The position numbers and the translations under genes were made by a program. DNA of 64,000 nt from the IMG/VR virus record IMGVR_UViG_3300026183_000930, positions 1 to 64,000 of that record; one strand, 5' to 3'. The notes beneath the pieces were generated by a model. The model saw only the letters and a program-made list of their open reading frames with translations, ran no database searches and was not told the DNA's origin. Below are positions 1-64,000 of the stretch, piece by piece (positions within the stretch are counted from its first letter, which is position 1; each line of letters opens with the position of its first letter). This DNA is from a virus.

Positions 1-15
1 TTGCAAATATTATTA

Positions 16-708
16 ATGCGAACACAACAACAAATTGAAAAAATTAAAAAAGGTCAAGGCGATCCTTACTCAATTAACAATGTTGTTGATGTTGAATCGC
101 TTTATAACTATTATGTTTCTAACGAAGGCAATGTTGTTCAAAAAAATACAGGGCCAAAAATATTAAAAGTAGATCCTACAGAAGATTTGTTTGATTCTTT
201 GATAAAGTCTTTAAAAAAACAAGTAGGAGATTTTGATGTAAGATATATGCACTACTTTGATGTCACTGATCCTCACATCATACACAATGATGATGAGTTT
301 GAATATCCAGATTGTTACAAAGCATTTACTATTCCTTTGCGAATTTATGGAAGCAGTGATGATGTCAAGTTAATTGTTTTTGATCAATACTATTATGGAG
401 GTCCTGCAAAATTTGTCAACGGTAGTGATATGTCAGATTATCCTGTGCATTATAATAAATTCTTAACTGACTATAATGATATTGAACAACAATCAAATGT
501 TGAACTAAATGACGCCGAGCTTGAGCATTTGACTCATCTGCAACCTAGTTGGTTAAAAGGATTAAGTATTAATAAAATACTGCCATGGTCTATAGGAAAA
601 GCATTGTGCTTTGATAGTTTGGCACTACATTGCTCATCTGATTTTAAAAGTAAAGGAATAACAAGAAAAATTGGGTTAAGTATATTTACAACCAGGAGTA
701 ACGTATGA
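16..708 (+). CDS. hypothetical protein, possible cupin/2OG-Fe(II) oxygenase-like fold
   Basis: ORF with HxD motif (HIIHNDD) and distal H (ALHCSS); first ATG at 16, may begin upstream of the window. Confidence 0.45.
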   Translation: MRTQQQIEKIKKGQGDPYSINNVVDVESLYNYYVSNEGNVVQKNTGPKILKVDPTEDLFDSLIKSLKKQVGDFDVRYMHYFDVTDPHIIHNDDEFEYPDCYKAFTIPLRIYGSSDDVKLIVFDQYYYGGPAKFVNGSDMSDYPVHYNKFLTDYNDIEQQSNVELNDAELEHLTHLQPSWLKGLSINKILPWSIGKALCFDSLALHCSSDFKSKGITRKIGLSIFTTRSNV

Positions 709-893
709 AACTAAATATGGAAGAAGTGAAAAAAGAATTAGATTTATTATTTCCAGAATCATACTGTGCCAATTGTGGTAGAGTAGGACCACATGAAAAC
801 CCACTGTATGAAGAATTTATTGACGGTGATAATAAACCAGTGATAATTGAAGTATGTAAACACTATGTTAAACAAAAAATAAAAAAGGATTAA
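705..893 (+). CDS. small hypothetical protein with CxxC
   Basis: AGGAG SD; overlaps upstream stop. Confidence 0.6.
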   Translation: MKLNMEEVKKELDLLFPESYCANCGRVGPHENPLYEEFIDGDNKPVIIEVCKHYVKQKIKKD

Positions 894-895
894 AC

Positions 896-1000
896 ATGAT
901 AAAATGGTTGAAAAATATTTGGTATGAGTTTAAAATACATTTAGCATATAAGAAAAAAATAAAAGAATTAAAAAAGAAAGATCCTTTTATTTACAAATAG
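896..1000 (+). CDS. small basic hypothetical protein (34 aa, MIKWLKNIWYEF...DPFIYK)
   Basis: AAGGA SD; fills the gap between neighbours; below ORF-track cutoff. Confidence 0.6.
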   Translation: MIKWLKNIWYEFKIHLAYKKKIKELKKKDPFIYK

Positions 1001-1009
1001 GAATATAAT

Positions 1010-1525
1010 ATGAAATTAGTTTTTTATCCAGATGCGTGGCTCACAAAAAAAGTAGAGACGTTTGACTTCGAAAAGTTAGATGCTGAACAGATTGAAAAAC
1101 AAATGATAACCTTGATGAAGATTTCAAAAGGTGTTGGCTTGGCCGCTAACCAAGTGGGCCTTGATGCACAAATATTTGTTATGACAAACAAGTACGGAGA
1201 AAACTTTTCAATTATCAATCCAACTATAGTTGCCGCAAGTCAAGAAACAGTCATGGGCGAAGAAGGTTGTTTGAGCTTTCCAGGATTGTTTTTAAAAGTT
1301 AAAAGAGCTCAATCACTTGCTGTTGAGTTTTACGATCCTAAAGGCAACAAGCAAAACATAGAATTCACAGACTGGGACGCAAGAGTTTTTCAACACGAGT
1401 TTGATCACTTGTACGGAATAAACTTTATCAATAGAGTTAGTAAACTTAAACTAGATATGGCTAAGAAAAAGCAGGAAAAATTAGTTAAAAAGATTATGAA
1501 CGATATTGAGCAAAATAAAAAATAA
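1010..1525 (+). CDS. def: peptide deformylase
   Basis: motifs GVGLAANQVG, EGCLS, QHEFDHL. Confidence 0.95.
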   Translation: MKLVFYPDAWLTKKVETFDFEKLDAEQIEKQMITLMKISKGVGLAANQVGLDAQIFVMTNKYGENFSIINPTIVAASQETVMGEEGCLSFPGLFLKVKRAQSLAVEFYDPKGNKQNIEFTDWDARVFQHEFDHLYGINFINRVSKLKLDMAKKKQEKLVKKIMNDIEQNKK

Positions 1526-1526
1526 T

Positions 1527-1844
1527 TTAGATACTCCAATAATAATTCATTAAGCCACCCACTAACAACGTCACAAGTATTGCATTTAAAAATAGCAGTG
1601 CTCGGTCGTGCCATAAGTAACCAACCCATGCCCAACCAATTGTACCAAACAATCCAAACCACATATCCACATGTGGAATGGTTCCTACACTTCTAGAAGC
1701 AGTTGCTATTAAAATAAAAAATACTGATACCCATTTAACGTACCATGACAGATCACCTTTGGGTGTGACTTTCTTTATTACTCTAGATGAATTTAATTTC
1801 TTTATCTTGTCGTCAAGTTTTTCTTTTATAGGTTCAATTGTCAT
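1527..1844 (-). CDS. 3-TM small membrane protein (DUF6552-like)
   Basis: three hydrophobic helices, WYVKW and GWAWVGYLWHDRAL motifs; overlaps the nadE stop. Confidence 0.6.
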   Translation of the reverse strand: MTIEPIKEKLDDKIKKLNSSRVIKKVTPKGDLSWYVKWVSVFFILIATASRSVGTIPHVDMWFGLFGTIGWAWVGYLWHDRALLFLNAILVTLLVGGLMNYYWSI

Positions 1845-2562
1845 TTTTAAATACCGGTATTGGATTCATTTTGTGTAAATTAACTTTTCTTATTTTTTGA
1901 TATGTGTCATAGTATTCACTGTTTGATCCATGTGTCATTGCATGTTCCATTTGTTCATATGTTAAGCCACCTAATTGATCTAGATCAGTTCTGCCATCTT
2001 CCCACAAACCATCTGTAGGAGGTGCATCTATAATTTCTTGTAACACATTTAAATCTTTACCCAACTGCCATACTTGTGATTTCATTAGATCTGCAATTGG
2101 TGATATGTCCACTCCACCATCTCCATACTTTGTGTAAAAGCCAACTCCAAAGTCTTCTACTTTGTTGCCTGTGCCAACAACTAAACCTTGTGTGGCACCT
2201 GCAATGTGATGCAGTGTGACCATTCTTATTCTTGATTTGGTATTTGCAAAAGCATGTTGATTGTTAAAGTCTATCTGCATTTCAAATTTGAATGCATTGT
2301 ACACTGTGTCTAAATCAACTGTGATGTGTTCAACGTTTGAAAACTTGTCTGTTAACCATTCACCATGTTTAATACTTAGATCGTGTTGTGATTGAATTTG
2401 TTTGATTGGCATTGACACTGCATACACAGGTAACTCTGTCATTGCACACAGAGTACTAACCACAGATGAATCAATACCACCAGACACTCCTACAACCAGT
2501 GTTTTACGATTGTGTTCCGTTGCATAATTTTTTATCCAGTTAGATATTTTGTTTTGTAACAT
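1834..2562 (-). CDS. nadE: NH3-dependent NAD+ synthetase
   Basis: GVSGGIDS PP-loop, NTKSRIRM, GTGNKVE, FYTKYGDGGVDISPIADL, PPTDGLW. Confidence 0.95.
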   Translation of the reverse strand: MLQNKISNWIKNYATEHNRKTLVVGVSGGIDSSVVSTLCAMTELPVYAVSMPIKQIQSQHDLSIKHGEWLTDKFSNVEHITVDLDTVYNAFKFEMQIDFNNQHAFANTKSRIRMVTLHHIAGATQGLVVGTGNKVEDFGVGFYTKYGDGGVDISPIADLMKSQVWQLGKDLNVLQEIIDAPPTDGLWEDGRTDLDQLGGLTYEQMEHAMTHGSNSEYYDTYQKIRKVNLHKMNPIPVFKNDN

Positions 2563-2563
2563 C

Positions 2564-2746
2564 TTATACTAATTCATTTTCATATTGTTTTTTACTAATC
2601 ATTTCACATTCCACAGCATCTACTTTTGCAACATCATACAGCAATTGAATTGATTGTTCAAAACTGCTGTAATCTTTTTCCCACCAAAGCACAGTGGCTT
2701 CTTGTGTTCCTTTAGTTACAGTCACTTTGTAATAACAGTTTGACAT
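2564..2746 (-). CDS. hypothetical protein
   Basis: ORF in operon with nadE. Confidence 0.6.
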   Translation of the reverse strand: MSNCYYKVTVTKGTQEATVLWWEKDYSSFEQSIQLLYDVAKVDAVECEMISKKQYENELV

Positions 2747-2754
2747 AATATTTT

Positions 2755-2964
2755 TTACTGCTTTAATGGATCATACACAAACTCATATCCACTCATGTTT
2801 GCTATGTACATGTTTTTGTTTGGCATTTTTACAAACCTTAATCTTATTGATCCGTTTTCCAAAGTCATTACTATGCCGTGTTGGTTACTTGAAATTACCA
2901 ATGCGTCCAGATATTGATCTTTGTCCGTGCAATGAATTTTAACTGTTTCATTTTCGTAATGCAT
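2755..2964 (-). CDS. hypothetical protein
   Basis: ORF preceded by TTGACA...TATTAT promoter (minus strand, ~2999-2970). Confidence 0.6.
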   Translation of the reverse strand: MHYENETVKIHCTDKDQYLDALVISSNQHGIVMTLENGSIRLRFVKMPNKNMYIANMSGYEFVYDPLKQ

Positions 2965-2967
2965 ATT

Positions 2968-4002
2968 TTATATAATACTATGTTTTACAATTTTGTCAAC
3001 CTGAGAAAGGCTTTTGTTAAACATTCCATCCATTGACTTTGTTTGTTCTATCAACTGTTTATTAAGTTCCGGGCTGTGTACTGCTTGTTCTAAAAACTTT
3101 TCATTGGTTACGTTTTTAACTGTTTCTATATATGCAGGTGGCAGTGCATTCAAAGAAAGATATGGAGGCCAACTTAACACAGCAGGTATCCAAAATATGT
3201 TTCGCTGTTCAACATATTCTTTGATGTTTTGTGTGTCATGCACATTGTAAGCCTGTATCACAGTGTGGGCTGATATTGTTATGTTGCTATTGTTGTTCCT
3301 AAAATCTAGCCATTGGTTAATGACTTCTTCTTTAGTTTTCCAATCTGTTCCTTGTCTCACATATTCATCTACTTTGTTAATTCCATCAATGCTTAACATG
3401 AGATACAGCATTTTGAATTTTTTCAATTTGTCAATGTACTTGCTGGGAAAAAAAGTAGCATTGGTATTGACTTGAAGACTTATATTTTCAGCAACATTCT
3501 GCTGTTCCAGTATCTCTATCAATGATTTAAATTCAGGTGTGATAAAAGGTTCTCCGCCTAGATATTTGATTCTAGTGACATGATTCAAATCTATTGAATC
3601 AAGTATTTTTGTTAAATCTTGTTTTTCAACAGTTACATTTTTTATTTCAGCCCACTTGCTACTGTACTGTGGACTACACATTCTACAAGTGATGTTGCAT
3701 TGATTACTGACACTGATTTCTAAAAATTGTATTTTGTTACCAGATAACTCTGCATTTAAATTCTGCCTCATGCTTTTTCGCACACCTGCTTGTTCTTCTT
3801 TTTTGCATTTCAAACAGCCATCGTCCCAGTTGTCATCTTGCATGTTGTTTACCAAAGACTTGTAAAATTCAGAATTACGAAATTCAGAAAAAGAATGCTC
3901 GTTGATATTGTATCCAGACTGTTTGCTGTATCTACAACAGGGCTTGAAATTTCCTGCTACATCAATACAGACATGATTGTGAAAAGCATTGCAATTTGGC
4001 AT
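2968..4002 (-). CDS. radical SAM protein with N-terminal SPASM/twitch-like Cys cluster
   Basis: CNITCRMC (CxxxCxxC), GGEPF, SIDG. Confidence 0.85.
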   Translation of the reverse strand: MPNCNAFHNHVCIDVAGNFKPCCRYSKQSGYNINEHSFSEFRNSEFYKSLVNNMQDDNWDDGCLKCKKEEQAGVRKSMRQNLNAELSGNKIQFLEISVSNQCNITCRMCSPQYSSKWAEIKNVTVEKQDLTKILDSIDLNHVTRIKYLGGEPFITPEFKSLIEILEQQNVAENISLQVNTNATFFPSKYIDKLKKFKMLYLMLSIDGINKVDEYVRQGTDWKTKEEVINQWLDFRNNNSNITISAHTVIQAYNVHDTQNIKEYVEQRNIFWIPAVLSWPPYLSLNALPPAYIETVKNVTNEKFLEQAVHSPELNKQLIEQTKSMDGMFNKSLSQVDKIVKHSII

Positions 4003-4102
4003 TCCTGTATACTAACAGAGAATACATAAATTGTCAATTGATAAAAAGATCTTTTATGTGTTGGTATTTTGTTTTAACAGTCTCGGCAAGAATTCAATTG
4101 CA

Positions 4103-4283
4103 TTTGTATGTGTATTAGCAAATTTTGTATGTGCAATTACATAATTTGTATGTGTTTGTAAAATTTGTATGTGTTACACAGTTTGTATGTGCATTTCGTA
4201 AATTTTGTATGTGCTATTACATAATTTGTATGTGTATGTCGCATTTTTTACAAAACGTGTATGTGTTGTATTGTTTGTATGTG
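4103..4283. repeat. array of 8 exact plus 1 variant TTTGTATGTG, mostly 18-22 bp apart (iteron-like)
   Basis: copies start at 4103, 4124, 4145, 4164, 4182, 4204, 4225, 4274; variant at ~4256. Confidence 0.9.
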
Positions 4284-5176
4284 TATTAGAAGTTTTTTTA
4301 AAAAGGCGGGGGTTTTAAACAAAATAGTATGTGCAACGATTTTTACGGTGTCAGAATCCACATCAAAGGATGTACGGTTATGCCTGTTCGCACAGCTCAC
4401 AGGTACTGTTTCCACTGTGTGTAACAGTGCTGTAAAGTTCACACCCAAGCACCCATGCTAAAGACCTGTTTAAACAGCTTTACAGCGTCTTACAGTGGGG
4501 TCTTTGACTGTGTAAGCATAAATGTGTGTCAAAGCACAAACCCTGGCTAAAAACAGTGAAAATCTGGTACCCAAAGCACACACCAAAGCACACAATTGGA
4601 ACACAATTAGTCATTGGCCTTAGCATGATCACATAGTGCATATAATAGCAATTGGCTAACCCTATAACCCTTGTTAAACTAGTACCATAGTGGATCACTG
4701 TTCGCTTTGCTCACCTCTGTTGACAGCCCGGCGAGTTCTGTTAAAAACACACCAAAGCAGTGTCAAGCATTATCAAGCATTGACCACAGTGTGTGCGAGT
4801 GCATAACCCTGATCACACAGTTGACAGCTGTGTCTGAGGGTGCTAGACCACATTCCGCATACAAAATCTATACATAACCGCAAGTTGCAAATACACCGCC
4901 GCCTATATGTACACCACATTTTTTTACTGCGTAATTTTTCAAAAACTCCAGAACATCAACCCCATCAAGTTTTAAAACCACTGTGTGTCCACATCATGCT
5001 CTAAACCAAGTTGCGTTTCCGCAACTCGTAGTAAATGCTTCGCATTAGCAGTTGCCCTTTCTTACCTCGCCCTCCGCCTATGTTATAGCCCATTTTTTTT
5101 GCTGTGCAACTAGCGCCAGGATCCAGGTTTCCAAGCCCCGGCTAGATCACATGGTCGGTGGGGTGATTTGAAAAAA

Positions 5177-5884
5177 TTATTTCATGAAGGTGTGGTTGCC
5201 CAACACACCTATGTACTGTTTACTATCTGCCCAGTGTGGATACACTAGATTGTGTGCATAGTAGAATACTGCACCATGGGTGTTATCACTGATCGTTAAC
5301 CCTGTACTGCCTGCTATCATTATGGCAAGTTCAACTGACTCCCGCCAAGCTCTGGCATTGCCTGTTATGGTTTCGCCTGTTGATTCGTAGTTGGCCCATA
5401 TCACATCCCGGTTACCATCACAGTACCATGAGAACTTGCATCTGTGCTTGACAGGATAGTACACTCTGTCTGCATCAGCTAGGTCTTTGTGTTGCTTGGT
5501 TTTCCATGATTCTCTCACAGGACCCTGTTGTACCACAGCACAATATGTACTGGGCCATCTTGAATCTAACACTCTATTACGAGTAACATTGCCCACTGCG
5601 GCTTTGCCCGAATATGATTCTGCCCTTGCTTCAAAGTATATGTTCTCTGCTAGACACACAACCTCATTGTGTTGGCTTTTGGCTACATCATTTGCATCCA
5701 ATTCTGTCCACAATATGTGCTGGGCCTGTGTGGTTAATTCTGCTACAGGTTCTGCCGATCGAGCTATACCTGTCAAAGTGGCACCTGTGATGACAGCTGT
5801 GACTATGATCACACACAGGGTTCTATACCAGATCCATGCTGTGTGGTACCAAGCAGTTGTTTGTCTTTGTGTATCGTTTTGCAT
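5177..5884 (-). CDS. cell wall hydrolase, SleB/Hydrolase_2 family, N-terminal TM anchor
   Basis: CLAENIYFEARAE, AVGNVTRNRV, CKFSWYCDG, GAVFYYA, LGNHTFM. Confidence 0.9.
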   Translation of the reverse strand: MQNDTQRQTTAWYHTAWIWYRTLCVIIVTAVITGATLTGIARSAEPVAELTTQAQHILWTELDANDVAKSQHNEVVCLAENIYFEARAESYSGKAAVGNVTRNRVLDSRWPSTYCAVVQQGPVRESWKTKQHKDLADADRVYYPVKHRCKFSWYCDGNRDVIWANYESTGETITGNARAWRESVELAIMIAGSTGLTISDNTHGAVFYYAHNLVYPHWADSKQYIGVLGNHTFMK

Positions 5885-5958
5885 ATGTTACCTCTCTGTT
5901 ATATAAACATATTAGCATGTTAGGGGATCTTGTCAACCCCCTAACTGCTGTTGATTTG

Positions 5959-6339
5959 TTAGTCTGCTCTCGATTCCATGTGTGCATCCATGCCGTATTT
6001 GTTCAGCACTTCAGCAAAAGCATCACAGCCGTGTTCTTTGATGTCCATTGATTGTGTATGGCACCATTTGTGATCTGACATGATGTCATAGTAGCTGATG
6101 TACCAACCGCCTCGGTAAGCATTAGATCCAATGCCCACTTTCTTTAAGAAGTCTACAAACTTACCTCTTGCCGGACGGATCTTCACATTGGCAAATCCAC
6201 AGTACATGGGTTCACCGTGTCTTGACACAAACTGTTCCACAGCCAATTTAGCGGCCACACAAGCTTCGGTCCAAATCACACCCGGGTCTTGGCCTTCTGC
6301 CACAAACTGTCTTATTTCTTTTTGATCTTGTTTTAACAT
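5959..6339 (-). CDS. early hypothetical phage protein
   Basis: own promoter and SD; CGFANVKIRP..QSMDIKE..ESRAD motif typical of phage early proteins. Confidence 0.75.
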   Translation of the reverse strand: MLKQDQKEIRQFVAEGQDPGVIWTEACVAAKLAVEQFVSRHGEPMYCGFANVKIRPARGKFVDFLKKVGIGSNAYRGGWYISYYDIMSDHKWCHTQSMDIKEHGCDAFAEVLNKYGMDAHMESRAD

Positions 6340-6455
6340 AAGTACCTCTCTATTGTTGTTTATGTTTTAATATTAACATGGATTGTATTTTTGTCAACCA
6401 CACAATTAACAGGCCAACAGCTATAAAATGTAGCGGAGTTGGCTTGTGTTTGAGC

Positions 6456-6689
6456 CTAGGCACTTTTACGAGCCTTTTTTTGTTGCAGTTGTTTAACAGT
6501 AAATTGTAAAGTGGTCAACAATGCGTCAAACTCAGCAAGTTGTGTTGCATCGGGTTTACGAATAACATGCTTGGCACTGTTGGCAGTTACTTCGTAAAAC
6601 GGAGTTTTAGTTTTGTAAATGTAAATTGTGTTTGTAGATGTGCAGTGTGTTGCAAGTTGTTTTGCATTTAGTTGTTTTGTTGTGTGCAT
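6456..6689 (-). CDS. early hypothetical protein
   Basis: own promoter and AGAGAGG SD. Confidence 0.65.
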   Translation of the reverse strand: MHTTKQLNAKQLATHCTSTNTIYIYKTKTPFYEVTANSAKHVIRKPDATQLAEFDALLTTLQFTVKQLQQKKARKSA

Positions 6690-6751
6690 TATAAACCTCT
6701 CTGTTTGTTTATTAAGTTTATAATAGCATAATAATAGAATCCGTCAACCAT

Positions 6752-6782
6752 AAAAAAAAGCCCCTTTTTACGGGGGCTTTTT
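6752..6782. terminator. bidirectional intrinsic terminator
   Basis: A8-GCCCC-loop-GGGGC-T5. Confidence 0.8.
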
Positions 6783-6801
6783 GAGGTACATCCTTCGAGG
6801 A

Positions 6802-7740
6802 TTAGTTATAAGGTCGGGTCACTGCTTCAAAACTTTTGCCATATGTTCTCACATCATCGTAATACACAACCTGTGTTGGATATGGATCTGCTTTGTTTTT
6901 TGTAGTTCCATCGATCCATGGCATGGGTGGAGTGTGATTGATTCTGCTGACATGAGTTTGATACAATCCAAATTTGAAATAGTTCTTGCCACCATCGGAT
7001 GTCTGTCCTTTGTAATCATATTTCAATTCACCGTTGATCCAAACTCTCACAATACCATCTTTGTTTTTACTGCTTTTAAACTCCAGCACAACATCTGTCC
7101 ATTTGCCCAACATGTCTTTGATGTCAAGCAAGTGTGCATTCTTTTTGTAGTAGCCTGAATAAGAATCTTTTTCTTGATAGAATGCTTTTAGATATCTCAC
7201 AGCCCAGTACCCACCGTTGTTGATTTCAAAACCCAAGTTGTGAGCAAAAGTTTTTCCATCTGGTTTATAGTTAGGCATGACTTGGTGTATCTGTGCCGCT
7301 TGTAGTTGCACAGGATCTACTGACACAAAGTCTTCTGGTAAGTAGATAGACCATGCAAAGAACTTGTGCTTGAATCCTTTTTTAACAGAAGTCAATTCCG
7401 ATCTGTGTCTATCGTTTTCACAATCATTCCAACTTTTGTCCCATGAACAATCACCTTCTCTGATTTCAAATTTGATAGACTGTGTGCCTGACTTTACTGG
7501 ATGTCCGTCTTCTGCATTCACAATTTGAATCTGATGTTTGTTATGAGTGTCACCTACAGATCTACCCCAATTGGTACCCGAAGCAATATCCTTAGGCAAT
7601 GTAGTACCCCATGGCATTTTGTAAAGTGACTTGCTGTCTGCTAAAGCAGGAACACTGGCAATGCCTAACATGATCATGATAGCAACTGTGCCACCCACTG
7701 TTAGGATTGTTAATTTGATAAATTCAATTGTTTGTTTCAT
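6802..7740 (-). CDS. secreted polysaccharide-lyase-like protein (heparin lyase I-like jelly roll)
   Basis: signal peptide; SIKFEIREGDC, RHRSEL, WSIYLPEDF, QIHQ, VWING, YFKFGLY, YYDDVR. Confidence 0.75.
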   Translation of the reverse strand: MKQTIEFIKLTILTVGGTVAIMIMLGIASVPALADSKSLYKMPWGTTLPKDIASGTNWGRSVGDTHNKHQIQIVNAEDGHPVKSGTQSIKFEIREGDCSWDKSWNDCENDRHRSELTSVKKGFKHKFFAWSIYLPEDFVSVDPVQLQAAQIHQVMPNYKPDGKTFAHNLGFEINNGGYWAVRYLKAFYQEKDSYSGYYKKNAHLLDIKDMLGKWTDVVLEFKSSKNKDGIVRVWINGELKYDYKGQTSDGGKNYFKFGLYQTHVSRINHTPPMPWIDGTTKNKADPYPTQVVYYDDVRTYGKSFEAVTRPYN

Positions 7741-7814
7741 TGTACCTCTCTGTTTATTCTTTATACTAACACAAAAGGGCGATATGTCAACCGCCCTCTT
7801 AAAACTTTTTACAA

Positions 7815-8066
7815 CTACTGCTTGTTCTGTGATTCGTTGATCTGTTTGCCTAATTCATCACCTGCACCACAACCCACAACTGCTCCCACGATTGTTGCAA
7901 GTGTCTTACCTGAGCCTGAGCCTACATGACTACCCAAATAACCGCCACCCACACAACCGGCCACAGTAGAAATCTGTCTCACAGATTTATCTGACATACT
8001 GCCAGTGGTTGCACTACAAGCCGACAAACCGATTAGGGCTACTAGAGCCAATGCCAACTTTTTCAT
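7815..8066 (-). CDS. glycine-zipper lipoprotein (17 kDa surface antigen-like)
   Basis: lipobox LSAC; GGGYLGSHVGSGSGK..ATIVGAVVG. Confidence 0.85.
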   Translation of the reverse strand: MKKLALALVALIGLSACSATTGSMSDKSVRQISTVAGCVGGGYLGSHVGSGSGKTLATIVGAVVGCGAGDELGKQINESQNKQ

Positions 8067-8275
8067 TATTGTGCCTCCTTATTTGTTTGTGTTGCTAATG
8101 CAACTAAACCAAAAAATATTGTTCCTAAGATTGAAACTCCTGCAACTGCCCATCTCCACAATGCGTTAGCATCTTCCGGCATACAAGCACCGCCACAATC
8201 TTCTAGCACTCCTACGCCTACTAAAGCACAGAAGAATACCATAAAGATTGAAAAGTATGATATAATGTTTTTCAT
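8066..8275 (-). CDS. small 2-TM membrane protein
   Basis: start reassigned to ATG after AGAGAGG SD; two hydrophobic helices. Confidence 0.7.
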   Translation of the reverse strand: MKNIISYFSIFMVFFCALVGVGVLEDCGGACMPEDANALWRWAVAGVSILGTIFFGLVALATQTNKEAQ

Positions 8276-8457
8276 TTGTACCTCTCTGTTCATATTATTA
8301 ATATAGCACATTTTGGAATTCCGTCAACCTCTTATTTTGTTCCATGACATGGAATAAATTTAAGGGCAATAAATGAATACTGCCCTTAAATCCGAAACAG
8401 TTTAACTGAGAGGTTAGTAACTGTTTCTGTCGCATCATCTTTGAAGAGAGGTTTTGA

Positions 8458-9516
8458 TTATGATGCGAATTTTGTTCCTGTGTAACCTGGTTGGGCTCCA
8501 CGTTTCATACAAGTCACTCTTGCCAACTTTTGCCAATCATCTGACATCTTTTTCAAGTCTGCAAGTTTAGTAACCATTCTTAATGAAATCTCATTTAGCT
8601 GATCTTTGTGATCTTCCATGAACTGTATAAGGCCTTGACCTTCTTGTTCAGAGAAGCCGTATTCTCCCAGCATGTTACCATCTTTGATAACTTGCTTACA
8701 TCTAAGAAACTTGTCTCTAGCAGAGTCCATTGTAAGATCCAAGTAGTGACATCTTGACATGATCGCCGCCAAGTGATCTTGCAACTTCTTAGACTTCACA
8801 TAGTTGAACTTGATGTTTGTGATCATGATCACTGAACCTCGATATTCAAATCTATCAGGCACACCTTCATGTGCAAGTACTCTAGACTCTGAGTTCCAAC
8901 TGATGTAACGTTTCTTACTGCTGTCCAAAGCCGCTTTCAAGATGTTAAGTGATACATCATCAAACAGTACTGTATCACAATCGTCTAGCACTAGTATGTT
9001 GCCTGGGTCTGAAAACTTGTACAACTTTTGATAAAGACCCAGTGCTGACATTGAACCTCTAACAACTTCAAACTTGGGTGGCACATCTGCCATCTTGTTA
9101 AAGATGTCCGAACGGTTCAGTTGTTCTTCAACACCGTAACTTTTACCAACACCCGGAGGTCCGGACACAATCATTGCTCTAACGTTGCCTTCTTGTGTTG
9201 CCTCTGTCATTTGTGTTAACACCTCGAACCTTTCACGTATACGTTCGATGGCTTCTTCATCTGTTTCTGTTACAACTTCTTTCTTCTTAGGTTGTACTCC
9301 ATCTAGCACAACATAGTCTGCGTCACGTTGATCAGCAACACGTACCCTAATTGGCTTAGCCGGAAACTCTCCTTCTGATGCTGTGCGTCCATCTACTAAG
9401 AAGAAACCGCCGCCCTTTTTCAATGGGCTCCAATCTCTGATCATTGTAAACACAACATCTTCAACCGGTTGGTCGTTGTAAATACCTGTTTTAATTTTAA
9501 CTGCGTTTGCTTTCAT
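8458..9516 (-). CDS. AAA-family P-loop ATPase
   Basis: Walker A GPPGVGKS, Walker B LVLDDCD, AIMSRC arginine finger. Confidence 0.85.
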   Translation of the reverse strand: MKANAVKIKTGIYNDQPVEDVVFTMIRDWSPLKKGGGFFLVDGRTASEGEFPAKPIRVRVADQRDADYVVLDGVQPKKKEVVTETDEEAIERIRERFEVLTQMTEATQEGNVRAMIVSGPPGVGKSYGVEEQLNRSDIFNKMADVPPKFEVVRGSMSALGLYQKLYKFSDPGNILVLDDCDTVLFDDVSLNILKAALDSSKKRYISWNSESRVLAHEGVPDRFEYRGSVIMITNIKFNYVKSKKLQDHLAAIMSRCHYLDLTMDSARDKFLRCKQVIKDGNMLGEYGFSEQEGQGLIQFMEDHKDQLNEISLRMVTKLADLKKMSDDWQKLARVTCMKRGAQPGYTGTKFAS

Positions 9517-9549
9517 TTGTCCTCTCTTCGTTTTGTTAATTTGCAATTG

Positions 9550-9714
9550 TTAATATACTAACACAGATCCATGATTTGTCAACCGCTTAGATAATTCTCT
9601 AATTTTTTTATCTGCGACCTCTTGGATCCATTTGTTCTCTTTGTTTCTGTCTTTCCAAGCCTGCAACCTTTTGGCAATTGCTTGTGCTTGATCTTCTGTT
9701 AACATTTTTTTCAT
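9550..9714 (-). CDS. small hypothetical protein
   Basis: ATG after GAAGG SD. Confidence 0.5.
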   Translation of the reverse strand: MKKMLTEDQAQAIAKRLQAWKDRNKENKWIQEVADKKIRELSKRLTNHGSVLVY

Positions 9715-9731
9715 ATATACCTTCACTGGCT

Positions 9732-10103
9732 CTAATGAGCCAGTGTCCCATCGTTGTTCATGTACAGTGCACCTGTCCACTTAACAATGTAATCTCCAAA
9801 GATATTTCCTCGAGGAGCATTCAGTGCCGGGTTGGCCCATGATGCCGCTTTAAGAATATCTCCTTGTTTGAACTGCACACCTTTAGAAGTTGCGAAGTCT
9901 GTTTTAACAATAAATGAATGAACAGACTTTTGTGTTCCGTGTTTGGTTGTAACTTTGATAAACTTTTTACCAGCACTAGTTTCAATACCTTCACAAAACT
10001 CTTTGTCCATGTTTTGTTTCACAGTATCATTTTTACTAGCACCTCTCCAACCAATGTAGTCTTGCTTGATCTTTTCGATATAGTTGTTTAATTGTTCTTG
10101 CAT
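9732..10103 (-). CDS. conserved phage early protein
   Basis: KKFIKV..SVHSFI..GDILKAASW..PA..RGNIF motif common in large phages. Confidence 0.75.
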   Translation of the reverse strand: MQEQLNNYIEKIKQDYIGWRGASKNDTVKQNMDKEFCEGIETSAGKKFIKVTTKHGTQKSVHSFIVKTDFATSKGVQFKQGDILKAASWANPALNAPRGNIFGDYIVKWTGALYMNNDGTLAH

Positions 10104-10156
10104 TTACCTCTCCTTGTTATTTTAATAACTATAGCACATCTTTGGAATTTGTCAAC

Positions 10157-10657
10157 CTATGCTGTTTTTTCCAATTTATAAGACCTTTTTAGGATGCCAA
10201 TGTGTTCCTTAACTGCATCAATCATCAAAGGCTTCCATTGTGGATTGTCGTAATGCGAATAAAACCAAGTGCCTACTGGTCTACCCAAAAAGTCTTTGTC
10301 GCCTACATTTTTCATCAAGTAAATGTATTCCTCACCCGATCTAAATCCGTTTTCCAAATAATCGTTTTCGTCTTTGTAAACTCTATACTTGCAATCCTTC
10401 TCGCCTCGGTCTCTCATGTAATAAACATTTTGAAAGTTATATGTCTCGGCTTGTCTGTTATCAAAATCAATTGTTTCGCCGATAAACATTCCCCAACTGC
10501 TGGCATCACCAAGTTTAATTGCTTTGCCAACTTTGTTGGGATCTTCCCAATGCTCAATTAACTTGTAACCTAACCCGCCCGGGTATCCATCCCAATGCTG
10601 ATAGCTCGAGATGATTTGTTTGTTTTGCTGTAAACCTATTCTTGCTCTTGTTGCCAT
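10157..10657 (-). CDS. conserved phage early protein
   Basis: MATRARIG..YQHWDGYP..EEYIYL motif; own promoter. Confidence 0.75.
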   Translation of the reverse strand: MATRARIGLQQNKQIISSYQHWDGYPGGLGYKLIEHWEDPNKVGKAIKLGDASSWGMFIGETIDFDNRQAETYNFQNVYYMRDRGEKDCKYRVYKDENDYLENGFRSGEEYIYLMKNVGDKDFLGRPVGTWFYSHYDNPQWKPLMIDAVKEHIGILKRSYKLEKTA

Positions 10658-10723
10658 TTTACCTCTCTAGTTGTTTTTATTATTTTATATTAGCACGTTT
10701 ATTTAATTTGTCAACCTCTAGCA

Positions 10724-10963
10724 CTAGTAGTCGTCTCCGTAGTAACCGTAGTCTTCATCAGTACCAAACCCTGCTGAAGCAAGTGCTTCACCGTCATCGT
10801 ATAGATCATCGTAATCGTGATCTTCGTAATCGCTGTACTCATCGTCCTTAGCAATGTGCACCATACCATCGTATGCTACTTCATATTCAATCTTAAGCGT
10901 TTCCGCCTCGTCAAGCGTTTCTGCTGTGTCAATGATTTCGTTGTTCCAAATTAAGTTGTACAT
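10724..10963 (-). CDS. acidic early protein
   Basis: D/E-rich, ALASAGFGTDEDYG tail; own promoter. Confidence 0.7.
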   Translation of the reverse strand: MYNLIWNNEIIDTAETLDEAETLKIEYEVAYDGMVHIAKDDEYSDYEDHDYDDLYDDGEALASAGFGTDEDYGYYGDDY

Positions 10964-11020
10964 GTGCCTCTCCTTTGTTTATAGTTTTATATTAACATAA
11001 GTTGGATTCTTGTCAACCTC

Positions 11021-11395
11021 TTATTTTGTTCCACTTTGTGCGGATTCTGTAATGCTCCATATGGGATCTTCTTCGTATGCTTCCCAGTGAAGTGTGTTGC
11101 TGGATTCAAGTTCATACCACAGCTCTTCGATCTCCTTGTATTCTGCTTCTAGGTCTTCTCTAGACATCTTGTGAAAACCTCTAAAGCCACCTTCTAAGAT
11201 ATATGACAGAGTTGAATAATCTCGTTCTAGATAATCGGAATAGATCTTGTGTGCTTCAACCTGCATACATCGTTCAGCCATCACATAATGCGACAACTTC
11301 ATTGCCCTACTGTCTTCGTAGTAGGGCTCATGTGAGTCTTGGTCATTTAAGTCTGCAGGCAGTGTGCCCAGTGGATCAAATCGTTCATCAACCAT
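11021..11395 (-). CDS. hypothetical acidic protein
   Basis: GAGGAGG SD before ATG 11395. Confidence 0.65.
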   Translation of the reverse strand: MVDERFDPLGTLPADLNDQDSHEPYYEDSRAMKLSHYVMAERCMQVEAHKIYSDYLERDYSTLSYILEGGFRGFHKMSREDLEAEYKEIEELWYELESSNTLHWEAYEEDPIWSITESAQSGTK

Positions 11396-11399
11396 TTGC

Positions 11400-11567
11400 T
11401 TATTCCTCCTCTTGCACATCTACTGTTATGGTATATGATATACCTGTGATGCCCGGAGAGTCTTTAAAGGCATCATGTTGTTGCACATATTCCCATATCA
11501 TTTCGGAAACATATTCTTTATCTTTCTTGTTGAAGTCTTCGTTGATACCTACTATTTGTTTAGCCAT
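11400..11567 (-). CDS. small hypothetical protein
   Basis: GGAGG-type SD; overlaps upstream stop. Confidence 0.55.
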   Translation of the reverse strand: MAKQIVGINEDFNKKDKEYVSEMIWEYVQQHDAFKDSPGITGISYTITVDVQEEE

Positions 11568-12141
11568 TTGCCGCTTCCTCCTTTTGATCTTCTTCATACT
11601 GTTGCATACTTTCAACAATGCCCATGTAGTCGTCTAATAGTCGACCATCTTCTGTTTCCCAAAAGTCTGAATCAGACTTGGGTGCATCTTCACTACATGA
11701 ATAGCAACGATCATCAAAGTCTTCCCAAATGCCCATAAAGTCCATTCCGGGTTCATAGTAGATCAATCGTATTGAGCAATCTTTGTTGTGTTCTAAATAT
11801 TCTTCACACGCTCCAATTGGCGGGGCCCACGCTGAGTCAAAGCCAATTGACAATCTAGCATTGTCTCCATCACCTTCCACTTTGATGTTGTCGTCATATA
11901 GATCAACATCCCATTTGGTAGACCATTTAGCAACACGCCAATCATACCAATTGTTGTGTCCGTCTACCACAGGTTGTTTTGACATTTTCTCAGTATCGCT
12001 TGAGCTTTCTGTATCCTCTAACTCTTTGGGCATTGGATACAAAGTGTTTAGCAATTGACCTTCTTTGGCACCTTCTAGAAGTTTATCTAATTTGTGCTTT
12101 GGTCCTGTTATTTCAATATTGTTATTACACCAGTTTGGCAT
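11560..12141 (-). CDS. DUF1281/YubB (Api92-like) ferredoxin-like domain protein
   Basis: MPNWCNN, WYDWRVAKWSTKWD, FDSAWAPP, YYEPGMDFMG. Confidence 0.8.
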   Translation of the reverse strand: MPNWCNNNIEITGPKHKLDKLLEGAKEGQLLNTLYPMPKELEDTESSSDTEKMSKQPVVDGHNNWYDWRVAKWSTKWDVDLYDDNIKVEGDGDNARLSIGFDSAWAPPIGACEEYLEHNKDCSIRLIYYEPGMDFMGIWEDFDDRCYSCSEDAPKSDSDFWETEDGRLLDDYMGIVESMQQYEEDQKEEAANG

Positions 12142-12199
12142 ATTTTACCTCTCTCTGTTTATGTTATTACTATAACAGCCTTTCCAAATTTGTCAAGTG

Positions 12200-12448
12200 T
12201 TATATTTGATTATCTGTAATATCAAATACCCACTGATCCCATGGTTCAGTAGTTGTTGCTTCTAACACATTTGGAATGACTTCTGTGTGAGTGTAGTCTT
12301 CAATCGCATTTTTGATTGTGTTTGCTACATCCTTGTTGATGTAGTCGCACCATACTGATCCATTTTCAAACCATGGATCAATTTGATCGTTGTGTGCTAC
12401 TGCTACCTCAAATTTGATTTTGTCTAATACTGTTTTTTCAAATGCCAT
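12200..12448 (-). CDS. early hypothetical protein
   Basis: own promoter and SD. Confidence 0.65.
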   Translation of the reverse strand: MAFEKTVLDKIKFEVAVAHNDQIDPWFENGSVWCDYINKDVANTIKNAIEDYTHTEVIPNVLEATTTEPWDQWVFDITDNQI

Positions 12449-12678
12449 ATACCTCTCCTTTATTTTTAATATAACACATCTTTGAGATCTGTCAACCTCT
12501 TAGTTTCGAGCTAGAGTGGTTAGTTCTAGCTCTAAGGATTTAATTTATAAAGTCTCTATCCCTGAAATGACTTGCATCATTGTTATTAAGTTTATAGAGC
12601 TAATAACCCCGCGACTGGGAAGAAGGGCTCTTCTTTCATTGTGCATACTATAACCGATTACCAACCACGGACCTCAAG

Positions 12679-13074
12679 TTATACCTCAGCACATGAAACC
12701 TTTAATTCTAATTGTTTGTACAATTCTGTAGATTCTTTTTTGGCTTCTGCAATTGCTTCATCAATGCAATCACCATACCAACAATCATCATTGTGTTCTG
12801 CTTGTTTCTCAATCACTGACTCTGCATGATCATCTTTGTAGTACAAGCCTCCTAGACCCGATGAACCCATCAAGTGGCCTCTAAGATAAACCCTTGCACC
12901 AAACACAAACCATGCATCATACCCTTCATCAATTCTTTTGGCCATATGGTCTGTGTCTGTTTCATCACAGTACAAGTCTTTGGGATGAATGTCTTCGTAA
13001 TAGTATCCTACACGAATATCAAAACCATCTTTGGTATGACGCAAATGTTCTATCTCGTTAAAGTGATCTGACAT
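12679..13074 (-). CDS. hypothetical phage protein
   Basis: GAGAGG SD; TAATG coupling to the upstream gene. Confidence 0.65.
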   Translation of the reverse strand: MSDHFNEIEHLRHTKDGFDIRVGYYYEDIHPKDLYCDETDTDHMAKRIDEGYDAWFVFGARVYLRGHLMGSSGLGGLYYKDDHAESVIEKQAEHNDDCWYGDCIDEAIAEAKKESTELYKQLELKVSCAEV

Positions 13075-13427
13075 TACACTGCCTCTCTTTTCCATTCAAA
13101 CTCATCTGTAGACCATTCACAATCTTCATAGTCTATAGAATCCGAATCTTCATATGGAACACATTCAGCAACCTTTACTGCCTCGAATGATTCCGAAGAA
13201 TCCGGATTGTAGTCTTGTGCATGAACTTCTACAGGCTCACCATCATGAAAGCCTTCACTCCATTCAATTCTTTCAATGCCACCATGGTCGATAACAGCAT
13301 CTATGGCTTGATCTTTATTGGTTGCAACAACATCATACTCTACCCAGCAAGTGTAGGCTCGACGAACTCTAAACTTCTGTTTGCCAATATCCTTGTGAGG
13401 ATTGTCTTTACCGTATTCTTTTTTCAT
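13074..13427 (-). CDS. acidic hypothetical protein
   Basis: start at ATGA overlap with upstream small ORF. Confidence 0.65.
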   Translation of the reverse strand: MKKEYGKDNPHKDIGKQKFRVRRAYTCWVEYDVVATNKDQAIDAVIDHGGIERIEWSEGFHDGEPVEVHAQDYNPDSSESFEAVKVAECVPYEDSDSIDYEDCEWSTDEFEWKREAV

Positions 13428-13564
13428 AACATTAACCCCGCCAGTATTGCTAAAGTAAATCCAAATGCTAGCCACCCTGCGATGTAGCCAATGCCAAATG
13501 CTATTGCTCTGTGTATTAACCAAATAATAGCACCGCCTCTTGTTTTTTTATCGTATATTAACAT
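13424..13564 (-). CDS. 46-aa hydrophobic peptide (paralog of 56735-56839)
   Basis: MLIYDKKTRGGAIIWLIHRAIAFGIGYIAGWLAFGFTLAILAGLML; own promoter and SD. Confidence 0.75.
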   Translation of the reverse strand: MLIYDKKTRGGAIIWLIHRAIAFGIGYIAGWLAFGFTLAILAGLML

Positions 13565-13703
13565 AGTACCTCTCTTTGTTATAGTTTAATAATAGCACAA
13601 CTCTGTTTGTTGTCAACCTCTTAAAAGTGTTAATTTGCGTAGGTTATTACTGACAAAACAAAGTTAGCAACAATCATTGCACCCACAATATCTAAAACTA
13701 TCA

Positions 13704-13940
13704 TTAGTTCCACTCGTCCCAATTGTAAATGCCTTCGACACCTTGGTTGCCGTATTCTTTGTCTTGCATTTCTTCATATGACACAGTATCGTCTTCTACC
13801 ATGCCACCGTCGTTTTGACTGAGCCATGTGCTACCACAAACCGGACACGCATCTTTGTCAGTGTTGATTGGTCCGTGATCGCAATCTTTACAATACCAAT
13901 CGTCTACATACTCGTCTTCAAGATAAAAAGGATCTTGCAT
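13704..13940 (-). CDS. acidic zinc-ribbon protein
   Basis: CKDC...CPVC. Confidence 0.7.
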   Translation of the reverse strand: MQDPFYLEDEYVDDWYCKDCDHGPINTDKDACPVCGSTWLSQNDGGMVEDDTVSYEEMQDKEYGNQGVEGIYNWDEWN

Positions 13941-14215
13941 TATGCCACCTTCCTTTCTTTAGTTAATAGGTTGCCGGGCACGTTCCATCTCACAGAACCT
14001 GTGTCGACAACTACGTTTTTGATTTTGACTTTGGTCACTGTGCCTGTTTCAGTTCTACCATATCTGCCTTTGAAAGAAACAGTGTCACCTACTTTGAATG
14101 TCTGTGCTTGTTGAGTGTGAATTTGATTTCTTCTCAACTTGATTGCATCAATCACAGTGTTTAGGTCTTCGTTGTTTAATTTGTAAATTGTGTCTATTAC
14201 TTTTTCTAATGTCAT
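13940..14215 (-). CDS. SH3/KOW-like small phage protein
   Basis: FKVGDTVSF..GTVTKV..WNVP. Confidence 0.7.
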   Translation of the reverse strand: MTLEKVIDTIYKLNNEDLNTVIDAIKLRRNQIHTQQAQTFKVGDTVSFKGRYGRTETGTVTKVKIKNVVVDTGSVRWNVPGNLLTKERKVA

Positions 14216-14274
14216 GTTTACCTCTCTGTTATTAAATTAATATAGCATGAATCCAAAATGTGTCAACCTCATTT

Positions 14275-14535
14275 TTAATCCAACAAAATCATATACTCTT
14301 TTGGATAATGTTCTTTAAACCAATCAAGGCCGTCTCTCACAGTTTGCCACAACTCATGTCCGCCATCATCAATATTGTTTTGATGAGCTAACATCTCTGC
14401 GCCTTTGATTGCATCGTACACCGCAACGGCTGTTGGCTGTAACGTACAGGCTTGTCCCGAATAAGGATTCTTAACTTCAACTGGTTCTGTGTCAAATAGT
14501 TCTACCACAAATGGTGGGTTTGGTTCTTTTTGCAT
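14275..14535 (-). CDS. conserved phage early protein
   Basis: NPYSG..AVAVYDAIKGAE..GLDWF..YMILLD; SD before 14535. Confidence 0.7.
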   Translation of the reverse strand: MQKEPNPPFVVELFDTEPVEVKNPYSGQACTLQPTAVAVYDAIKGAEMLAHQNNIDDGGHELWQTVRDGLDWFKEHYPKEYMILLD

Positions 14536-14645
14536 AATGTTCCTCTCTGTGTTCATATCTTAATGTAGCATAGTTCTAATACTTGTCAACCACTTTTTGT
14601 AGTGCCTACCTGTTACAGTAAACACTACATTTAGTTTGTTATATG

Positions 14646-15254
14646 TTAAGCAACTTCTTGTTGTGTTGCGTTTACAAATTGCACAAGCTCATCGTTGCAT
14701 TTTTTCCAAAAGTCCGCGTCCATGTCCACGTCCAAATTAACAGCACCGTCATCTTGCATGCCTTGTTCACTGTAGTCAAAGTCCAACAAGTCACCTAACA
14801 GTTTGCTGTCAAAGTCACAATGCTCTTCCATGTACTTTATGCTGTTAGCAATAAACCCATCGTCTGTGTAAATCATGCCGTCGCTGTCTTGTTCATGTTT
14901 TATTTTGTTTATTAGTGCATTGTTGTCATCGTCACTGCCATCATACCATGTGCCGTCTTTGCCACTGCCATCGTAACTAATAGTTCCACTAAGTCCGCCA
15001 CTCCAATAGTAGCCACAGTCTTCATCACTGTCTTCGTATTTTGTAACTGTCAAGCCAATGTTTTCAACTTTAACACCCTTCACAACATTTTTGTTCCATA
15101 AACTAGTGCCGTCAGTCCATATTCTGTTGCCACCCACATATATGCTAATGTGTGCTGTAGTGTCGTAATCGTCACCACTGTCCCATTCAAAGTCAACATT
15201 TTTGTTTTGTAAAAACTTAATGCCTGCTTGTATTTGTGCTTGTGTATATTTCAT
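14646..15254 (-). CDS. highly acidic, proline-free early protein
   Basis: own promoter/SD; D/E-rich; GMIYTDDGF and DYSEQGMQ motifs. Confidence 0.8.
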   Translation of the reverse strand: MKYTQAQIQAGIKFLQNKNVDFEWDSGDDYDTTAHISIYVGGNRIWTDGTSLWNKNVVKGVKVENIGLTVTKYEDSDEDCGYYWSGGLSGTISYDGSGKDGTWYDGSDDDNNALINKIKHEQDSDGMIYTDDGFIANSIKYMEEHCDFDSKLLGDLLDFDYSEQGMQDDGAVNLDVDMDADFWKKCNDELVQFVNATQQEVA

Positions 15255-15314
15255 TGTGTACCTCTCTTTTTGTTATGTTATTAATGTAGCACATTTGTGT
15301 GTTTTGTCAAGTGT

Positions 15315-15494
15315 TTATTCTACAAATGTGCTGTCTTTGTAACTTTCAAACATTAATGTAATGTACTTTTCTTTTGTTGTACCGTCCATGCGTGTGTCGT
15401 ATTGCAAACGTATAATGTTTTTTTGCAACTGTGGAAATGTTGTTACAGGTTGCTTGTAGTATACGGGCTTTGCTACTTTGCTGTTGTATGCCAT
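15315..15494 (-). CDS. small early protein
   Basis: GAGAGAGG SD; own promoter. Confidence 0.65.
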   Translation of the reverse strand: MAYNSKVAKPVYYKQPVTTFPQLQKNIIRLQYDTRMDGTTKEKYITLMFESYKDSTFVE

Positions 15495-15548
15495 TTGTTT
15501 ACCTCTCTCAAATGCTATTGTTTTATAATAACACAACTTTGCGTTGTG

Positions 15549-15725
15549 TCAACCGTTGTGCCACAGCCTTTGCTCTTCCAAATAGTCTGCGTCCAAATTC
15601 CTTTTTTCCATTTCGTCTTCCAATGCACATTCGTCTCCCGGGTATGCATTTGCCATCACAGCATTGTAAGTCATTACAATTTCTTCGTCTGTCATTTTGC
15701 TGTAGTCTTCTTTATATGTTGTCAT
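15549..15725 (-). CDS. 58-aa acidic early protein (not in ORF track)
   Basis: MTTYKEDYSKMTDEEIV...QRLWHNG; promoter at 15776, SD; its TGA lies inside the next TTGACA. Confidence 0.7.
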   Translation of the reverse strand: MTTYKEDYSKMTDEEIVMTYNAVMANAYPGDECALEDEMEKRNLDADYLEEQRLWHNG

Positions 15726-15802
15726 GTGTTTTACCTCTCTTTGTTATGTTATAAATGTAGCACAGTTTACAATATTGTCAAATTAAAAACAGTAATAAAT
15801 TA

Positions 15803-15985
15803 TTACGCAATGTTTTTAACTTGTTCAATTTTTGTTGTTTGCACAACAATGTACTCTCCCGTTAAATTTACCCAATTTTTTGCCCAACTTTTTGCATCGC
15901 GTTGTGCTTGTTTGCGTGTGTTAAAAGTTGACTTTGTAGTTTCAAAAGTGCCTTGTTTGTTTTTTAGCAAGTAAGTGTATGTCAT
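15803..15985 (-). CDS. small basic early protein
   Basis: ATG after AGAGAGG; promoter at 16034. Confidence 0.7.
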   Translation of the reverse strand: MTYTYLLKNKQGTFETTKSTFNTRKQAQRDAKSWAKNWVNLTGEYIVVQTTKIEQVKNIA

Positions 15986-16254
15986 GTGTACCTCTCTTTG
16001 TTTGTGCTGTAAGTATACACTAGTTCCCCAAACTGTCAACCTCGTTGTGCCTGTTTGTGTGCCTTTTTTTTGTAACAATTGCAACAGGTTTTGCACTGTT
16101 GGAACAGGGGTCTGAAATGGGACACAACATCTAGTGTGAACTACATCTAGTGTCGACCCCTGCCACCATGGCACAAGACCAATCACCTGCATCCGCGGCA
16201 GTATCATTGAGCTAAAAAATTCCAAAAAAATTTGTGCCAGTCTTGATCAACCCC

Positions 16255-16360
16255 TCGTGAACCCCGTCGTGAGGCCTTCGTGAAGCCTTAGTGAACCCCT
16301 AGTGAACGGTCGTGAGGTAGTGAGGTAGTGAGCCGTCGTGAGGGTCAGTGACTGTAGTGA
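16255..16360. repeat. array of 11 (T)[C/A]GTGA motifs at 8-12 bp spacing
   Basis: tcgtga/tagtga repeated with GC-rich variable linkers. Confidence 0.85.
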
Positions 16361-16387
16361 ATCAATTCGGACTGCATAAATACTTGC

Positions 16388-16639
16388 ATGAAACTTTCAG
16401 AACTGTTACAGACTGCGGAAAACATAGGACCAGCACCCCGATCAGTGTGCAGATCAGGTAAACCAGATTCAGAACTGCCGGCTTCATGGCTAGCAAGTTG
16501 TAGATCACAGGGCCTGCGTAGAAGAGATTCAGACAAAAAGCACACCATAAAAGGCAAACGTATCTCTATAGATGGTAAAAAGATCAAAGGTCGACCGTAC
16601 GGGTCAGCGTCAAACACCACTCCAGATTACTCAGATTAA
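16388..16639 (+). CDS. late small basic protein, possible internal head protein
   Basis: TAAATA-N5-ATG; N-terminus MKLSELLQTAE resembles capsid-targeting leaders. Confidence 0.65.
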   Translation: MKLSELLQTAENIGPAPRSVCRSGKPDSELPASWLASCRSQGLRRRDSDKKHTIKGKRISIDGKKIKGRPYGSASNTTPDYSD

Positions 16640-16819
16640 CAGCCAATTGCCACAGCGTACATCTTCGCATGCGGCAATCAGCAAAACCTAATAGCGAGCC
16701 CAGGAGCCCAATAGCGAGCTCTTTCGGAATTTACAGGCCTGCGGCATAAGTTTGGGAGTCGTTCACCTCGTCCCTACCTGTTGCTCTCGAGCCTCCCCGA
16801 TGAACACGCTGAACTGCTA

Positions 16820-17059
16820 CTAACCAGCCACTGCTTGAGCAGGTGCTTCTTGTTCAAAGCCTTCCTGCACAGATTCAAACACTTGAGCTTTGGTCTTAGG
16901 TGACTCCAGTGCAATCCACTTCACAGAATCCATGTTCACACCATTTTTCAACAGTGTTTTGGTTCTGCTCACAGTGTCGTTGGTAAACAAATGTCTCACT
17001 TTGCCAGTGGGCATTGTTACTGTAGCATAAAATTTATATTGTGTGTCTTTAGTTGCCAT
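16820..17059 (-). CDS. hypothetical protein
   Basis: AAGGAGGG SD; promoter at 17125. Confidence 0.7.
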   Translation of the reverse strand: MATKDTQYKFYATVTMPTGKVRHLFTNDTVSRTKTLLKNGVNMDSVKWIALESPKTKAQVFESVQEGFEQEAPAQAVAG

Positions 17060-17651
17060 TGTCCCTCCTTTGTTATAGGTTGGCCCTAATTGTTATACTA
17101 GTATAATAACACATATACAGGATTTGTCAACCACTTTATCGCAGGTCTGATCATGGTTTTTAGACTACATATAGTGGTTTGACTGCGGATCAGAGTGTGG
17201 GAAGTATGGTTTTAAACACCTTTTCTTGTAGGAAGAGAGATAACCCTCAAAGTTTTGACCACCCGGGATTTGATCCTCTGAATCATGGGTTCGTATGGTT
17301 CGTATGACCCTGTTGAATCGCTTCGTATGACTCGTATGATGCAGAAAATAATTCATCTTTTACCATAATAGCACCACTTTTCTCTCAGCAGTCATGTGGT
17401 CTTTGTTACTACTGTTACTACTATGCTCTAGTGCAACACACAGTATTTCTCAGTCAACAAACTCACTAGCAACATGATCACTATAGTCATTGCCAGTGTG
17501 TATCCTTTATGCTGGTTTTTGGGGTGTGCTGACAGTGTTTTTATTGCAGTTGCTTTGATCAAACTCACCCTACAAATCCGTTGCCGATACCTGGTTGACG
17601 GGTGCTGTTGTCAGTTTCTGAATTAAAAGATCTTTTTTATTGTGGTGGCTG

Positions 17652-18944
17652 TTAGCCTCTCAGCGGTTCAATCCAAGTGATGTTTCCGGCCGCTTTCACA
17701 TTGGGCGAATCACCTGTGGCTATAAGACTCAGCACATCTGCTGTGGAGTCTGATCTGCTCAACTGTAGCTCACGCAACTGTGCCGCTGTGAGTGTACCTG
17801 CACTCTTGTTGATCACATAGTTTGTGGCCAATTCTGTGCTGTTGGCTGTGACAGCACTGTCTGTGGTACTGACGTCAACTGCACCATTTGTGTGTGTAGC
17901 AAATGACAGTGGTGTTGCAAAAGTGGCATTTAATACCAATTTAAATTCAATGTTTTGATTAGAATCTGTAAGCACGTTGATTGATGTAGGTATAACAATG
18001 TCATCTAATCTAGCACTATTGAGTTTTATGCTGGCTAGATGATAGTATGTGCCAGTGCTACTCATGGTATAGTAAGTTAGACCTCTGCCTGCCAAATAAC
18101 TCTTACCTGTTAGACTGTAACCACCTGAGCTGACCACTGTGCAACAAATATGTTTGAGTGTGGTAGCTGTGGCAACGCCTGCTGAGTTACTGATTTCATA
18201 TCTCACTGGCAGTGCCGCTGTGGTCATGTAAGTTTCGTCAATTATGTTAGCATGATGAAACTTGTGTGCTACTACAAATGCACCGTCCACAATAAAGCCC
18301 ACTCTCACAGACCCCACTCCCAACCATTCTATATCAACAAACAGGATCTGACTTTTGGTAAAGTCCAGATCAATGCCTGTGGTTCCTGAACTGTCAAGGG
18401 TGTCCACATTCCAATCTGTTTGTGCTATTCTTGTGTTGACCACACTGCCTGATACACTGCTACGTTTCACAATGTACATGGTGTCGCCGTCTTTTTCTAG
18501 ATAAATTCCGTTTTGTGTGCCAAAGTAACCCACACGTTGACAGGTGTTTGTTTGATTGGCACCCATACAAAAAGAAGCAAATATTTCCAATGCTTTACCT
18601 GGTTGATATGGAAAAACTCTAGTTGTTTCCATGACTGCTTCACTGCCATTTGTAGTATCCACCGTCATGTTTACCAAACTAGCATCTGCGTTGTGTGTTA
18701 TAGTTGCACCGTTGACTGCATTGGTCCAAAACTTGTCATTTTGTGCAAATCTGTGCTGACTGTCAAACAGTGTGACTGGTTGTGCTACCTGCTGTCTACC
18801 AAATGCATCCACATTACCATTACCACTGATACTGGTACTGCTACCTGTAGTGGTACGTACTACTGGTTGTCCAAGAGCATTGTACTCCATAGATCCATGA
18901 AGATTCTGTAAATTGTGATCACTTGGGTGTTGATATGTTGACAT
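17652..18944 (-). CDS. putative virion structural protein (beta-rich, DAFGR family)
   Basis: DAFGR..TLFD, YQPGK, RVGYF, WLGVGSVRVGF; TAAATA late promoter and AGGAG SD. Confidence 0.65.
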   Translation of the reverse strand: MSTYQHPSDHNLQNLHGSMEYNALGQPVVRTTTGSSTSISGNGNVDAFGRQQVAQPVTLFDSQHRFAQNDKFWTNAVNGATITHNADASLVNMTVDTTNGSEAVMETTRVFPYQPGKALEIFASFCMGANQTNTCQRVGYFGTQNGIYLEKDGDTMYIVKRSSVSGSVVNTRIAQTDWNVDTLDSSGTTGIDLDFTKSQILFVDIEWLGVGSVRVGFIVDGAFVVAHKFHHANIIDETYMTTAALPVRYEISNSAGVATATTLKHICCTVVSSGGYSLTGKSYLAGRGLTYYTMSSTGTYYHLASIKLNSARLDDIVIPTSINVLTDSNQNIEFKLVLNATFATPLSFATHTNGAVDVSTTDSAVTANSTELATNYVINKSAGTLTAAQLRELQLSRSDSTADVLSLIATGDSPNVKAAGNITWIEPLRG

Positions 18945-19931
18945 CTGTGTCTCCTGCTCTTATAACATATTTATTATAGATCATGATTCTTTTAATAGTA
19001 ATGTAATAATTCTAATAAAAGATCTTTTTGATGATTTGTACTGTCATATCTATCACAGCAGAGATCATGCTCCACACAATCATGCCCACAACAAACATCA
19101 CAAATGTCACAATCATGATCACAATCACTGACCAATACATGAGATCATTCAGCAGTTTCATGATCAGTTCTGTGCCGGAGGTGGGAGTCACATTCTTCAT
19201 TGCTGTTCCTTGGATTTAAAGATCTTTATAAAAATCTTTTTTATTTTTTGCTGTATCTTTTGGATTCTGCTCACAGGTCGGTCATCATTCTGCTGTTCCA
19301 ACTGTTCTATCTGTTTCCAAAACTCTTGGGCATCTTTGTCGCTCATGGTCATAACACATATATACCTAAATAAAATGCCACAGCCACAAACACAATGATC
19401 AATACGCCCTGTGTCACATATGAATTCATTTTAGTCTCTCCCGTTGTAGTCATCTTCCCATGCTTCATAATGAGTCTTTATTGGAGTATCACCTTTCTGC
19501 ATTTTTGTCAGCAATTCACTGTGTTGCTGGTTGCGTTGACGCAGTTGTTCTGCTCTACAAATCTGATACGGCAGTACTCCTGCACGATACGATGAAACGA
19601 GTCCCATAGTAACAGGCACTGCCAGTATCGCCAACATTATCAAAAATGGTTTCACGTACTGCTCCGTTATGATGCCCTACGGCCACACTCAGCACTGTCA
19701 TTATTGCAAACAGTGCCAACAGTAGCCTAATCTTGGACATACATTAGTATTTAACTGAATTTTTAGTGAAATTTTCTGTTGAAAATGCTGGGAAATTTTC
19801 CTTTGTTTTGGTATGTGCTGTACGCCCAATACCAGTCTGATCCGTATTCTGTTTTGCAGAAATTAATAATACCAGAGTCAGGATTATGAGAGCTGAAGAT
19901 ACTCCGGAGAGTTTTATATATTTTCGCCATG

Positions 19932-20084
19932 TTATATCCAATATCCTTTCCTATTCATTAGTTGTTTTTGTCGCCACTCTAGTTCAGCAAGGCTTTCAGA
20001 TTGAGATAACCATTCTTCTTCGAGTTGTTGTTGTGATTTGACTATGAACAAATTACTTAACAAGTTTGTAAGCTTCTTTAACAT
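19932..20084 (-). CDS. small protein, DUF3563-like
   Basis: EEEWLSQSESLAELEWRQKQL resembles the YLAxSxDxxDLExR motif. Confidence 0.45.
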   Translation of the reverse strand: MLKKLTNLLSNLFIVKSQQQLEEEWLSQSESLAELEWRQKQLMNRKGYWI

Positions 20085-20242
20085 TCTTATTCATTCCCAA
20101 TCTCATCATTGTTAACATTTTTGTAAACAATTTCATTTGTAATATCTCCTAATTGATTTTTAATTCGTCATATTAATTTATGACAGAAATCTCTAAAAAT
20201 ACAGTGTTATTTGTCAGCGACTGCTGTGCAGATTCAGTACAG

Positions 20243-21436
20243 TTAACGGTGAGTCCAATGCCAAAGTTCTGGATTGACCTGTTGTAATGTATGGGGAGTT
20301 CTAGGATCAAACACACGAGTAAATTCTCGAAACTGTGCTAAAGCCAATTGATGATACTGTTGTTGGCTTCTGTCACTCACAATGCTTTGCAGATGCTTTT
20401 TCATTTTTGTATTGCTTAATGAATCCAATTGCACATGCAATTGATCTAACTGTTGATCCGACAACACTTTTCTTATGTCAGTGTAGGTTGGTTCATAACT
20501 GAAAGAGTTGACCACTGTGTCCAAATATCCTTTTTGCTCTAACCAGTCTATAAAATTCTGTGCTTTATTAATACTCCATACTGTGTGAGTGGCATGAATT
20601 CTAACTTTGATGTTTTGATTTGTTTTGCTGAAATTGACCCACTGTTCAACATTTTTTTCAAATGTGTTCCACTGCAATCCGTTTCTGATATATTCTGCTA
20701 GTTCACTAGTGGCTTCTACACTGCATCTAAGATCTACTTTGCCAAACAATTTTAATAAATCTAGTACTTTTTGTTTTGGAAATATTGTGGCATTGGTATT
20801 GATTTGTAATTCAACGTTTTCAGGTTTTGTTTGTTTAGACAGTAACTCAACAAATTCTTCAAAGTGTCTTGCCATAAATGGTTCACCACCAAATATACCA
20901 ACCTGTTTTATGTAACTTAAATCTTGAGTTTTTAAAAGTTCAATGACATTTTTTTCATATTCAAATGTTTGTGCTGGTGTTGATTTAACTTCTCTCAAGT
21001 ATTTTTGATCCAGTGTGGTCAAGCCTTTATCATATAAGTCTTTCAAATACACTGCTTCATTGTTCCATTCAGTGCTGAGAGTAGGTTGACAGTATTTGCA
21101 TTTTAAATTGCAAAAATTACTAAAAGAAATCTGTAGCAGAGCTATTTTATTTTCTGGAACAGCACTATCAATTTTTAGTGTCTTTGTTCTCATACTGCTG
21201 TCAGATATCTGTTCTTCTTGATAACAATTATTGCAAGAATTATCTTTTAGATATTCATAATTCCAATTAGGATTCTTTTTAGCTTCTAATAGATCTTCCA
21301 GGCCAGAATACTTTTCATTAGTAAACGGCATTATGTCTGAAAATCTACAACAACTTTTTACACCAACTGTGTTTCCAACAGTTGATGGTGTTAAAAAAAG
21401 TCCATGACTTAACCAACTACAACCTTTATTATTCAT
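20243..21436 (-). CDS. radical SAM protein with twitch-like N-terminus
   Basis: CNLKCKYC, GGEPF. Confidence 0.85.
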   Translation of the reverse strand: MNNKGCSWLSHGLFLTPSTVGNTVGVKSCCRFSDIMPFTNEKYSGLEDLLEAKKNPNWNYEYLKDNSCNNCYQEEQISDSSMRTKTLKIDSAVPENKIALLQISFSNFCNLKCKYCQPTLSTEWNNEAVYLKDLYDKGLTTLDQKYLREVKSTPAQTFEYEKNVIELLKTQDLSYIKQVGIFGGEPFMARHFEEFVELLSKQTKPENVELQINTNATIFPKQKVLDLLKLFGKVDLRCSVEATSELAEYIRNGLQWNTFEKNVEQWVNFSKTNQNIKVRIHATHTVWSINKAQNFIDWLEQKGYLDTVVNSFSYEPTYTDIRKVLSDQQLDQLHVQLDSLSNTKMKKHLQSIVSDRSQQQYHQLALAQFREFTRVFDPRTPHTLQQVNPELWHWTHR

Positions 21437-21469
21437 TTTAATTATTTATTGGCTGTTGAGTTGCCGGTA

Positions 21470-21526
21470 TTATTTCTTCTTTGGGTTAGAAATCATTTCC
21501 CATTCTTCATCAGTATATGGCCACAT
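21470..21526 (-). CDS. 18-aa peptide MWPYTDEEWEMISNPKKK
   Basis: AAGGA SD right after the upstream stop. Confidence 0.45.
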   Translation of the reverse strand: MWPYTDEEWEMISNPKKK

Positions 21527-21538
21527 GTGATTTTTTCC

Positions 21539-21802
21539 TTAATAGTCTTTTACTTTTCCACTCCAAAACGCTACAGTTTTACCTCTCATGTAGTGTTTGC
21601 TAGGTTCGTACTTGCTTTTGGCTTTTTTAACTTTCATTAATCTCACACGAGCCATGTTATGAAATTTTGATTTTTCTTCCAGTATTCTAATTTCTCTATT
21701 GATTAATTCAACAGCTTCATAATTACCCAATAACATCATATGTTGTCTAGCTCTTATGTAGCCTAGTTTAGAAAACCATTCTATTATTCTATGTAAACTC
21801 AT
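21539..21802 (-). CDS. hypothetical protein downstream of structured RNA leader
   Basis: AAGGA SD; YEPSKHYMRG motif. Confidence 0.65.
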   Translation of the reverse strand: MSLHRIIEWFSKLGYIRARQHMMLLGNYEAVELINREIRILEEKSKFHNMARVRLMKVKKAKSKYEPSKHYMRGKTVAFWSGKVKDY

Positions 21803-21830
21803 AGCACTTCATCCTTTATTATATTTTATT

Positions 21831-21960
21831 GGATGCTTAAGGAAAGCAATACCCCGGAACTTCCCCGGCTGTGCAACAGGTCTTTTCCTGTCGTCGCTCT
21901 TGTAAGGCGTGAGTTACGCCCTAGTCTTTCCTAGTGCCACGCACACGAGTGTGTGCCCAA
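21831..21960 (-). ncRNA. candidate structured RNA / 5' leader
   Basis: GC-rich island behind TATAAATA; five hairpins plus 3' pseudoknot. Confidence 0.65.
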
Positions 21961-21990
21961 AGGTATTTATAAAAATTTTAAAAAAAAGCC

Positions 21991-22407
21991 TTAATTATCT
22001 TTTTTTGAAATTCTGTCTCTTAAATCAGTACTACTAAATCTGTGATCTCTACTGTTGAAATACAGTGCAATACCTCTTTGTTGACAAACTTCTTTTCCAG
22101 TAAAGTTTTGGTCTTTGTATTCTTTGCCCAAAATTCTCACATCTATTGGCAGTGTTTGTAGTATATCAACTAAATCATTTTCAGTCTGATAAGGAACTAT
22201 TTCATTAACATATTCTACTGCTTTTAACTGCAAGTATCTTTCAAACATAGTTTGAACTGGAGAATTTTTAGTACGTGGACGATCAATAGTAGGATCACTT
22301 TGCAATCCCACAATCAAATAATCACACTGTGCTTTAGCTTCACGCAACATAACAATGTGTCCTGCATGTAGCAAATCAAATGTACTAAATGTTATTCCTA
22401 CCTTCAT
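21991..22407 (-). CDS. cytidylyltransferase (TagD / glycerol-3-phosphate CT-like)
   Basis: FDLLHAGH, LIVGLQSD, RDHRFSST. Confidence 0.9.
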   Translation of the reverse strand: MKVGITFSTFDLLHAGHIVMLREAKAQCDYLIVGLQSDPTIDRPRTKNSPVQTMFERYLQLKAVEYVNEIVPYQTENDLVDILQTLPIDVRILGKEYKDQNFTGKEVCQQRGIALYFNSRDHRFSSTDLRDRISKKDN

Positions 22408-22546
22408 AATCTAATAATACAAAAAAACACACACAAAATCAACCTCTATTTTATCTCTCATTATCGTATATGTTAATGAACATTGGCATTCTAATTAAAT
22501 AGTATTACAAAGAGCAACGATTAATAATTAACCCAGGAAACACTCG

Positions 22547-22765
22547 ATGAGAAGCAACGAATATACTCGTCGACGGTTACGAAACAAGTACACTGACAAC
22601 AAAAATAATCTTACCAGTGTTCCTGTAACCAACGACAGTAAAGAACAAAATCTAAAAAGGTATCATGAGCTGATAAAACAAGCAGAATCAGAGCAAGATC
22701 CTATTGAAAAAGTCACTCTAGAACAAAGAGCAGAACACTTTAAGAAACTAGCAGAAAACAAATAA
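22547..22765 (+). CDS. hypothetical protein, DUF4167-like C-terminal motif
   Basis: RYHELIKQAESEQDPIEK..QRAEHF; AGGA SD. Confidence 0.55.
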   Translation: MRSNEYTRRRLRNKYTDNKNNLTSVPVTNDSKEQNLKRYHELIKQAESEQDPIEKVTLEQRAEHFKKLAENK

Positions 22766-22807
22766 GTGCCACTTTAATTAGTATGGAACCATGCTATAAA
22801 TATTTGC

Positions 22808-23077
22808 ATGAGGGATATAATTGCAAACATAATGAAACCAAAAAAGTGGAAAAAAATAAAAGCCAAAGCACCAAAAGTGCCCGGCAACACTTGTCCACAA
22901 ATAGATGAGGTGTTGTTGACTTTGGAAAAAATTCAAACAGGACAAAAAAGATTCACACAGTTTCAACATGATCAGTTGATGAAGAAAATGGAAAAACTGC
23001 GTACAGCCAATGAGTCATTACGTAACAGCGGTATCTATTGGTACGAAGTTTGCAAAGACAATCTTAAACCTGAATAA
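22808..23077 (+). CDS. late hypothetical protein
   Basis: TATAAATA-N5-ATG; TCPQID..MEKLRTANESLR. Confidence 0.7.
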   Translation: MRDIIANIMKPKKWKKIKAKAPKVPGNTCPQIDEVLLTLEKIQTGQKRFTQFQHDQLMKKMEKLRTANESLRNSGIYWYEVCKDNLKPE

Positions 23078-23121
23078 TAACATACCAGTTAATTTATAAT
23101 ATTTTTAGTTTAAATATTAGT

Positions 23122-23898
23122 ATGAGTAGACGAAAGCGTGACAAATATCGTCACAAAAAAACTACACATCTAACACCAGAAGAAATTCATGCTTCAGATC
23201 TTATATCAGAAAAATTCAATCCAAACAAAAAAAGAAAGTTACAACCACGTGGATTGTCTCAAAGACAATACGATCGTCTTTTAACTGATTGGTCTAAGTC
23301 ATTGGTGTTTGCTATAGGACCGGCAGGTACTGGTAAAACTTTATTTGCTGTGCATCATGCCATACAGGCTTTCAATTCAAAAGAAATCAGAAAGATAGTA
23401 ATAACAAGACCGGCAGTGTCTGTACATGAAGATCATGGATTCTTGCCAGGAGGCCTTGTGGATAAAATGATGCCTTGGGTCAGACCAATCTTTGATATAA
23501 TGACTGAGTACTGGTCTCCTCAACATGTAAAATGGTTAATGGAAAGTGAACTTATAGAAATTGCTCCGTTGGCTTTCATGAGAGGAAGAACTTTTAAAGA
23601 TGCTTGGATCATAGCAGATGAAATGCAAAATGCAACTCCAGAACAAATGAAAATGATGCTGACTAGAATAGGAGAAAATTCTAGAATGATAATTACTGGA
23701 GACCTTGCTCAGCATGACAGAGGCTATGACAAGAATGGCTTACAGCACATAATTCAAAAAATGGAAAACAGTTCTAGTAGAAGAATATCTACTGTATTTT
23801 TTGGAAAAGATGACATTGAAAGACATCCTGTTGTATCTGAAGTGCTTGATCTTTATGACAATACTGAGTCAGATCAAAAGTTTAAACTATACAAATAG
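23122..23898 (+). CDS. phoH: PhoH-family ATPase
   Basis: GPAGTGKT, ITRPAV, GFLPG, APLAFMRGRTF, DEMQN, TGDLAQHD, RHPVV. Confidence 0.95.
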   Translation: MSRRKRDKYRHKKTTHLTPEEIHASDLISEKFNPNKKRKLQPRGLSQRQYDRLLTDWSKSLVFAIGPAGTGKTLFAVHHAIQAFNSKEIRKIVITRPAVSVHEDHGFLPGGLVDKMMPWVRPIFDIMTEYWSPQHVKWLMESELIEIAPLAFMRGRTFKDAWIIADEMQNATPEQMKMMLTRIGENSRMIITGDLAQHDRGYDKNGLQHIIQKMENSSSRRISTVFFGKDDIERHPVVSEVLDLYDNTESDQKFKLYK

Positions 23899-23926
23899 CA
23901 AATACTTTTTGAATTTACTTAGGAAG

Positions 23927-24253
23927 TTAATTTTGTGCTTCGCCTTCAATTTGATATTGTGGGTTCTTTGGAATCCAACCCTGTGGAGGATCCATCATTT
24001 CTGCTGTATCAATTTGATTCCAAAGATGAACAAATAATTCATCTCTATCTAAATGTATTTCATCACGTGAATCAGTTACATATTCTTCATTAAACTCTAT
24101 AGAGTCTTCAACAACTCTTTCAACATAATCAAACAACTGCTCTTTGTTGTATTCAATTTTACGTTGATAGTCCCAATAAGGTTGTAGATCTGAATAACTT
24201 TTTAACGAAATCATTTGTTTTGTTCCTTCACTACAATTATTTAAGAAACTCAT
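23927..24253 (-). CDS. hypothetical protein
   Basis: ORF track. Confidence 0.6.
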   Translation of the reverse strand: MSFLNNCSEGTKQMISLKSYSDLQPYWDYQRKIEYNKEQLFDYVERVVEDSIEFNEEYVTDSRDEIHLDRDELFVHLWNQIDTAEMMDPPQGWIPKNPQYQIEGEAQN

Positions 24254-24293
24254 GTATATTAATATAGTATATGTTTGTTCAAATTACAAGTGA

Positions 24294-24884
24294 TTAATTA
24301 TTGCTTTTGATTAATTGATAAATTTCTTCCCAAGACTCAACAACATTTACATTGTCTCTTTTGTAATGCATATTGTAATCGTGTTGCATTAACAGAGATT
24401 TTAAACCTTGATTTGATGCAACATTAATATTGTAAATTCTATCATCAATATACCAAAGGTTAGTGTCTTTGAACTTTTTTAAAATTTCATCTTTGGTTTC
24501 ACCAGCACTTAAAAAAATCATTGTGCCAAAACAATCTGTTGGAAAGTAATCTTCTAAATTCAAATATCTATAATATTGGCCAATTGGTTTATCACTGAAA
24601 CTTGTAATACCAATAAATCTCCAACCTTCTTTATAAAATTGATTAATATATTTTACTGAATCTTTATAAGGATTTAGTGTACTTGCAATCATAGAAGTAT
24701 TGAACTCTTCTTTTTTAACTTGTGATTCGTTATAAGGTATATTGAATTGCAGATGAATATCTGCATCGTGATGTGGAACGCCTGAACTAACATAGCCCTG
24801 CATTTCCATCCAGTCGATAAATGATGTGTTCCAATCAAAAACAACACCGTCAATATCAGTTAAAATAATTTTATGCTGTTCCAT
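24294..24884 (-). CDS. HAD-family 5'(3')-deoxyribonucleotidase-like protein
   Basis: DIDGVVFDW, YIDDR, SWEEIY. Confidence 0.8.
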   Translation of the reverse strand: MEQHKIILTDIDGVVFDWNTSFIDWMEMQGYVSSGVPHHDADIHLQFNIPYNESQVKKEEFNTSMIASTLNPYKDSVKYINQFYKEGWRFIGITSFSDKPIGQYYRYLNLEDYFPTDCFGTMIFLSAGETKDEILKKFKDTNLWYIDDRIYNINVASNQGLKSLLMQHDYNMHYKRDNVNVVESWEEIYQLIKSNN

Positions 24885-24946
24885 GATAAGCAATCTCTCT
24901 CTGTATTACAATATTTAAGAGAAAACTTATCGAGAAAAGTAAGTAC

Positions 24947-25201
24947 TTACTTCTTGCCTACAGCATCTAAAATAGCTTCTAGTTCTTCAAATGCATGTTC
25001 TTCATCAGCAAAAGATTGTTTATAGGCCACTTTCACTGCTTTTGATAATATAGTTGGTTTGATATCAAGCTCTTGTGCAATATGTTTTATGGTATCATTT
25101 AAACCAGTTTTAAGGTCTTCCATTTCTTGCATGACTTTTGCACCTTCGTTAACAAGAGTAATCAATTTTGTTCTTTGTTCAGGTCCTATTGTTATTGACA
25201 T
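24947..25201 (-). CDS. T4 DsbA/GapR-like dsDNA-binding protein
   Basis: helical, EMEDLKTGLNDTIKHIAQELDIKPTILSKAVKVAYKQSF pattern. Confidence 0.7.
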   Translation of the reverse strand: MSITIGPEQRTKLITLVNEGAKVMQEMEDLKTGLNDTIKHIAQELDIKPTILSKAVKVAYKQSFADEEHAFEELEAILDAVGKK

Positions 25202-25202
25202 T

Positions 25203-25409
25203 TTATTTTCCTATCTTTTTACTTCTACCCATTGGTAGTTTTTGTGTTATTTCGTAAAGTCCGCCTTTCTTGGCTTCCCATTCTACTTTCACTTGTTTGG
25301 CTTTGGTACCACCTTGAAAACTTTTAACGGCTTTTTTATAACTAACAGCATCTACAGTTTTTGTTTCTTCACCTTCTGCATAAAAGGTGAATGTTCTCAT
25401 ATGAGCCAT
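25203..25409 (-). CDS. small basic hypothetical protein
   Basis: AAGGAGG SD. Confidence 0.7.
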   Translation of the reverse strand: MAHMRTFTFYAEGEETKTVDAVSYKKAVKSFQGGTKAKQVKVEWEAKKGGLYEITQKLPMGRSKKIGK

Positions 25410-25663
25410 AACCCTCCTTAGGTTAAGTTTGTTTAATATGTACAGTATATATAAAATTATTCAACAAGTCAATACAAAAAAGGTTGTATTTTACCAATAT
25501 AGATAAATACTAATTTGATGCACAAGGCTAAAAAACGTCAAAAAACACCTCAGCATCGTCGTTCCGAATACTACGCATATCAATCCAATAATCCACTAAC
25601 CAAATATGTAGAACGTGTTTGTGGAATCAACAGCACAAAACCTAAAAATAAAAGCAAGTCAAA

Positions 25664-25693
25664 AAAATAGGGTGGGTTTTTATGCCCACCCTA
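25664..25693 (-). terminator. intrinsic terminator
   Basis: TAGGGTGGG/CCCACCCTA stem then U-tract on minus strand. Confidence 0.75.
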
Positions 25694-25725
25694 TACTCAT
25701 TGTTTAATCGTTTACAAGTAAACTA

Positions 25726-28617
25726 TTAGTTCAATGCTTTGTACTCAACAAACACTGTCATAGCACCTGCAGTCGGAGTTGCCGCTGTAGAGCCATCTGA
25801 TTGTTTAAATCTAACAGTTAATGTTGAATTACCTGCTGTTGCAGTAGCACCATCTAAGTCGATGATGTATGAACCAGTTGTTGTTACATCTGATTCGTTT
25901 ACAGAAGCAAGTGTTGTTGTACCGTCATCAATTAACATAGAGTCAACTGAACCACCTGAGTAACCTGAAGTCACGTTGATTGCGATTCTTGTTACATAGT
26001 AAGTTGTTGAACCTGCGTTTGGCATTGTACCAATTGTTTCAGTACCGTTACCGTTTGTGATTGATGCTCTGATAGCCAAGTCATCAGTTGCAGTTACAAC
26101 GTTGTCTAGTACCCATCTTCTAGTTACTAGAGCATCGTCATATGTACCAACGTTTGATTCATAACCATTTGGCACGATCACAAGACCTGAACCTTTTGGA
26201 ACGAAACCAATGTTAACGTTAGTGTCATCACCTGTTGCTGATACTAGTGGAGTACCACCTGTAGCCGCGTTAGTAATAGTAAGTTCATTTACAGCAGATG
26301 AAACGCCATCAAAGATTGCGATTTCATTGTCTGATGTATCTGTGATTTTTACTTTACCTTCTGCAGAACCACCTGTACCACCTTTAATTAACACATCACC
26401 TGATGCGTTAGTTGATGTACCGTTACCACCTTTTAATACAAGGTCACCAGCGTCAGAGGCACTTGAAGCACCACCTGAAACTGTTAATGAAGTATCGTCA
26501 TCACCGATAATGATTGAAGCACCACCAGAGTTGTCTCTGATTAATACTCTACCATTTGTACCTTGTGATTCTAACACTAGGTTAACGTCTGCTGTATTAT
26601 CATCTGGATCTACTGCTTTAATAACAACGTTTGCAGATGTGTTAGACACCTGTAATTTAGTGTTGTCATTTACGTTTGCACTGTCGATTTCAAATACAGA
26701 AGTACCTGCTGTGTCTCTTAATGCAGTTACGTAATCATAAGAAATAGTTGTTCCAGTTGATCTTAGGTATTTGTTCGCTGAACCAAGTGTGAACTCTTCT
26801 AAACCGTTAGAAGCGTCACCTCTTAGTATTGAACCTTGAGCAACAGAAGATAAGTCAATACCTGTACCACCGTTTGATAAACCTAATTGACCTGAGAACG
26901 TGTTGTTCGCAAATGCAATAGTTTTATTTGTAAGTGTGTCAGTAGTGTCTGCTAAAACAACTGTACCTGTAGCATTTGGTAAAGTGATAGTTCTATCTGC
27001 TGTTGGATCCGTAACTGTTAAAGTAGTTTCGAATGCGTCATCAGTAGCACCTTCAAATACAAATGCGTTTTGTACGTTGATTGTAGTTGAGTCAACTGTT
27101 GTTGTTGTACCTTGAACTGTTAAGTTACCTGTTACGATAACGTTACCAGTTAATGTTGGGTCATCTACTATGCCAACTGTTAAAGTTTGGCCTGAAGCAG
27201 AAGTTTCGATCTCATTGGCTGTACCAGCAATAGTAAAAGTTTGAGAACCTAAAGAAACAGTTCCTGAACCTGTACCAGCACCGATAGTTTGTGAGATTGA
27301 ACCAGCACCTACGTTGTCGTCAACATATTTTTTAGTTGCCGCTTCGTAATCACTTGTTGGTGTGTTAAGACCAATTAAGTGATAACCGTCTGTGCCGTCT
27401 GTTGAACCTAAGCTGATGTTAGCAGTTGATGTAACACCGTTAAATGTTACTGCATCACCTGTACCTAAGCCTAGAGATGTTCTTGCTGTAGCACCTGATT
27501 CTAACACGAAGTTAGTACCGTCACCAACAATGATGTTGCCATCAGTTGGTGTTAAGCCAGCAATGTCAGCCAATTGTGCATCATAAGCCTGTACGTCTGT
27601 ACCGATTGCTAAACCTAAGTTAGTTCTAGCACCAGCCGCCGTAGTAGCACCTGTACCACCGTTCGCTACTGGCAAAGATCCAGATACTTGTGAAGCAAGG
27701 GCTAATGAACCACCCATGTTCGCAAGGTCTAAGTTTGCTTCAGCAACGTCAAGTGTTAAGTTAGATCCACCACCAACAAGCACACCAGTACCACCTGTTA
27801 CAGTGATTCTTGATGAACCTGCATCAGTTACGTTGTCTAATGATGTTTGACCAGTACCACCATTAGCTACTGCTAATGTACCAGTCACGTCGTTTGTTGA
27901 ATCAGATAAGTCAATTGTTACGTCTAACGCACCACCTACAAATCCAAGTGCTGAGTCGGCCGCAATGTCAACAGCAATATCGTTTGCGTTTGCTGTAATA
28001 CCATCACCACCTACAACGTCAAGTGTGTTACCTGATTTAGTCATACCAGCACCAGCAGTGATTTGACCACCACCAGAGAACTGTGAGAATGCTAATGAAG
28101 TTGTGTCAACTGTGATATCATCATCAGTAGTTAATACAAAACCATTGTCAGCATTTGTTGTACCTTCTTCAACAAAGAAGAAAGCGCCTGCTGTTACTTC
28201 TGAATCTGCATCGAAGTCAGCCGCTCTTGCCGGTGTCGCACCAGCAACGTATACACCGTTTTCAGAACCAGTTACTTGATCTTTAACAAGAACTCTGTCT
28301 CCGTCTGCAAGTGTAATACCATCAATTGTGTCACCAACGTTTAGGTCTGAAGCAATAGTAATAGCCGCTGTTGTAGCCACTCTCACTGATGCTTTTACAT
28401 CAAGACCGTTAATTGTTGAATCTACATATGATTTTGAAGCGATGTCGTTTGCGTCTGACGGATTAGTTGCCACTCTAGCCTGAACTAAAGTTGAACCATC
28501 TGCCGCAGTAAATTTAAAGAACGATGATGATGAATCATATATGATTCTACCGCCGCCTTTACCATACTGGACGTCACTACCGACACCTTTCAAGCCGTAG
28601 TTTTTAATGTCTGCCAT
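25726..28617 (-). CDS. long Gly/Thr-rich tail fibre / virion structural protein
   Basis: KSYVD, GDRVLVKDQ..ENGVY, LPVANGGTGA, DPTADRTITLP modules. Confidence 0.8.
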   Translation of the reverse strand: MADIKNYGLKGVGSDVQYGKGGGRIIYDSSSSFFKFTAADGSTLVQARVATNPSDANDIASKSYVDSTINGLDVKASVRVATTAAITIASDLNVGDTIDGITLADGDRVLVKDQVTGSENGVYVAGATPARAADFDADSEVTAGAFFFVEEGTTNADNGFVLTTDDDITVDTTSLAFSQFSGGGQITAGAGMTKSGNTLDVVGGDGITANANDIAVDIAADSALGFVGGALDVTIDLSDSTNDVTGTLAVANGGTGQTSLDNVTDAGSSRITVTGGTGVLVGGGSNLTLDVAEANLDLANMGGSLALASQVSGSLPVANGGTGATTAAGARTNLGLAIGTDVQAYDAQLADIAGLTPTDGNIIVGDGTNFVLESGATARTSLGLGTGDAVTFNGVTSTANISLGSTDGTDGYHLIGLNTPTSDYEAATKKYVDDNVGAGSISQTIGAGTGSGTVSLGSQTFTIAGTANEIETSASGQTLTVGIVDDPTLTGNVIVTGNLTVQGTTTTVDSTTINVQNAFVFEGATDDAFETTLTVTDPTADRTITLPNATGTVVLADTTDTLTNKTIAFANNTFSGQLGLSNGGTGIDLSSVAQGSILRGDASNGLEEFTLGSANKYLRSTGTTISYDYVTALRDTAGTSVFEIDSANVNDNTKLQVSNTSANVVIKAVDPDDNTADVNLVLESQGTNGRVLIRDNSGGASIIIGDDDTSLTVSGGASSASDAGDLVLKGGNGTSTNASGDVLIKGGTGGSAEGKVKITDTSDNEIAIFDGVSSAVNELTITNAATGGTPLVSATGDDTNVNIGFVPKGSGLVIVPNGYESNVGTYDDALVTRRWVLDNVVTATDDLAIRASITNGNGTETIGTMPNAGSTTYYVTRIAINVTSGYSGGSVDSMLIDDGTTTLASVNESDVTTTGSYIIDLDGATATAGNSTLTVRFKQSDGSTAATPTAGAMTVFVEYKALN

Positions 28618-28800
28618 TTTATTTCTCCCTTTATATAGCAATTATAATCATGACCGTTTAGTCAGATTAATTTTAAATGTTCGCCTTGTTATTGTTATTG
28701 CGGGAGGGTCTGCCTCGTTGTTGTTTTAATGCCTTTTTCGTTCGGAAAGGCTTCAATGTATATTTACCATCTATGGATAGAATTATAGTAGTTATATAAT

Positions 28801-28832
28801 AAAAAAAGGGCGACAGTTTCCCATCGCCCTTT
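28801..28832 (-). terminator. intrinsic terminator
   Basis: GGGCGA/TCGCCC stem with A-tract on +. Confidence 0.75.
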
Positions 28833-28847
28833 AAAGTTTCGTAAAAC

Positions 28848-29114
28848 TTATGCTATTGAACCAAAGTCTTCTGACGTATTAGTTGTTGTCCCTAATCCAC
28901 CAAGTGAAAAACTTGCACCTAATAGTACTGTGTGTTCTAGACCAGCACCTTTGTTAGGAAAATCATCACCTGCTGAACCAATACTGCCCCAGTTTGCGAA
29001 AGCCGAGTCAGTTAAGTCAACTGTTTTCTTAGCATTCCAAGAAACACCAAGACCGTTATACTGTCCAAGACCTGATAATCCAGATAGGTTAAAATATCTA
29101 AATGAGTTAGCCAT
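28848..29114 (-). CDS. small virion-type protein
   Basis: AGGAGGA SD; co-transcribed with fibre gene. Confidence 0.65.
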   Translation of the reverse strand: MANSFRYFNLSGLSGLGQYNGLGVSWNAKKTVDLTDSAFANWGSIGSAGDDFPNKGAGLEHTVLLGASFSLGGLGTTTNTSEDFGSIA

Positions 29115-29136
29115 TATTTTATCCTCCTATTCTGTA

Positions 29137-30366
29137 TTACATTAAGTTAACAAGTACTTCGATAACTCCTGACTCACCGTCAAAGTTTTCTAATGCTTTA
29201 CCAATCATCGCACCACCTTTGAACTCGCCCGCTTCTGCGTGACCAGCCATTGCTGATGAGTGAAGTAAATCACCTTTTCTAATTGAACCTGTTACTTTAC
29301 ATGGTACACGACCTGCTAATGCAACATATGGATGAGTTGAATCATCACCTGCATCTCTGTTCATCATGTATGCTGGTGCTGTAGATATAACACCTGCTAC
29401 TCTTGTTGAACCTGCTTCGTTGCACATTTCGATTTCGTTGTCGCCACCAAAACATACTACTGAACCTGCTTCAACTGGAGAACCTGCATGGTATCTTTCA
29501 GCCAAGTCGGCGTATTGAGCCGATGTTGCTGTACCTTGGAATTCACCACTTGTGAAAACATTTTTGTCAGCAAATGTCCATCTGTCATTTGTTTCATCCC
29601 ATAGGAATGATACGTTAGTGTCGTCACCTCTTTCGATTTCAATACCAGCGTCTTCAGTTGCTGAACCAGTTGCATTAGAGTTTAACATGATTGTGTTATC
29701 TGCTAAATTAATTGTTTCAGTGTTAACTGTTGTAGTTGTACCTGATACTGTTAGGTCACCTGTTACAATCAAGTTTCTTCCTACAGTTGCATCACCATCA
29801 CCATTAAGTATTAATGGAGTTGAGTCTGAACCACCTGAAGTTTTTGTTTTGAATGTAATTGAATCACCGTTTACTTGGTCTTTAAAAAACCAACCACTGC
29901 TGTTTGATGTTATCATATGCCAGACGCCACCAGAAGTATTGTTCATGTAAACTTCTGTTGTTCCGCCTGCTAGTGATGGGTCACCAAGGAATAATCTAGC
30001 GTTTTGGTTAGTACCATATACTTCATATCCTTTGATGTTGTTTGATGCTATCATATCGCCGGTTACGTCTAAACCTGATGATGAAAATAGACCACGAGTT
30101 GAACCACCTGTGTTAATTTGTACTGTATCTGCGTCTGCTGATGTTTCTACTTTTACGTAAGTATCAGAATCCGCATCTATAAGTGTGTCTGACGATAAAT
30201 TGTCTACTGACGCTTTTGTCGCCAACTCAGTACCGCCTGCTGTTGAACCATCGTGTACGTGAATTGAAGAATTCGACGTGTTAACTGTGATTTCACCAAC
30301 AAGACCAGTAAATGAAGAGTGCTCTGCTGAAGTACCTCTTCTTAATTGAATTGCGTAATTTGCCAT
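29137..30366 (-). CDS. fibre protein with Mtd-like N-terminus and C-terminal intramolecular-chaperone-like domain
   Basis: IQLRRGT..FTGLVGEITV..HDGSTAGG; YADLAERY..VALAGRVPCKV..GKALE. Confidence 0.8.
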   Translation of the reverse strand: MANYAIQLRRGTSAEHSSFTGLVGEITVNTSNSSIHVHDGSTAGGTELATKASVDNLSSDTLIDADSDTYVKVETSADADTVQINTGGSTRGLFSSSGLDVTGDMIASNNIKGYEVYGTNQNARLFLGDPSLAGGTTEVYMNNTSGGVWHMITSNSSGWFFKDQVNGDSITFKTKTSGGSDSTPLILNGDGDATVGRNLIVTGDLTVSGTTTTVNTETINLADNTIMLNSNATGSATEDAGIEIERGDDTNVSFLWDETNDRWTFADKNVFTSGEFQGTATSAQYADLAERYHAGSPVEAGSVVCFGGDNEIEMCNEAGSTRVAGVISTAPAYMMNRDAGDDSTHPYVALAGRVPCKVTGSIRKGDLLHSSAMAGHAEAGEFKGGAMIGKALENFDGESGVIEVLVNLM

Positions 30367-30566
30367 TTTTTCTGCTCCTATCGATAGTTAAACACTGACC
30401 CATGTCAGTGCCTTGTTCTTTTGTTCCATATTTTTACGTATGGTTAGTAATTACTATTGAACTCTTTGTATTTATATGTTATTATTAATAAACAAAAATG
30501 TTCAATATTATTTAAGTTAAATAAGCATATAATAATATACACATATAAACCGCAAAGAAAGAAACA

Positions 30567-31928
30567 ATGAAGAAAATAAACCTTGTTTGGGATAACTGGA
30601 GTGATAAAGACACACCAATGCCAAACGGATTGCACCACAAGTATCGAGACCAGTGGAAAACACACTGGAAAAACAAATATGAAATCAACGTTTTAACACG
30701 TTTCATTCCATATGATCGATACAATATTGGGTTTTTTCCTTTGTTGCTCTCTCAATGCAGTGTTACTTATAATAATATAAAGCCTGATCAAATATCACAT
30801 AATGATAATTGTGAAAACTGGTATGTTATGGAACCTAATCATATGGATGTTAGTTTGATAACAGAAAATATGTTTGGGTGCATTGATGAAAAAAGTCTTA
30901 AACTGCTCAGAGAAAAGAAAATGAAAATCATTTTCTACTATGCCTATGAGGCATTTCCTTTCTGGCAAGTGGATTGGATGAGAATGTTACAGCGAAGTTT
31001 GGGTTGGCTCAAAATACCAAGCTCTCAGTTTGTGTTGATATTTGGAGATCTCAACGTTGGAGAAAACTATCAAAAGTATATGTCAGATCATGAACAATAC
31101 TATGGTTACTATTTTGAAAATATTTTTGTGTTTGATCACTTTGGTTGGGAACTACATGACTACATAAAAAATTTTGTGTTGACAAACCCTGATCAAAAAG
31201 AAGTATTACCTGCCACAGATGAAATAAGAGACCATAAAAGATCTCACAAGTTCCTTTGTTTAAATGGTGGAGGCAGACCACACAGAAAGTTTATGCTGAC
31301 TGAATTAAAAAGGCAAGGCATACTAGATGATGGCTTATGGAGTTATCTAAACAAATTTGACATTCCATATGAACCTGCTGACTACTGTTTTAAACCAATC
31401 AAAAAAGGCACAGGTGATATGTCTTTTATAGAAATGATTTCATATCACAAAACATACGGTAATCAAATAGTTGAAAAACATCTTGATGTGAATGCTGAAC
31501 AAGACGCATGGCACAACAGAGGAATGACTGCTGATCACTACAAAGAAACTTATTTTAATATTGTCACAGAAACATGGCCGGCAGATCCAAGTTTCTTTGT
31601 CACAGAAAAAATATTCAAACCTATTGTTAATTTACAACCATTTGTGGTTTGTGGGTTACCAGGCAACATCAAGTATTTAAAAGACAAAGGATATGAAACA
31701 TACAACGATTGGTTTGTTGAAGATTACGATAATGTGCAAGGACACAAACAACGAATGTATTATTTGATGCAGGAAATTGTTAGAATAGCAAAAATGCCAA
31801 AAGAAGAATTACATAAAAAATATCAGCAATCATGGGAAAAACTTTTGTATAACAGAAATCATTTTTTCAATTATGATCACACAAAAGGATTTAAAGATCT
31901 TGTTGAAGGAATACAACAACTAACTTAA
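30567..31928 (+). CDS. putative glycosyltransferase-like protein (GT10-like C-terminus)
   Basis: FLCLNGGGRPHR, NIVTET, FVTEKIFKPI, LKDKGYETY. Confidence 0.55.
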   Translation: MKKINLVWDNWSDKDTPMPNGLHHKYRDQWKTHWKNKYEINVLTRFIPYDRYNIGFFPLLLSQCSVTYNNIKPDQISHNDNCENWYVMEPNHMDVSLITENMFGCIDEKSLKLLREKKMKIIFYYAYEAFPFWQVDWMRMLQRSLGWLKIPSSQFVLIFGDLNVGENYQKYMSDHEQYYGYYFENIFVFDHFGWELHDYIKNFVLTNPDQKEVLPATDEIRDHKRSHKFLCLNGGGRPHRKFMLTELKRQGILDDGLWSYLNKFDIPYEPADYCFKPIKKGTGDMSFIEMISYHKTYGNQIVEKHLDVNAEQDAWHNRGMTADHYKETYFNIVTETWPADPSFFVTEKIFKPIVNLQPFVVCGLPGNIKYLKDKGYETYNDWFVEDYDNVQGHKQRMYYLMQEIVRIAKMPKEELHKKYQQSWEKLLYNRNHFFNYDHTKGFKDLVEGIQQLT

Positions 31929-31960
31929 ATGATTAAATACTAAAAAGAGAAAAATTAAAA

Positions 31961-33457
31961 ATGGTCACATGGGGAATAACAGCACTAGGACATGATGCTT
32001 CAATCACAGTTTTAGAAGATTCTAAAATTTTGTTTGCGGCACATTCAGAAAGATATTCTAGAATCAAAAACGATGAATATTTAAACGAACAAATAGTCAA
32101 TGATGCATTACAGTATGGAATACCAGAAAAAATAATTTGGTATGAAAAACCTTTGCTTAAGAAAACAAGACAGATATATGCTGGACAATGGTCTGAGGCT
32201 CTGTCAAATAAAAACTTACCAAAAAATTATTTGAAACAGTTTTTTGATTTTATTGAACCAATGCCCAAAATAAAATATGTTCCTCATCACCAAAGTCATG
32301 CGGCCGCTGGTGCTTACACTTCTCCTTTTAACAAAGCAACAGTTGTGGTACTAGATGCTATTGGTGAATGGGACAGTTGCAGTGTTTGGAAATATGATAG
32401 AAGTAAAACTGTTAGTCCTTTAAAAAAATTAGAATCATCTAGATACCCACACAGTTTTGGATTACTGTATTCGGCATTTACTCAGCGTTGCGGACTCAAA
32501 CCCAACGAAGAAGAATATATTTTAATGGGTATGTCTGCTTATGGCAAACCAATTTATGCTGATCAAATAAGAAAAGATTTCATTGAAAATGTGTTTCCTT
32601 TTAGATTAAAAATTAATCCTCATGCTGGTATTGGTAATTATTTGCCAGAAGCATCAAACGAAGATCTTGCAAGTTCAATACAATTTATTGCTGATGAAGT
32701 CATATTTAGATATGTGTCTGCCGCAATTAATTTAACAAAAGAACGTAATTTAATTTTTATGGGCGGTGTTGCACTTAACTGTTTATCAAATAGAAAACTG
32801 TTAAACATCTGTGACAGTATATGGATTATGCCTAACCCGGGTGATGCTGGTAATTCATTAGGTGCCGCCTGTTTAGAACACGGACCAGTTTATTGGGAGT
32901 CACCATTTTTGGGAACAGAAATCAAAGGTGAGTATCCTGTTGATGAAATCATACAAGAACTAACAAAAAATAAAATATGTGGAGTAGCCAATGGTCGTGC
33001 AGAGTTTGGGCCAAGAGCATTAGGCAATAGATCATTACTTGCTGATCCACGTGGATTAGAAATCAAAGACAAAGTAAATGAAATCAAACGCAGACAAAAG
33101 TTTAGACCTTTTGCACCAAGTATTCTATCTGAACATCTCAGCGATTACTTTGATGTAAACACAAATCAAAGTCCATACATGCAATTTATTGCTGATGCTA
33201 AACCTAATACAATAAAAGAAATGCCAGCAATAATACATGCCGATGGTACTGCTAGAGTACAAACAGTTTCACAAAATGACAATCCAGGATTTAGAAAATT
33301 GCTTGAAGCATGGTATGAAAAAACAGGTTGTCCAATGTTATTAAATACTAGTCTAAACATTAGAGGAGAACCTCTAGTTAACAATGAACAAGATGCAGAA
33401 GCGTTTGAAAAAAAATATAACGTAAAAGTTTTTACAAAAGGAGTTAACAATAAATGA
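31961..33457 (+). CDS. carbamoyltransferase (NodU/CmcH family)
   Basis: HDAS, ERYSRIK, HHQSHAA, DAIGE, GGVALN, EFGPRALGNRS, FRPFAP, LNTSLN. Confidence 0.95.
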   Translation: MVTWGITALGHDASITVLEDSKILFAAHSERYSRIKNDEYLNEQIVNDALQYGIPEKIIWYEKPLLKKTRQIYAGQWSEALSNKNLPKNYLKQFFDFIEPMPKIKYVPHHQSHAAAGAYTSPFNKATVVVLDAIGEWDSCSVWKYDRSKTVSPLKKLESSRYPHSFGLLYSAFTQRCGLKPNEEEYILMGMSAYGKPIYADQIRKDFIENVFPFRLKINPHAGIGNYLPEASNEDLASSIQFIADEVIFRYVSAAINLTKERNLIFMGGVALNCLSNRKLLNICDSIWIMPNPGDAGNSLGAACLEHGPVYWESPFLGTEIKGEYPVDEIIQELTKNKICGVANGRAEFGPRALGNRSLLADPRGLEIKDKVNEIKRRQKFRPFAPSILSEHLSDYFDVNTNQSPYMQFIADAKPNTIKEMPAIIHADGTARVQTVSQNDNPGFRKLLEAWYEKTGCPMLLNTSLNIRGEPLVNNEQDAEAFEKKYNVKVFTKGVNNK

Positions 33458-34719
33458 AAAAGAAAGTTGCAATGATAGGTGTTGGCAAACTAGGTGAACC
33501 TTGTGCTGAAGCCATGTCAGAATATCATGACGTTGTAGGTTATGATGTATTACCAAGAACACCAAAGTTTCCAATCAAAGAATCAATTCAAGAAGCAGTG
33601 GCTGATAGAGATCTTATTTTTATTGCCGCTCCTACACCTCACAATGCCAAGTATGATGGAAGACATCCTACAGCACACTTAGACAACAAAGATTTTGATT
33701 ATACTATTGTAAAAAACATTCTTAAAGAAGTAAACAAATTTGTAAACAAAAAACAGTTGGTAATTTTAATTTCAACAGTGCTTCCAGGCACAGTAAGAAG
33801 AGAGCTTGAACCATTGATAACAAATGCAAGATTTGTTTACAATCCATATTTGATTGCCATGGGCACAGTCAAATGGGATTTCTTAAATCCAGAAATGGTC
33901 ATGATTGGCACAGAAAATGGATCAGAAACTGGTGATGCCAAAGAACTTGTAGACTTTTATAAAACCATGATGCAGAATGATCCAAGATATGTTATTGGCA
34001 CATGGGATGAATGTGAATGTATCAAAGTATTCTACAACACATTTATTTCTGCAAAAATATCATTGGTAAACATGATACAAGATGTTGCTGAAAAACAAGG
34101 CAACATAAATGTGGATGTTGTTACCAAAGCACTTGCTGATTCCGATCAAAGAATTATGGGACCAAAATACATGACAGCAGGCATGGGTGATGGCGGCGCT
34201 TGTCATCCAAGAGACAATATTGCACTGCGTTACATGGCAGAAAATTTAGGACTGGGTTACGATTTGTTTGATGCTGTAATGAAAGCAAGAGAAATACAAG
34301 CAGAAAATCTTGCTAAGAAATTAGTCAGTTATGGCAATCCTGTAATTATTGTTGGTAAAGCATACAAACCAAATGTCAAATACATTGATGGATCTTACAG
34401 CATACTTGTGGGTCATTATGTAGAACAAAATGGAACACAACTGTATTATCATGATCCTTTGTGTGGAGAAACTGCGCCAGAAACAGCAGGACCATACACT
34501 TACTTAATGGCACATGATCCATCAGTTTCGTTCTTGATGAGCAAAAAACCCACCGAGGGTGAAGATATCAGCATAGCATTTCAACCAGGATCAGTCATTG
34601 TTGATCCATGGAGAAAGATGAAATCAGTGGATCAATGTCAAGTGGTTTCATACGGTAACACAAGAACTGACAAAAAGCCTGAGCTAGTAGTACTGCCTGT
34701 TAATAATAAAACAGCATAA
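33454..34719 (+). CDS. UDP-glucose/GDP-mannose dehydrogenase family protein
   Basis: GVGKLG, APTP, STVLPGT, GGACHPRD, AYKPN. Confidence 0.9.
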   Translation: MKKKVAMIGVGKLGEPCAEAMSEYHDVVGYDVLPRTPKFPIKESIQEAVADRDLIFIAAPTPHNAKYDGRHPTAHLDNKDFDYTIVKNILKEVNKFVNKKQLVILISTVLPGTVRRELEPLITNARFVYNPYLIAMGTVKWDFLNPEMVMIGTENGSETGDAKELVDFYKTMMQNDPRYVIGTWDECECIKVFYNTFISAKISLVNMIQDVAEKQGNINVDVVTKALADSDQRIMGPKYMTAGMGDGGACHPRDNIALRYMAENLGLGYDLFDAVMKAREIQAENLAKKLVSYGNPVIIVGKAYKPNVKYIDGSYSILVGHYVEQNGTQLYYHDPLCGETAPETAGPYTYLMAHDPSVSFLMSKKPTEGEDISIAFQPGSVIVDPWRKMKSVDQCQVVSYGNTRTDKKPELVVLPVNNKTA

Positions 34720-34727
34720 ATACTAGT

Positions 34728-35849
34728 ATGAAATACATTGAGCTAATCACAGAAGCCCCAAATCCTGACAAAGAACAGGCACAGCGAGACTTAGATAGAC
34801 TGAATTATATCAATACCTATCTAAAAAACAATCCTGCTGAGTTGGGTAGATTTCACAAAGCACTTAGACAAAAAGAAAGAGAACAAAAAGTTGCCGCAGG
34901 AGATATGGATGCTGATGATATTTTACCAAAATTAGATCTAAAAAGAACTGATCCAGAAAGAGATCACAAGCCTCTTGTGAAACGTTTCATTGAAGCCATG
35001 GTACAAGCAGATGGTGATGAAGATGACATGATTAACTTTGTTAACACTTATGGCAAAGTCAGTTACATAGACACAGAAAAACTAAGAACTGAAGGTGCAA
35101 GACAAGATATTAAATCATGGTTAGGCGGACGTGGTGAAGTGAGTGATCAATTCATTTACAGTTTGTTTTCTAGTTTGTTTCCAAAAGACTCTTATGGTGG
35201 TCCAGGAGAAACTGCCATGGCATTGTTATCTCCATCAATCACAAGACCAGAAGGCAACAAAGGTGACTTAATTGTTGACAAAGTCAAAGTAGAAGTCAAG
35301 GGTGAAGATGCCAAGGGTGGAGGAAGATTTAAAGATGAAGCCACAAGTATTGGTACTCCTGACATCAAACCAATATATGCCAAAGTGTTAGCCAAACAAC
35401 CAGACATAAAAGTTGACGGACTTGATTTGCCAACATATGACAGAATATCTTCCAGCACAAAAGACAAAGTTATTAAGAACAAGTTTCCATTATTAAATGT
35501 TGCAAGAGCAATTGATCTTGTTGACAACAAACTAGCAGATGACTTTATGAAAGAAATGTTAACAAAAACATTTGTGAAGTCAGCAGAAAACTACAGCAGT
35601 TTGTTTAAGAACTGGAGACAGATGAATCATGCTCAGTTGAATCGTGCCGCAACAAAAATGAGCTATTTGAATTACAAAACAGAATTAGATGCCAAAGGTT
35701 TTGAACACATTCTGTTAATTAACAAACCAAAAGCAGTGTCACTATATTTTAATACAAATGACTTTGATACAGCAAGAGAGCTATTTAAGTTAGGATCAGT
35801 AGACTTCGGTGACAAGCAAAACATGGGCGCCGCCCAAGCATCATTGTAA
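34728..35849 (+). CDS. late protein with capsid-targeting-like leader and PD-(D/E)xK nuclease-like motif
   Basis: MKYIELITE-A; GPGE...GDLIVDKVKVEVKG; TAAATA-N5-ATG. Confidence 0.55.
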   Translation: MKYIELITEAPNPDKEQAQRDLDRLNYINTYLKNNPAELGRFHKALRQKEREQKVAAGDMDADDILPKLDLKRTDPERDHKPLVKRFIEAMVQADGDEDDMINFVNTYGKVSYIDTEKLRTEGARQDIKSWLGGRGEVSDQFIYSLFSSLFPKDSYGGPGETAMALLSPSITRPEGNKGDLIVDKVKVEVKGEDAKGGGRFKDEATSIGTPDIKPIYAKVLAKQPDIKVDGLDLPTYDRISSSTKDKVIKNKFPLLNVARAIDLVDNKLADDFMKEMLTKTFVKSAENYSSLFKNWRQMNHAQLNRAATKMSYLNYKTELDAKGFEHILLINKPKAVSLYFNTNDFDTARELFKLGSVDFGDKQNMGAAQASL

Positions 35850-35899
35850 TCGCTAAAACATAGTATAAAGTCTAAGATTTTAAATTAAATAATAATGTT

Positions 35900-36634
35900 A
35901 TGAAATTACGAGATTACATTCTAGGTATACCTATCTTTATAATATTGATGTATATCATCATAACCAAAGTGCTATTTGGCAGTTCATTACCAGAATTTCA
36001 AAAAGCAGAAAAGACTTGGTTAACCTTTTCTAGTTACAATCGTACTGATATTGGTAATTTATCATTAATGAATCAAAGAGGATACGGAGTATATCCTGCT
36101 GAACCAATTGTACATTCGTGGGAAATAAAAAACAACAGTAACCAAGAGTTTCACGGCATAGTTAATTTAATTTTAGAAAAGCAAGATAACTCAATAAAAA
36201 TGTATTACACATTTAACAATTTGAGAAACGAAATAAAAATACCTCCAGGGGCAACAGTACGTGTCACATTACTTGGATATCTTAATCCAGAAATTTTATT
36301 AACTGATAAACTTAAAAACTATTACAATAGATCACTATCAATTAGTTTAGTTGTACATGATATAAATGAGTATGATACCTTTTATTGGGACTCTAGAAGT
36401 TATTATTTTGCACATGAACATTATAATACAGAAACAGATGATTACAAATTAGCATCAATTCAATTTATTAATGAAACATGCAGTCAATTAAAAGAAAAAT
36501 ATGCTGTAAGATGGAATATACAACCAAAAATTTGTTACAACAGAAATCAAGATAGTAACGTAAGCAATGTAGATGTTAAAGCAGGATCATCACCTGCAAG
36601 ATCATCACCTGTACCAATGTCAGTTCCTTATTAA
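35900..36634 (+). CDS. membrane-anchored hypothetical protein
   Basis: N-terminal TM helix. Confidence 0.65.
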   Translation: MKLRDYILGIPIFIILMYIIITKVLFGSSLPEFQKAEKTWLTFSSYNRTDIGNLSLMNQRGYGVYPAEPIVHSWEIKNNSNQEFHGIVNLILEKQDNSIKMYYTFNNLRNEIKIPPGATVRVTLLGYLNPEILLTDKLKNYYNRSLSISLVVHDINEYDTFYWDSRSYYFAHEHYNTETDDYKLASIQFINETCSQLKEKYAVRWNIQPKICYNRNQDSNVSNVDVKAGSSPARSSPVPMSVPY

Positions 36635-36639
36635 AACAG

Positions 36640-36867
36640 TTAAACTATTTCTTCAACAATACCTAATACTTCTGCTAAGAATAACACTGCACCAGCCAGC
36701 ATCATAAACAATCCTGAATCAGCAATAAAAATATCTGAATACATGTTTGCTGACCACAAGACATAACCTGCCCAGCCTAACAATCCTGATGCTACAAATC
36801 TAAAAATGCTTTTGATTATACTAACTGAAAAATGACCTTTGCCTGGATCTTTTGTTGCGATTTTCAT
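36640..36867 (-). CDS. small 2-TM membrane protein
   Basis: HFSVSIIKSIFR..LAEVLGIVEEIV. Confidence 0.7.
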   Translation of the reverse strand: MKIATKDPGKGHFSVSIIKSIFRFVASGLLGWAGYVLWSANMYSDIFIADSGLFMMLAGAVLFLAEVLGIVEEIV

Positions 36868-36883
36868 TTTGATTTTATCCATT

Positions 36884-37110
36884 CTAAGAAATGACTTTAA
36901 CACTACTTGGAAGGCCTTGCTGTGAACTCACCTCCAACTTTCGGATAGCAGATCACATCTATAATTTTGCAAGGTTTAGATATGAAACCTACTTCCAACC
37001 ACCTCCATCTAAACCGAGCCACTTGGCCGCTTAAAAGACTTTAGTGTGCATTACTCCCCTGCCGAAGAGTTATTCTGCCACAAGTGCTAAGAATTAATTA
37101 CTTTCTTAGT
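36884..37110 (-). ncRNA. candidate ~225-nt structured RNA with pseudoknot
   Basis: downstream of TTGACA(37158)/TATATT(37135) promoter; nested stems with G-U pairs on minus strand. Confidence 0.6.
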
Positions 37111-37171
37111 TTGTGTTAAAGTTAATAGTAATATAACACAAGAGAGTATTCTTGTCAACCTTTTTTTTAAA

Positions 37172-37330
37172 TTATTTTTTAAATGGATTTAAGCCTTTGA
37201 TCTTGTCTGAAACACCTTTTGTGGCCTGTTTAGTTTTGTTGGCCATAGATTTAGTCAAACCTTTTGCTTTGCCTGTGACATCTGGCATTTTAGGCATTTT
37301 GATCTTGGGCATTTTAATTTTATCAAACAT
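37172..37330 (-). CDS. 52-aa basic peptide (MFDKIKMPKIKMPKMPD...)
   Basis: AAGGA SD; TAAATA upstream. Confidence 0.6.
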   Translation of the reverse strand: MFDKIKMPKIKMPKMPDVTGKAKGLTKSMANKTKQATKGVSDKIKGLNPFKK

Positions 37331-37611
37331 AATAAATTCCTTTATTTGAAGTTGTATTTATTTCAGTTTTTTATCTTTTTGTCGTTGTACCACTTTTTCA
37401 ATTGGGAATAGAACCACATTTTTATACTGTAACAAACTGATTCTCCACTTTAAATACTCAATATATTTCATTGCTTTTTTATTTATAATAGCACTTTTTG
37501 AAGATAAATAAATGGTGACGATATATAATTAAATCAAAGGTTGCAAAAAATTAAAAAATATTATATAATACGATCTGTTTTTAAAAAAATCCAAAGGAAA
37601 GGAATAATAAT

Positions 37612-38547
37612 ATGAAAAAAACAATAGCAATCATCGTGGCGGCAGTCGTGGTAGTATTAGCATGGCTATTTTGGCCATCAAAACCAGCTGAAGCATCTGA
37701 GATTGAAGTTGGCAGTGCCCAAGTGGAATTCTACGGTACTTTGAACTACAAACTCAGCAACGACGAGAATTCAAGTGGTAACACTTATACCAAAGCCGAA
37801 AACAACGGTTCAATTCTAGGAGTGAATGTGTCTGAATCAATCACAGACGGCATTTCTGGTTTTGCTACAGTTGAACTAGGTTTAGATGCTGATGACAGCA
37901 ACAACAATCCATTAGACTCAAGACTGGCTTTTGCTGGTATTGACTTTGGAACAATTGGTGCCATTTCAGCAGGTAGACAAGCATCACCATTCACATCAAA
38001 TGTATCTGGTCACACAGACGTGTTTGAAGTGTACGGTTCAGGTGCAGACCAAAGTTTATTTGTACGTGACACAAACACTATTGCATACAGCAATAAAGTT
38101 GGTGCACTGACATTTGATGGTTTGGTCAAAATAGATGGCTCAACAGGTCAAGACGGTATTGATGTGCAAGAAGGCACAGTGTCAATATCAGAAGGCATGG
38201 TTTCAGCATCAGCAGGTGCTTCAAGAGACAGAGTCAATGATATCAACTATTATGGTGCAGGTGCCACAGTGGATCTAGAAATAGCCACAGTTGGTTACAC
38301 TCACACTATCAAAGATGCGGCAACAGACGTTACTGCCAATGAATACATTGTGTCAAAAACAATTGATGCAACCACATTCACAGGCGGCTACGGCAAAGTT
38401 GAAGATTCAACAGCCTACTACACAGCAGGTGTATCTCACAACTTTAGCGAACAGTTGTCATCATATGTGGAATATCAACAGCAGGACAACACCGGTGCCA
38501 CACTGGACACTGAAAGTTATTCAGCTGGTATCAAGTTCACATTCTAA
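37612..38547 (+). CDS. Gram-negative porin
   Basis: signal peptide, VEFYGTL, SILGV, RLAFAGI, GRQ, NTIAYS, amphipathic strands, terminal Phe. Confidence 0.9.
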   Translation: MKKTIAIIVAAVVVVLAWLFWPSKPAEASEIEVGSAQVEFYGTLNYKLSNDENSSGNTYTKAENNGSILGVNVSESITDGISGFATVELGLDADDSNNNPLDSRLAFAGIDFGTIGAISAGRQASPFTSNVSGHTDVFEVYGSGADQSLFVRDTNTIAYSNKVGALTFDGLVKIDGSTGQDGIDVQEGTVSISEGMVSASAGASRDRVNDINYYGAGATVDLEIATVGYTHTIKDAATDVTANEYIVSKTIDATTFTGGYGKVEDSTAYYTAGVSHNFSEQLSSYVEYQQQDNTGATLDTESYSAGIKFTF

Positions 38548-38577
38548 TACATTCTAATACATTGTGATAAAAACATT

Positions 38578-38602
38578 AAAGCCCGCTCCGGCGGGTTTTT
38601 TT
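38578..38602 (+). terminator. intrinsic terminator after porin
   Basis: GCCCGC-TCCG-GCGGGT-T6. Confidence 0.85.
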
Positions 38603-38609
38603 GTGGCTG

Positions 38610-39704
38610 TTATGAATTACTGATAATATTAGTTAATGTTTTATTTGCTGTGCAATGCAATAAACACACTGTACATTTGTCATGATGACCAGCAAAACTG
38701 TCAGGCAACCATTTTGTATAGAGATCATGTTCAAGCATGTCGAGGATAGTGTTGCTTTTACTGAGTTGATTGAAATTTAATTTGTACATTTTATCAAACA
38801 TGGCACTCCAATCTTTCCATCTGCTTCTACCATATTTCCAATTACCTTCATCTTCTACAGCCCAAAAACAACAAGGCCACAGTTTGCCCCATTGATCCAC
38901 AAACAGATAACCTTCTTTGGTTGTTCTACAGTCTATGGAAACAGATTGATCTTGATCCAGTGTGTGCCATGATTTGGCTTGTTGTTCTATTTTTGCAGGG
39001 TCACTAGCTTCTGCTGGTTTTATGGTAAAACCTTGTTGTTTGATTTTTTGATCCACTTTGTTTATTTTGGGTGAATATTTTTTAGAGTTCACATTTATTG
39101 TGCTGTCTGGTTTTGAAAAACGATTGCTCACAACAGTGGAGAACTGTGTGAATCCCATTTTTTTAGACAGCTCACGTGCCTGCTCCACTTGATGCTGATT
39201 GTGATCAAATATGATGTACTTCCATTCAGCCTGACCTCCAGCATCTATAAACGCCTGTGCGTTGGCCATTATGCGATCAAAGTCAGTGTTGATTCTGTAC
39301 AATGCATTTGTGTCTGCCAACCCATCGATGCTGAATCTTATTGTGAAATTGTTTTTGTGTGCCAGTCTACGATAGAATTCTGGTGTTCTTGCACCACCGT
39401 TTGTTTCCATAAACACATCTTTGTAGTACTGCAACCCAATGTCTATTATTTGTTCTATGTTGGCATGACTGACTGCATCGCCAGTGGTACCACAGAATGA
39501 TGCTGTGATGTTGCCAGCATGTGAACCCAATCCCTGTGCTATGGTTTCAAACAGTGCAGGCGATATGCTGGTCAAATGCAATTGATTTGTATCTCCACTG
39601 TGTTGCCATTCCAACATCTGTGTTCTAGCACAACCCGGACAACCTGCGTTGCAACGATTTGTTATGTTGAATTCTATGTAGTTGATCTGTTCCGGAGCAA
39701 TCAT
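38610..39704 (-). CDS. radical SAM/SPASM protein
   Basis: CNAGCPGC, SIDG, LWPCC, CTVCLLHC. Confidence 0.85.
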   Translation of the reverse strand: MIAPEQINYIEFNITNRCNAGCPGCARTQMLEWQHSGDTNQLHLTSISPALFETIAQGLGSHAGNITASFCGTTGDAVSHANIEQIIDIGLQYYKDVFMETNGGARTPEFYRRLAHKNNFTIRFSIDGLADTNALYRINTDFDRIMANAQAFIDAGGQAEWKYIIFDHNQHQVEQARELSKKMGFTQFSTVVSNRFSKPDSTINVNSKKYSPKINKVDQKIKQQGFTIKPAEASDPAKIEQQAKSWHTLDQDQSVSIDCRTTKEGYLFVDQWGKLWPCCFWAVEDEGNWKYGRSRWKDWSAMFDKMYKLNFNQLSKSNTILDMLEHDLYTKWLPDSFAGHHDKCTVCLLHCTANKTLTNIISNS

Positions 39705-39738
39705 TCTATACGTATTTATTGATTATGTAAATACTGTT

Positions 39739-40026
39739 ATGAACAAACAACAAGTGTTAGACAGTTTAAAACAGTTGATTCCTTATCGCAAGTATCAAAA
39801 CGAAGGCCATGAAGCAGTGCATATTGCTGACACCATAGGACCCGATCGTGTGTTCAACGACAGATCCATCTGTGCTTTGATCAGTGCTATCCATGAAATC
39901 ACTGACGATCCAGACATCAAGCAGTTGGCACTGGAAGCCATATGGATGTCAGGTCGTATGCACAAATCCATACGTGAAGCCAAACACAGCAATGACATAT
40001 GGCCCGATGTTCTTCGCGACGATTAA
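39739..40026 (+). CDS. late hypothetical protein
   Basis: TAAATA-N5-ATG. Confidence 0.65.
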   Translation: MNKQQVLDSLKQLIPYRKYQNEGHEAVHIADTIGPDRVFNDRSICALISAIHEITDDPDIKQLALEAIWMSGRMHKSIREAKHSNDIWPDVLRDD

Positions 40027-40462
40027 CCACACAAGGCCCTGCCTTGTGTATGTGCGGAGTTTACTCTGCACTTAGGCCTCTCGGCGGTTATCAGGAGTAA
40101 GAGGCATCCAATTTCCTTTATTCTACTAGATCGGGCAGGCCAACGGTGCAAGAGATATCTCTCAAATCTAGTCAACCGCACACAGGCTACTCAGAATACC
40201 TTCTAGTCTAGAAGTCATGATCCAGATTCCATAGATTTCAGTCACTGTTGTCACAGTAGTCAAAAGTACTAACCCTGCTGTCAGACTTGCTGTAAGGTGC
40301 TTAAAATGTGTTTAAAAGGTGTTTTTAACGTGTATATATGCTAGATCATTCTTCACAGCCTCTCAACGGTGGGTCACGCTCAGGAGGGCGTGGTGGGTTT
40401 CCGCGGCGTTTTCACATACATTGCTCTCTTACAATAAACGGGGTCACATACAATTGGTCGTA
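40027..40462. ncRNA. GC-richer, hairpin-dense intergenic element (candidate ncRNA)
   Basis: multiple inverted repeats, no convincing ORF. Confidence 0.4.
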
Positions 40463-40464
40463 TG

Positions 40465-40668
40465 CTATTTGCTGAGCCTGTTGACAATACGATCATGTGA
40501 TGACACTTTTTCAGTTATCACATATCCTTTGGCTCCGTTATATGGGTTCTGCATATAACTTTCATTAGTCCAATAGTGTTTTAAGAAAACAAAATTGCCA
40601 TCAGATAGTTTTGTTGGATACCAAGCAAATGCTTTCTTCCATCTTGATCGCAATTGTGGAAGATTCAT
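40465..40668 (-). CDS. hypothetical protein
   Basis: WKKAFAWYPTKL..VFLKHY motif. Confidence 0.65.
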   Translation of the reverse strand: MNLPQLRSRWKKAFAWYPTKLSDGNFVFLKHYWTNESYMQNPYNGAKGYVITEKVSSHDRIVNRLSK

Positions 40669-40830
40669 AAATTGAAAACTAAATTTTCCAACTTTTCAAT
40701 TGGTCTTTAGTAGGCTTCATTGGTTTGAGCTTTTCTATTTTGCCACCTTTTTCCAAAAACTTTTTCATCTTTTCATCTAATTGACGTTGCAGTTCTTCTG
40801 GTGATGGTTTTACATAGTCTCTTTTAATTG

Positions 40831-41271
40831 TCATAGCTTTTTATTATTTAGTGTGCTGAGTGTGGCTTCCACAATTTCTTCAATTGAATATTTGCCATAC
40901 ATCTTTTTTTCTAATTCTTTATCTACTTTTTTGTAATTGCCTTTTTCTGGAATAACATGTCTAACTCCGCCTCTTGGGTCTTCCATGTCTCCTTTACGTC
41001 TTGGAATCAAATGCACATGTGGCCACATCACAGTTTGCCCTGCTTCTGCTCCAATGTTCTGTCCTATGTTGTAACTGTCACAATAACCTTTTTGTACCCA
41101 ATCATAACCCCAAGCATAGGCGGCTTTGTAGCATTTACTTAAATGTTCCCAGTCTTCTACTTTAGGAACAAACAACACATGACCTTCTGTGACCGGAAAT
41201 CCATCTTTGAACACTGTGTAATCTCTAGTGTCTATTACAACGTCTTTCCAAGGTATGTCTTTGAATTCCAT
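40831..41271 (-). CDS. HIT-family hydrolase
   Basis: DGFPVTEGHVLFVPK, AGQTVMWPHVHLIPR. Confidence 0.9.
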   Translation of the reverse strand: MEFKDIPWKDVVIDTRDYTVFKDGFPVTEGHVLFVPKVEDWEHLSKCYKAAYAWGYDWVQKGYCDSYNIGQNIGAEAGQTVMWPHVHLIPRRKGDMEDPRGGVRHVIPEKGNYKKVDKELEKKMYGKYSIEEIVEATLSTLNNKKL

Positions 41272-41537
41272 TATTCAGTTACCTCAATTATCTTTTCTAT
41301 TCTAAAAGCTCTCCAACCTTTTGCATTTACATCCCATACACTCAGTGTTTCAGGTTTTGGTTCTTTGTTGTTTTGTTTGCTTTGAACTTTGGCTGGTTCT
41401 GGTAACAAACTTTCTTGTAGAGTACAAGTCATTTCTCTAAACTCTCCATTCAGTTTGTTAAACTTAACAGTTATTGTTCCTTGTTTTAATTTTTCAATCA
41501 GTTCAGATCTTTGTTTTTTAATTTGTTCTATGTTCAT
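41271..41537 (-). CDS. WYL_2/Sm-like SH3 barrel phage protein
   Basis: VKFNKLNGEFREMTCTL..VWDVNAKGWRAFR. Confidence 0.8.
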   Translation of the reverse strand: MNIEQIKKQRSELIEKLKQGTITVKFNKLNGEFREMTCTLQESLLPEPAKVQSKQNNKEPKPETLSVWDVNAKGWRAFRIEKIIEVTE

Positions 41538-42022
41538 GATAAGTTATACTCAAAGTTTTGTGTTTCTTCATTGATGTGTATTTGCTTGGCTCCATGCCTA
41601 ATATGAAAGTGTGTAGCCATTGGTGTTAAAGGTGACAGTGTAACTAACCTATCAATCAAAGAATCTTTTTTACATTGTTCTTTTAATTTTTTAATAATTT
41701 CTTTACCTGCTCCTCTTTTTCTACTCCACACAGTGTAAGCAACAGCCACATTCTTTTCATCTAGTTTTGTATCAACTCTTGACATGTAATCCATTTCTCT
41801 CACAGTGTAAGGTACTTCAGGACAAAAAGCAACACACACAATTGCTTCAACTTCATTTTCATATTTCAATCCAAATATTTTTCTGCCATTTGTGATTCTA
41901 AATCCCAATGTGAGTTCAGGCCTTACTGGATCTTCTGACACATCAATGTCATCTAGTTCAACCAGCTCTGTGCCTTTGACCCATTTAAAAAAATCATTTA
42001 TGTTGTCTTTAAACTTTTTCAT
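41534..42022 (-). CDS. GNAT-fold protein (malonyl-CoA decarboxylase C-terminal-like)
   Basis: AVAYTVWS..GAGKEII..LVTLSP..FHIRHGA. Confidence 0.6.
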   Translation of the reverse strand: MKKFKDNINDFFKWVKGTELVELDDIDVSEDPVRPELTLGFRITNGRKIFGLKYENEVEAIVCVAFCPEVPYTVREMDYMSRVDTKLDEKNVAVAYTVWSRKRGAGKEIIKKLKEQCKKDSLIDRLVTLSPLTPMATHFHIRHGAKQIHINEETQNFEYNLS

Positions 42023-42384
42023 ACTATTTTTCTTCTTCTCTTTTTGAATTTTGTGTTGTTAACTCCTGGATTGTCTCTGATCCATTTTTCCAATGCAATA
42101 CGTTTTGCTTTGGCTTCTTCCCAAATTTTGTTTCGTTTTTCTCTGTAAATCTGTATGTCTTCATCAGTGTGATATCTTTCTTTGTCTGTAAGAGCATTCC
42201 ATTCTTTCCTGGTTATTTTCATTCTTGTCTGACACACTGGTGCACTCATGTAGACCCATTTTGTTCCTATCACTACCCACAACATACGTAGGCCACATAA
42301 TGCAAACTTGTTGTCCCATAATCCAACTTGCCATCGTTCTGCTTTTTGCCATTTCTTTGCTTTAGGAGGTTGATAAACCGACAA
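42019..42384 (-). CDS. hypothetical basic protein
   Basis: ORF track. Confidence 0.55.
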   Translation of the reverse strand: MSVYQPPKAKKWQKAERWQVGLWDNKFALCGLRMLWVVIGTKWVYMSAPVCQTRMKITRKEWNALTDKERYHTDEDIQIYREKRNKIWEEAKAKRIALEKWIRDNPGVNNTKFKKRRRKIV

Positions 42385-42676
42385 CTGAACTCTCCGCTAT
42401 CTGTTCTGGATTCACTCCGGTTTTTTGTTTAAGTTTTAAAATGATATTGTCAATGTCTTGCTCTGACTGATGTCCTTTTACAGTGTCGCCTGGCATTGTG
42501 ATATTTTGTACTTCAACCATTTTACCATTGTCATTAAACATGCCTATTTCATATAATCCATCTTTGTAACCATATGATCCTGAATGCTTGACCACACTCA
42601 AAGTCAAATGTCCAAAATTAATTTTTGCTGACACGCCATCTAAATAAGATTCAAATTTGATATCATTAAATTTCAT
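42362..42676 (-). CDS. conserved phage protein
   Basis: SVVKHSGSYG..GLYEI..DTVKG; early promoter at 42723. Confidence 0.7.
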   Translation of the reverse strand: MKFNDIKFESYLDGVSAKINFGHLTLSVVKHSGSYGYKDGLYEIGMFNDNGKMVEVQNITMPGDTVKGHQSEQDIDNIILKLKQKTGVNPEQIAESSVVGLSTS

Positions 42677-42751
42677 TTGTTTGCCTTTTGTTTTGTTATA
42701 TAATATAGCAAAATGCTATTATTGTCAACCTGTTAAGAGTCTTTGAATAGT

Positions 42752-42828
<77 letters not shown>

Positions 42829-42920
42829 ATTATTATCAACTATGTATTTGGTATTCTCTCTTAATTAAAATGTATAGTAACTATAACACAAATAGATTAT
42901 GTGTCAACCTGTTTCAGGTA

Positions 42921-43220
42921 TTATTTGATATCTTTGTCTGCTTGATTAAACTCTTCTGTGATTTGCTTGTTGTACTCTTGTTGAGTTTGATGTGGATTGT
43001 CTTGTGTTTTTTGTTTGAGTTTTATACACTCAGGATCGTTAGGTGCAAACACACAGCCAATTATTGCACCAATGCTTTTCATTTTACCAACTGAATCAAT
43101 TGTGGTTGGTTGTTTTGGTCCTTGTGTTTCTAATGATTTTTTAGCACAGCCAGACACAGCGATTGCAACTAACACTGCTACAATTATCATTATAAATTTT
43201 TTACTGTTGAAGAATTCCAT
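42921..43220 (-). CDS. lipoprotein
   Basis: lipobox VSGC. Confidence 0.75.
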   Translation of the reverse strand: MEFFNSKKFIMIIVAVLVAIAVSGCAKKSLETQGPKQPTTIDSVGKMKSIGAIIGCVFAPNDPECIKLKQKTQDNPHQTQQEYNKQITEEFNQADKDIK

Positions 43221-43245
43221 TGTGAATATTTAATAATAAAAACTA

Positions 43246-43452
43246 CTACTTAGAATGCGGTGGCATTTTCTTTTCAACAAACCAAACATGTTTTTGTAGA
43301 ACAGGATCAAACTTTCTTTGTCTCAACTTCATTGTTCTCTTTTCACCTTTGGTTGGCTTTCTAACATAATACCTTGTGCCTGTGTCTGTTTTGTTGTCCT
43401 CAGGAACCAACATCTTAAGTTCAAATGTTTTCTTACTGCTTTTCTTTGCCAT
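43246..43452 (-). CDS. rpmG: 50S ribosomal protein bL33 homolog
   Basis: TGTRYYVRK..KLRQRKFDPVLQKHVWFVEKK, zinc-free type. Confidence 0.85.
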   Translation of the reverse strand: MAKKSSKKTFELKMLVPEDNKTDTGTRYYVRKPTKGEKRTMKLRQRKFDPVLQKHVWFVEKKMPPHSK

Positions 43453-43461
43453 ACCTAATAT

Positions 43462-43680
43462 TTACTTTTTCAGCCATTTGTCCACATTGTATAATCTTGG
43501 ATTGAATCCTTCTGGCCATTTAAAATTAAACTCATATGTGTTGTCGTTTTTACACACAACCCTAATTTGATGTCCATTTACTTCGGAATCAGACCAATAC
43601 CTTTCATAGTTCTCTATGTCAATGACAGTGTGGGTTGGATTTTTATTTTTGTTTTTGTAAACTTTTTTTGTTTTTTTCAT
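43462..43680 (-). CDS. hypothetical protein
   Basis: ORF track; promoter at 43742. Confidence 0.55.
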   Translation of the reverse strand: MKKTKKVYKNKNKNPTHTVIDIENYERYWSDSEVNGHQIRVVCKNDNTYEFNFKWPEGFNPRLYNVDKWLKK

Positions 43681-43756
43681 ATAGTTATAAGCAAACTTTG
43701 TAGAATGCTTATAACTATAATATACTTTGTATTGTGTAAAATGTCAACCTTACTGT

Positions 43757-43951
43757 TTACCAATTATTTGTGGATTTAACAGATTTATGACCTAGTATTT
43801 TGCCTTCATTTTTACCATGTTTTACCAAGTATCCTGAAGTTCCATTACCATTAATATCTACTTCTTTCTTTGCACTGAACATTACCATTGCCTTACGAGC
43901 AAGTGATGAGTTCTTTGCATAGTTTTTGAGTAGATGACTGAATCGTGCCAT
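43757..43951 (-). CDS. small basic protein under glutamine riboswitch
   Basis: GGGAGGG SD. Confidence 0.7.
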   Translation of the reverse strand: MARFSHLLKNYAKNSSLARKAMVMFSAKKEVDINGNGTSGYLVKHGKNEGKILGHKSVKSTNNW

Positions 43952-43978
43952 ATCACCCTCCCCGGTTAAAGTTTAGGT

Positions 43979-44025
43979 GCGTTCCTTCGCTTTATGCTAC
44001 TTCCGACCCTAATGGGTTGAACGTA
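43979..44025 (-). ncRNA. glutamine riboswitch (glnA RNA motif)
   Basis: CGUUC-A-ACCC AUUA GGGU-CGGAAGUA-GC AUAAA GC-GAAG-GAACGC: three-way junction with AGUA/GAA E-loop. Confidence 0.85.
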
Positions 44026-44075
44026 TTTGTATTTAGCATACCAGGTATGCAATTTTTTAATACTAGTTTACCCAT

Positions 44076-44104
44076 AAAAAAAGGGCGACACAAAGCCGCC
44101 CTTT
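44076..44104 (-). terminator. intrinsic terminator
   Basis: GGGCG/CGCCC stem with A-tract on +. Confidence 0.75.
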
Positions 44105-44128
44105 AAATGTTTTTTATAAGACTAAAAA

Positions 44129-44371
44129 TTAGTCGTTAAAAGAAACTACTGCAGACACACCTGCGATTGTAGGTAATGTTGCTGTACCTTGTACTGCGAT
44201 GTATGAAGTTGTAGCATCGTCATCGTTCACACCTGCGATAGTGTGTGTTAATGCCAATTCAGCTACTGCATCTGCTGTAGGTGTAGTTGCTTTTGTGCAA
44301 GATAGTACAGAAGTTTTTGGACCTAAGCCGTTACCGCTTCTTACTACTGCGTTGTTTGAAATTACTGCCAT
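44129..44371 (-). CDS. small late structural protein
   Basis: AAGGAG SD, TAAATA promoter; GNGLGPKT motif. Confidence 0.65.
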   Translation of the reverse strand: MAVISNNAVVRSGNGLGPKTSVLSCTKATTPTADAVAELALTHTIAGVNDDDATTSYIAVQGTATLPTIAGVSAVVSFND

Positions 44372-44485
44372 TTTATTTCTCCTTAAAATGAATTTGTTAA
44401 ACCCAAATAGTCACAATCCTTTGAACTGTGATCTTAACTGGATGTACTTTTATTTATGAAAATAAAAAGAAATAAAGCACTAATT

Positions 44486-44938
44486 TTATACAAAACCAGC
44501 AAAAGTGCCGTTTTTATTAATGGTCAGCGTCTGTTTTCTGTTTTTGTCATTGTCAGCATAACTCACATGCACCCATCCACTGCGTGGATCAACACCATTA
44601 TAAAACTCCAATATCAACTGATCAAAATCACAGTTGTCTCTGATCCATTCTGCAACTTCTTTGTTGCTGACTGTGGGTACTTCAATGTCTGCCGCCTGTC
44701 CTACCATGTGCTGACTTTTGTTGCTAGAGCCAACTGCTTTGTTCAGTTTTGGACATCTGTATCCAGAATTAATAGTAACTGGACCAAATTGATTTCTCAC
44801 AGGCTGTAATACTTTTTCACAAAGTGTTTGTAAATTGGTAATCACACTGGGTTCATGTGGAGCATTGTTTATGCCTTTACGCAATGCGGTCTGTGACTTT
44901 AGCATTTCTGACAAAGAAAAATTTTCAGTTAATTGCAT
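44486..44938 (-). CDS. peptidase M15A (D-Ala-D-Ala carboxypeptidase-like endolysin)
   Basis: SGYRC..N, SQHMVGQAAD, WVHVS. Confidence 0.9.
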   Translation of the reverse strand: MQLTENFSLSEMLKSQTALRKGINNAPHEPSVITNLQTLCEKVLQPVRNQFGPVTINSGYRCPKLNKAVGSSNKSQHMVGQAADIEVPTVSNKEVAEWIRDNCDFDQLILEFYNGVDPRSGWVHVSYADNDKNRKQTLTINKNGTFAGFV

Positions 44939-45340
44939 TTACAAATCTCCTTGTTTTCTGTTTTCCGAATAGTAAACATCAAACTCACCACCCGGATAAC
45001 GTTTTTTTAATTTATTTACATTTTCTTCAATTACTTCGTTTGGGTTAAGACCAAGGCTCCTACAAGCATTAATCCAATACCACATAATATCGCCCAACTC
45101 TCGTTTAAGATGAAATACAGTTTCATCGTCCAATGGTTTGCCTTGGAATATACATTTTTTAATGATTTCATTAAACTCGCCTCCTTCACTTGCTATACCA
45201 ATACCGCCTGTCAGCAGTAAAGATATATTAACACCTTTTTTTTCCAGTTCAGTCATTTGCTGAACCATTGGTGCCAATTCATTACTTTCAGCAGATGTCA
45301 CTGCTTGTACAAATTCTTTATATCGGTTTAGGTCAATCAT
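44939..45340 (-). CDS. mazG: MazG-like NTP pyrophosphohydrolase
   Basis: SEGGEFNEIIKK, ELGDIMWY, NVNKLKKRYP. Confidence 0.9.
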   Translation of the reverse strand: MIDLNRYKEFVQAVTSAESNELAPMVQQMTELEKKGVNISLLLTGGIGIASEGGEFNEIIKKCIFQGKPLDDETVFHLKRELGDIMWYWINACRSLGLNPNEVIEENVNKLKKRYPGGEFDVYYSENRKQGDL

Positions 45341-46506
45341 TTTTGTTTTCTCCATGTTTCATCTCCAGGCCACAATGGCAACTGTGTTCCTGGTGCTCTT
45401 TTTGGTATTTTTGAGTCAGCACTTGATACGCAAGTTGGTGATATACATTGTTGTGGTCGATCAAACAACTTGAATCCTGTTTCAATGTTTCCAATAGGCT
45501 TGTCATGACAACTGTAACTTCTTTTTATACTGCCATCTGGTTCTCTAATAATAATTGATCTATAACCAGAACTACATTCCCAGCCATTAAATCTATTAAA
45601 ATTAAAAGCATTAAATCTTTCTGCTTGATCCATGTACCATTCTTTGTGTTCAGAGTCTTTGAACTCTACTTGAAAGTGTTGTGGTATATTTTCTTTTTCA
45701 AAATTTTGATATATTGGATCAGGTATTTTATTAAATGTGGCTTTGGGTCTTTCAACATTTTTGTTTTTGTGTTCTGTGAAAGCACGTTGTGGCATTCCAT
45801 TGTGTAACTTTTCCAACATCTCATCTGTGTAGCCTTCAACAACTTTTGACGCTGTAGGATCTGATTGAGGTTTGAGCGTGACGTTAATACCTCTGTTGTG
45901 GAAATACAATGATTCCTCATATAGTTCATCGAACCATTCTGGTACCATGACTTGGTTGATTGTGACCTGCACATCCCATTCTTGTGCAAAACAAAGTTTG
46001 TCTGCAAACTGTTCTCTTTTCTCTTGTGTGTTAACGTGTTCCCTGTGGTATGAAGCCGTGATACTGGCTCTATGGAACGGTGCGACTGTGTTGACATATT
46101 GTTCAAACCATTTCATATTTCTACTGCAATTACTGGTCATGTGTACTGATGTGTAATTGGTATTGCTTACATCTTGTGCAAGGTGTTGGAGAATGTCCAA
46201 GTACCCAGGATGAAATGTGGGCTCTCCACCTGACAATGAAAAATGAAATGAATTGAATCCTCGTTCTCTGGCTTGCCGTTTGATTTCATCAATAGTGAGT
46301 AAACACAGTTCAGTGGGTCTGTGATCTTTTTTGTCTGATCTTGCATAGGGCCAACAGTAACTACATCTGTAATTACAGAACCTACCAAGCAACCAACTGA
46401 CAGTGAACATGTCACGATACAACATGGTACGTTGTCCAACTCTGACTAGATCGTCAAAAGGAATTTTGGTAAAATCGTATTCGCTCCATTTTAAATCATT
46501 ACTCAT
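45337..46506 (-). CDS. radical SAM protein
   Basis: CNYRCSYC, GGEPT. Confidence 0.9.
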   Translation of the reverse strand: MSNDLKWSEYDFTKIPFDDLVRVGQRTMLYRDMFTVSWLLGRFCNYRCSYCWPYARSDKKDHRPTELCLLTIDEIKRQARERGFNSFHFSLSGGEPTFHPGYLDILQHLAQDVSNTNYTSVHMTSNCSRNMKWFEQYVNTVAPFHRASITASYHREHVNTQEKREQFADKLCFAQEWDVQVTINQVMVPEWFDELYEESLYFHNRGINVTLKPQSDPTASKVVEGYTDEMLEKLHNGMPQRAFTEHKNKNVERPKATFNKIPDPIYQNFEKENIPQHFQVEFKDSEHKEWYMDQAERFNAFNFNRFNGWECSSGYRSIIIREPDGSIKRSYSCHDKPIGNIETGFKLFDRPQQCISPTCVSSADSKIPKRAPGTQLPLWPGDETWRKQK

Positions 46507-46513
46507 GTGTATA

Positions 46514-47503
46514 CTATAACACTAATTCTGTTATGTGTCTATCAATTTTAGAGTCAAACAACAGTTTTTTATTGTGTCTTAATCTTTGTTCTAAATTATT
46601 AATCACAGGTTTTTCTTTAATAAACTTTTCTAATTCGTTAACAGCACCAATATATCTCAGCACATGATCAGTTTGGTTATCATAGATATGATCTATAACA
46701 TCATCAAACACATCAAATCCTTGCTGTCTAAAATAACTCACAGTACCTGGTAATGCTATCCATATTGGTATTTGCAAATTGGCAAAAGCCTTATATGATT
46801 TTTCAGTAACAAACAAAAGGTCATAATTTAATTCTTCAGCAGTGTAACTGTGTGCGTATCCTACATCATTGGTGTGTCCATACGACTCAGTTATTAAAGA
46901 CACTAGAATATTTTGATATAAACTATTGCTTTGTTCTCTATCGTTACGACTATGCTCATTGTCAAACTCATAATCAATCACAAGTTTCTTATTATTTGTA
47001 TAAAGGTCTTTTATATAGTTTACTGATTGTTTGTCTGTTTGCCATGTTTCAAGTTGTTTGAGGTCATTATCATAATTGCCATGATATCTGTTTAACAAAC
47101 TAACTTTGCCTAATGACATTAGATTTCTTTTATATAGTTCACTAACAACAAACATTCTGTGAAGTTTTGATGTTGCGTTCAAACAGATAAAATTATACTT
47201 GGTTGATACTGTATCATTTAAATGTATACTATTATTTGTAATACTGTAAACATACTCATAACGAAAATAGTCAAATGGCTTGCAATTTTTACATTCAAAG
47301 TTAAGATTACCATGTAACAAAATTTTATCAGTGCCAGAAATGCTTTTAATAAATTTTTTATTTTTGTGTACATAGCCTTCATAAAAGTTAAAAACTTTAT
47401 ACTTGCTTTCATGCTTGGTTATACTACTACTAATATCTGATAAAGGATACACTGAATCTCCCAACATTTGTTTGATTAGACTTTTATTATTAAAGTTTGT
47501 CAT
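46514..47503 (-). CDS. putative glycosyltransferase-like protein (paralog of 30567-31928)
   Basis: FICLN..HR, LITES, FVTEKSYK, GFDVFDD. Confidence 0.55.
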   Translation of the reverse strand: MTNFNNKSLIKQMLGDSVYPLSDISSSITKHESKYKVFNFYEGYVHKNKKFIKSISGTDKILLHGNLNFECKNCKPFDYFRYEYVYSITNNSIHLNDTVSTKYNFICLNATSKLHRMFVVSELYKRNLMSLGKVSLLNRYHGNYDNDLKQLETWQTDKQSVNYIKDLYTNNKKLVIDYEFDNEHSRNDREQSNSLYQNILVSLITESYGHTNDVGYAHSYTAEELNYDLLFVTEKSYKAFANLQIPIWIALPGTVSYFRQQGFDVFDDVIDHIYDNQTDHVLRYIGAVNELEKFIKEKPVINNLEQRLRHNKKLLFDSKIDRHITELVL

Positions 47504-48285
47504 AGTTTTGCTTTTTTATTTCTAAAATCTTGTTGCTCTGTTTTCCATTCTGGCGTTTGTGTGTCTACTGGGTTGTTCCATATTTTATTGTTCCATTCCA
47601 ACATCCAACTTTTTGATTTGTCAGATATAGTTATTTCAGTCAGTACAGTTTCAATATACTGAACATGTTCTTCAGGTGTTGGGTGCAATTCTTCTTGTGG
47701 CTTTCCATTGGTTATAGTGGTTGGTCTTGATTTAGAATGCCAATCATTTTGAAATACAACTTCAAAATAACTTTTTCTTATATCCGGAAAAAGATTTTGG
47801 TATAACTGGTACACTTCATTGTATGAGTTATTCATTTTGGTGTTCCATTGATTAAACATTTTTTCAATTGGTACCATGCTTAAAAAATACCAAGTACATC
47901 CTGACAGTCTAAGAATATCCCTAACTGCTTTTATATAAGCACAGTCTCTAACAAAAAATCCTTCTTGATCGCAGTAGTTTTTTACAAATTGCTTATCGTA
48001 ATATGTTTGAGTGTATATGTTTCCAGAATTTAACCAGTCTTGATTTATTCTTCTGTCTTCACGCATTACATTGGTCCAACACACAATCACTAAATCATCT
48101 TTGTTAAATTTGTAGTGTTGGTCCGCTTGTGAAACATGATTGAATGCAAAGTGATTGCCACTGCCACTAGAACCATAATTGTAGTATTCTGGCATGTCGT
48201 AGCCAACAGCATCTGCCCAAGTAGGCCAAATATAATTTGTAAAACTGCAACCAAATGCAAAAAATCTTTTAAACATATTCTTCAT
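47500..48285 (-). CDS. SGNH-hydrolase-like protein
   Basis: FGCSFT, GSGN, LHPT. Confidence 0.6.
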   Translation of the reverse strand: MKNMFKRFFAFGCSFTNYIWPTWADAVGYDMPEYYNYGSSGSGNHFAFNHVSQADQHYKFNKDDLVIVCWTNVMREDRRINQDWLNSGNIYTQTYYDKQFVKNYCDQEGFFVRDCAYIKAVRDILRLSGCTWYFLSMVPIEKMFNQWNTKMNNSYNEVYQLYQNLFPDIRKSYFEVVFQNDWHSKSRPTTITNGKPQEELHPTPEEHVQYIETVLTEITISDKSKSWMLEWNNKIWNNPVDTQTPEWKTEQQDFRNKKAKL

Positions 48286-49036
48286 TCTTTATCTTATCAA
48301 GTGTATACTTCAATGAGTAATCTTGTTCTACTTTACCAAAGTGTGATAAGTCTCTAGCCAAATCTTTTTTATAGTCTGCTTGATAATTTAATCTTCCAGT
48401 TGGTATCACAATTAAATTTATACTGTTTTGTTTACACTGTTGTTTAATAAATTCAAGCATAGAATATCGGTACCACTTGCTATTACTATCATCTATTATA
48501 TCAATTAATGGTCTTGATTCATTGATTTTGCAACTCATTAGCTCTTCTTGTTCAAATTGGCAAGTTGAAACCACAGTCTCTTGATCCCACCAATTGAATC
48601 TTTCCATAGGTGGTTCTTTTAATACAACAGTTTTTGGTTTCAATATTGGTATCCAATAGCACAATCTTTGAGCCACGTGTTGCCAATCTGCGCCACCGCA
48701 GGCAATGTTATGATAAGGAACGTTTAATTGTTCTGCCACACGCGATGCCCATAATACATCTAGAGAAAGCCCAACTCCTACAGTTTGACTGCAACCTGTA
48801 AACAGCATTTCACAAGGTATATCAAAACTGTCACATCTGTACCCATGCTCATTGAAACTGTAAGTTATTTCTTTATCAAGCCACCCATTCATTTCAAGCA
48901 GTTTTTTAGTTTTTTTATCTGCAATATGTTTGTTAAAAGATTTTTCACTATCCATATCCAGCCAGAAATGAGTAGAATTTCCACAACGTTCGTAATGAGA
49001 TCTTCCCCAAATTTTTAATATTTTTTTTTGCTTCAT
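48269..49036 (-). CDS. SGNH-hydrolase-like protein
   Basis: GCSQTVGVG, NIACGG, ARDLSHFG. Confidence 0.6.
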   Translation of the reverse strand: MKQKKILKIWGRSHYERCGNSTHFWLDMDSEKSFNKHIADKKTKKLLEMNGWLDKEITYSFNEHGYRCDSFDIPCEMLFTGCSQTVGVGLSLDVLWASRVAEQLNVPYHNIACGGADWQHVAQRLCYWIPILKPKTVVLKEPPMERFNWWDQETVVSTCQFEQEELMSCKINESRPLIDIIDDSNSKWYRYSMLEFIKQQCKQNSINLIVIPTGRLNYQADYKKDLARDLSHFGKVEQDYSLKYTLDKIKNEEYV

Positions 49037-49120
49037 TGGTGTCCTTTTTTTATTAACTTTTTAAAGCATATCATTATCTATTTATCTGCCATATTAAATA
49101 CACAAAAGGTACTTACTTAG

Positions 49121-49582
49121 ATGTCAAACTCTTATTGTTTTAAATTAATTCCTAATAAAAATGTAATGGGTCATACCTATACCTGTTTAGAAGATGATAT
49201 TAATTTAAAAGCATGGCAAAATATCAGCAGTGCCACATTCTTTGATATTAAAATTGTTCCTAGGTTTGATATAGATGTTTATAAACCTATCTTAACAAAA
49301 ATTAAAGAAATTATCAAAACAAAAGATTGTGTTGTTCATTTTTCAAATGAGTTCACAGATAGATGGACAACTAAACACGAAAAGTTTTTTTGGGAGCTTT
49401 TAAAAAGACTTGAAGGAGAAAAATTTTCTCTGGAACTTCAAGTAAGGCCGTTGTTAGCAGGACATTATGATAATTTAATTGAAAAGATAAAAAACTACGC
49501 TTCTAGCAATAACATCTTGTTTTGTGAATTTTCTATATCAAGAACAAATTTTGTTGAACACACCCTTTACAAAAATTATTGA
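49121..49582 (+). CDS. hypothetical protein
   Basis: ORF track; TAAATA upstream. Confidence 0.55.
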   Translation: MSNSYCFKLIPNKNVMGHTYTCLEDDINLKAWQNISSATFFDIKIVPRFDIDVYKPILTKIKEIIKTKDCVVHFSNEFTDRWTTKHEKFFWELLKRLEGEKFSLELQVRPLLAGHYDNLIEKIKNYASSNNILFCEFSISRTNFVEHTLYKNY

Positions 49583-49632
49583 ATACAGGTAGGTTGTCGT
49601 AAAAAGAAATAACAAAATTTACTAATTTTGAA

Positions 49633-49722
49633 TTATCTTTTCTTTTTGTTTCTTCTTCTGGCTCGTCTTTTTTTAGAGCCTCTTTTTCGTCTACCACGAT
49701 GTGTTTTATCTTGTCTTGCCAT
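49633..49722 (-). CDS. 29-aa protamine-like peptide MARQDKTHRGRRKRGSKKRRARRRNKKKR
   Basis: TATAAATA 8 nt upstream of ATG; not in ORF track. Confidence 0.7.
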   Translation of the reverse strand: MARQDKTHRGRRKRGSKKRRARRRNKKKR

Positions 49723-49746
49723 AGTGAGCGTATTTATAACTCAGTC

Positions 49747-49790
49747 AAAAAAAAGCCCCGGACTAGTGTAACCAAATGTTACTGCCGGGG
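49747..49790 (-). terminator. intrinsic terminator ending the repeat RNA
   Basis: CCCCGG...CCGGGG-C-U8 on minus strand. Confidence 0.75.
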
Positions 49791-50124
49791 TAAACAAAAA
49801 TACTTTTTTGTCTGTTATCATATTCGAGCTTGTTGGCAGAATTTTATAAGCCTTTTTAAGAACATTCGTTCCGCTAACTGCCAGCTCGAACAATATGAGC
49901 ATTTTTAAACTACTGGAGTCGCTCAAAGCAAAGACATTTTTAAGCCACTATAGCCGTCTTTAAATAAAGGCACTCTTTATATCCTAAACGGAAGCCTTTT
50001 AAATGTAAGCCTTTTTACTTGCTACTGCATCGCTTACTAAAACGAAAGCCTATTTAAACTACTAGAGTCGCTTTCAATACTTGCTAAAGCATTTTTAAAC
50101 CTAAGTCGCTTTGTGTTGCAAGTG
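49747..50124 (-). ncRNA. candidate ~380-nt ncRNA with six covarying bulged-hairpin units
   Basis: unit: stem-C-G-stem-loop-stem-UUAAA(A/U)A(U/G)-G-stem, six times; TAATTA promoter candidate at 50125-50130; terminator. Confidence 0.75.
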
Positions 50125-50272
50125 TAATTAGTTATGACCTAAGATTGTTCTATATGTATCCAGTTAATATTTTTTTTATTAACACATCATATATCTGTTA
50201 TACTGCTTTTTTATTTTGCCACTTGGCCAATTAAGTAATTGTGCAATGAATGTTTGAACAGGAGATACTACT

Positions 50273-50587
50273 ATGGACAGGAACAAAATAGAACAGTTAG
50301 AAGAAAGACTTGATGAACTTGAAACAAAACTTGACGACATCATGTCTGTGCTGGAAATGGATAATGAGCATGATGATTACGAGTACGAAAATGATGAGCA
50401 TGACAATGAAGATGAAATTTGTGAAGATTGTTATGAGGCTCCATGTGCTTGTTACAACCATGATGATGAAGACAACGATTTTGAAGATGATGAAGATGAG
50501 GACGAAGAATACGTAGACGAAAACGATTGGGATTCATCTAATGATGATGAAGACGAAGATGAATATGACGACGAAAATGACAAATAA
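50273..50587 (+). CDS. extremely acidic protein with N-terminal coiled coil and CEDCYEAPCAC
   Basis: AGGAG SD; about half D/E. Confidence 0.75.
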   Translation: MDRNKIEQLEERLDELETKLDDIMSVLEMDNEHDDYEYENDEHDNEDEICEDCYEAPCACYNHDDEDNDFEDDEDEDEEYVDENDWDSSNDDEDEDEYDDENDK

Positions 50588-50722
50588 ATCACTTATTACT
50601 AGGTCAGCATAGTTTCTATGCTGACTATAGTAAAACATTATAAAAATTAATAATATTAATTAACTGTTGACACCCTTGTAAATTTAATATACTATGTAAC
50701 AAATACAAGGTAAATATGAATT

Positions 50723-51277
50723 ATGTTGTGGTATAAAAAATTCAAAATAAGTATGCCTCAGGATTTGAAAAACGTTTGTAAAACTTACATAACTCAATTT
50801 GATCATGAACCTTTTTGGACATACAAATCAGTGGCTGATTCTAAATTATGGACAGTGCCACCACTAGGACCAAACAGAGTCAGAATGTACGATATTGTTC
50901 CAAATGAAACATTAGAACAATTTGAAAAAATGAGAAAACTAGTGACTGACATTTCTATGCTAGATGTTGAAGATAAGTTACCAGTCACTACCTTATGGGA
51001 ATATGACGAAAAGTTTACTCATTGCCCAGTACACATTGACCACGGAGGAGAACACACAGGATCATTAATAAACTCTATATCAGGCAATTTTAAACTGCAT
51101 TTGCATTCCAAAGACAAACAAGATGCACCTATTATAGATACAGTTGATGTAGATGAGTCAACTCTACTTGCATTAAATAACACTGAATTTCCACATTCAG
51201 TTGAAGGACAAGGATTACTGTTGGTGTTTGGCACAGATAAAAAAATAAATCCACAGGAGTATTTTGCAGATGTATGA
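50723..51277 (+). CDS. cupin/2OG-Fe(II) oxygenase-like protein
   Basis: HID...PHSV. Confidence 0.5.
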   Translation: MLWYKKFKISMPQDLKNVCKTYITQFDHEPFWTYKSVADSKLWTVPPLGPNRVRMYDIVPNETLEQFEKMRKLVTDISMLDVEDKLPVTTLWEYDEKFTHCPVHIDHGGEHTGSLINSISGNFKLHLHSKDKQDAPIIDTVDVDESTLLALNNTEFPHSVEGQGLLLVFGTDKKINPQEYFADV

Positions 51278-51779
51278 TTTAGAAAATTACAATTGGTGTC
51301 ATGTACAAGATTATAACGTTGAACAATTTGACTTGCCAACATTTATAGATGCCAACAAACAAACATCAGATGGCACATGGTGGAACATATACGAAAGCAG
51401 AGAACAATTCAGCGAACACACAGCTCAATTGAGAAAAGAATTAGAAACTATGTTTGATGATGAATTTCCATACATGGGAGTATGGGATTACTATCCAGGG
51501 TTTGTTGATATTCAAGGACCACACTTTGATAAAGGCAATTTAGAAAATGCAGTTATTTTTATGGTACCAAGGGGTGAACTTACAGTCACACTGCATGATC
51601 CAGAAAACAAAGAAGTACTTGATTCTAAAACACTGTCTGGTAATAACATAATGGTGTTACATCATACAAAGTTCATGCACGATGTCAAAGGAGTTGGTGA
51701 ACTAGTAGTTTTTGGATTATCTAAAAAGTTTGACACAGAAAAGTTTTTTAAAAAAGACAAACTGTCTTTTGAAAAGTAG
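51270..51779 (+). CDS. cupin/2OG-Fe(II) oxygenase-like protein (paralog of preceding gene)
   Basis: HFD...MHDV; shared LxLH and LxVFGxxKK segments. Confidence 0.5.
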   Translation: MYDLENYNWCHVQDYNVEQFDLPTFIDANKQTSDGTWWNIYESREQFSEHTAQLRKELETMFDDEFPYMGVWDYYPGFVDIQGPHFDKGNLENAVIFMVPRGELTVTLHDPENKEVLDSKTLSGNNIMVLHHTKFMHDVKGVGELVVFGLSKKFDTEKFFKKDKLSFEK

Positions 51780-51798
51780 TAAACAGTTAGGCATATAA

Positions 51799-52662
51799 AT
51801 GCAAACAATTAACATACCAATAATAGATGATGTGTACAGTGTTCTAGAACAACAAAAATACATGTTGCCTTACGACAAAGGTCAAGCACTCAAAGAACTA
51901 GAATCAGTTGAAACTGCTCACAGAAAATGGGTCAATGAAATTGTCGATCTATCAGACTTTCCACACTGTTACTTTGTTAATGGTCTAGAAGATGCTATAC
52001 ATCATTGGAAACTTACAGAAACACGACCATGGCAAAAACTTGAAGGCGAATATGACTATCCTGATACTATAGGTGAATCAGCCACAGTGTGTTGTGATGT
52101 GCCAGGACAGTATATGAATCAAGAACTTGGCAGATCAGCCATACCTGCAGATGTTAAAAATGATAGACCTTTGTATCTATCAATACCTTCTCATGCAGAT
52201 GGAAATTTTTTTAGTCCTAAGCCAATCAATGCTCCAGTGATACTTGATTGTTCCTTTGTTGGATCCACAAATATTCAAACAATAAATGTTCCAAAAAACA
52301 CTGAACAAGTTTTCTTTGATTTCACAAGAGGGTTTGGAAAAGTTGTACAAGGTATTGGTTTGGTTTATACCAAACAGCCACATGCTTCATTGGAGAAACT
52401 AAAAGAATTGGAAAATTGGAATTACATTGGTGTAAAAATAATTAATTCATTAATATCTAACTTTGCAGTAGATGAAATGTGGAACAGACACAAAGACCAA
52501 CAATTTAAAATTTGCAATGATCATAATATCAAACCGGCTGATTGCTTTTACATGGCAACATCAAGACATGAAGATTATAAAAATCATAGACTAATGAGAT
52601 GGAACGACACTGCAAAAATTTGCATCACCTCATTGTTTGATAAATATAATAAACGGAGATAA
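51799..52662 (+). CDS. degenerate PLP-dependent aminotransferase-like protein
   Basis: NGLEDAI, GEYDY, SIPS..DG, VILDCSF, FDFTRGF. Confidence 0.5.
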   Translation: MQTINIPIIDDVYSVLEQQKYMLPYDKGQALKELESVETAHRKWVNEIVDLSDFPHCYFVNGLEDAIHHWKLTETRPWQKLEGEYDYPDTIGESATVCCDVPGQYMNQELGRSAIPADVKNDRPLYLSIPSHADGNFFSPKPINAPVILDCSFVGSTNIQTINVPKNTEQVFFDFTRGFGKVVQGIGLVYTKQPHASLEKLKELENWNYIGVKIINSLISNFAVDEMWNRHKDQQFKICNDHNIKPADCFYMATSRHEDYKNHRLMRWNDTAKICITSLFDKYNKRR

Positions 52663-52670
52663 AAATAAAA

Positions 52671-53543
52671 ATGAACAAACAGATACTAGATTATACAAAT
52701 GAAGAATTTACACAATTGGTAAATCAAATTGTGGACAAAGGTTCTATAGTATTACACGATCAAAATTTAACTAGACAACAACTTGCTGAAGTTTGTGCTA
52801 GAATGGGAGAAGTTGAAGAATTAGATTACTTTATGAATCCAAAAGATTCTCCACAGATCAGTATTGTGTCTGGTAAAGTTGTTGATGGTAAACCAATTGG
52901 TATGTTTGGTCCAACGGAATTAGAATGGCATGCCAACGGAACTGGTAGATACAACTTCAAAGAAATCTGTGTAAGTTTATATTGTGTTGAAGAATGTGTT
53001 GACACTGTGCTTTCTATTGTGGATCAGAAAAAAGCATTTGAAGAACTGTCAGAAGAAGATAAGAATTATTATCGTAATATAGACATACACTTGAATAATG
53101 AAAAAGGTGTGGCACCATCAATATGGAGAGACGATGGAATCTATTCAAAAGCATACAAAACAGTAGGCGAAGAAAGTTTTAGACAAGGTAAAGAACATTA
53201 CAAAGAAACAATTGATAGACGACCATTAGTTGCAAAACATCCTGTTGACGGCAAAGAATATTTTTATCCAATGTTCATATATCTTTACAAAGCATTCTAC
53301 AGAGATGGCAATGGTGCAGAAGTAGAAGACTTTGAAGCATTTAAAAATAAACTATACAATGTAATCACAAGATCAAAATATATGGTACACCATGTGTTTA
53401 GAAAAGGTGACCTGTTGTTTATGGATCAATTGTTAACTAGTCACAGAAGAAGTGCTGTCAAAAACAAAGATAGACAGTTGTGGAGAACAGCATTTGATTA
53501 TTCTAAATCAGTTACTGACTATAAACCAGTTATTTTTGAATAA
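52671..53543 (+). CDS. TauD/TfdA-family dioxygenase
   Basis: WHANG, PLVAKHPVDGK, KGDLLFMDQLLTSHRR, RQLWR. Confidence 0.8.
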   Translation: MNKQILDYTNEEFTQLVNQIVDKGSIVLHDQNLTRQQLAEVCARMGEVEELDYFMNPKDSPQISIVSGKVVDGKPIGMFGPTELEWHANGTGRYNFKEICVSLYCVEECVDTVLSIVDQKKAFEELSEEDKNYYRNIDIHLNNEKGVAPSIWRDDGIYSKAYKTVGEESFRQGKEHYKETIDRRPLVAKHPVDGKEYFYPMFIYLYKAFYRDGNGAEVEDFEAFKNKLYNVITRSKYMVHHVFRKGDLLFMDQLLTSHRRSAVKNKDRQLWRTAFDYSKSVTDYKPVIFE

Positions 53544-53549
53544 AATTAA

Positions 53550-53858
53550 TTAATCTTTATTAAGAATTCTACTAACGTTAGTTTCAACAACACGTTTGAG
53601 TTTTTCAATGTCAAGATAGATTTCAACATCTTTTGTGTTTTCCCAAAGTTTTGAAATTTCTTGATAGTTGACAACTCCTACATTAGGAGAAACTCCCTGT
53701 ATTTCTTCATTGGTTAAATCTTTGTGATCTCCGTTACTGTAAATTACTCTAACTCCTTTCACAAAACCAATAGGAACTTCTTGCGGGAATATTTCTCCTA
53801 ACAATTTATCAAATTCACCAGTGTCTTTATCTGGATCTGATGCTTTAAATTTACGCAT
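53550..53858 (-). CDS. hypothetical protein
   Basis: ORF track. Confidence 0.65.
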   Translation of the reverse strand: MRKFKASDPDKDTGEFDKLLGEIFPQEVPIGFVKGVRVIYSNGDHKDLTNEEIQGVSPNVGVVNYQEISKLWENTKDVEIYLDIEKLKRVVETNVSRILNKD

Positions 53859-54468
53859 TAGATTTTTCTTTTAGTAGTGGTGATGCAGGTGCACCTGATT
53901 TTGGTCTACCTCTAGGTCTTTTTGTTTCGTCATTTATACCTGGTGATATTGATTCTGCTTGAGCTCTTTTCTTTCTTGCATCTTCTTCCATTAGTTGTGC
54001 TTGAATGATAAGATTTCTAGCCTGACCTTTTCTTTCTTGTTCTTCAGTTAGTTCACCTTGAGGCGCACTAGGTCTCTGTAACTCTGCCACATCCGGTGAT
54101 GGTGCTAACGCTTCAGTGACATTTTTTAAATTTGTGTTGTGCTCTACTAGAGTGATTTCTTTGTTTGGTGCTGGTGTCAATACAATTTCTTCAACTGGTA
54201 CTTTAGTTAACCAGTTTTTTCTATGAAGTGTTTGTAAAATGCTTTCACCATCAAAGAAGTATTTTCTATTTAGAACATCATAACAATCATTGTTTGCCTG
54301 TGCTTCAAGTGATTCAATTGCACTCATTAGTCCGTCATGATATCTGTCTAACAGAGTTCCTGTGTCAACCACAAGAGCATTAGCAGTATCATTTGGAACT
54401 TCTCTAAAGACTACAACATACTTTCTTTTTGATTTAGAGTTGTAACCTAAATGTTTCAAATGGGCCAT
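53851..54468 (-). CDS. conserved large-phage protein with C-terminal AT-hook (RPRGRPK)
   Basis: start MAHLKH after AAGGAG SD. Confidence 0.7.
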   Translation of the reverse strand: MAHLKHLGYNSKSKRKYVVVFREVPNDTANALVVDTGTLLDRYHDGLMSAIESLEAQANNDCYDVLNRKYFFDGESILQTLHRKNWLTKVPVEEIVLTPAPNKEITLVEHNTNLKNVTEALAPSPDVAELQRPSAPQGELTEEQERKGQARNLIIQAQLMEEDARKKRAQAESISPGINDETKRPRGRPKSGAPASPLLKEKSNA

Positions 54469-54469
54469 A

Positions 54470-54832
54470 TTATTCTCCTTGTTTTGTCTCAGTAGAAGCT
54501 GGTGCTTCTGCTGGTGCAGGTGCAGATGTTTCTGCTGGTGCTTCTGCTGGTGCAGGTGCAGATGTTTCTGCTGGTGCTTCTGCTGGTGTTGTTTCACCCT
54601 GTGCTTTGGCTTCTGCTTCTGCTTTTGCTTTTTGTTGATCAGCAATCATTTTTAAAAATTTAGCAAATTTGTCAGCAACTGCTCCGACTTGTGAAAGTTC
54701 ATTGGCTCTGAAAGCACCTCTTGATGATGCTAAATCTACAATGTTAAGCATTGATTGTACATCAGCAATTTGAATACCTGTAGGTTCTGTTGGAGCCTGT
54801 TGTGTTTCTTGATTAGTAACTACTTCAGTCAT
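54470..54832 (-). CDS. phage protein with Pro/Ala/Glu repeat tail
   Basis: IVDLASSRGAFRANEL; AAGGAG SD. Confidence 0.75.
   Translation of the reverse strand: MTEVVTNQETQQAPTEPTGIQIADVQSMLNIVDLASSRGAFRANELSQVGAVADKFAKFLKMIADQQKAKAEAEAKAQGETTPAEAPAETSAPAPAEAPAETSAPAPAEAPASTETKQGE
54500..54588. repeat. 36-bp coding tandem repeat (~2.5 copies, PAEAPAETSAPA)
   Basis: ctggtgcttctgctggtgcaggtgcagatgtttctg. Confidence 0.85.
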
Positions 54833-55026
54833 TTATTATTTCTCCTTATTAATTTTTAATTAAAACACATTTTAATTGATACTTTTATTTATCATCTAAA
54901 AAGATCTTTTATTATTTTATAATCAAATACTACATGATTTTAAAATATAAGTCAACTTTTTAATACAACTTTTAGAAATCAATAACACAGTTGTTATGCT
55001 TTTACAAGTTCTCCGTAAATATTTTT

Positions 55027-55518
55027 ATGAGAAAACTACTCTTAACCTTATTCTTGTTGTGCTTTTTACCATTTAATTCATTTGCTGAAAACCACGAAGC
55101 CGAACTTGAAAAACAACTTGAGATACAAGAAAAGATCACAAGCATAAGAGACCTTACATCTTGTGGAGTTCTATACTACAATCTCAGTTTATATTTTGCT
55201 GTTGCACACAGTATAGGTGTAGAGTTTAACCACGATCCACAATTACTGGAAACTTATAAAACCATACACCAAAACGCATTTACAAAACACAAACAGTTTA
55301 GTGACAAAAATTTTGAAGTGTATTCTGAATTGATTGCAATGGGTGTTCCAGAAACATTTGCATCTCAACCAGGATATGCTGGACAACGAATGGCCATTGA
55401 CAGTATCACTGCTATGACCAAAAGTCTAACTGAAGACATATCAAAAGGTAATACCTTTCTTACAGGCTTGTTAGATGTTTCAGATACTTGTGATCAAATC
55501 CTATTAGAACTAGACTGA
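55027..55518 (+). CDS. secreted hypothetical protein
   Basis: signal peptide MRKLLL..SFA; TAAATA-N5-ATG. Confidence 0.65.
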   Translation: MRKLLLTLFLLCFLPFNSFAENHEAELEKQLEIQEKITSIRDLTSCGVLYYNLSLYFAVAHSIGVEFNHDPQLLETYKTIHQNAFTKHKQFSDKNFEVYSELIAMGVPETFASQPGYAGQRMAIDSITAMTKSLTEDISKGNTFLTGLLDVSDTCDQILLELD

Positions 55519-56735
55519 TCTTCTTCGTAATGACAAGTTACACCAAACGGTGCTTGTAACTCTTTGTCATAATTGCTATGTATAACCCAAAGTGTGTCAC
55601 AGTAATTTGGGTCACCCCATGACCCCCAAGGATAACCATCTGTGAACACAATCAGTTTCTTAGGTTCAATGCCTTGTTCTTTCATAAATGTCCAATTGGC
55701 ATCAAACTCTGTTCCACCAAATCCTTGTGGTTGATATGTGGTGATATCTCTGTCTGGTGTAAACACTTCTGGATTATGAACTTCTGTGTCAAAACTCCAA
55801 ACATGAATCTTGTAATCAGTGTACTGATCCATAATACTTTTGACTTCACTAAAAAACACATTCAATTGTCTTTCACTAATTGATCCTGATGTGTCTACTG
55901 CTACACAGATATCAATAGTTTCTGAATTTTTAAGTCCAGGAAATATTGCATCAGTGTGCCAAGACTTTCTGCTGGGTTTCATAAAAGTAAAGTCATCTTT
56001 GATCACTGAAGTTATCTGCTGATCCAACATAGATTTCCAATCCAGTTTGGGTTCAGTTAAATCTTTGATCATTCTTTCAACACTTTTAGGAACATTACCT
56101 GCACCGGCAATCTGAGCTGAATTCAACATTGCATTTTTAACTTCATCTTTGATCTGATCTTTTTCTTCTTTGGTCAAAGCCTTAGGACCTTTTTGGTTGC
56201 CAGGTGCATTTGCAGATCCTGAGTCTTTTTGTTTTTCCATTTCTTCAATCAACTTGTCTATGTGCATGTCAAGAGTTTCTTGTTTTTCTACTTGACGAGC
56301 ATACAGGTCTTCATAAATTTCTTCTGTGTATTTGTCACTGTATGAAGGATCCCATAATCCCACTTCAGGCATTTTACCAATGTGCTGATTTTTAAGATCA
56401 TCATTGATCACATAGTCACCTGCCATGTTCCAATACTGTGGATCCCTTGTGGCACGTCTATCAAAGTGATCATAAACACAGTGCATCACTTCATGAGCAA
56501 TCACAAAGTCCAATTCATCATCTGAAAGAGCACCAAGAAAATTTTTGTTATAATAAAGATGTTTGCCATCAGTGGCCGCAGTAGGGCACCATTCTGTTCC
56601 ATCTTTGACAATAAGCCTTGTGGCCATATTACCAAAGAAAGCATGATTCATCAACAGTCTAACACGTGATTGAACTATTCGTTTTTTAACTTCATCACTG
56701 TCAAATTCTTTTACTTTTTTTTCTGCCATAACCAT
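55494..56735 (-). CDS. DUF2201-type metallopeptidase-vWA protein
   Basis: TAATDG, HEVMH, DTSGS MIDAS, GGT, FTDGY. Confidence 0.9.
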   Translation of the reverse strand: MVMAEKKVKEFDSDEVKKRIVQSRVRLLMNHAFFGNMATRLIVKDGTEWCPTAATDGKHLYYNKNFLGALSDDELDFVIAHEVMHCVYDHFDRRATRDPQYWNMAGDYVINDDLKNQHIGKMPEVGLWDPSYSDKYTEEIYEDLYARQVEKQETLDMHIDKLIEEMEKQKDSGSANAPGNQKGPKALTKEEKDQIKDEVKNAMLNSAQIAGAGNVPKSVERMIKDLTEPKLDWKSMLDQQITSVIKDDFTFMKPSRKSWHTDAIFPGLKNSETIDICVAVDTSGSISERQLNVFFSEVKSIMDQYTDYKIHVWSFDTEVHNPEVFTPDRDITTYQPQGFGGTEFDANWTFMKEQGIEPKKLIVFTDGYPWGSWGDPNYCDTLWVIHSNYDKELQAPFGVTCHYEEDQSSSNRI

Positions 56736-56839
56736 TACAGTACCAACCCTGCCAATATTGCTAAAGTAAATCCAAATACTAACCAACCTGCTATGTAACC
56801 TGTACCAAATGCAAGTATTCTTTTTATTAAGTGTATCAT
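56735..56839 (-). CDS. 34-aa hydrophobic peptide (paralog of 13424-13564)
   Basis: MIHLIKRILAFGTGYIAGWLVFGFTLAILAGLVL; promoter at 56886, AGGAG SD. Confidence 0.7.
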   Translation of the reverse strand: MIHLIKRILAFGTGYIAGWLVFGFTLAILAGLVL

Positions 56840-57130
56840 TCTGCTCTCCTTGTTATATTATATATAATAGCACAAAATTGGATTCTGTCAACCTCTAAAA
56901 ATCGCTTAAATTTGCTTTTTAAACAGGGTTTTAATTTAGGGTGTTCAAATGTACTAAAAACAAAAAGACCCCGCTTAAAAGACCTTAAAATGCGTTTAAA
57001 CCAGGTTTTTTCTGGGTGTTTAGTCATAAAAAAAGGAACAGTAATGTTCCTTTTAATATCCTTTGTAGAAAGGGCGGAAAGCCTACTTATTTGATAAGAG
57101 CAGAGAGAGGTAAGCAGGCTCTCCATATGT

Positions 57131-58213
57131 TTACGCCTCTGTAATTAGAGAGCCGTATCTTTTGTAAAAGTCATCAAAACTAGACAACTTTTTAGGGTTA
57201 AATGGTAGACTGTAAGTCTTAAGAGCAGTTCTGGCTCCTAACACTACCATTTCAGTTTCAAAGTTATTCATCATAAACTTTAAGAAACAGTCTGCCATTT
57301 TATGCCAGTCATCCATCTTTTTGGATTTCTGAGCATTTTCACACTCACCTTTTAACTCATAACACATTGAAGTGATCAGAGTGTACATAGCACTAATCTC
57401 TTTTGTCTTTAGAGATTTCACTTTGCCTTTTAGAATTTCTGATGGATTTGGAAGATCCCCAGAAATCTTTCTGTGAGCCTGAAACTTGGTTGCAAGACCT
57501 TCACCAACAGCACCAGAAATAATATCTGTCATCTGTACAGTTGGCATTTCGTCATCTATCACTTCAGAAACGAAACTCCATGATCTTGGTGTTGCAAAAC
57601 CTCTTGAACTTGATGATGGATCAAAATCATATAAGTCTTGTTTTGCAAATGTTAAATAACCTACAACTTCAGGATGAATTTGGTTTTCTGTAGCCCATAC
57701 TAACCAATCATCAAAGTTAGGTTCCATTTCAATATGAATTACCCTGTTTGCAAGTGGACTAGGCATTCTGTAAGTAACACCTTTGTCACTTTCTCTGTTA
57801 CCGGCCGCCACTACTGACACACCTTTGGGCAACACATAAGTACCAATTCTTCTGTTAAGAATCAACTGATACGCCGCCGCCTGGGTAGCCATTGGAGCCG
57901 CATTTAATTCGTCCAAAAACAATATGGCTGTGCTTTTAGGATCTGAAGGTAGATCAACTGGTGGTGCCCAATCCATTTTGTTTTGTGATTTGTTGTAATA
58001 TGGAATACCTCTAAGATCAGTAGGTTCCATAAGAAGCAAACGTAGATCAATAACTTCACGATCAAGTTTTTGACCTATCTGTGCAATGATATCTGATTTA
58101 CCAATACCTGGAGGTCCCCATATCATTACTGGTCGTTGCTTTTTGATTAGATGCTCTACTTCTGCTATTGCATCTGATGGTCTAGTAGTTCTGTGTGTAC
58201 TAACTTTTGACAT
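57131..58213 (-). CDS. MoxR-like AAA+ ATPase
   Basis: GPPGIGKS, LFLDELN, AAGN, PLANR, TPRSW. Confidence 0.9.
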   Translation of the reverse strand: MSKVSTHRTTRPSDAIAEVEHLIKKQRPVMIWGPPGIGKSDIIAQIGQKLDREVIDLRLLLMEPTDLRGIPYYNKSQNKMDWAPPVDLPSDPKSTAILFLDELNAAPMATQAAAYQLILNRRIGTYVLPKGVSVVAAGNRESDKGVTYRMPSPLANRVIHIEMEPNFDDWLVWATENQIHPEVVGYLTFAKQDLYDFDPSSSSRGFATPRSWSFVSEVIDDEMPTVQMTDIISGAVGEGLATKFQAHRKISGDLPNPSEILKGKVKSLKTKEISAMYTLITSMCYELKGECENAQKSKKMDDWHKMADCFLKFMMNNFETEMVVLGARTALKTYSLPFNPKKLSSFDDFYKRYGSLITEA

Positions 58214-58333
58214 TTGTTTTACCTCTTTCTGCTTTTGTTAAACTCTATATTGTAATAATAACACAAAACAGAATTCTGTCAACCAGAAAAATACTGTAAA
58301 AAAATGTTGATTTTGCTAGGTTTTTAAAGAAAA

Positions 58334-58771
58334 TTAAAATTTTTCTTCTGGTAAAGAGGGAGGTTCTTGGTAGTTTTCGTCTATGTATCTTGCTCTGGCC
58401 CATTTGTCAAGATCGCCATCTTGTAGTTTTATATCCAAAGAATCCTTGCCATTGAACAATATCAATTGTTTATTGTCTAAATAATAAGGATAGTTTAGTT
58501 CTCGTTCAAGATATTTGATGTGTACATTTTTGACTTGGAAACCCTGTTTCAAAGGTATAACATAAGTTTTAAACATTGTCTTCAATTCAAACAAACCTGC
58601 TTTGTTTATTCTAAGACTGTTTCTTGCATTGTATTCGTTGTGCCAAATCAAAGGTGCATCTGAATCACCATAATATGGAATATCTTGTTGTTTTTTGATT
58701 GCTTGATCAACAATGCTGTTTCGTTGTTTGAGTAATAGATTAATTACTGTCTGACGATTTAGTTTGCTCAT
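58334..58771 (-). CDS. hypothetical protein
   Basis: ORF track. Confidence 0.65.
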   Translation of the reverse strand: MSKLNRQTVINLLLKQRNSIVDQAIKKQQDIPYYGDSDAPLIWHNEYNARNSLRINKAGLFELKTMFKTYVIPLKQGFQVKNVHIKYLERELNYPYYLDNKQLILFNGKDSLDIKLQDGDLDKWARARYIDENYQEPPSLPEEKF

Positions 58772-59063
58772 CTTGTTGTTCTGTTATAACTTTTCCAGAA
58801 GTAAGTTTTACCACTTGAAAATCTTTGCAATTAAATCGTTTGTTTAATCTTTCAGCAAGATTAAAAGCATGACCTGAATTTGAAAAGGATACTTTTTTGT
58901 ATTTTGGTCCTGGGTAATTTACCAAAGTATTCATACTTCTTAAATTAATAGGTTTACCTTGATAGAACACAGAATAGATTGCATCCGCTTTCAATACTTG
59001 CTCTGCTTTGTACGACTTTGGATTTGTGTATTCTAGTATTATGTCTGGTTTAGGTCTGCTCAT
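58740..59063 (-). CDS. conserved large-phage protein
   Basis: MSRPKP..GPKYKKVSFSNSGHAFNLA. Confidence 0.7.
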   Translation of the reverse strand: MSRPKPDIILEYTNPKSYKAEQVLKADAIYSVFYQGKPINLRSMNTLVNYPGPKYKKVSFSNSGHAFNLAERLNKRFNCKDFQVVKLTSGKVITEQQDEQTKSSDSN

Positions 59064-59119
59064 TTGTGTGTTCCATTTCTGTTATATACGTATATTATTT
59101 ATCATAATTTAATAGAAAA

Positions 59120-61093
59120 TTACATATAACTTACTAAAACTTTAGCACTTCCTGTTGTGGAAGAACCAATGTTTAAGTAAGCAACGATATCCGAATCTGA
59201 ACCTGTGGCATATTGGTATGCTGGTTGCACTGCATAAGTGCCTATTGATGTTAAATCAATGTCATCGTTTTCAACAAGTCTAGCATTGTCACTTGCATCA
59301 CCCACAGTTAATGTTGCGTTGGCATCATCAAATGCTTGAGTGACTTCTACTGATACTAGAGTGACTCTTGCATTGTTTGAAACTGTACCAATTGTTGTGT
59401 TACCTGTACCACCTGCCTGTGTGACTGTGGCTGTGATTGTTTTTGCGTCAACATCCGCTGAATCTTCATCTGAAAGTTGTATCCATGATGTACCGTTGTA
59501 AATCATGTACTTCCATTCACTGTTGCCTGAATCAATCACGTATGCTGTGTCGCCTGTCTGTGCCGACAAGGCATTGAGAGCAAAATTGTTTGCCACTACT
59601 GTTGTACCACCTGATGTTCTAATACCTTGTTCAACTGTGACTGCTAGAGGTGGACGACCATTGTGTACTGAAAACACACCTAAATCATTCAAAGGTGTAC
59701 CAGTGGTTTGGTCTAACAGTATTTCTCCACCATCTGTTCTTGTTAGTTTTAATGATGAACCTGTTGAAGCACTTGTGGATAGATCCCAACCTGTACCTGA
59801 ATTTGGACCTGCTACAGGATTGCCTGAACCATCATTGCTTGTGTTAACAATAGTGATTGATCCACCTGTTGATTCTGTTAGCACACAGTTTGAACCTGAA
59901 ACTGATGCTGTGATGTTTGTTGGTGCCGCGGCATTGATATCATCTGCAATATCTTGTGCAATACCAACTGCAACACCATATGCGGCTTGACCCGCTGTGG
60001 TTGTTGAAAATGAAACTGCTGTTCCGTTGATTGTGATTGCACCACCTGGATACACACCAACTAGTCCATACACCAAACTCTGTGAGGCTGTTGTTGCCGT
60101 GGTTGGTGTAGGTGCGGATGAAGCCGTAACACCATGTGTTGCTGTGCCACCATTGATATCTAATATTGTTTGTGCTAGTGTTGTACTTGTCAATGTGACT
60201 GCTGTCTCGTTAATTTCTAATACATCACTTGCTGTCACTGTTGGATTAACCACTGTGCCAGTAACTGATGATTCTATAGGATCTGCTATTTTTAAAAACT
60301 GTATCTTTCCTGATGTTGATGTTGTTGTAAATGCACCAGGCGTGGCCGTGTCTGCATACACAAAGTCACCAACTGATCCTGGTATCTCAGGTAAGAAGTC
60401 AATAATTCGTGTGTTTGGTCTCAGCATGAATTGATTAGCACCAACTGTGTTTGTTACTGTGCCAATCACTTTGTCTGTGGTTGATGAATTTGTTTTTACA
60501 AAACCAGTTGACCCACACGACACAAGATCACCTACACCAAATCCATGTGCTGTTTTGTCTAATACATAGTGCATCTGTGGATTTAGATATTGAAATCTTG
60601 AATTGATGTTTAGGTAAAAGTCTGATGATGTAATAGAAACTGGTACTGGATCAAGCATTGGATGACCATTTTCATTCAATTGAAATATCACACAATATCC
60701 TGTTCCAAATATACCTGAACCAATAGATGATCTAAATGTGTTGTATCTCAACCAATCTTCAACCACCATTGTAACTGTTGATGCTGTTTTTGAACTAATT
60801 GAAACAATTCTACAACAAGTTCCTGTAGTAGCACCTGCAATCCAATCACCTACCTGTACATCAAGTCCGTTGTACTCAAAGTCTTTTCTTGTCAAGTGTG
60901 ATCCGTGTGTTTGTGCTGAAACTGTACCTGTGATTTCCCATTGATAGTATTTTGGATTAGAACCGCCTGACCACCATTTGTCACCTTGGCCATCATTTTC
61001 TGTCCACTGTGCATTATTGTTAATTGACGTTACGTTAATACTTAAAACTTTTGCTGGTTTGTTTACATCAATGTAATTTGTTTTGTAGGCCAT
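59120..61093 (-). CDS. virion structural (tail/baseplate) protein
   Basis: Gly/Thr/Ser-rich; C-terminal domain similar to that of 25726-28617. Confidence 0.7.
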   Translation of the reverse strand: MAYKTNYIDVNKPAKVLSINVTSINNNAQWTENDGQGDKWWSGGSNPKYYQWEITGTVSAQTHGSHLTRKDFEYNGLDVQVGDWIAGATTGTCCRIVSISSKTASTVTMVVEDWLRYNTFRSSIGSGIFGTGYCVIFQLNENGHPMLDPVPVSITSSDFYLNINSRFQYLNPQMHYVLDKTAHGFGVGDLVSCGSTGFVKTNSSTTDKVIGTVTNTVGANQFMLRPNTRIIDFLPEIPGSVGDFVYADTATPGAFTTTSTSGKIQFLKIADPIESSVTGTVVNPTVTASDVLEINETAVTLTSTTLAQTILDINGGTATHGVTASSAPTPTTATTASQSLVYGLVGVYPGGAITINGTAVSFSTTTAGQAAYGVAVGIAQDIADDINAAAPTNITASVSGSNCVLTESTGGSITIVNTSNDGSGNPVAGPNSGTGWDLSTSASTGSSLKLTRTDGGEILLDQTTGTPLNDLGVFSVHNGRPPLAVTVEQGIRTSGGTTVVANNFALNALSAQTGDTAYVIDSGNSEWKYMIYNGTSWIQLSDEDSADVDAKTITATVTQAGGTGNTTIGTVSNNARVTLVSVEVTQAFDDANATLTVGDASDNARLVENDDIDLTSIGTYAVQPAYQYATGSDSDIVAYLNIGSSTTGSAKVLVSYM

Positions 61094-61096
61094 CTA

Positions 61097-64000
61097 TTAA
61101 GCCCCCATCACAAATCTCACCCAAGCATGAGTGGTTGTACCAAACGATCTTGAAGCACCTGTTTCTGATTCACTAACTCTAATATTTAAACTTGAGAAAG
61201 AACCAAATGCTGTTGGTGATCCTGATGATCCGCCACCTGGTACTTTTCTCAGTGTAGTACCTGTTGAGCCCAGTGTGTTCATGTTATATTCATTTGATGG
61301 ATAGTTGTAACCATAAAACATAACTGATAGCGGTGGAGTTGTGTAACCTGTAAAGTTAACTGTCAAATCACCACCTGTTGCTGAATCAATTGATACACTT
61401 GATACACCCGATGATGTATCTGAAATACTAGATATGTCACCGTTAGTTGCATAATTGATTTTAAATTCTTCATACTCAGTACCTGCTGATCCACCTCCAC
61501 CTGCGATTGTGATAGTTTTAGTTGCACCTGTACCTGATGCTGTAACACCTGCACCAACAAAGTTAAGTGTTGTGGCCGCTGTTGCTAATGATGAACCTTC
61601 ATCTTGTACTGTCAATGCACTGCCACCTGACTGTGCCACCCAAGCATAGTCTGAACCATTCCATGATAACACAAATCCTGATGTTGGATTTGATTGGTTT
61701 AAGTGTGTGTCTACATCTGAGTCTGTGTATAAATCTGTTGTCAATGCAACTGTACCATCAGCATCTGGTAAGTTAATTGTTCTGTCTGCTGTTGGATCAA
61801 TTGCTTGAAGTTTTGTTTCATTTGCATCTGCTGTTGAACCTTCAAACGCAATACTTGTGATGCTGTTGATGTCTGCCGCTAAACTCAATGATACATTGTT
61901 TGCGGCAATATCTGCATTAATCTGTCCTGTTGTTCCTAGGAATGTTAATGTTTCAGTTGCTGTGTCAAATGTGTGTGTTCCTGTGTTACCTGCTATGCCA
62001 AATGTGCCACCACCTGCATTTTTCCATTTGAATGAAGTTGAGGCATGATCGTAGTATAAAACTTTTCCGTCATCACCTGCTCCTGTTACTGCGTCAACAT
62101 CTGACAATGTTGTTAAACCTGAGCCAGTTAAACTTGTTAGGTAACCCGCAGTTGAATGATCTCCCCAACTGTATGCTGTGTCCCAGTTAGTTGAGTTTGT
62201 AAGTTGTGAATCATTTGCCATCTTGTTCCAACTGCCACCATGTGCAAAATACATAGCACCATCTGAATGACTGTGTGCTATTGCGCCATGATAAGTTGTT
62301 GCATTTGGAAATGCGGCTTGGTTGGCATAGTAGAAAGGAATAACTGCTGTTGTTGTTGTGGTTGCTCCTCTGCCTGTTACTGTAGCAAGTGTGTCTGCTT
62401 CTGCTGTCAAGTAACTTTGTAGATCTGAAATCTGTGATTCTGTAATTGACAATGCTGTTTGGTGCTGTGTTACTGAACTCTGTGTGATGTTCGCATCTGG
62501 AACATTTGCCCAAGTAACTGCACTTGATAGGTCATTTGTCTCTGCTGTCAGGTAACCTGCCGTGCCGTGGTCTCCCCAACCATAAGCAGTATCCCATTGA
62601 CCAACTTTTGCGTCACTGATGACATTTGTGCCCATGTCAATGTTAGAATTAACATTAACAACACCTGTACCATTTGGTGTTAATGAAATATTGCCACTTG
62701 ATGCAGTTGTTTCAATTGTTAAGTTGCCTGCCGCTGATACACTTGGTGATGCACCTGTTGTTGTTACTGATCCAACTGTTAATTCATCTGTAGTTTTGTT
62801 GTAAGTAAAACCAGCATCGCCACCCATAACACCACCGTCATTGAACTGTACTTGTGTGTCTGAACCGGCCGCTGTTGAAGCCGTTACTGTTGCGTTCTCC
62901 CATTGTGATGTTGATGAGTTGTATTTTAAAAACTGATTGTTTGCCAACGATGCCAATGTGACATCAGTCATTTCACCTAATTCGTTTGCTGTTGCTACCT
63001 GTGAGTCAACGTATGCTTTAACAGATTGCTGTGAAGGAATTTTTGTAGCACTGTCTGATACCATGTTGTCTTCATCAATCAACCAGTTGCCTGTGATTCT
63101 TGAATCAACTCTTGTATCTGTGTAATATAAATTTGTGCCTTCAGTTAGGTTAGTTGTTGTCTTTGTACCTAATCTTGTGTCAAAGTCTGTGTTGAAACTT
63201 GTGTAACCTGTGTTGTCAATCCAAGCATAGTCTGATCCATTCCAAGATAAAACATATCCTGCTGTTGGATTTGATTGGTTTAGATGTGCATCAACATCTG
63301 AATTTGTATAACCATCTGTGATACCATATCCTGCAAGTGTAGTTGGTTTGCCTGTTAGTGAAGCAAACGATTGTGCTGGTACACTTGTTAGATAACCTGC
63401 ACTTGCATGATCACCCCAACCAAATGCTGTGTTCCAGTTGGCTGAGTTGTCAGTCAGTATGCTGTAAGATCCTGCACTTGCACCACGTAACATGATGCCT
63501 TGTGATGTAAAGTCGCCATCTACTACCACATCTGCATGTGATGTTTCTGCTGTCAAATAACTTTGTAGATCTGAAATCTGTGATTCTGTGATTGTTAAAT
63601 TTGCTTGGTGCTGTACCACACTTGATGATGTGATATTTGCATCTGGTACATTTGCCCAAGTAACTGCTGAACTCAAATCATTTGTTTCTGTGAAACTTGT
63701 CAAGTAACCAGCAGTTGAGTGATCGCCCCAACTGTATGCTGTGTCCCACTGACCAACTTTTGTGTCAGTAATGACATTTGTTCCCATGTCAATGTCATTG
63801 CCGTTTGCGTCCAGTGTTCCACCTAATTGAGGAGTAGTGTCCTCAACAAGATTAGACATTGTTCCGCCACCGCCTGCTGACTGAGCCACCCAAGCATAAT
63901 CACTTCCGTTCCAACTTAGAACATATCCTGCTGTTGGATTTGATTGGTTTAGGTGTGTGTCTACATCTGAATCTCCATAACTACCTGACTGTGCCACCCA
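61097..64000 (-). CDS. tail fibre protein with internal repeats (5' end outside window)
   Basis: repeats WDTAYSWGDHxxAGYLT and HLNQSNPTAGYVLSWNGSDYAW; TPQLGGTLD; SVKAYVD. Confidence 0.8.
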   Translation of the reverse strand, partial: WVAQSGSYGDSDVDTHLNQSNPTAGYVLSWNGSDYAWVAQSAGGGGTMSNLVEDTTPQLGGTLDANGNDIDMGTNVITDTKVGQWDTAYSWGDHSTAGYLTSFTETNDLSSAVTWANVPDANITSSSVVQHQANLTITESQISDLQSYLTAETSHADVVVDGDFTSQGIMLRGASAGSYSILTDNSANWNTAFGWGDHASAGYLTSVPAQSFASLTGKPTTLAGYGITDGYTNSDVDAHLNQSNPTAGYVLSWNGSDYAWIDNTGYTSFNTDFDTRLGTKTTTNLTEGTNLYYTDTRVDSRITGNWLIDEDNMVSDSATKIPSQQSVKAYVDSQVATANELGEMTDVTLASLANNQFLKYNSSTSQWENATVTASTAAGSDTQVQFNDGGVMGGDAGFTYNKTTDELTVGSVTTTGASPSVSAAGNLTIETTASSGNISLTPNGTGVVNVNSNIDMGTNVISDAKVGQWDTAYGWGDHGTAGYLTAETNDLSSAVTWANVPDANITQSSVTQHQTALSITESQISDLQSYLTAEADTLATVTGRGATTTTTAVIPFYYANQAAFPNATTYHGAIAHSHSDGAMYFAHGGSWNKMANDSQLTNSTNWDTAYSWGDHSTAGYLTSLTGSGLTTLSDVDAVTGAGDDGKVLYYDHASTSFKWKNAGGGTFGIAGNTGTHTFDTATETLTFLGTTGQINADIAANNVSLSLAADINSITSIAFEGSTADANETKLQAIDPTADRTINLPDADGTVALTTDLYTDSDVDTHLNQSNPTSGFVLSWNGSDYAWVAQSGGSALTVQDEGSSLATAATTLNFVGAGVTASGTGATKTITIAGGGGSAGTEYEEFKINYATNGDISSISDTSSGVSSVSIDSATGGDLTVNFTGYTTPPLSVMFYGYNYPSNEYNMNTLGSTGTTLRKVPGGGSSGSPTAFGSFSSLNIRVSESETGASRSFGTTTHAWVRFVMGA

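Follow-up and report, generated by a model that had tools for sequence, protein, structure and literature searches.

What kind of element is formed by a run of similar hairpins lying between two genes of an uncultured phage, and what could it be for? The window analysed here, a stretch of 64,000 nucleotides (64 kb) from an IMG/VR record of 124 kb, carries such a run on its minus strand (locus about 50139-49747), between a plus-strand gene starting at 50273 and a small minus-strand ORF. The source record is phage DNA, as the first-pass annotation of the window had supposed: genes for head, baseplate, and tail fibre are present, and the encoded ATPase shares 52% identity with its counterpart in the jumbo phage PA5oct. 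By comparison of capsid and ATPase, PA5oct and Phosso are the nearest cultured phages. The same annotation read the locus as a phage RNA presenting six copies of one protein-binding site. We find that the RNA belongs to a real and previously uncatalogued family in uncultured marine and estuarine jumbo phages related to PA5oct. To our knowledge, very few phage non-coding RNAs have an assigned role, and abundant ones of jumbo phages, such as those of PA5oct, are unexplained.

Hairpin units and layout of the RNA

The sequence is as the first-pass annotation quoted it and contains six hairpins of one design plus a degenerate seventh between units 3 and 4 (minus strand, 50123-49747; Table 1). Each unit has an outer helix of 3-6 pairs that closes with C-G at the bulge side, an inner helix of 3-5 pairs that begins with G.U, and a variable apical loop of 3-5 nt, and a one-sided 7-nt bulge, UAAAWAK, lies between the two helices on the 3' strand only. 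The unit had earlier been drawn with a bulged G and an 8-nt stretch. The constancy of this core was borne out, but the G need not be bulged: a G.U pair between it and the U that opens the 8-nt stretch is possible and leaves the 7-nt bulge, although the near-invariance of both bases makes this pairing an inference. All six units lie on one strand within 270 nt, with a period of 35-49 nt and irregular spacing, and the direct-repeat families within the array are 65-88% alike.

Table 1. Features of the A-bulge RNA locus and RNA-library contigs covering it (positions in the window)
Feature	Position	Strand	Detail	Basis
Conserved 5' box	50129..50139	-	GGTSATAAYTA; promoter-like	kept in all lineages
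5' domain	50079..50123	-	6-bp stem around unit 1, 50123-50118 with 50084-50079	folding
Unit 1	50086..50112	-	bulge 50097-50091	R1 27.9 bits; alignments
Unit 2	50044..50075	-	bulge 50056-50050, UAAAUAG variant	R1 44 bits
Unit 3 (redrawn)	50005..50037	-	bulge 50017-50011	R1 34.2 bits; alignments
Central hairpin (degenerate unit)	49966..49999	-		near-invariant in window-like loci, L135, L142, L150, L141
Unit 4	49930..49961	-	bulge 49942-49936	R1 39.1 bits
Unit 5	49896..49925	-	bulge 49907-49901	R1 37.2 bits
3' domain	49823..49890	-	13-bp interrupted stem around unit 6, 49890-49878 with 49839-49835 and 49830-49823	fold z-score -3.8; RNAalifold
Unit 6	49849..49875	-	bulge 49858-49852; inside 3' domain	
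A/U hairpin ahead of terminator	49792..49813	-		folding; RNAalifold
Intrinsic terminator	49747..49790	-	G+C stem 49790-49756, then U8 49754-49747	folding; RNAalifold
X15 contig	49822-50109			RNA library
X17 contigs	49804-49999 and 49970-50110			RNA library
X19 contig	49793-50109			RNA library
X18 contig	49947-50145			RNA library

Unit 3 had to be redrawn. It had been placed at 50035-49992, whereas MAFFT and the covariance model both give the position in Table 1, and the 3' arm claimed for it belongs to the central hairpin and is not kept as a motif in relatives. Two inner pairs of unit 3 are broken in the window and intact in L135, L142, L150, and L141. The central hairpin combines a 6-bp outer stem and a 3-bp inner stem with a 10-nt 3' bulge of different sequence; the unit model gives no match to it, and its outer stem is recovered when the span of the fold is limited.

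This unit model, a covariance model built from the six window units (R1), scores them at 27.9-44 bits; since it was trained on these very units, the values are to some extent circular. No such circularity affects the lack of any other R1 match above 14 bits in the 64-kb window, and no further match is listed at E ≤ 1 in the 124-kb record. The best match outside the array (4460-4492, minus strand, 14 bits) combines an outer stem with a UUAAACAG stretch and is probably due to chance because the inner hairpin is missing. Both stems were said to vary while remaining paired, and this is what the six units display: 92.5% of 53 pair cells hold standard pairs, compared with 76.8 ± 2.9 in shuffles, and the figure for pairs changed on both sides is 7 of 10, compared with 2.0 ± 1.1 and reached by 0 of 500 shuffles. 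When the 3' partner is slid by 1-3 columns, the covariation score falls to ≤0.23.

The longer stems proposed around the first and last units were likewise found by folding. L135, L150, and L141 retain the stem of the 5' domain, with one U-A pair turned into U.G, and in the 2-unit lineage a small 5' hairpin takes its place. The RNA does end at a U8 terminator, as had been read from the letters, and this terminator was missed by a simple scan because its loop is long. With the 3' end at 49747 and a 5' end probably near 50123, the RNA would be about 375 nt long in the window.

Folding energies say less about the units. Single units have z-scores of -1.5 to +0.4 and are thermodynamically marginal, and the modular structure reaches -81.1 kcal/mol as against -94.4 for the global minimum, which is a different fold; with pairs confined to a span of 70 nt, 77 of the 104 modular pairs return. 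Taken by itself, nearest-neighbour folding does not lead uniquely to the modular fold, and it is weaker evidence than covariation.

Relatives, covariation and modularity

The unit covariance model and the search for relatives, suggested at first pass as a check, gave homologs in 16 of 28 metagenome contigs, in G001, and in L383, with the core kept and the stems covarying. G001, an IMG/VR record of 242 kb, came from a two-half-site motif pattern and carries two units, after which the A/U hairpin and the terminator of the window RNA recur; the pattern occurs in at least 114 viral stretches, and G001 was the only real case among the 80 loci scanned. A three-half-site pattern (101 viral stretches and at least 120 genome stretches) yielded no hairpin unit in the 74 + 80 loci scanned, the best score being 21.7 bits, and a stricter two-unit pattern (1 viral and 4 genome stretches) yielded L383 as the only real case. 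L383, a 7.4-kb contig binned in a Dehalococcoidales MAG, has an array of the L141 type together with phoH, a cytidylyltransferase, and an Asp/Asn hydroxylase domain. Most probably it derives from a phage and was misplaced in a bacterial bin, and it is therefore no evidence for a host.

The pattern used for metagenomes was drawn from a stretch common to the window and G001, and every metagenome locus is selected for one exact terminal-type unit. The 12 loci other than the 16 homologs were rejected as chance matches; the ten inspected look unrelated and hold no arrays, and two chance-match DNA strings checked encode a 'KKAYK' stretch. The count of six stands for the window but is not a fixed valency, as relatives carry one to seven units: six in four window-like loci and in L135, seven in L142 and L150, five to six in L141, three in L143 and L144, two in five loci like G001, and one in L145. 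The homologous RNAs have in common the 5' box, the stem around the last unit, the A/U hairpin, and the U8 terminator.

Beyond these loci, the motif was absent from PA5oct and Phosso, the two cultured relatives scanned (R1 ≤15.7 bits in the whole PA5oct genome), and blastn against cultured phage records gave no credible homolog. A search with the ATPase gave one contig, in which the RNA is absent, and the 104-aa and 255-aa neighbour proteins had no relatives among viral contigs. That the RNA fits no described family agrees with Rfam 15: over the whole window only a tRNA and a glutamine riboswitch were matched, both elsewhere than the RNA locus, and in the RNA region at E ≤ 10 four chance-level matches scored 16-19 bits against cut-offs of 56-88. 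The two known RNAs are tRNA-Arg(TCT) at 42752-42828 (minus strand), the sole tRNA gene in the window, and a glutamine riboswitch aptamer at 43976-44025 (minus strand; 55.6 bits). Such an RNA is not described in the literature that we found; the supplement of one survey lists more than 10,000 viral RNA candidates and might include one (PMC10690425).

For the family, 59 R1 matches from 14 sources were reduced to 31 distinct units, an alignment that keeps one probably spurious row (L148 6816-6861) and one truncated row. Standard pairs fill 91.6% of 297 pair cells, compared with 72.4 ± 1.6 in shuffles, and 62 cells are changed on both sides, compared with 18.8 ± 3.3 and reached by 0 of 500 shuffles; these cell counts overstate the number of independent events because the alignment is fitted to a model from the window's own units and the units are related by duplication. 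For covariation, the score is 0.534, compared with 0.207 in shuffles and ≤0.137 in controls with slid partners. Bulge positions 1-4 are U, A, A, and A in 31 of 31 units each, followed by A29/U2 at position 5, A in 31/31 at position 6, and G17/U14 at position 7; the G after the bulge is kept in 31/31, the outer C-G pair in 30/31, and the G.U pair in 27/29, where 7 of the 31 rows are terminal units whose bulge and flanking bases were fixed by the search pattern, the other 24 are unconstrained, and units with a deviant bulge would score low in R1 and escape detection. The apical loops differ in sequence and length between units, and the stems vary too. Thus, the unit repeat shows real covariation around an invariant core.

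Single units tell the same story on a smaller scale: the inner stem of unit 4 is replaced in L135 and L142, its U.G becomes U-A in L146, and strain differences among window-like contigs fall in loops or linkers or change U.G to U-A. In an RNAalifold comparison of 11 sequences, five pairs of the stem enclosing the last unit have compensatory changes, this stem being rebuilt from different sequence between lineages; the terminator stem has two compensatory pairs, and all eight predicted pairs of the A/U hairpin are kept, with one G.U/G-C change. The G.U pairs would be A.C mismatches on the opposite strand, which favours a minus-strand RNA. The transcript is assigned to this strand because of these pairs and because the U8 terminator reads only there.

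The units behave as modules. One inner hairpin recurs in three different outer stems, and one outer stem carries two different inner hairpins. In L143 (about 5229-5275, plus strand), one unit is nested inside another, so that the 3' side presents two UAAAAAU bulges in succession. Shuffling and nesting of modules therefore leave copy number, order, and nesting free, but not the helix-bulge-helix core. This freedom bears on the idea that the bulges are tertiary modules docking their A-rich strand into helices, which would make the RNA a compact part of a phage machine, like the packaging pRNA. The conserved enclosing stems and central hairpin do suggest an overall shape, and the units are too weak alone by nearest-neighbour energies, but one to seven copies in shuffled and nested modules are unlike a fixed three-dimensional architecture, and we regard such a structural part as improbable.

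An independent gene and its presence in RNA libraries

The proposal of a non-coding RNA gains from the way in which the locus is delimited. The homologs place one to seven units between the same 5' box and terminator while the neighbours differ, and the downstream gene can lie on the opposite strand. What follows the terminator is a 29-aa basic ORF with its own TATAAATA box, other small or unrelated ORFs, or opposite-strand genes. Since the downstream genes vary or have the opposite orientation, the RNA is an independent gene rather than a cis-leader.

These surroundings also weigh on the possibility that the units are tandem small-molecule aptamers resembling riboswitches. In aptamers, too, an unpaired core is conserved while the helices around it vary. 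However, we see no expression platform or regulated downstream gene; the terminator is strong and the neighbours differ, up to seven copies are present, a one-sided bulge of 7 nt is very small as a pocket, and the RNA matches no Rfam riboswitch. We therefore consider aptamers highly improbable.

The sequence upstream of the 5' box differs between lineages, and in every lineage 5 nt separate the end of the box from the A at which the 5' stem begins. Its last 8 nt match the geometry of a T4-type late box, so that the box appears promoter-like by sequence, and transcription may start at 50123. The TAATTA late promoter proposed at first pass did not hold up: it overlaps this locus-specific 11-nt box, GGTSATAAYTA, which occurs once in the 124-kb genome. 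A general late promoter was rejected, the box being unique in the genome and TAATTACA not being enriched. PA5oct promoters are reported as TATAATA plus TTGAC (PMC7318152), and no conserved TTGAC-like element was seen at the 5' side of the RNA in the lineages compared.

Exact TATAAATA boxes elsewhere stand just ahead of start codons, including that of the 29-aa ORF. The source genome (G000) has eight of them, and four of the eight have an ATG 5-8 nt downstream (for example 113444, 106054, and 37487 on the minus strand). With T4-like spacing, late mRNAs from such boxes would be leaderless or nearly so.

No ORF is conserved across lineages over the RNA; ORFs overlapping it are common only to close variants, and the frame is shifted by indels between the window and L135 whose length is not divisible by three. 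A coding region was rejected on this ground. A mimic of translation starts was also discarded, as TTAAAWATG opens an ORF of at least 60 aa at 2 of 15 sites outside the RNA, equal to the 17% background of all ATGs. A dispersed repeat, a CRISPR-like array, and promoter-stem-loop cassettes were rejected as well; the motif occurs at one locus, and there are no spacers. Helix covariation, a 5' box and terminator of its own, and the lack of a conserved ORF, by which a gene for a structured non-coding RNA can be recognised, are all found here.

The RNA is present in RNA libraries. Six RNA-labelled runs from six studies contain 44-56% of the sampled words, and in the four metatranscriptome runs, from four studies, whose contigs were aligned to the locus, complete contigs of 141-317 nt lie on 49793-50145 (Table 1) with the flanking genes uncovered; as assembled contigs, these give no strand, ends, or level, and DNA carry-over is possible. 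The rest of 49000-51000 yields only short low-complexity RNA pieces with loose ends, and the uncovered flanks and terminator are not counted as evidence of absence. In each of three studies, one contig terminates at 50109/50110 with no loose end, which hints weakly at an end nearby. The X18 contig extends 22 nt beyond 50123, which speaks against a start there.

The same evidence makes a DNA-level element highly unlikely, whether this be a set of origin iterons, a packaging or recombination site, or dispersed palindromic repeats. The A-bulge repeats do cluster in an intergenic region with divergent genes on either side, as such an element might. On the other hand, the stems covary rather than keep their sequence, the invariant G.U pairs are specific to one strand, the array leads into a terminator, the region is covered by contigs from RNA libraries, and the motif is found nowhere else in the record.

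Several features of the neighbourhood may be recorded here. The gene at 50273-50587 (plus strand), divergent from the RNA, is a very acidic 104-aa ORF that is also a neighbour in L141 and L150, and its Asp/Glu-rich repeat draws unrelated RNA contigs at 50483-50580. Directly behind the terminator (49633-49722, minus strand) lies the 29-aa ORF, which consists almost entirely of Arg and Lys, resembles an arginine-rich RNA- or DNA-binding peptide, and has its exact TATAAATA box at 49731-49738, 8 nt ahead of the ATG. It occurs only in window-like contigs, and in L143/L144 an unrelated basic ORF of 74 aa stands in its place. This peptide was dropped as a partner of the RNA, being absent beside the RNA in other lineages. 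The gene psbA is absent from the source record and from its relative G001.

Proposed role and comparison with known multi-site RNAs

We give an even chance to the reading of the locus as a gene in its own right whose product, a stable, structured non-coding RNA, acts as a multivalent ligand for a protein, whether as a sponge, a decoy, or a scaffold. The recognised feature would be the bulge in a fixed helical frame, because stems and apical loop can vary freely. Each module would display the UAAAWAK strand between the outer C-G and inner G.U helices, and two to seven copies of a single site would be presented to an RNA-binding protein or ribonuclease of host or phage. The RNA may titrate this partner (sponge or decoy) or gather several copies of it on one RNA (scaffold), and its valency could have been adjusted over evolutionary time as modules were duplicated, lost, and shuffled. 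A site of seven bases would suit a single small RNA-binding domain.

Bacterial RNAs with repeated sites offer precedents for such a multivalent ligand. CsrB, RsmY, and RsmZ carry many hairpins per RNA with the same short motif in each, in a copy number that depends on the species, and their motif is GGA in the apical loop. In the A-bulge RNA, by contrast, the apical loops are unconserved and the motif is a 3'-side bulge without GGA; the GGA loop consensus is absent from the units, a single AGGA occurring in the central hairpin. A closer parallel in size is found in CrcZ and CrcY, decoys of about 400 nt for Hfq in Pseudomonas, and the source phage is related to a Pseudomonas jumbo phage. CrcZ (407 nt) has six A-rich sites for Hfq and sets a precedent for a multi-site decoy (PMC4063720), while the window RNA has about 375 nt, six to seven A-rich sites, and a long U-tail terminator. 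It is possible that Hfq is a partner, as the long U-tail and A-rich sites are compatible with it. However, the CrcZ sites are of the form (A-R-N)n with n >= 4 (PMC4063720), whereas each bulge of the window RNA has 7 nt and at most two A-R-N triplets. The window RNA also differs from CrcZ in being phage-encoded and in having its sites framed by an invariant C-G and G.U inside a hairpin; it has neither several (A-R-N)n sites with n >= 4 nor any sequence or Rfam similarity to CrcZ.

RNases of the ToxN/AbiQ type prefer to cleave A-rich sites. The units might accordingly be imagined as a mimic of an antitoxin or a processed array, serving as substrates or inhibitors of such an endoribonuclease and as a decoy against abortive infection; an exposed A-rich strand would suit these enzymes. 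The analogy with ToxI raised at first pass has some basis, in that ToxI and pseudo-ToxI also consist of a repeated RNA unit (about 36 nt) followed by a terminator, and the phage copy expands to defeat the host RNase (PMC3475682, PMC5086642). Here the unit period is 35-49 nt and an intrinsic terminator follows, and copy number differs between strains, much as pseudo-ToxI in phage PhiTE grows from 1.5 repeats to 4.5-5.5 (PMC3475682). Type III antitoxins, however, are described as near-identical tandem repeats that yield pseudoknots on processing and precede a toxin gene (PMC5086642). In the A-bulge RNA, the stems differ between units, the likeness of 65-88% is not near-identity, and the spacing is irregular. 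No pseudoknot is evident, with folding tools that do not predict pseudoknots. Judged from their size, orientation, and conservation, the ORFs behind the terminator do not look like ToxN/AbiQ/CptN genes, and no ToxI-like Rfam match was obtained even at E ≤ 10. The analogy thus fails in its testable features, and we regard an antitoxin mimic as unlikely.

The partner could also be an RNA. In a sponge of this kind, the A-rich bulges would pair with U-rich loops or tails, such as a tRNA anticodon loop, an sRNA seed, or a U-tail, and sequester or protect them. An exposed 7-nt strand of fixed sequence has the size of a kissing interaction. The anticodon loop of tRNA-Lys(UUU) is a U-rich loop of 7 nt, and the bulge is nearly the complement of such a loop. 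The match is imperfect, however, as the bulge has five A where four are needed. In addition, positions 5 and 7 vary (W and K) without a known compensating target, the invariant flanking C-G and G.U are hard to explain through base pairing alone, and the only tRNA gene in the window is Arg(TCT). Pairing with another RNA is thus rather unlikely in our estimation, and we return to a protein as the preferred ligand.

Non-coding RNAs are also found in the closest cultured relative. PA5oct ncRNA001 and ncRNA002, of 236 and 451 nt, account for 1.2-5.1% of phage reads and are reported with unexplained function (PMC7318152). They differ from the present RNA in having no A-bulge units by eye. More specifically, the A-bulge RNA might represent a new class of highly expressed RNA decoy by which marine jumbo phages neutralise a host RNA-binding protein or defence ribonuclease, a proposal that we hold tentatively and rate as possible at best. 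If true, it would mean an RNA-based host take-over or counter-defence whose recognition motif is unlike that of any described sponge. The family lends itself to testing: its exposed motif is small and invariant within a frame that covaries, its natural variants have one to seven copies, and there are signs of expression in environmental RNA. Should the partner be a host regulator or defence RNase, phages of oceans and estuaries would possess a take-over or anti-defence device made of RNA only, and its identification would also supply a new RNA-protein recognition module.

As to candidate partners in the phages themselves, no gene for an RNA-binding protein is linked to the RNA in all lineages, and a RegA search gave no match in the source record or in G001, a result of little weight because it gave none in any control genome either. 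The cold-shock-domain protein of the 2-unit lineage is a candidate partner; no cold-shock-domain gene was found in the 124-kb record of the source phage. In the G001-like lineage, and there only, its gene is located some 500 nt upstream of the 2-unit RNA (L122 751-999, plus strand, with equivalents in L134, L136, L138, and L148). In the same lineage, a Cys-rich ORF of 47 aa and a basic ORF of 101 aa adjoin this gene, and the basic 101-aa protein has a homolog at 22847-23068 in the window, far from the RNA.
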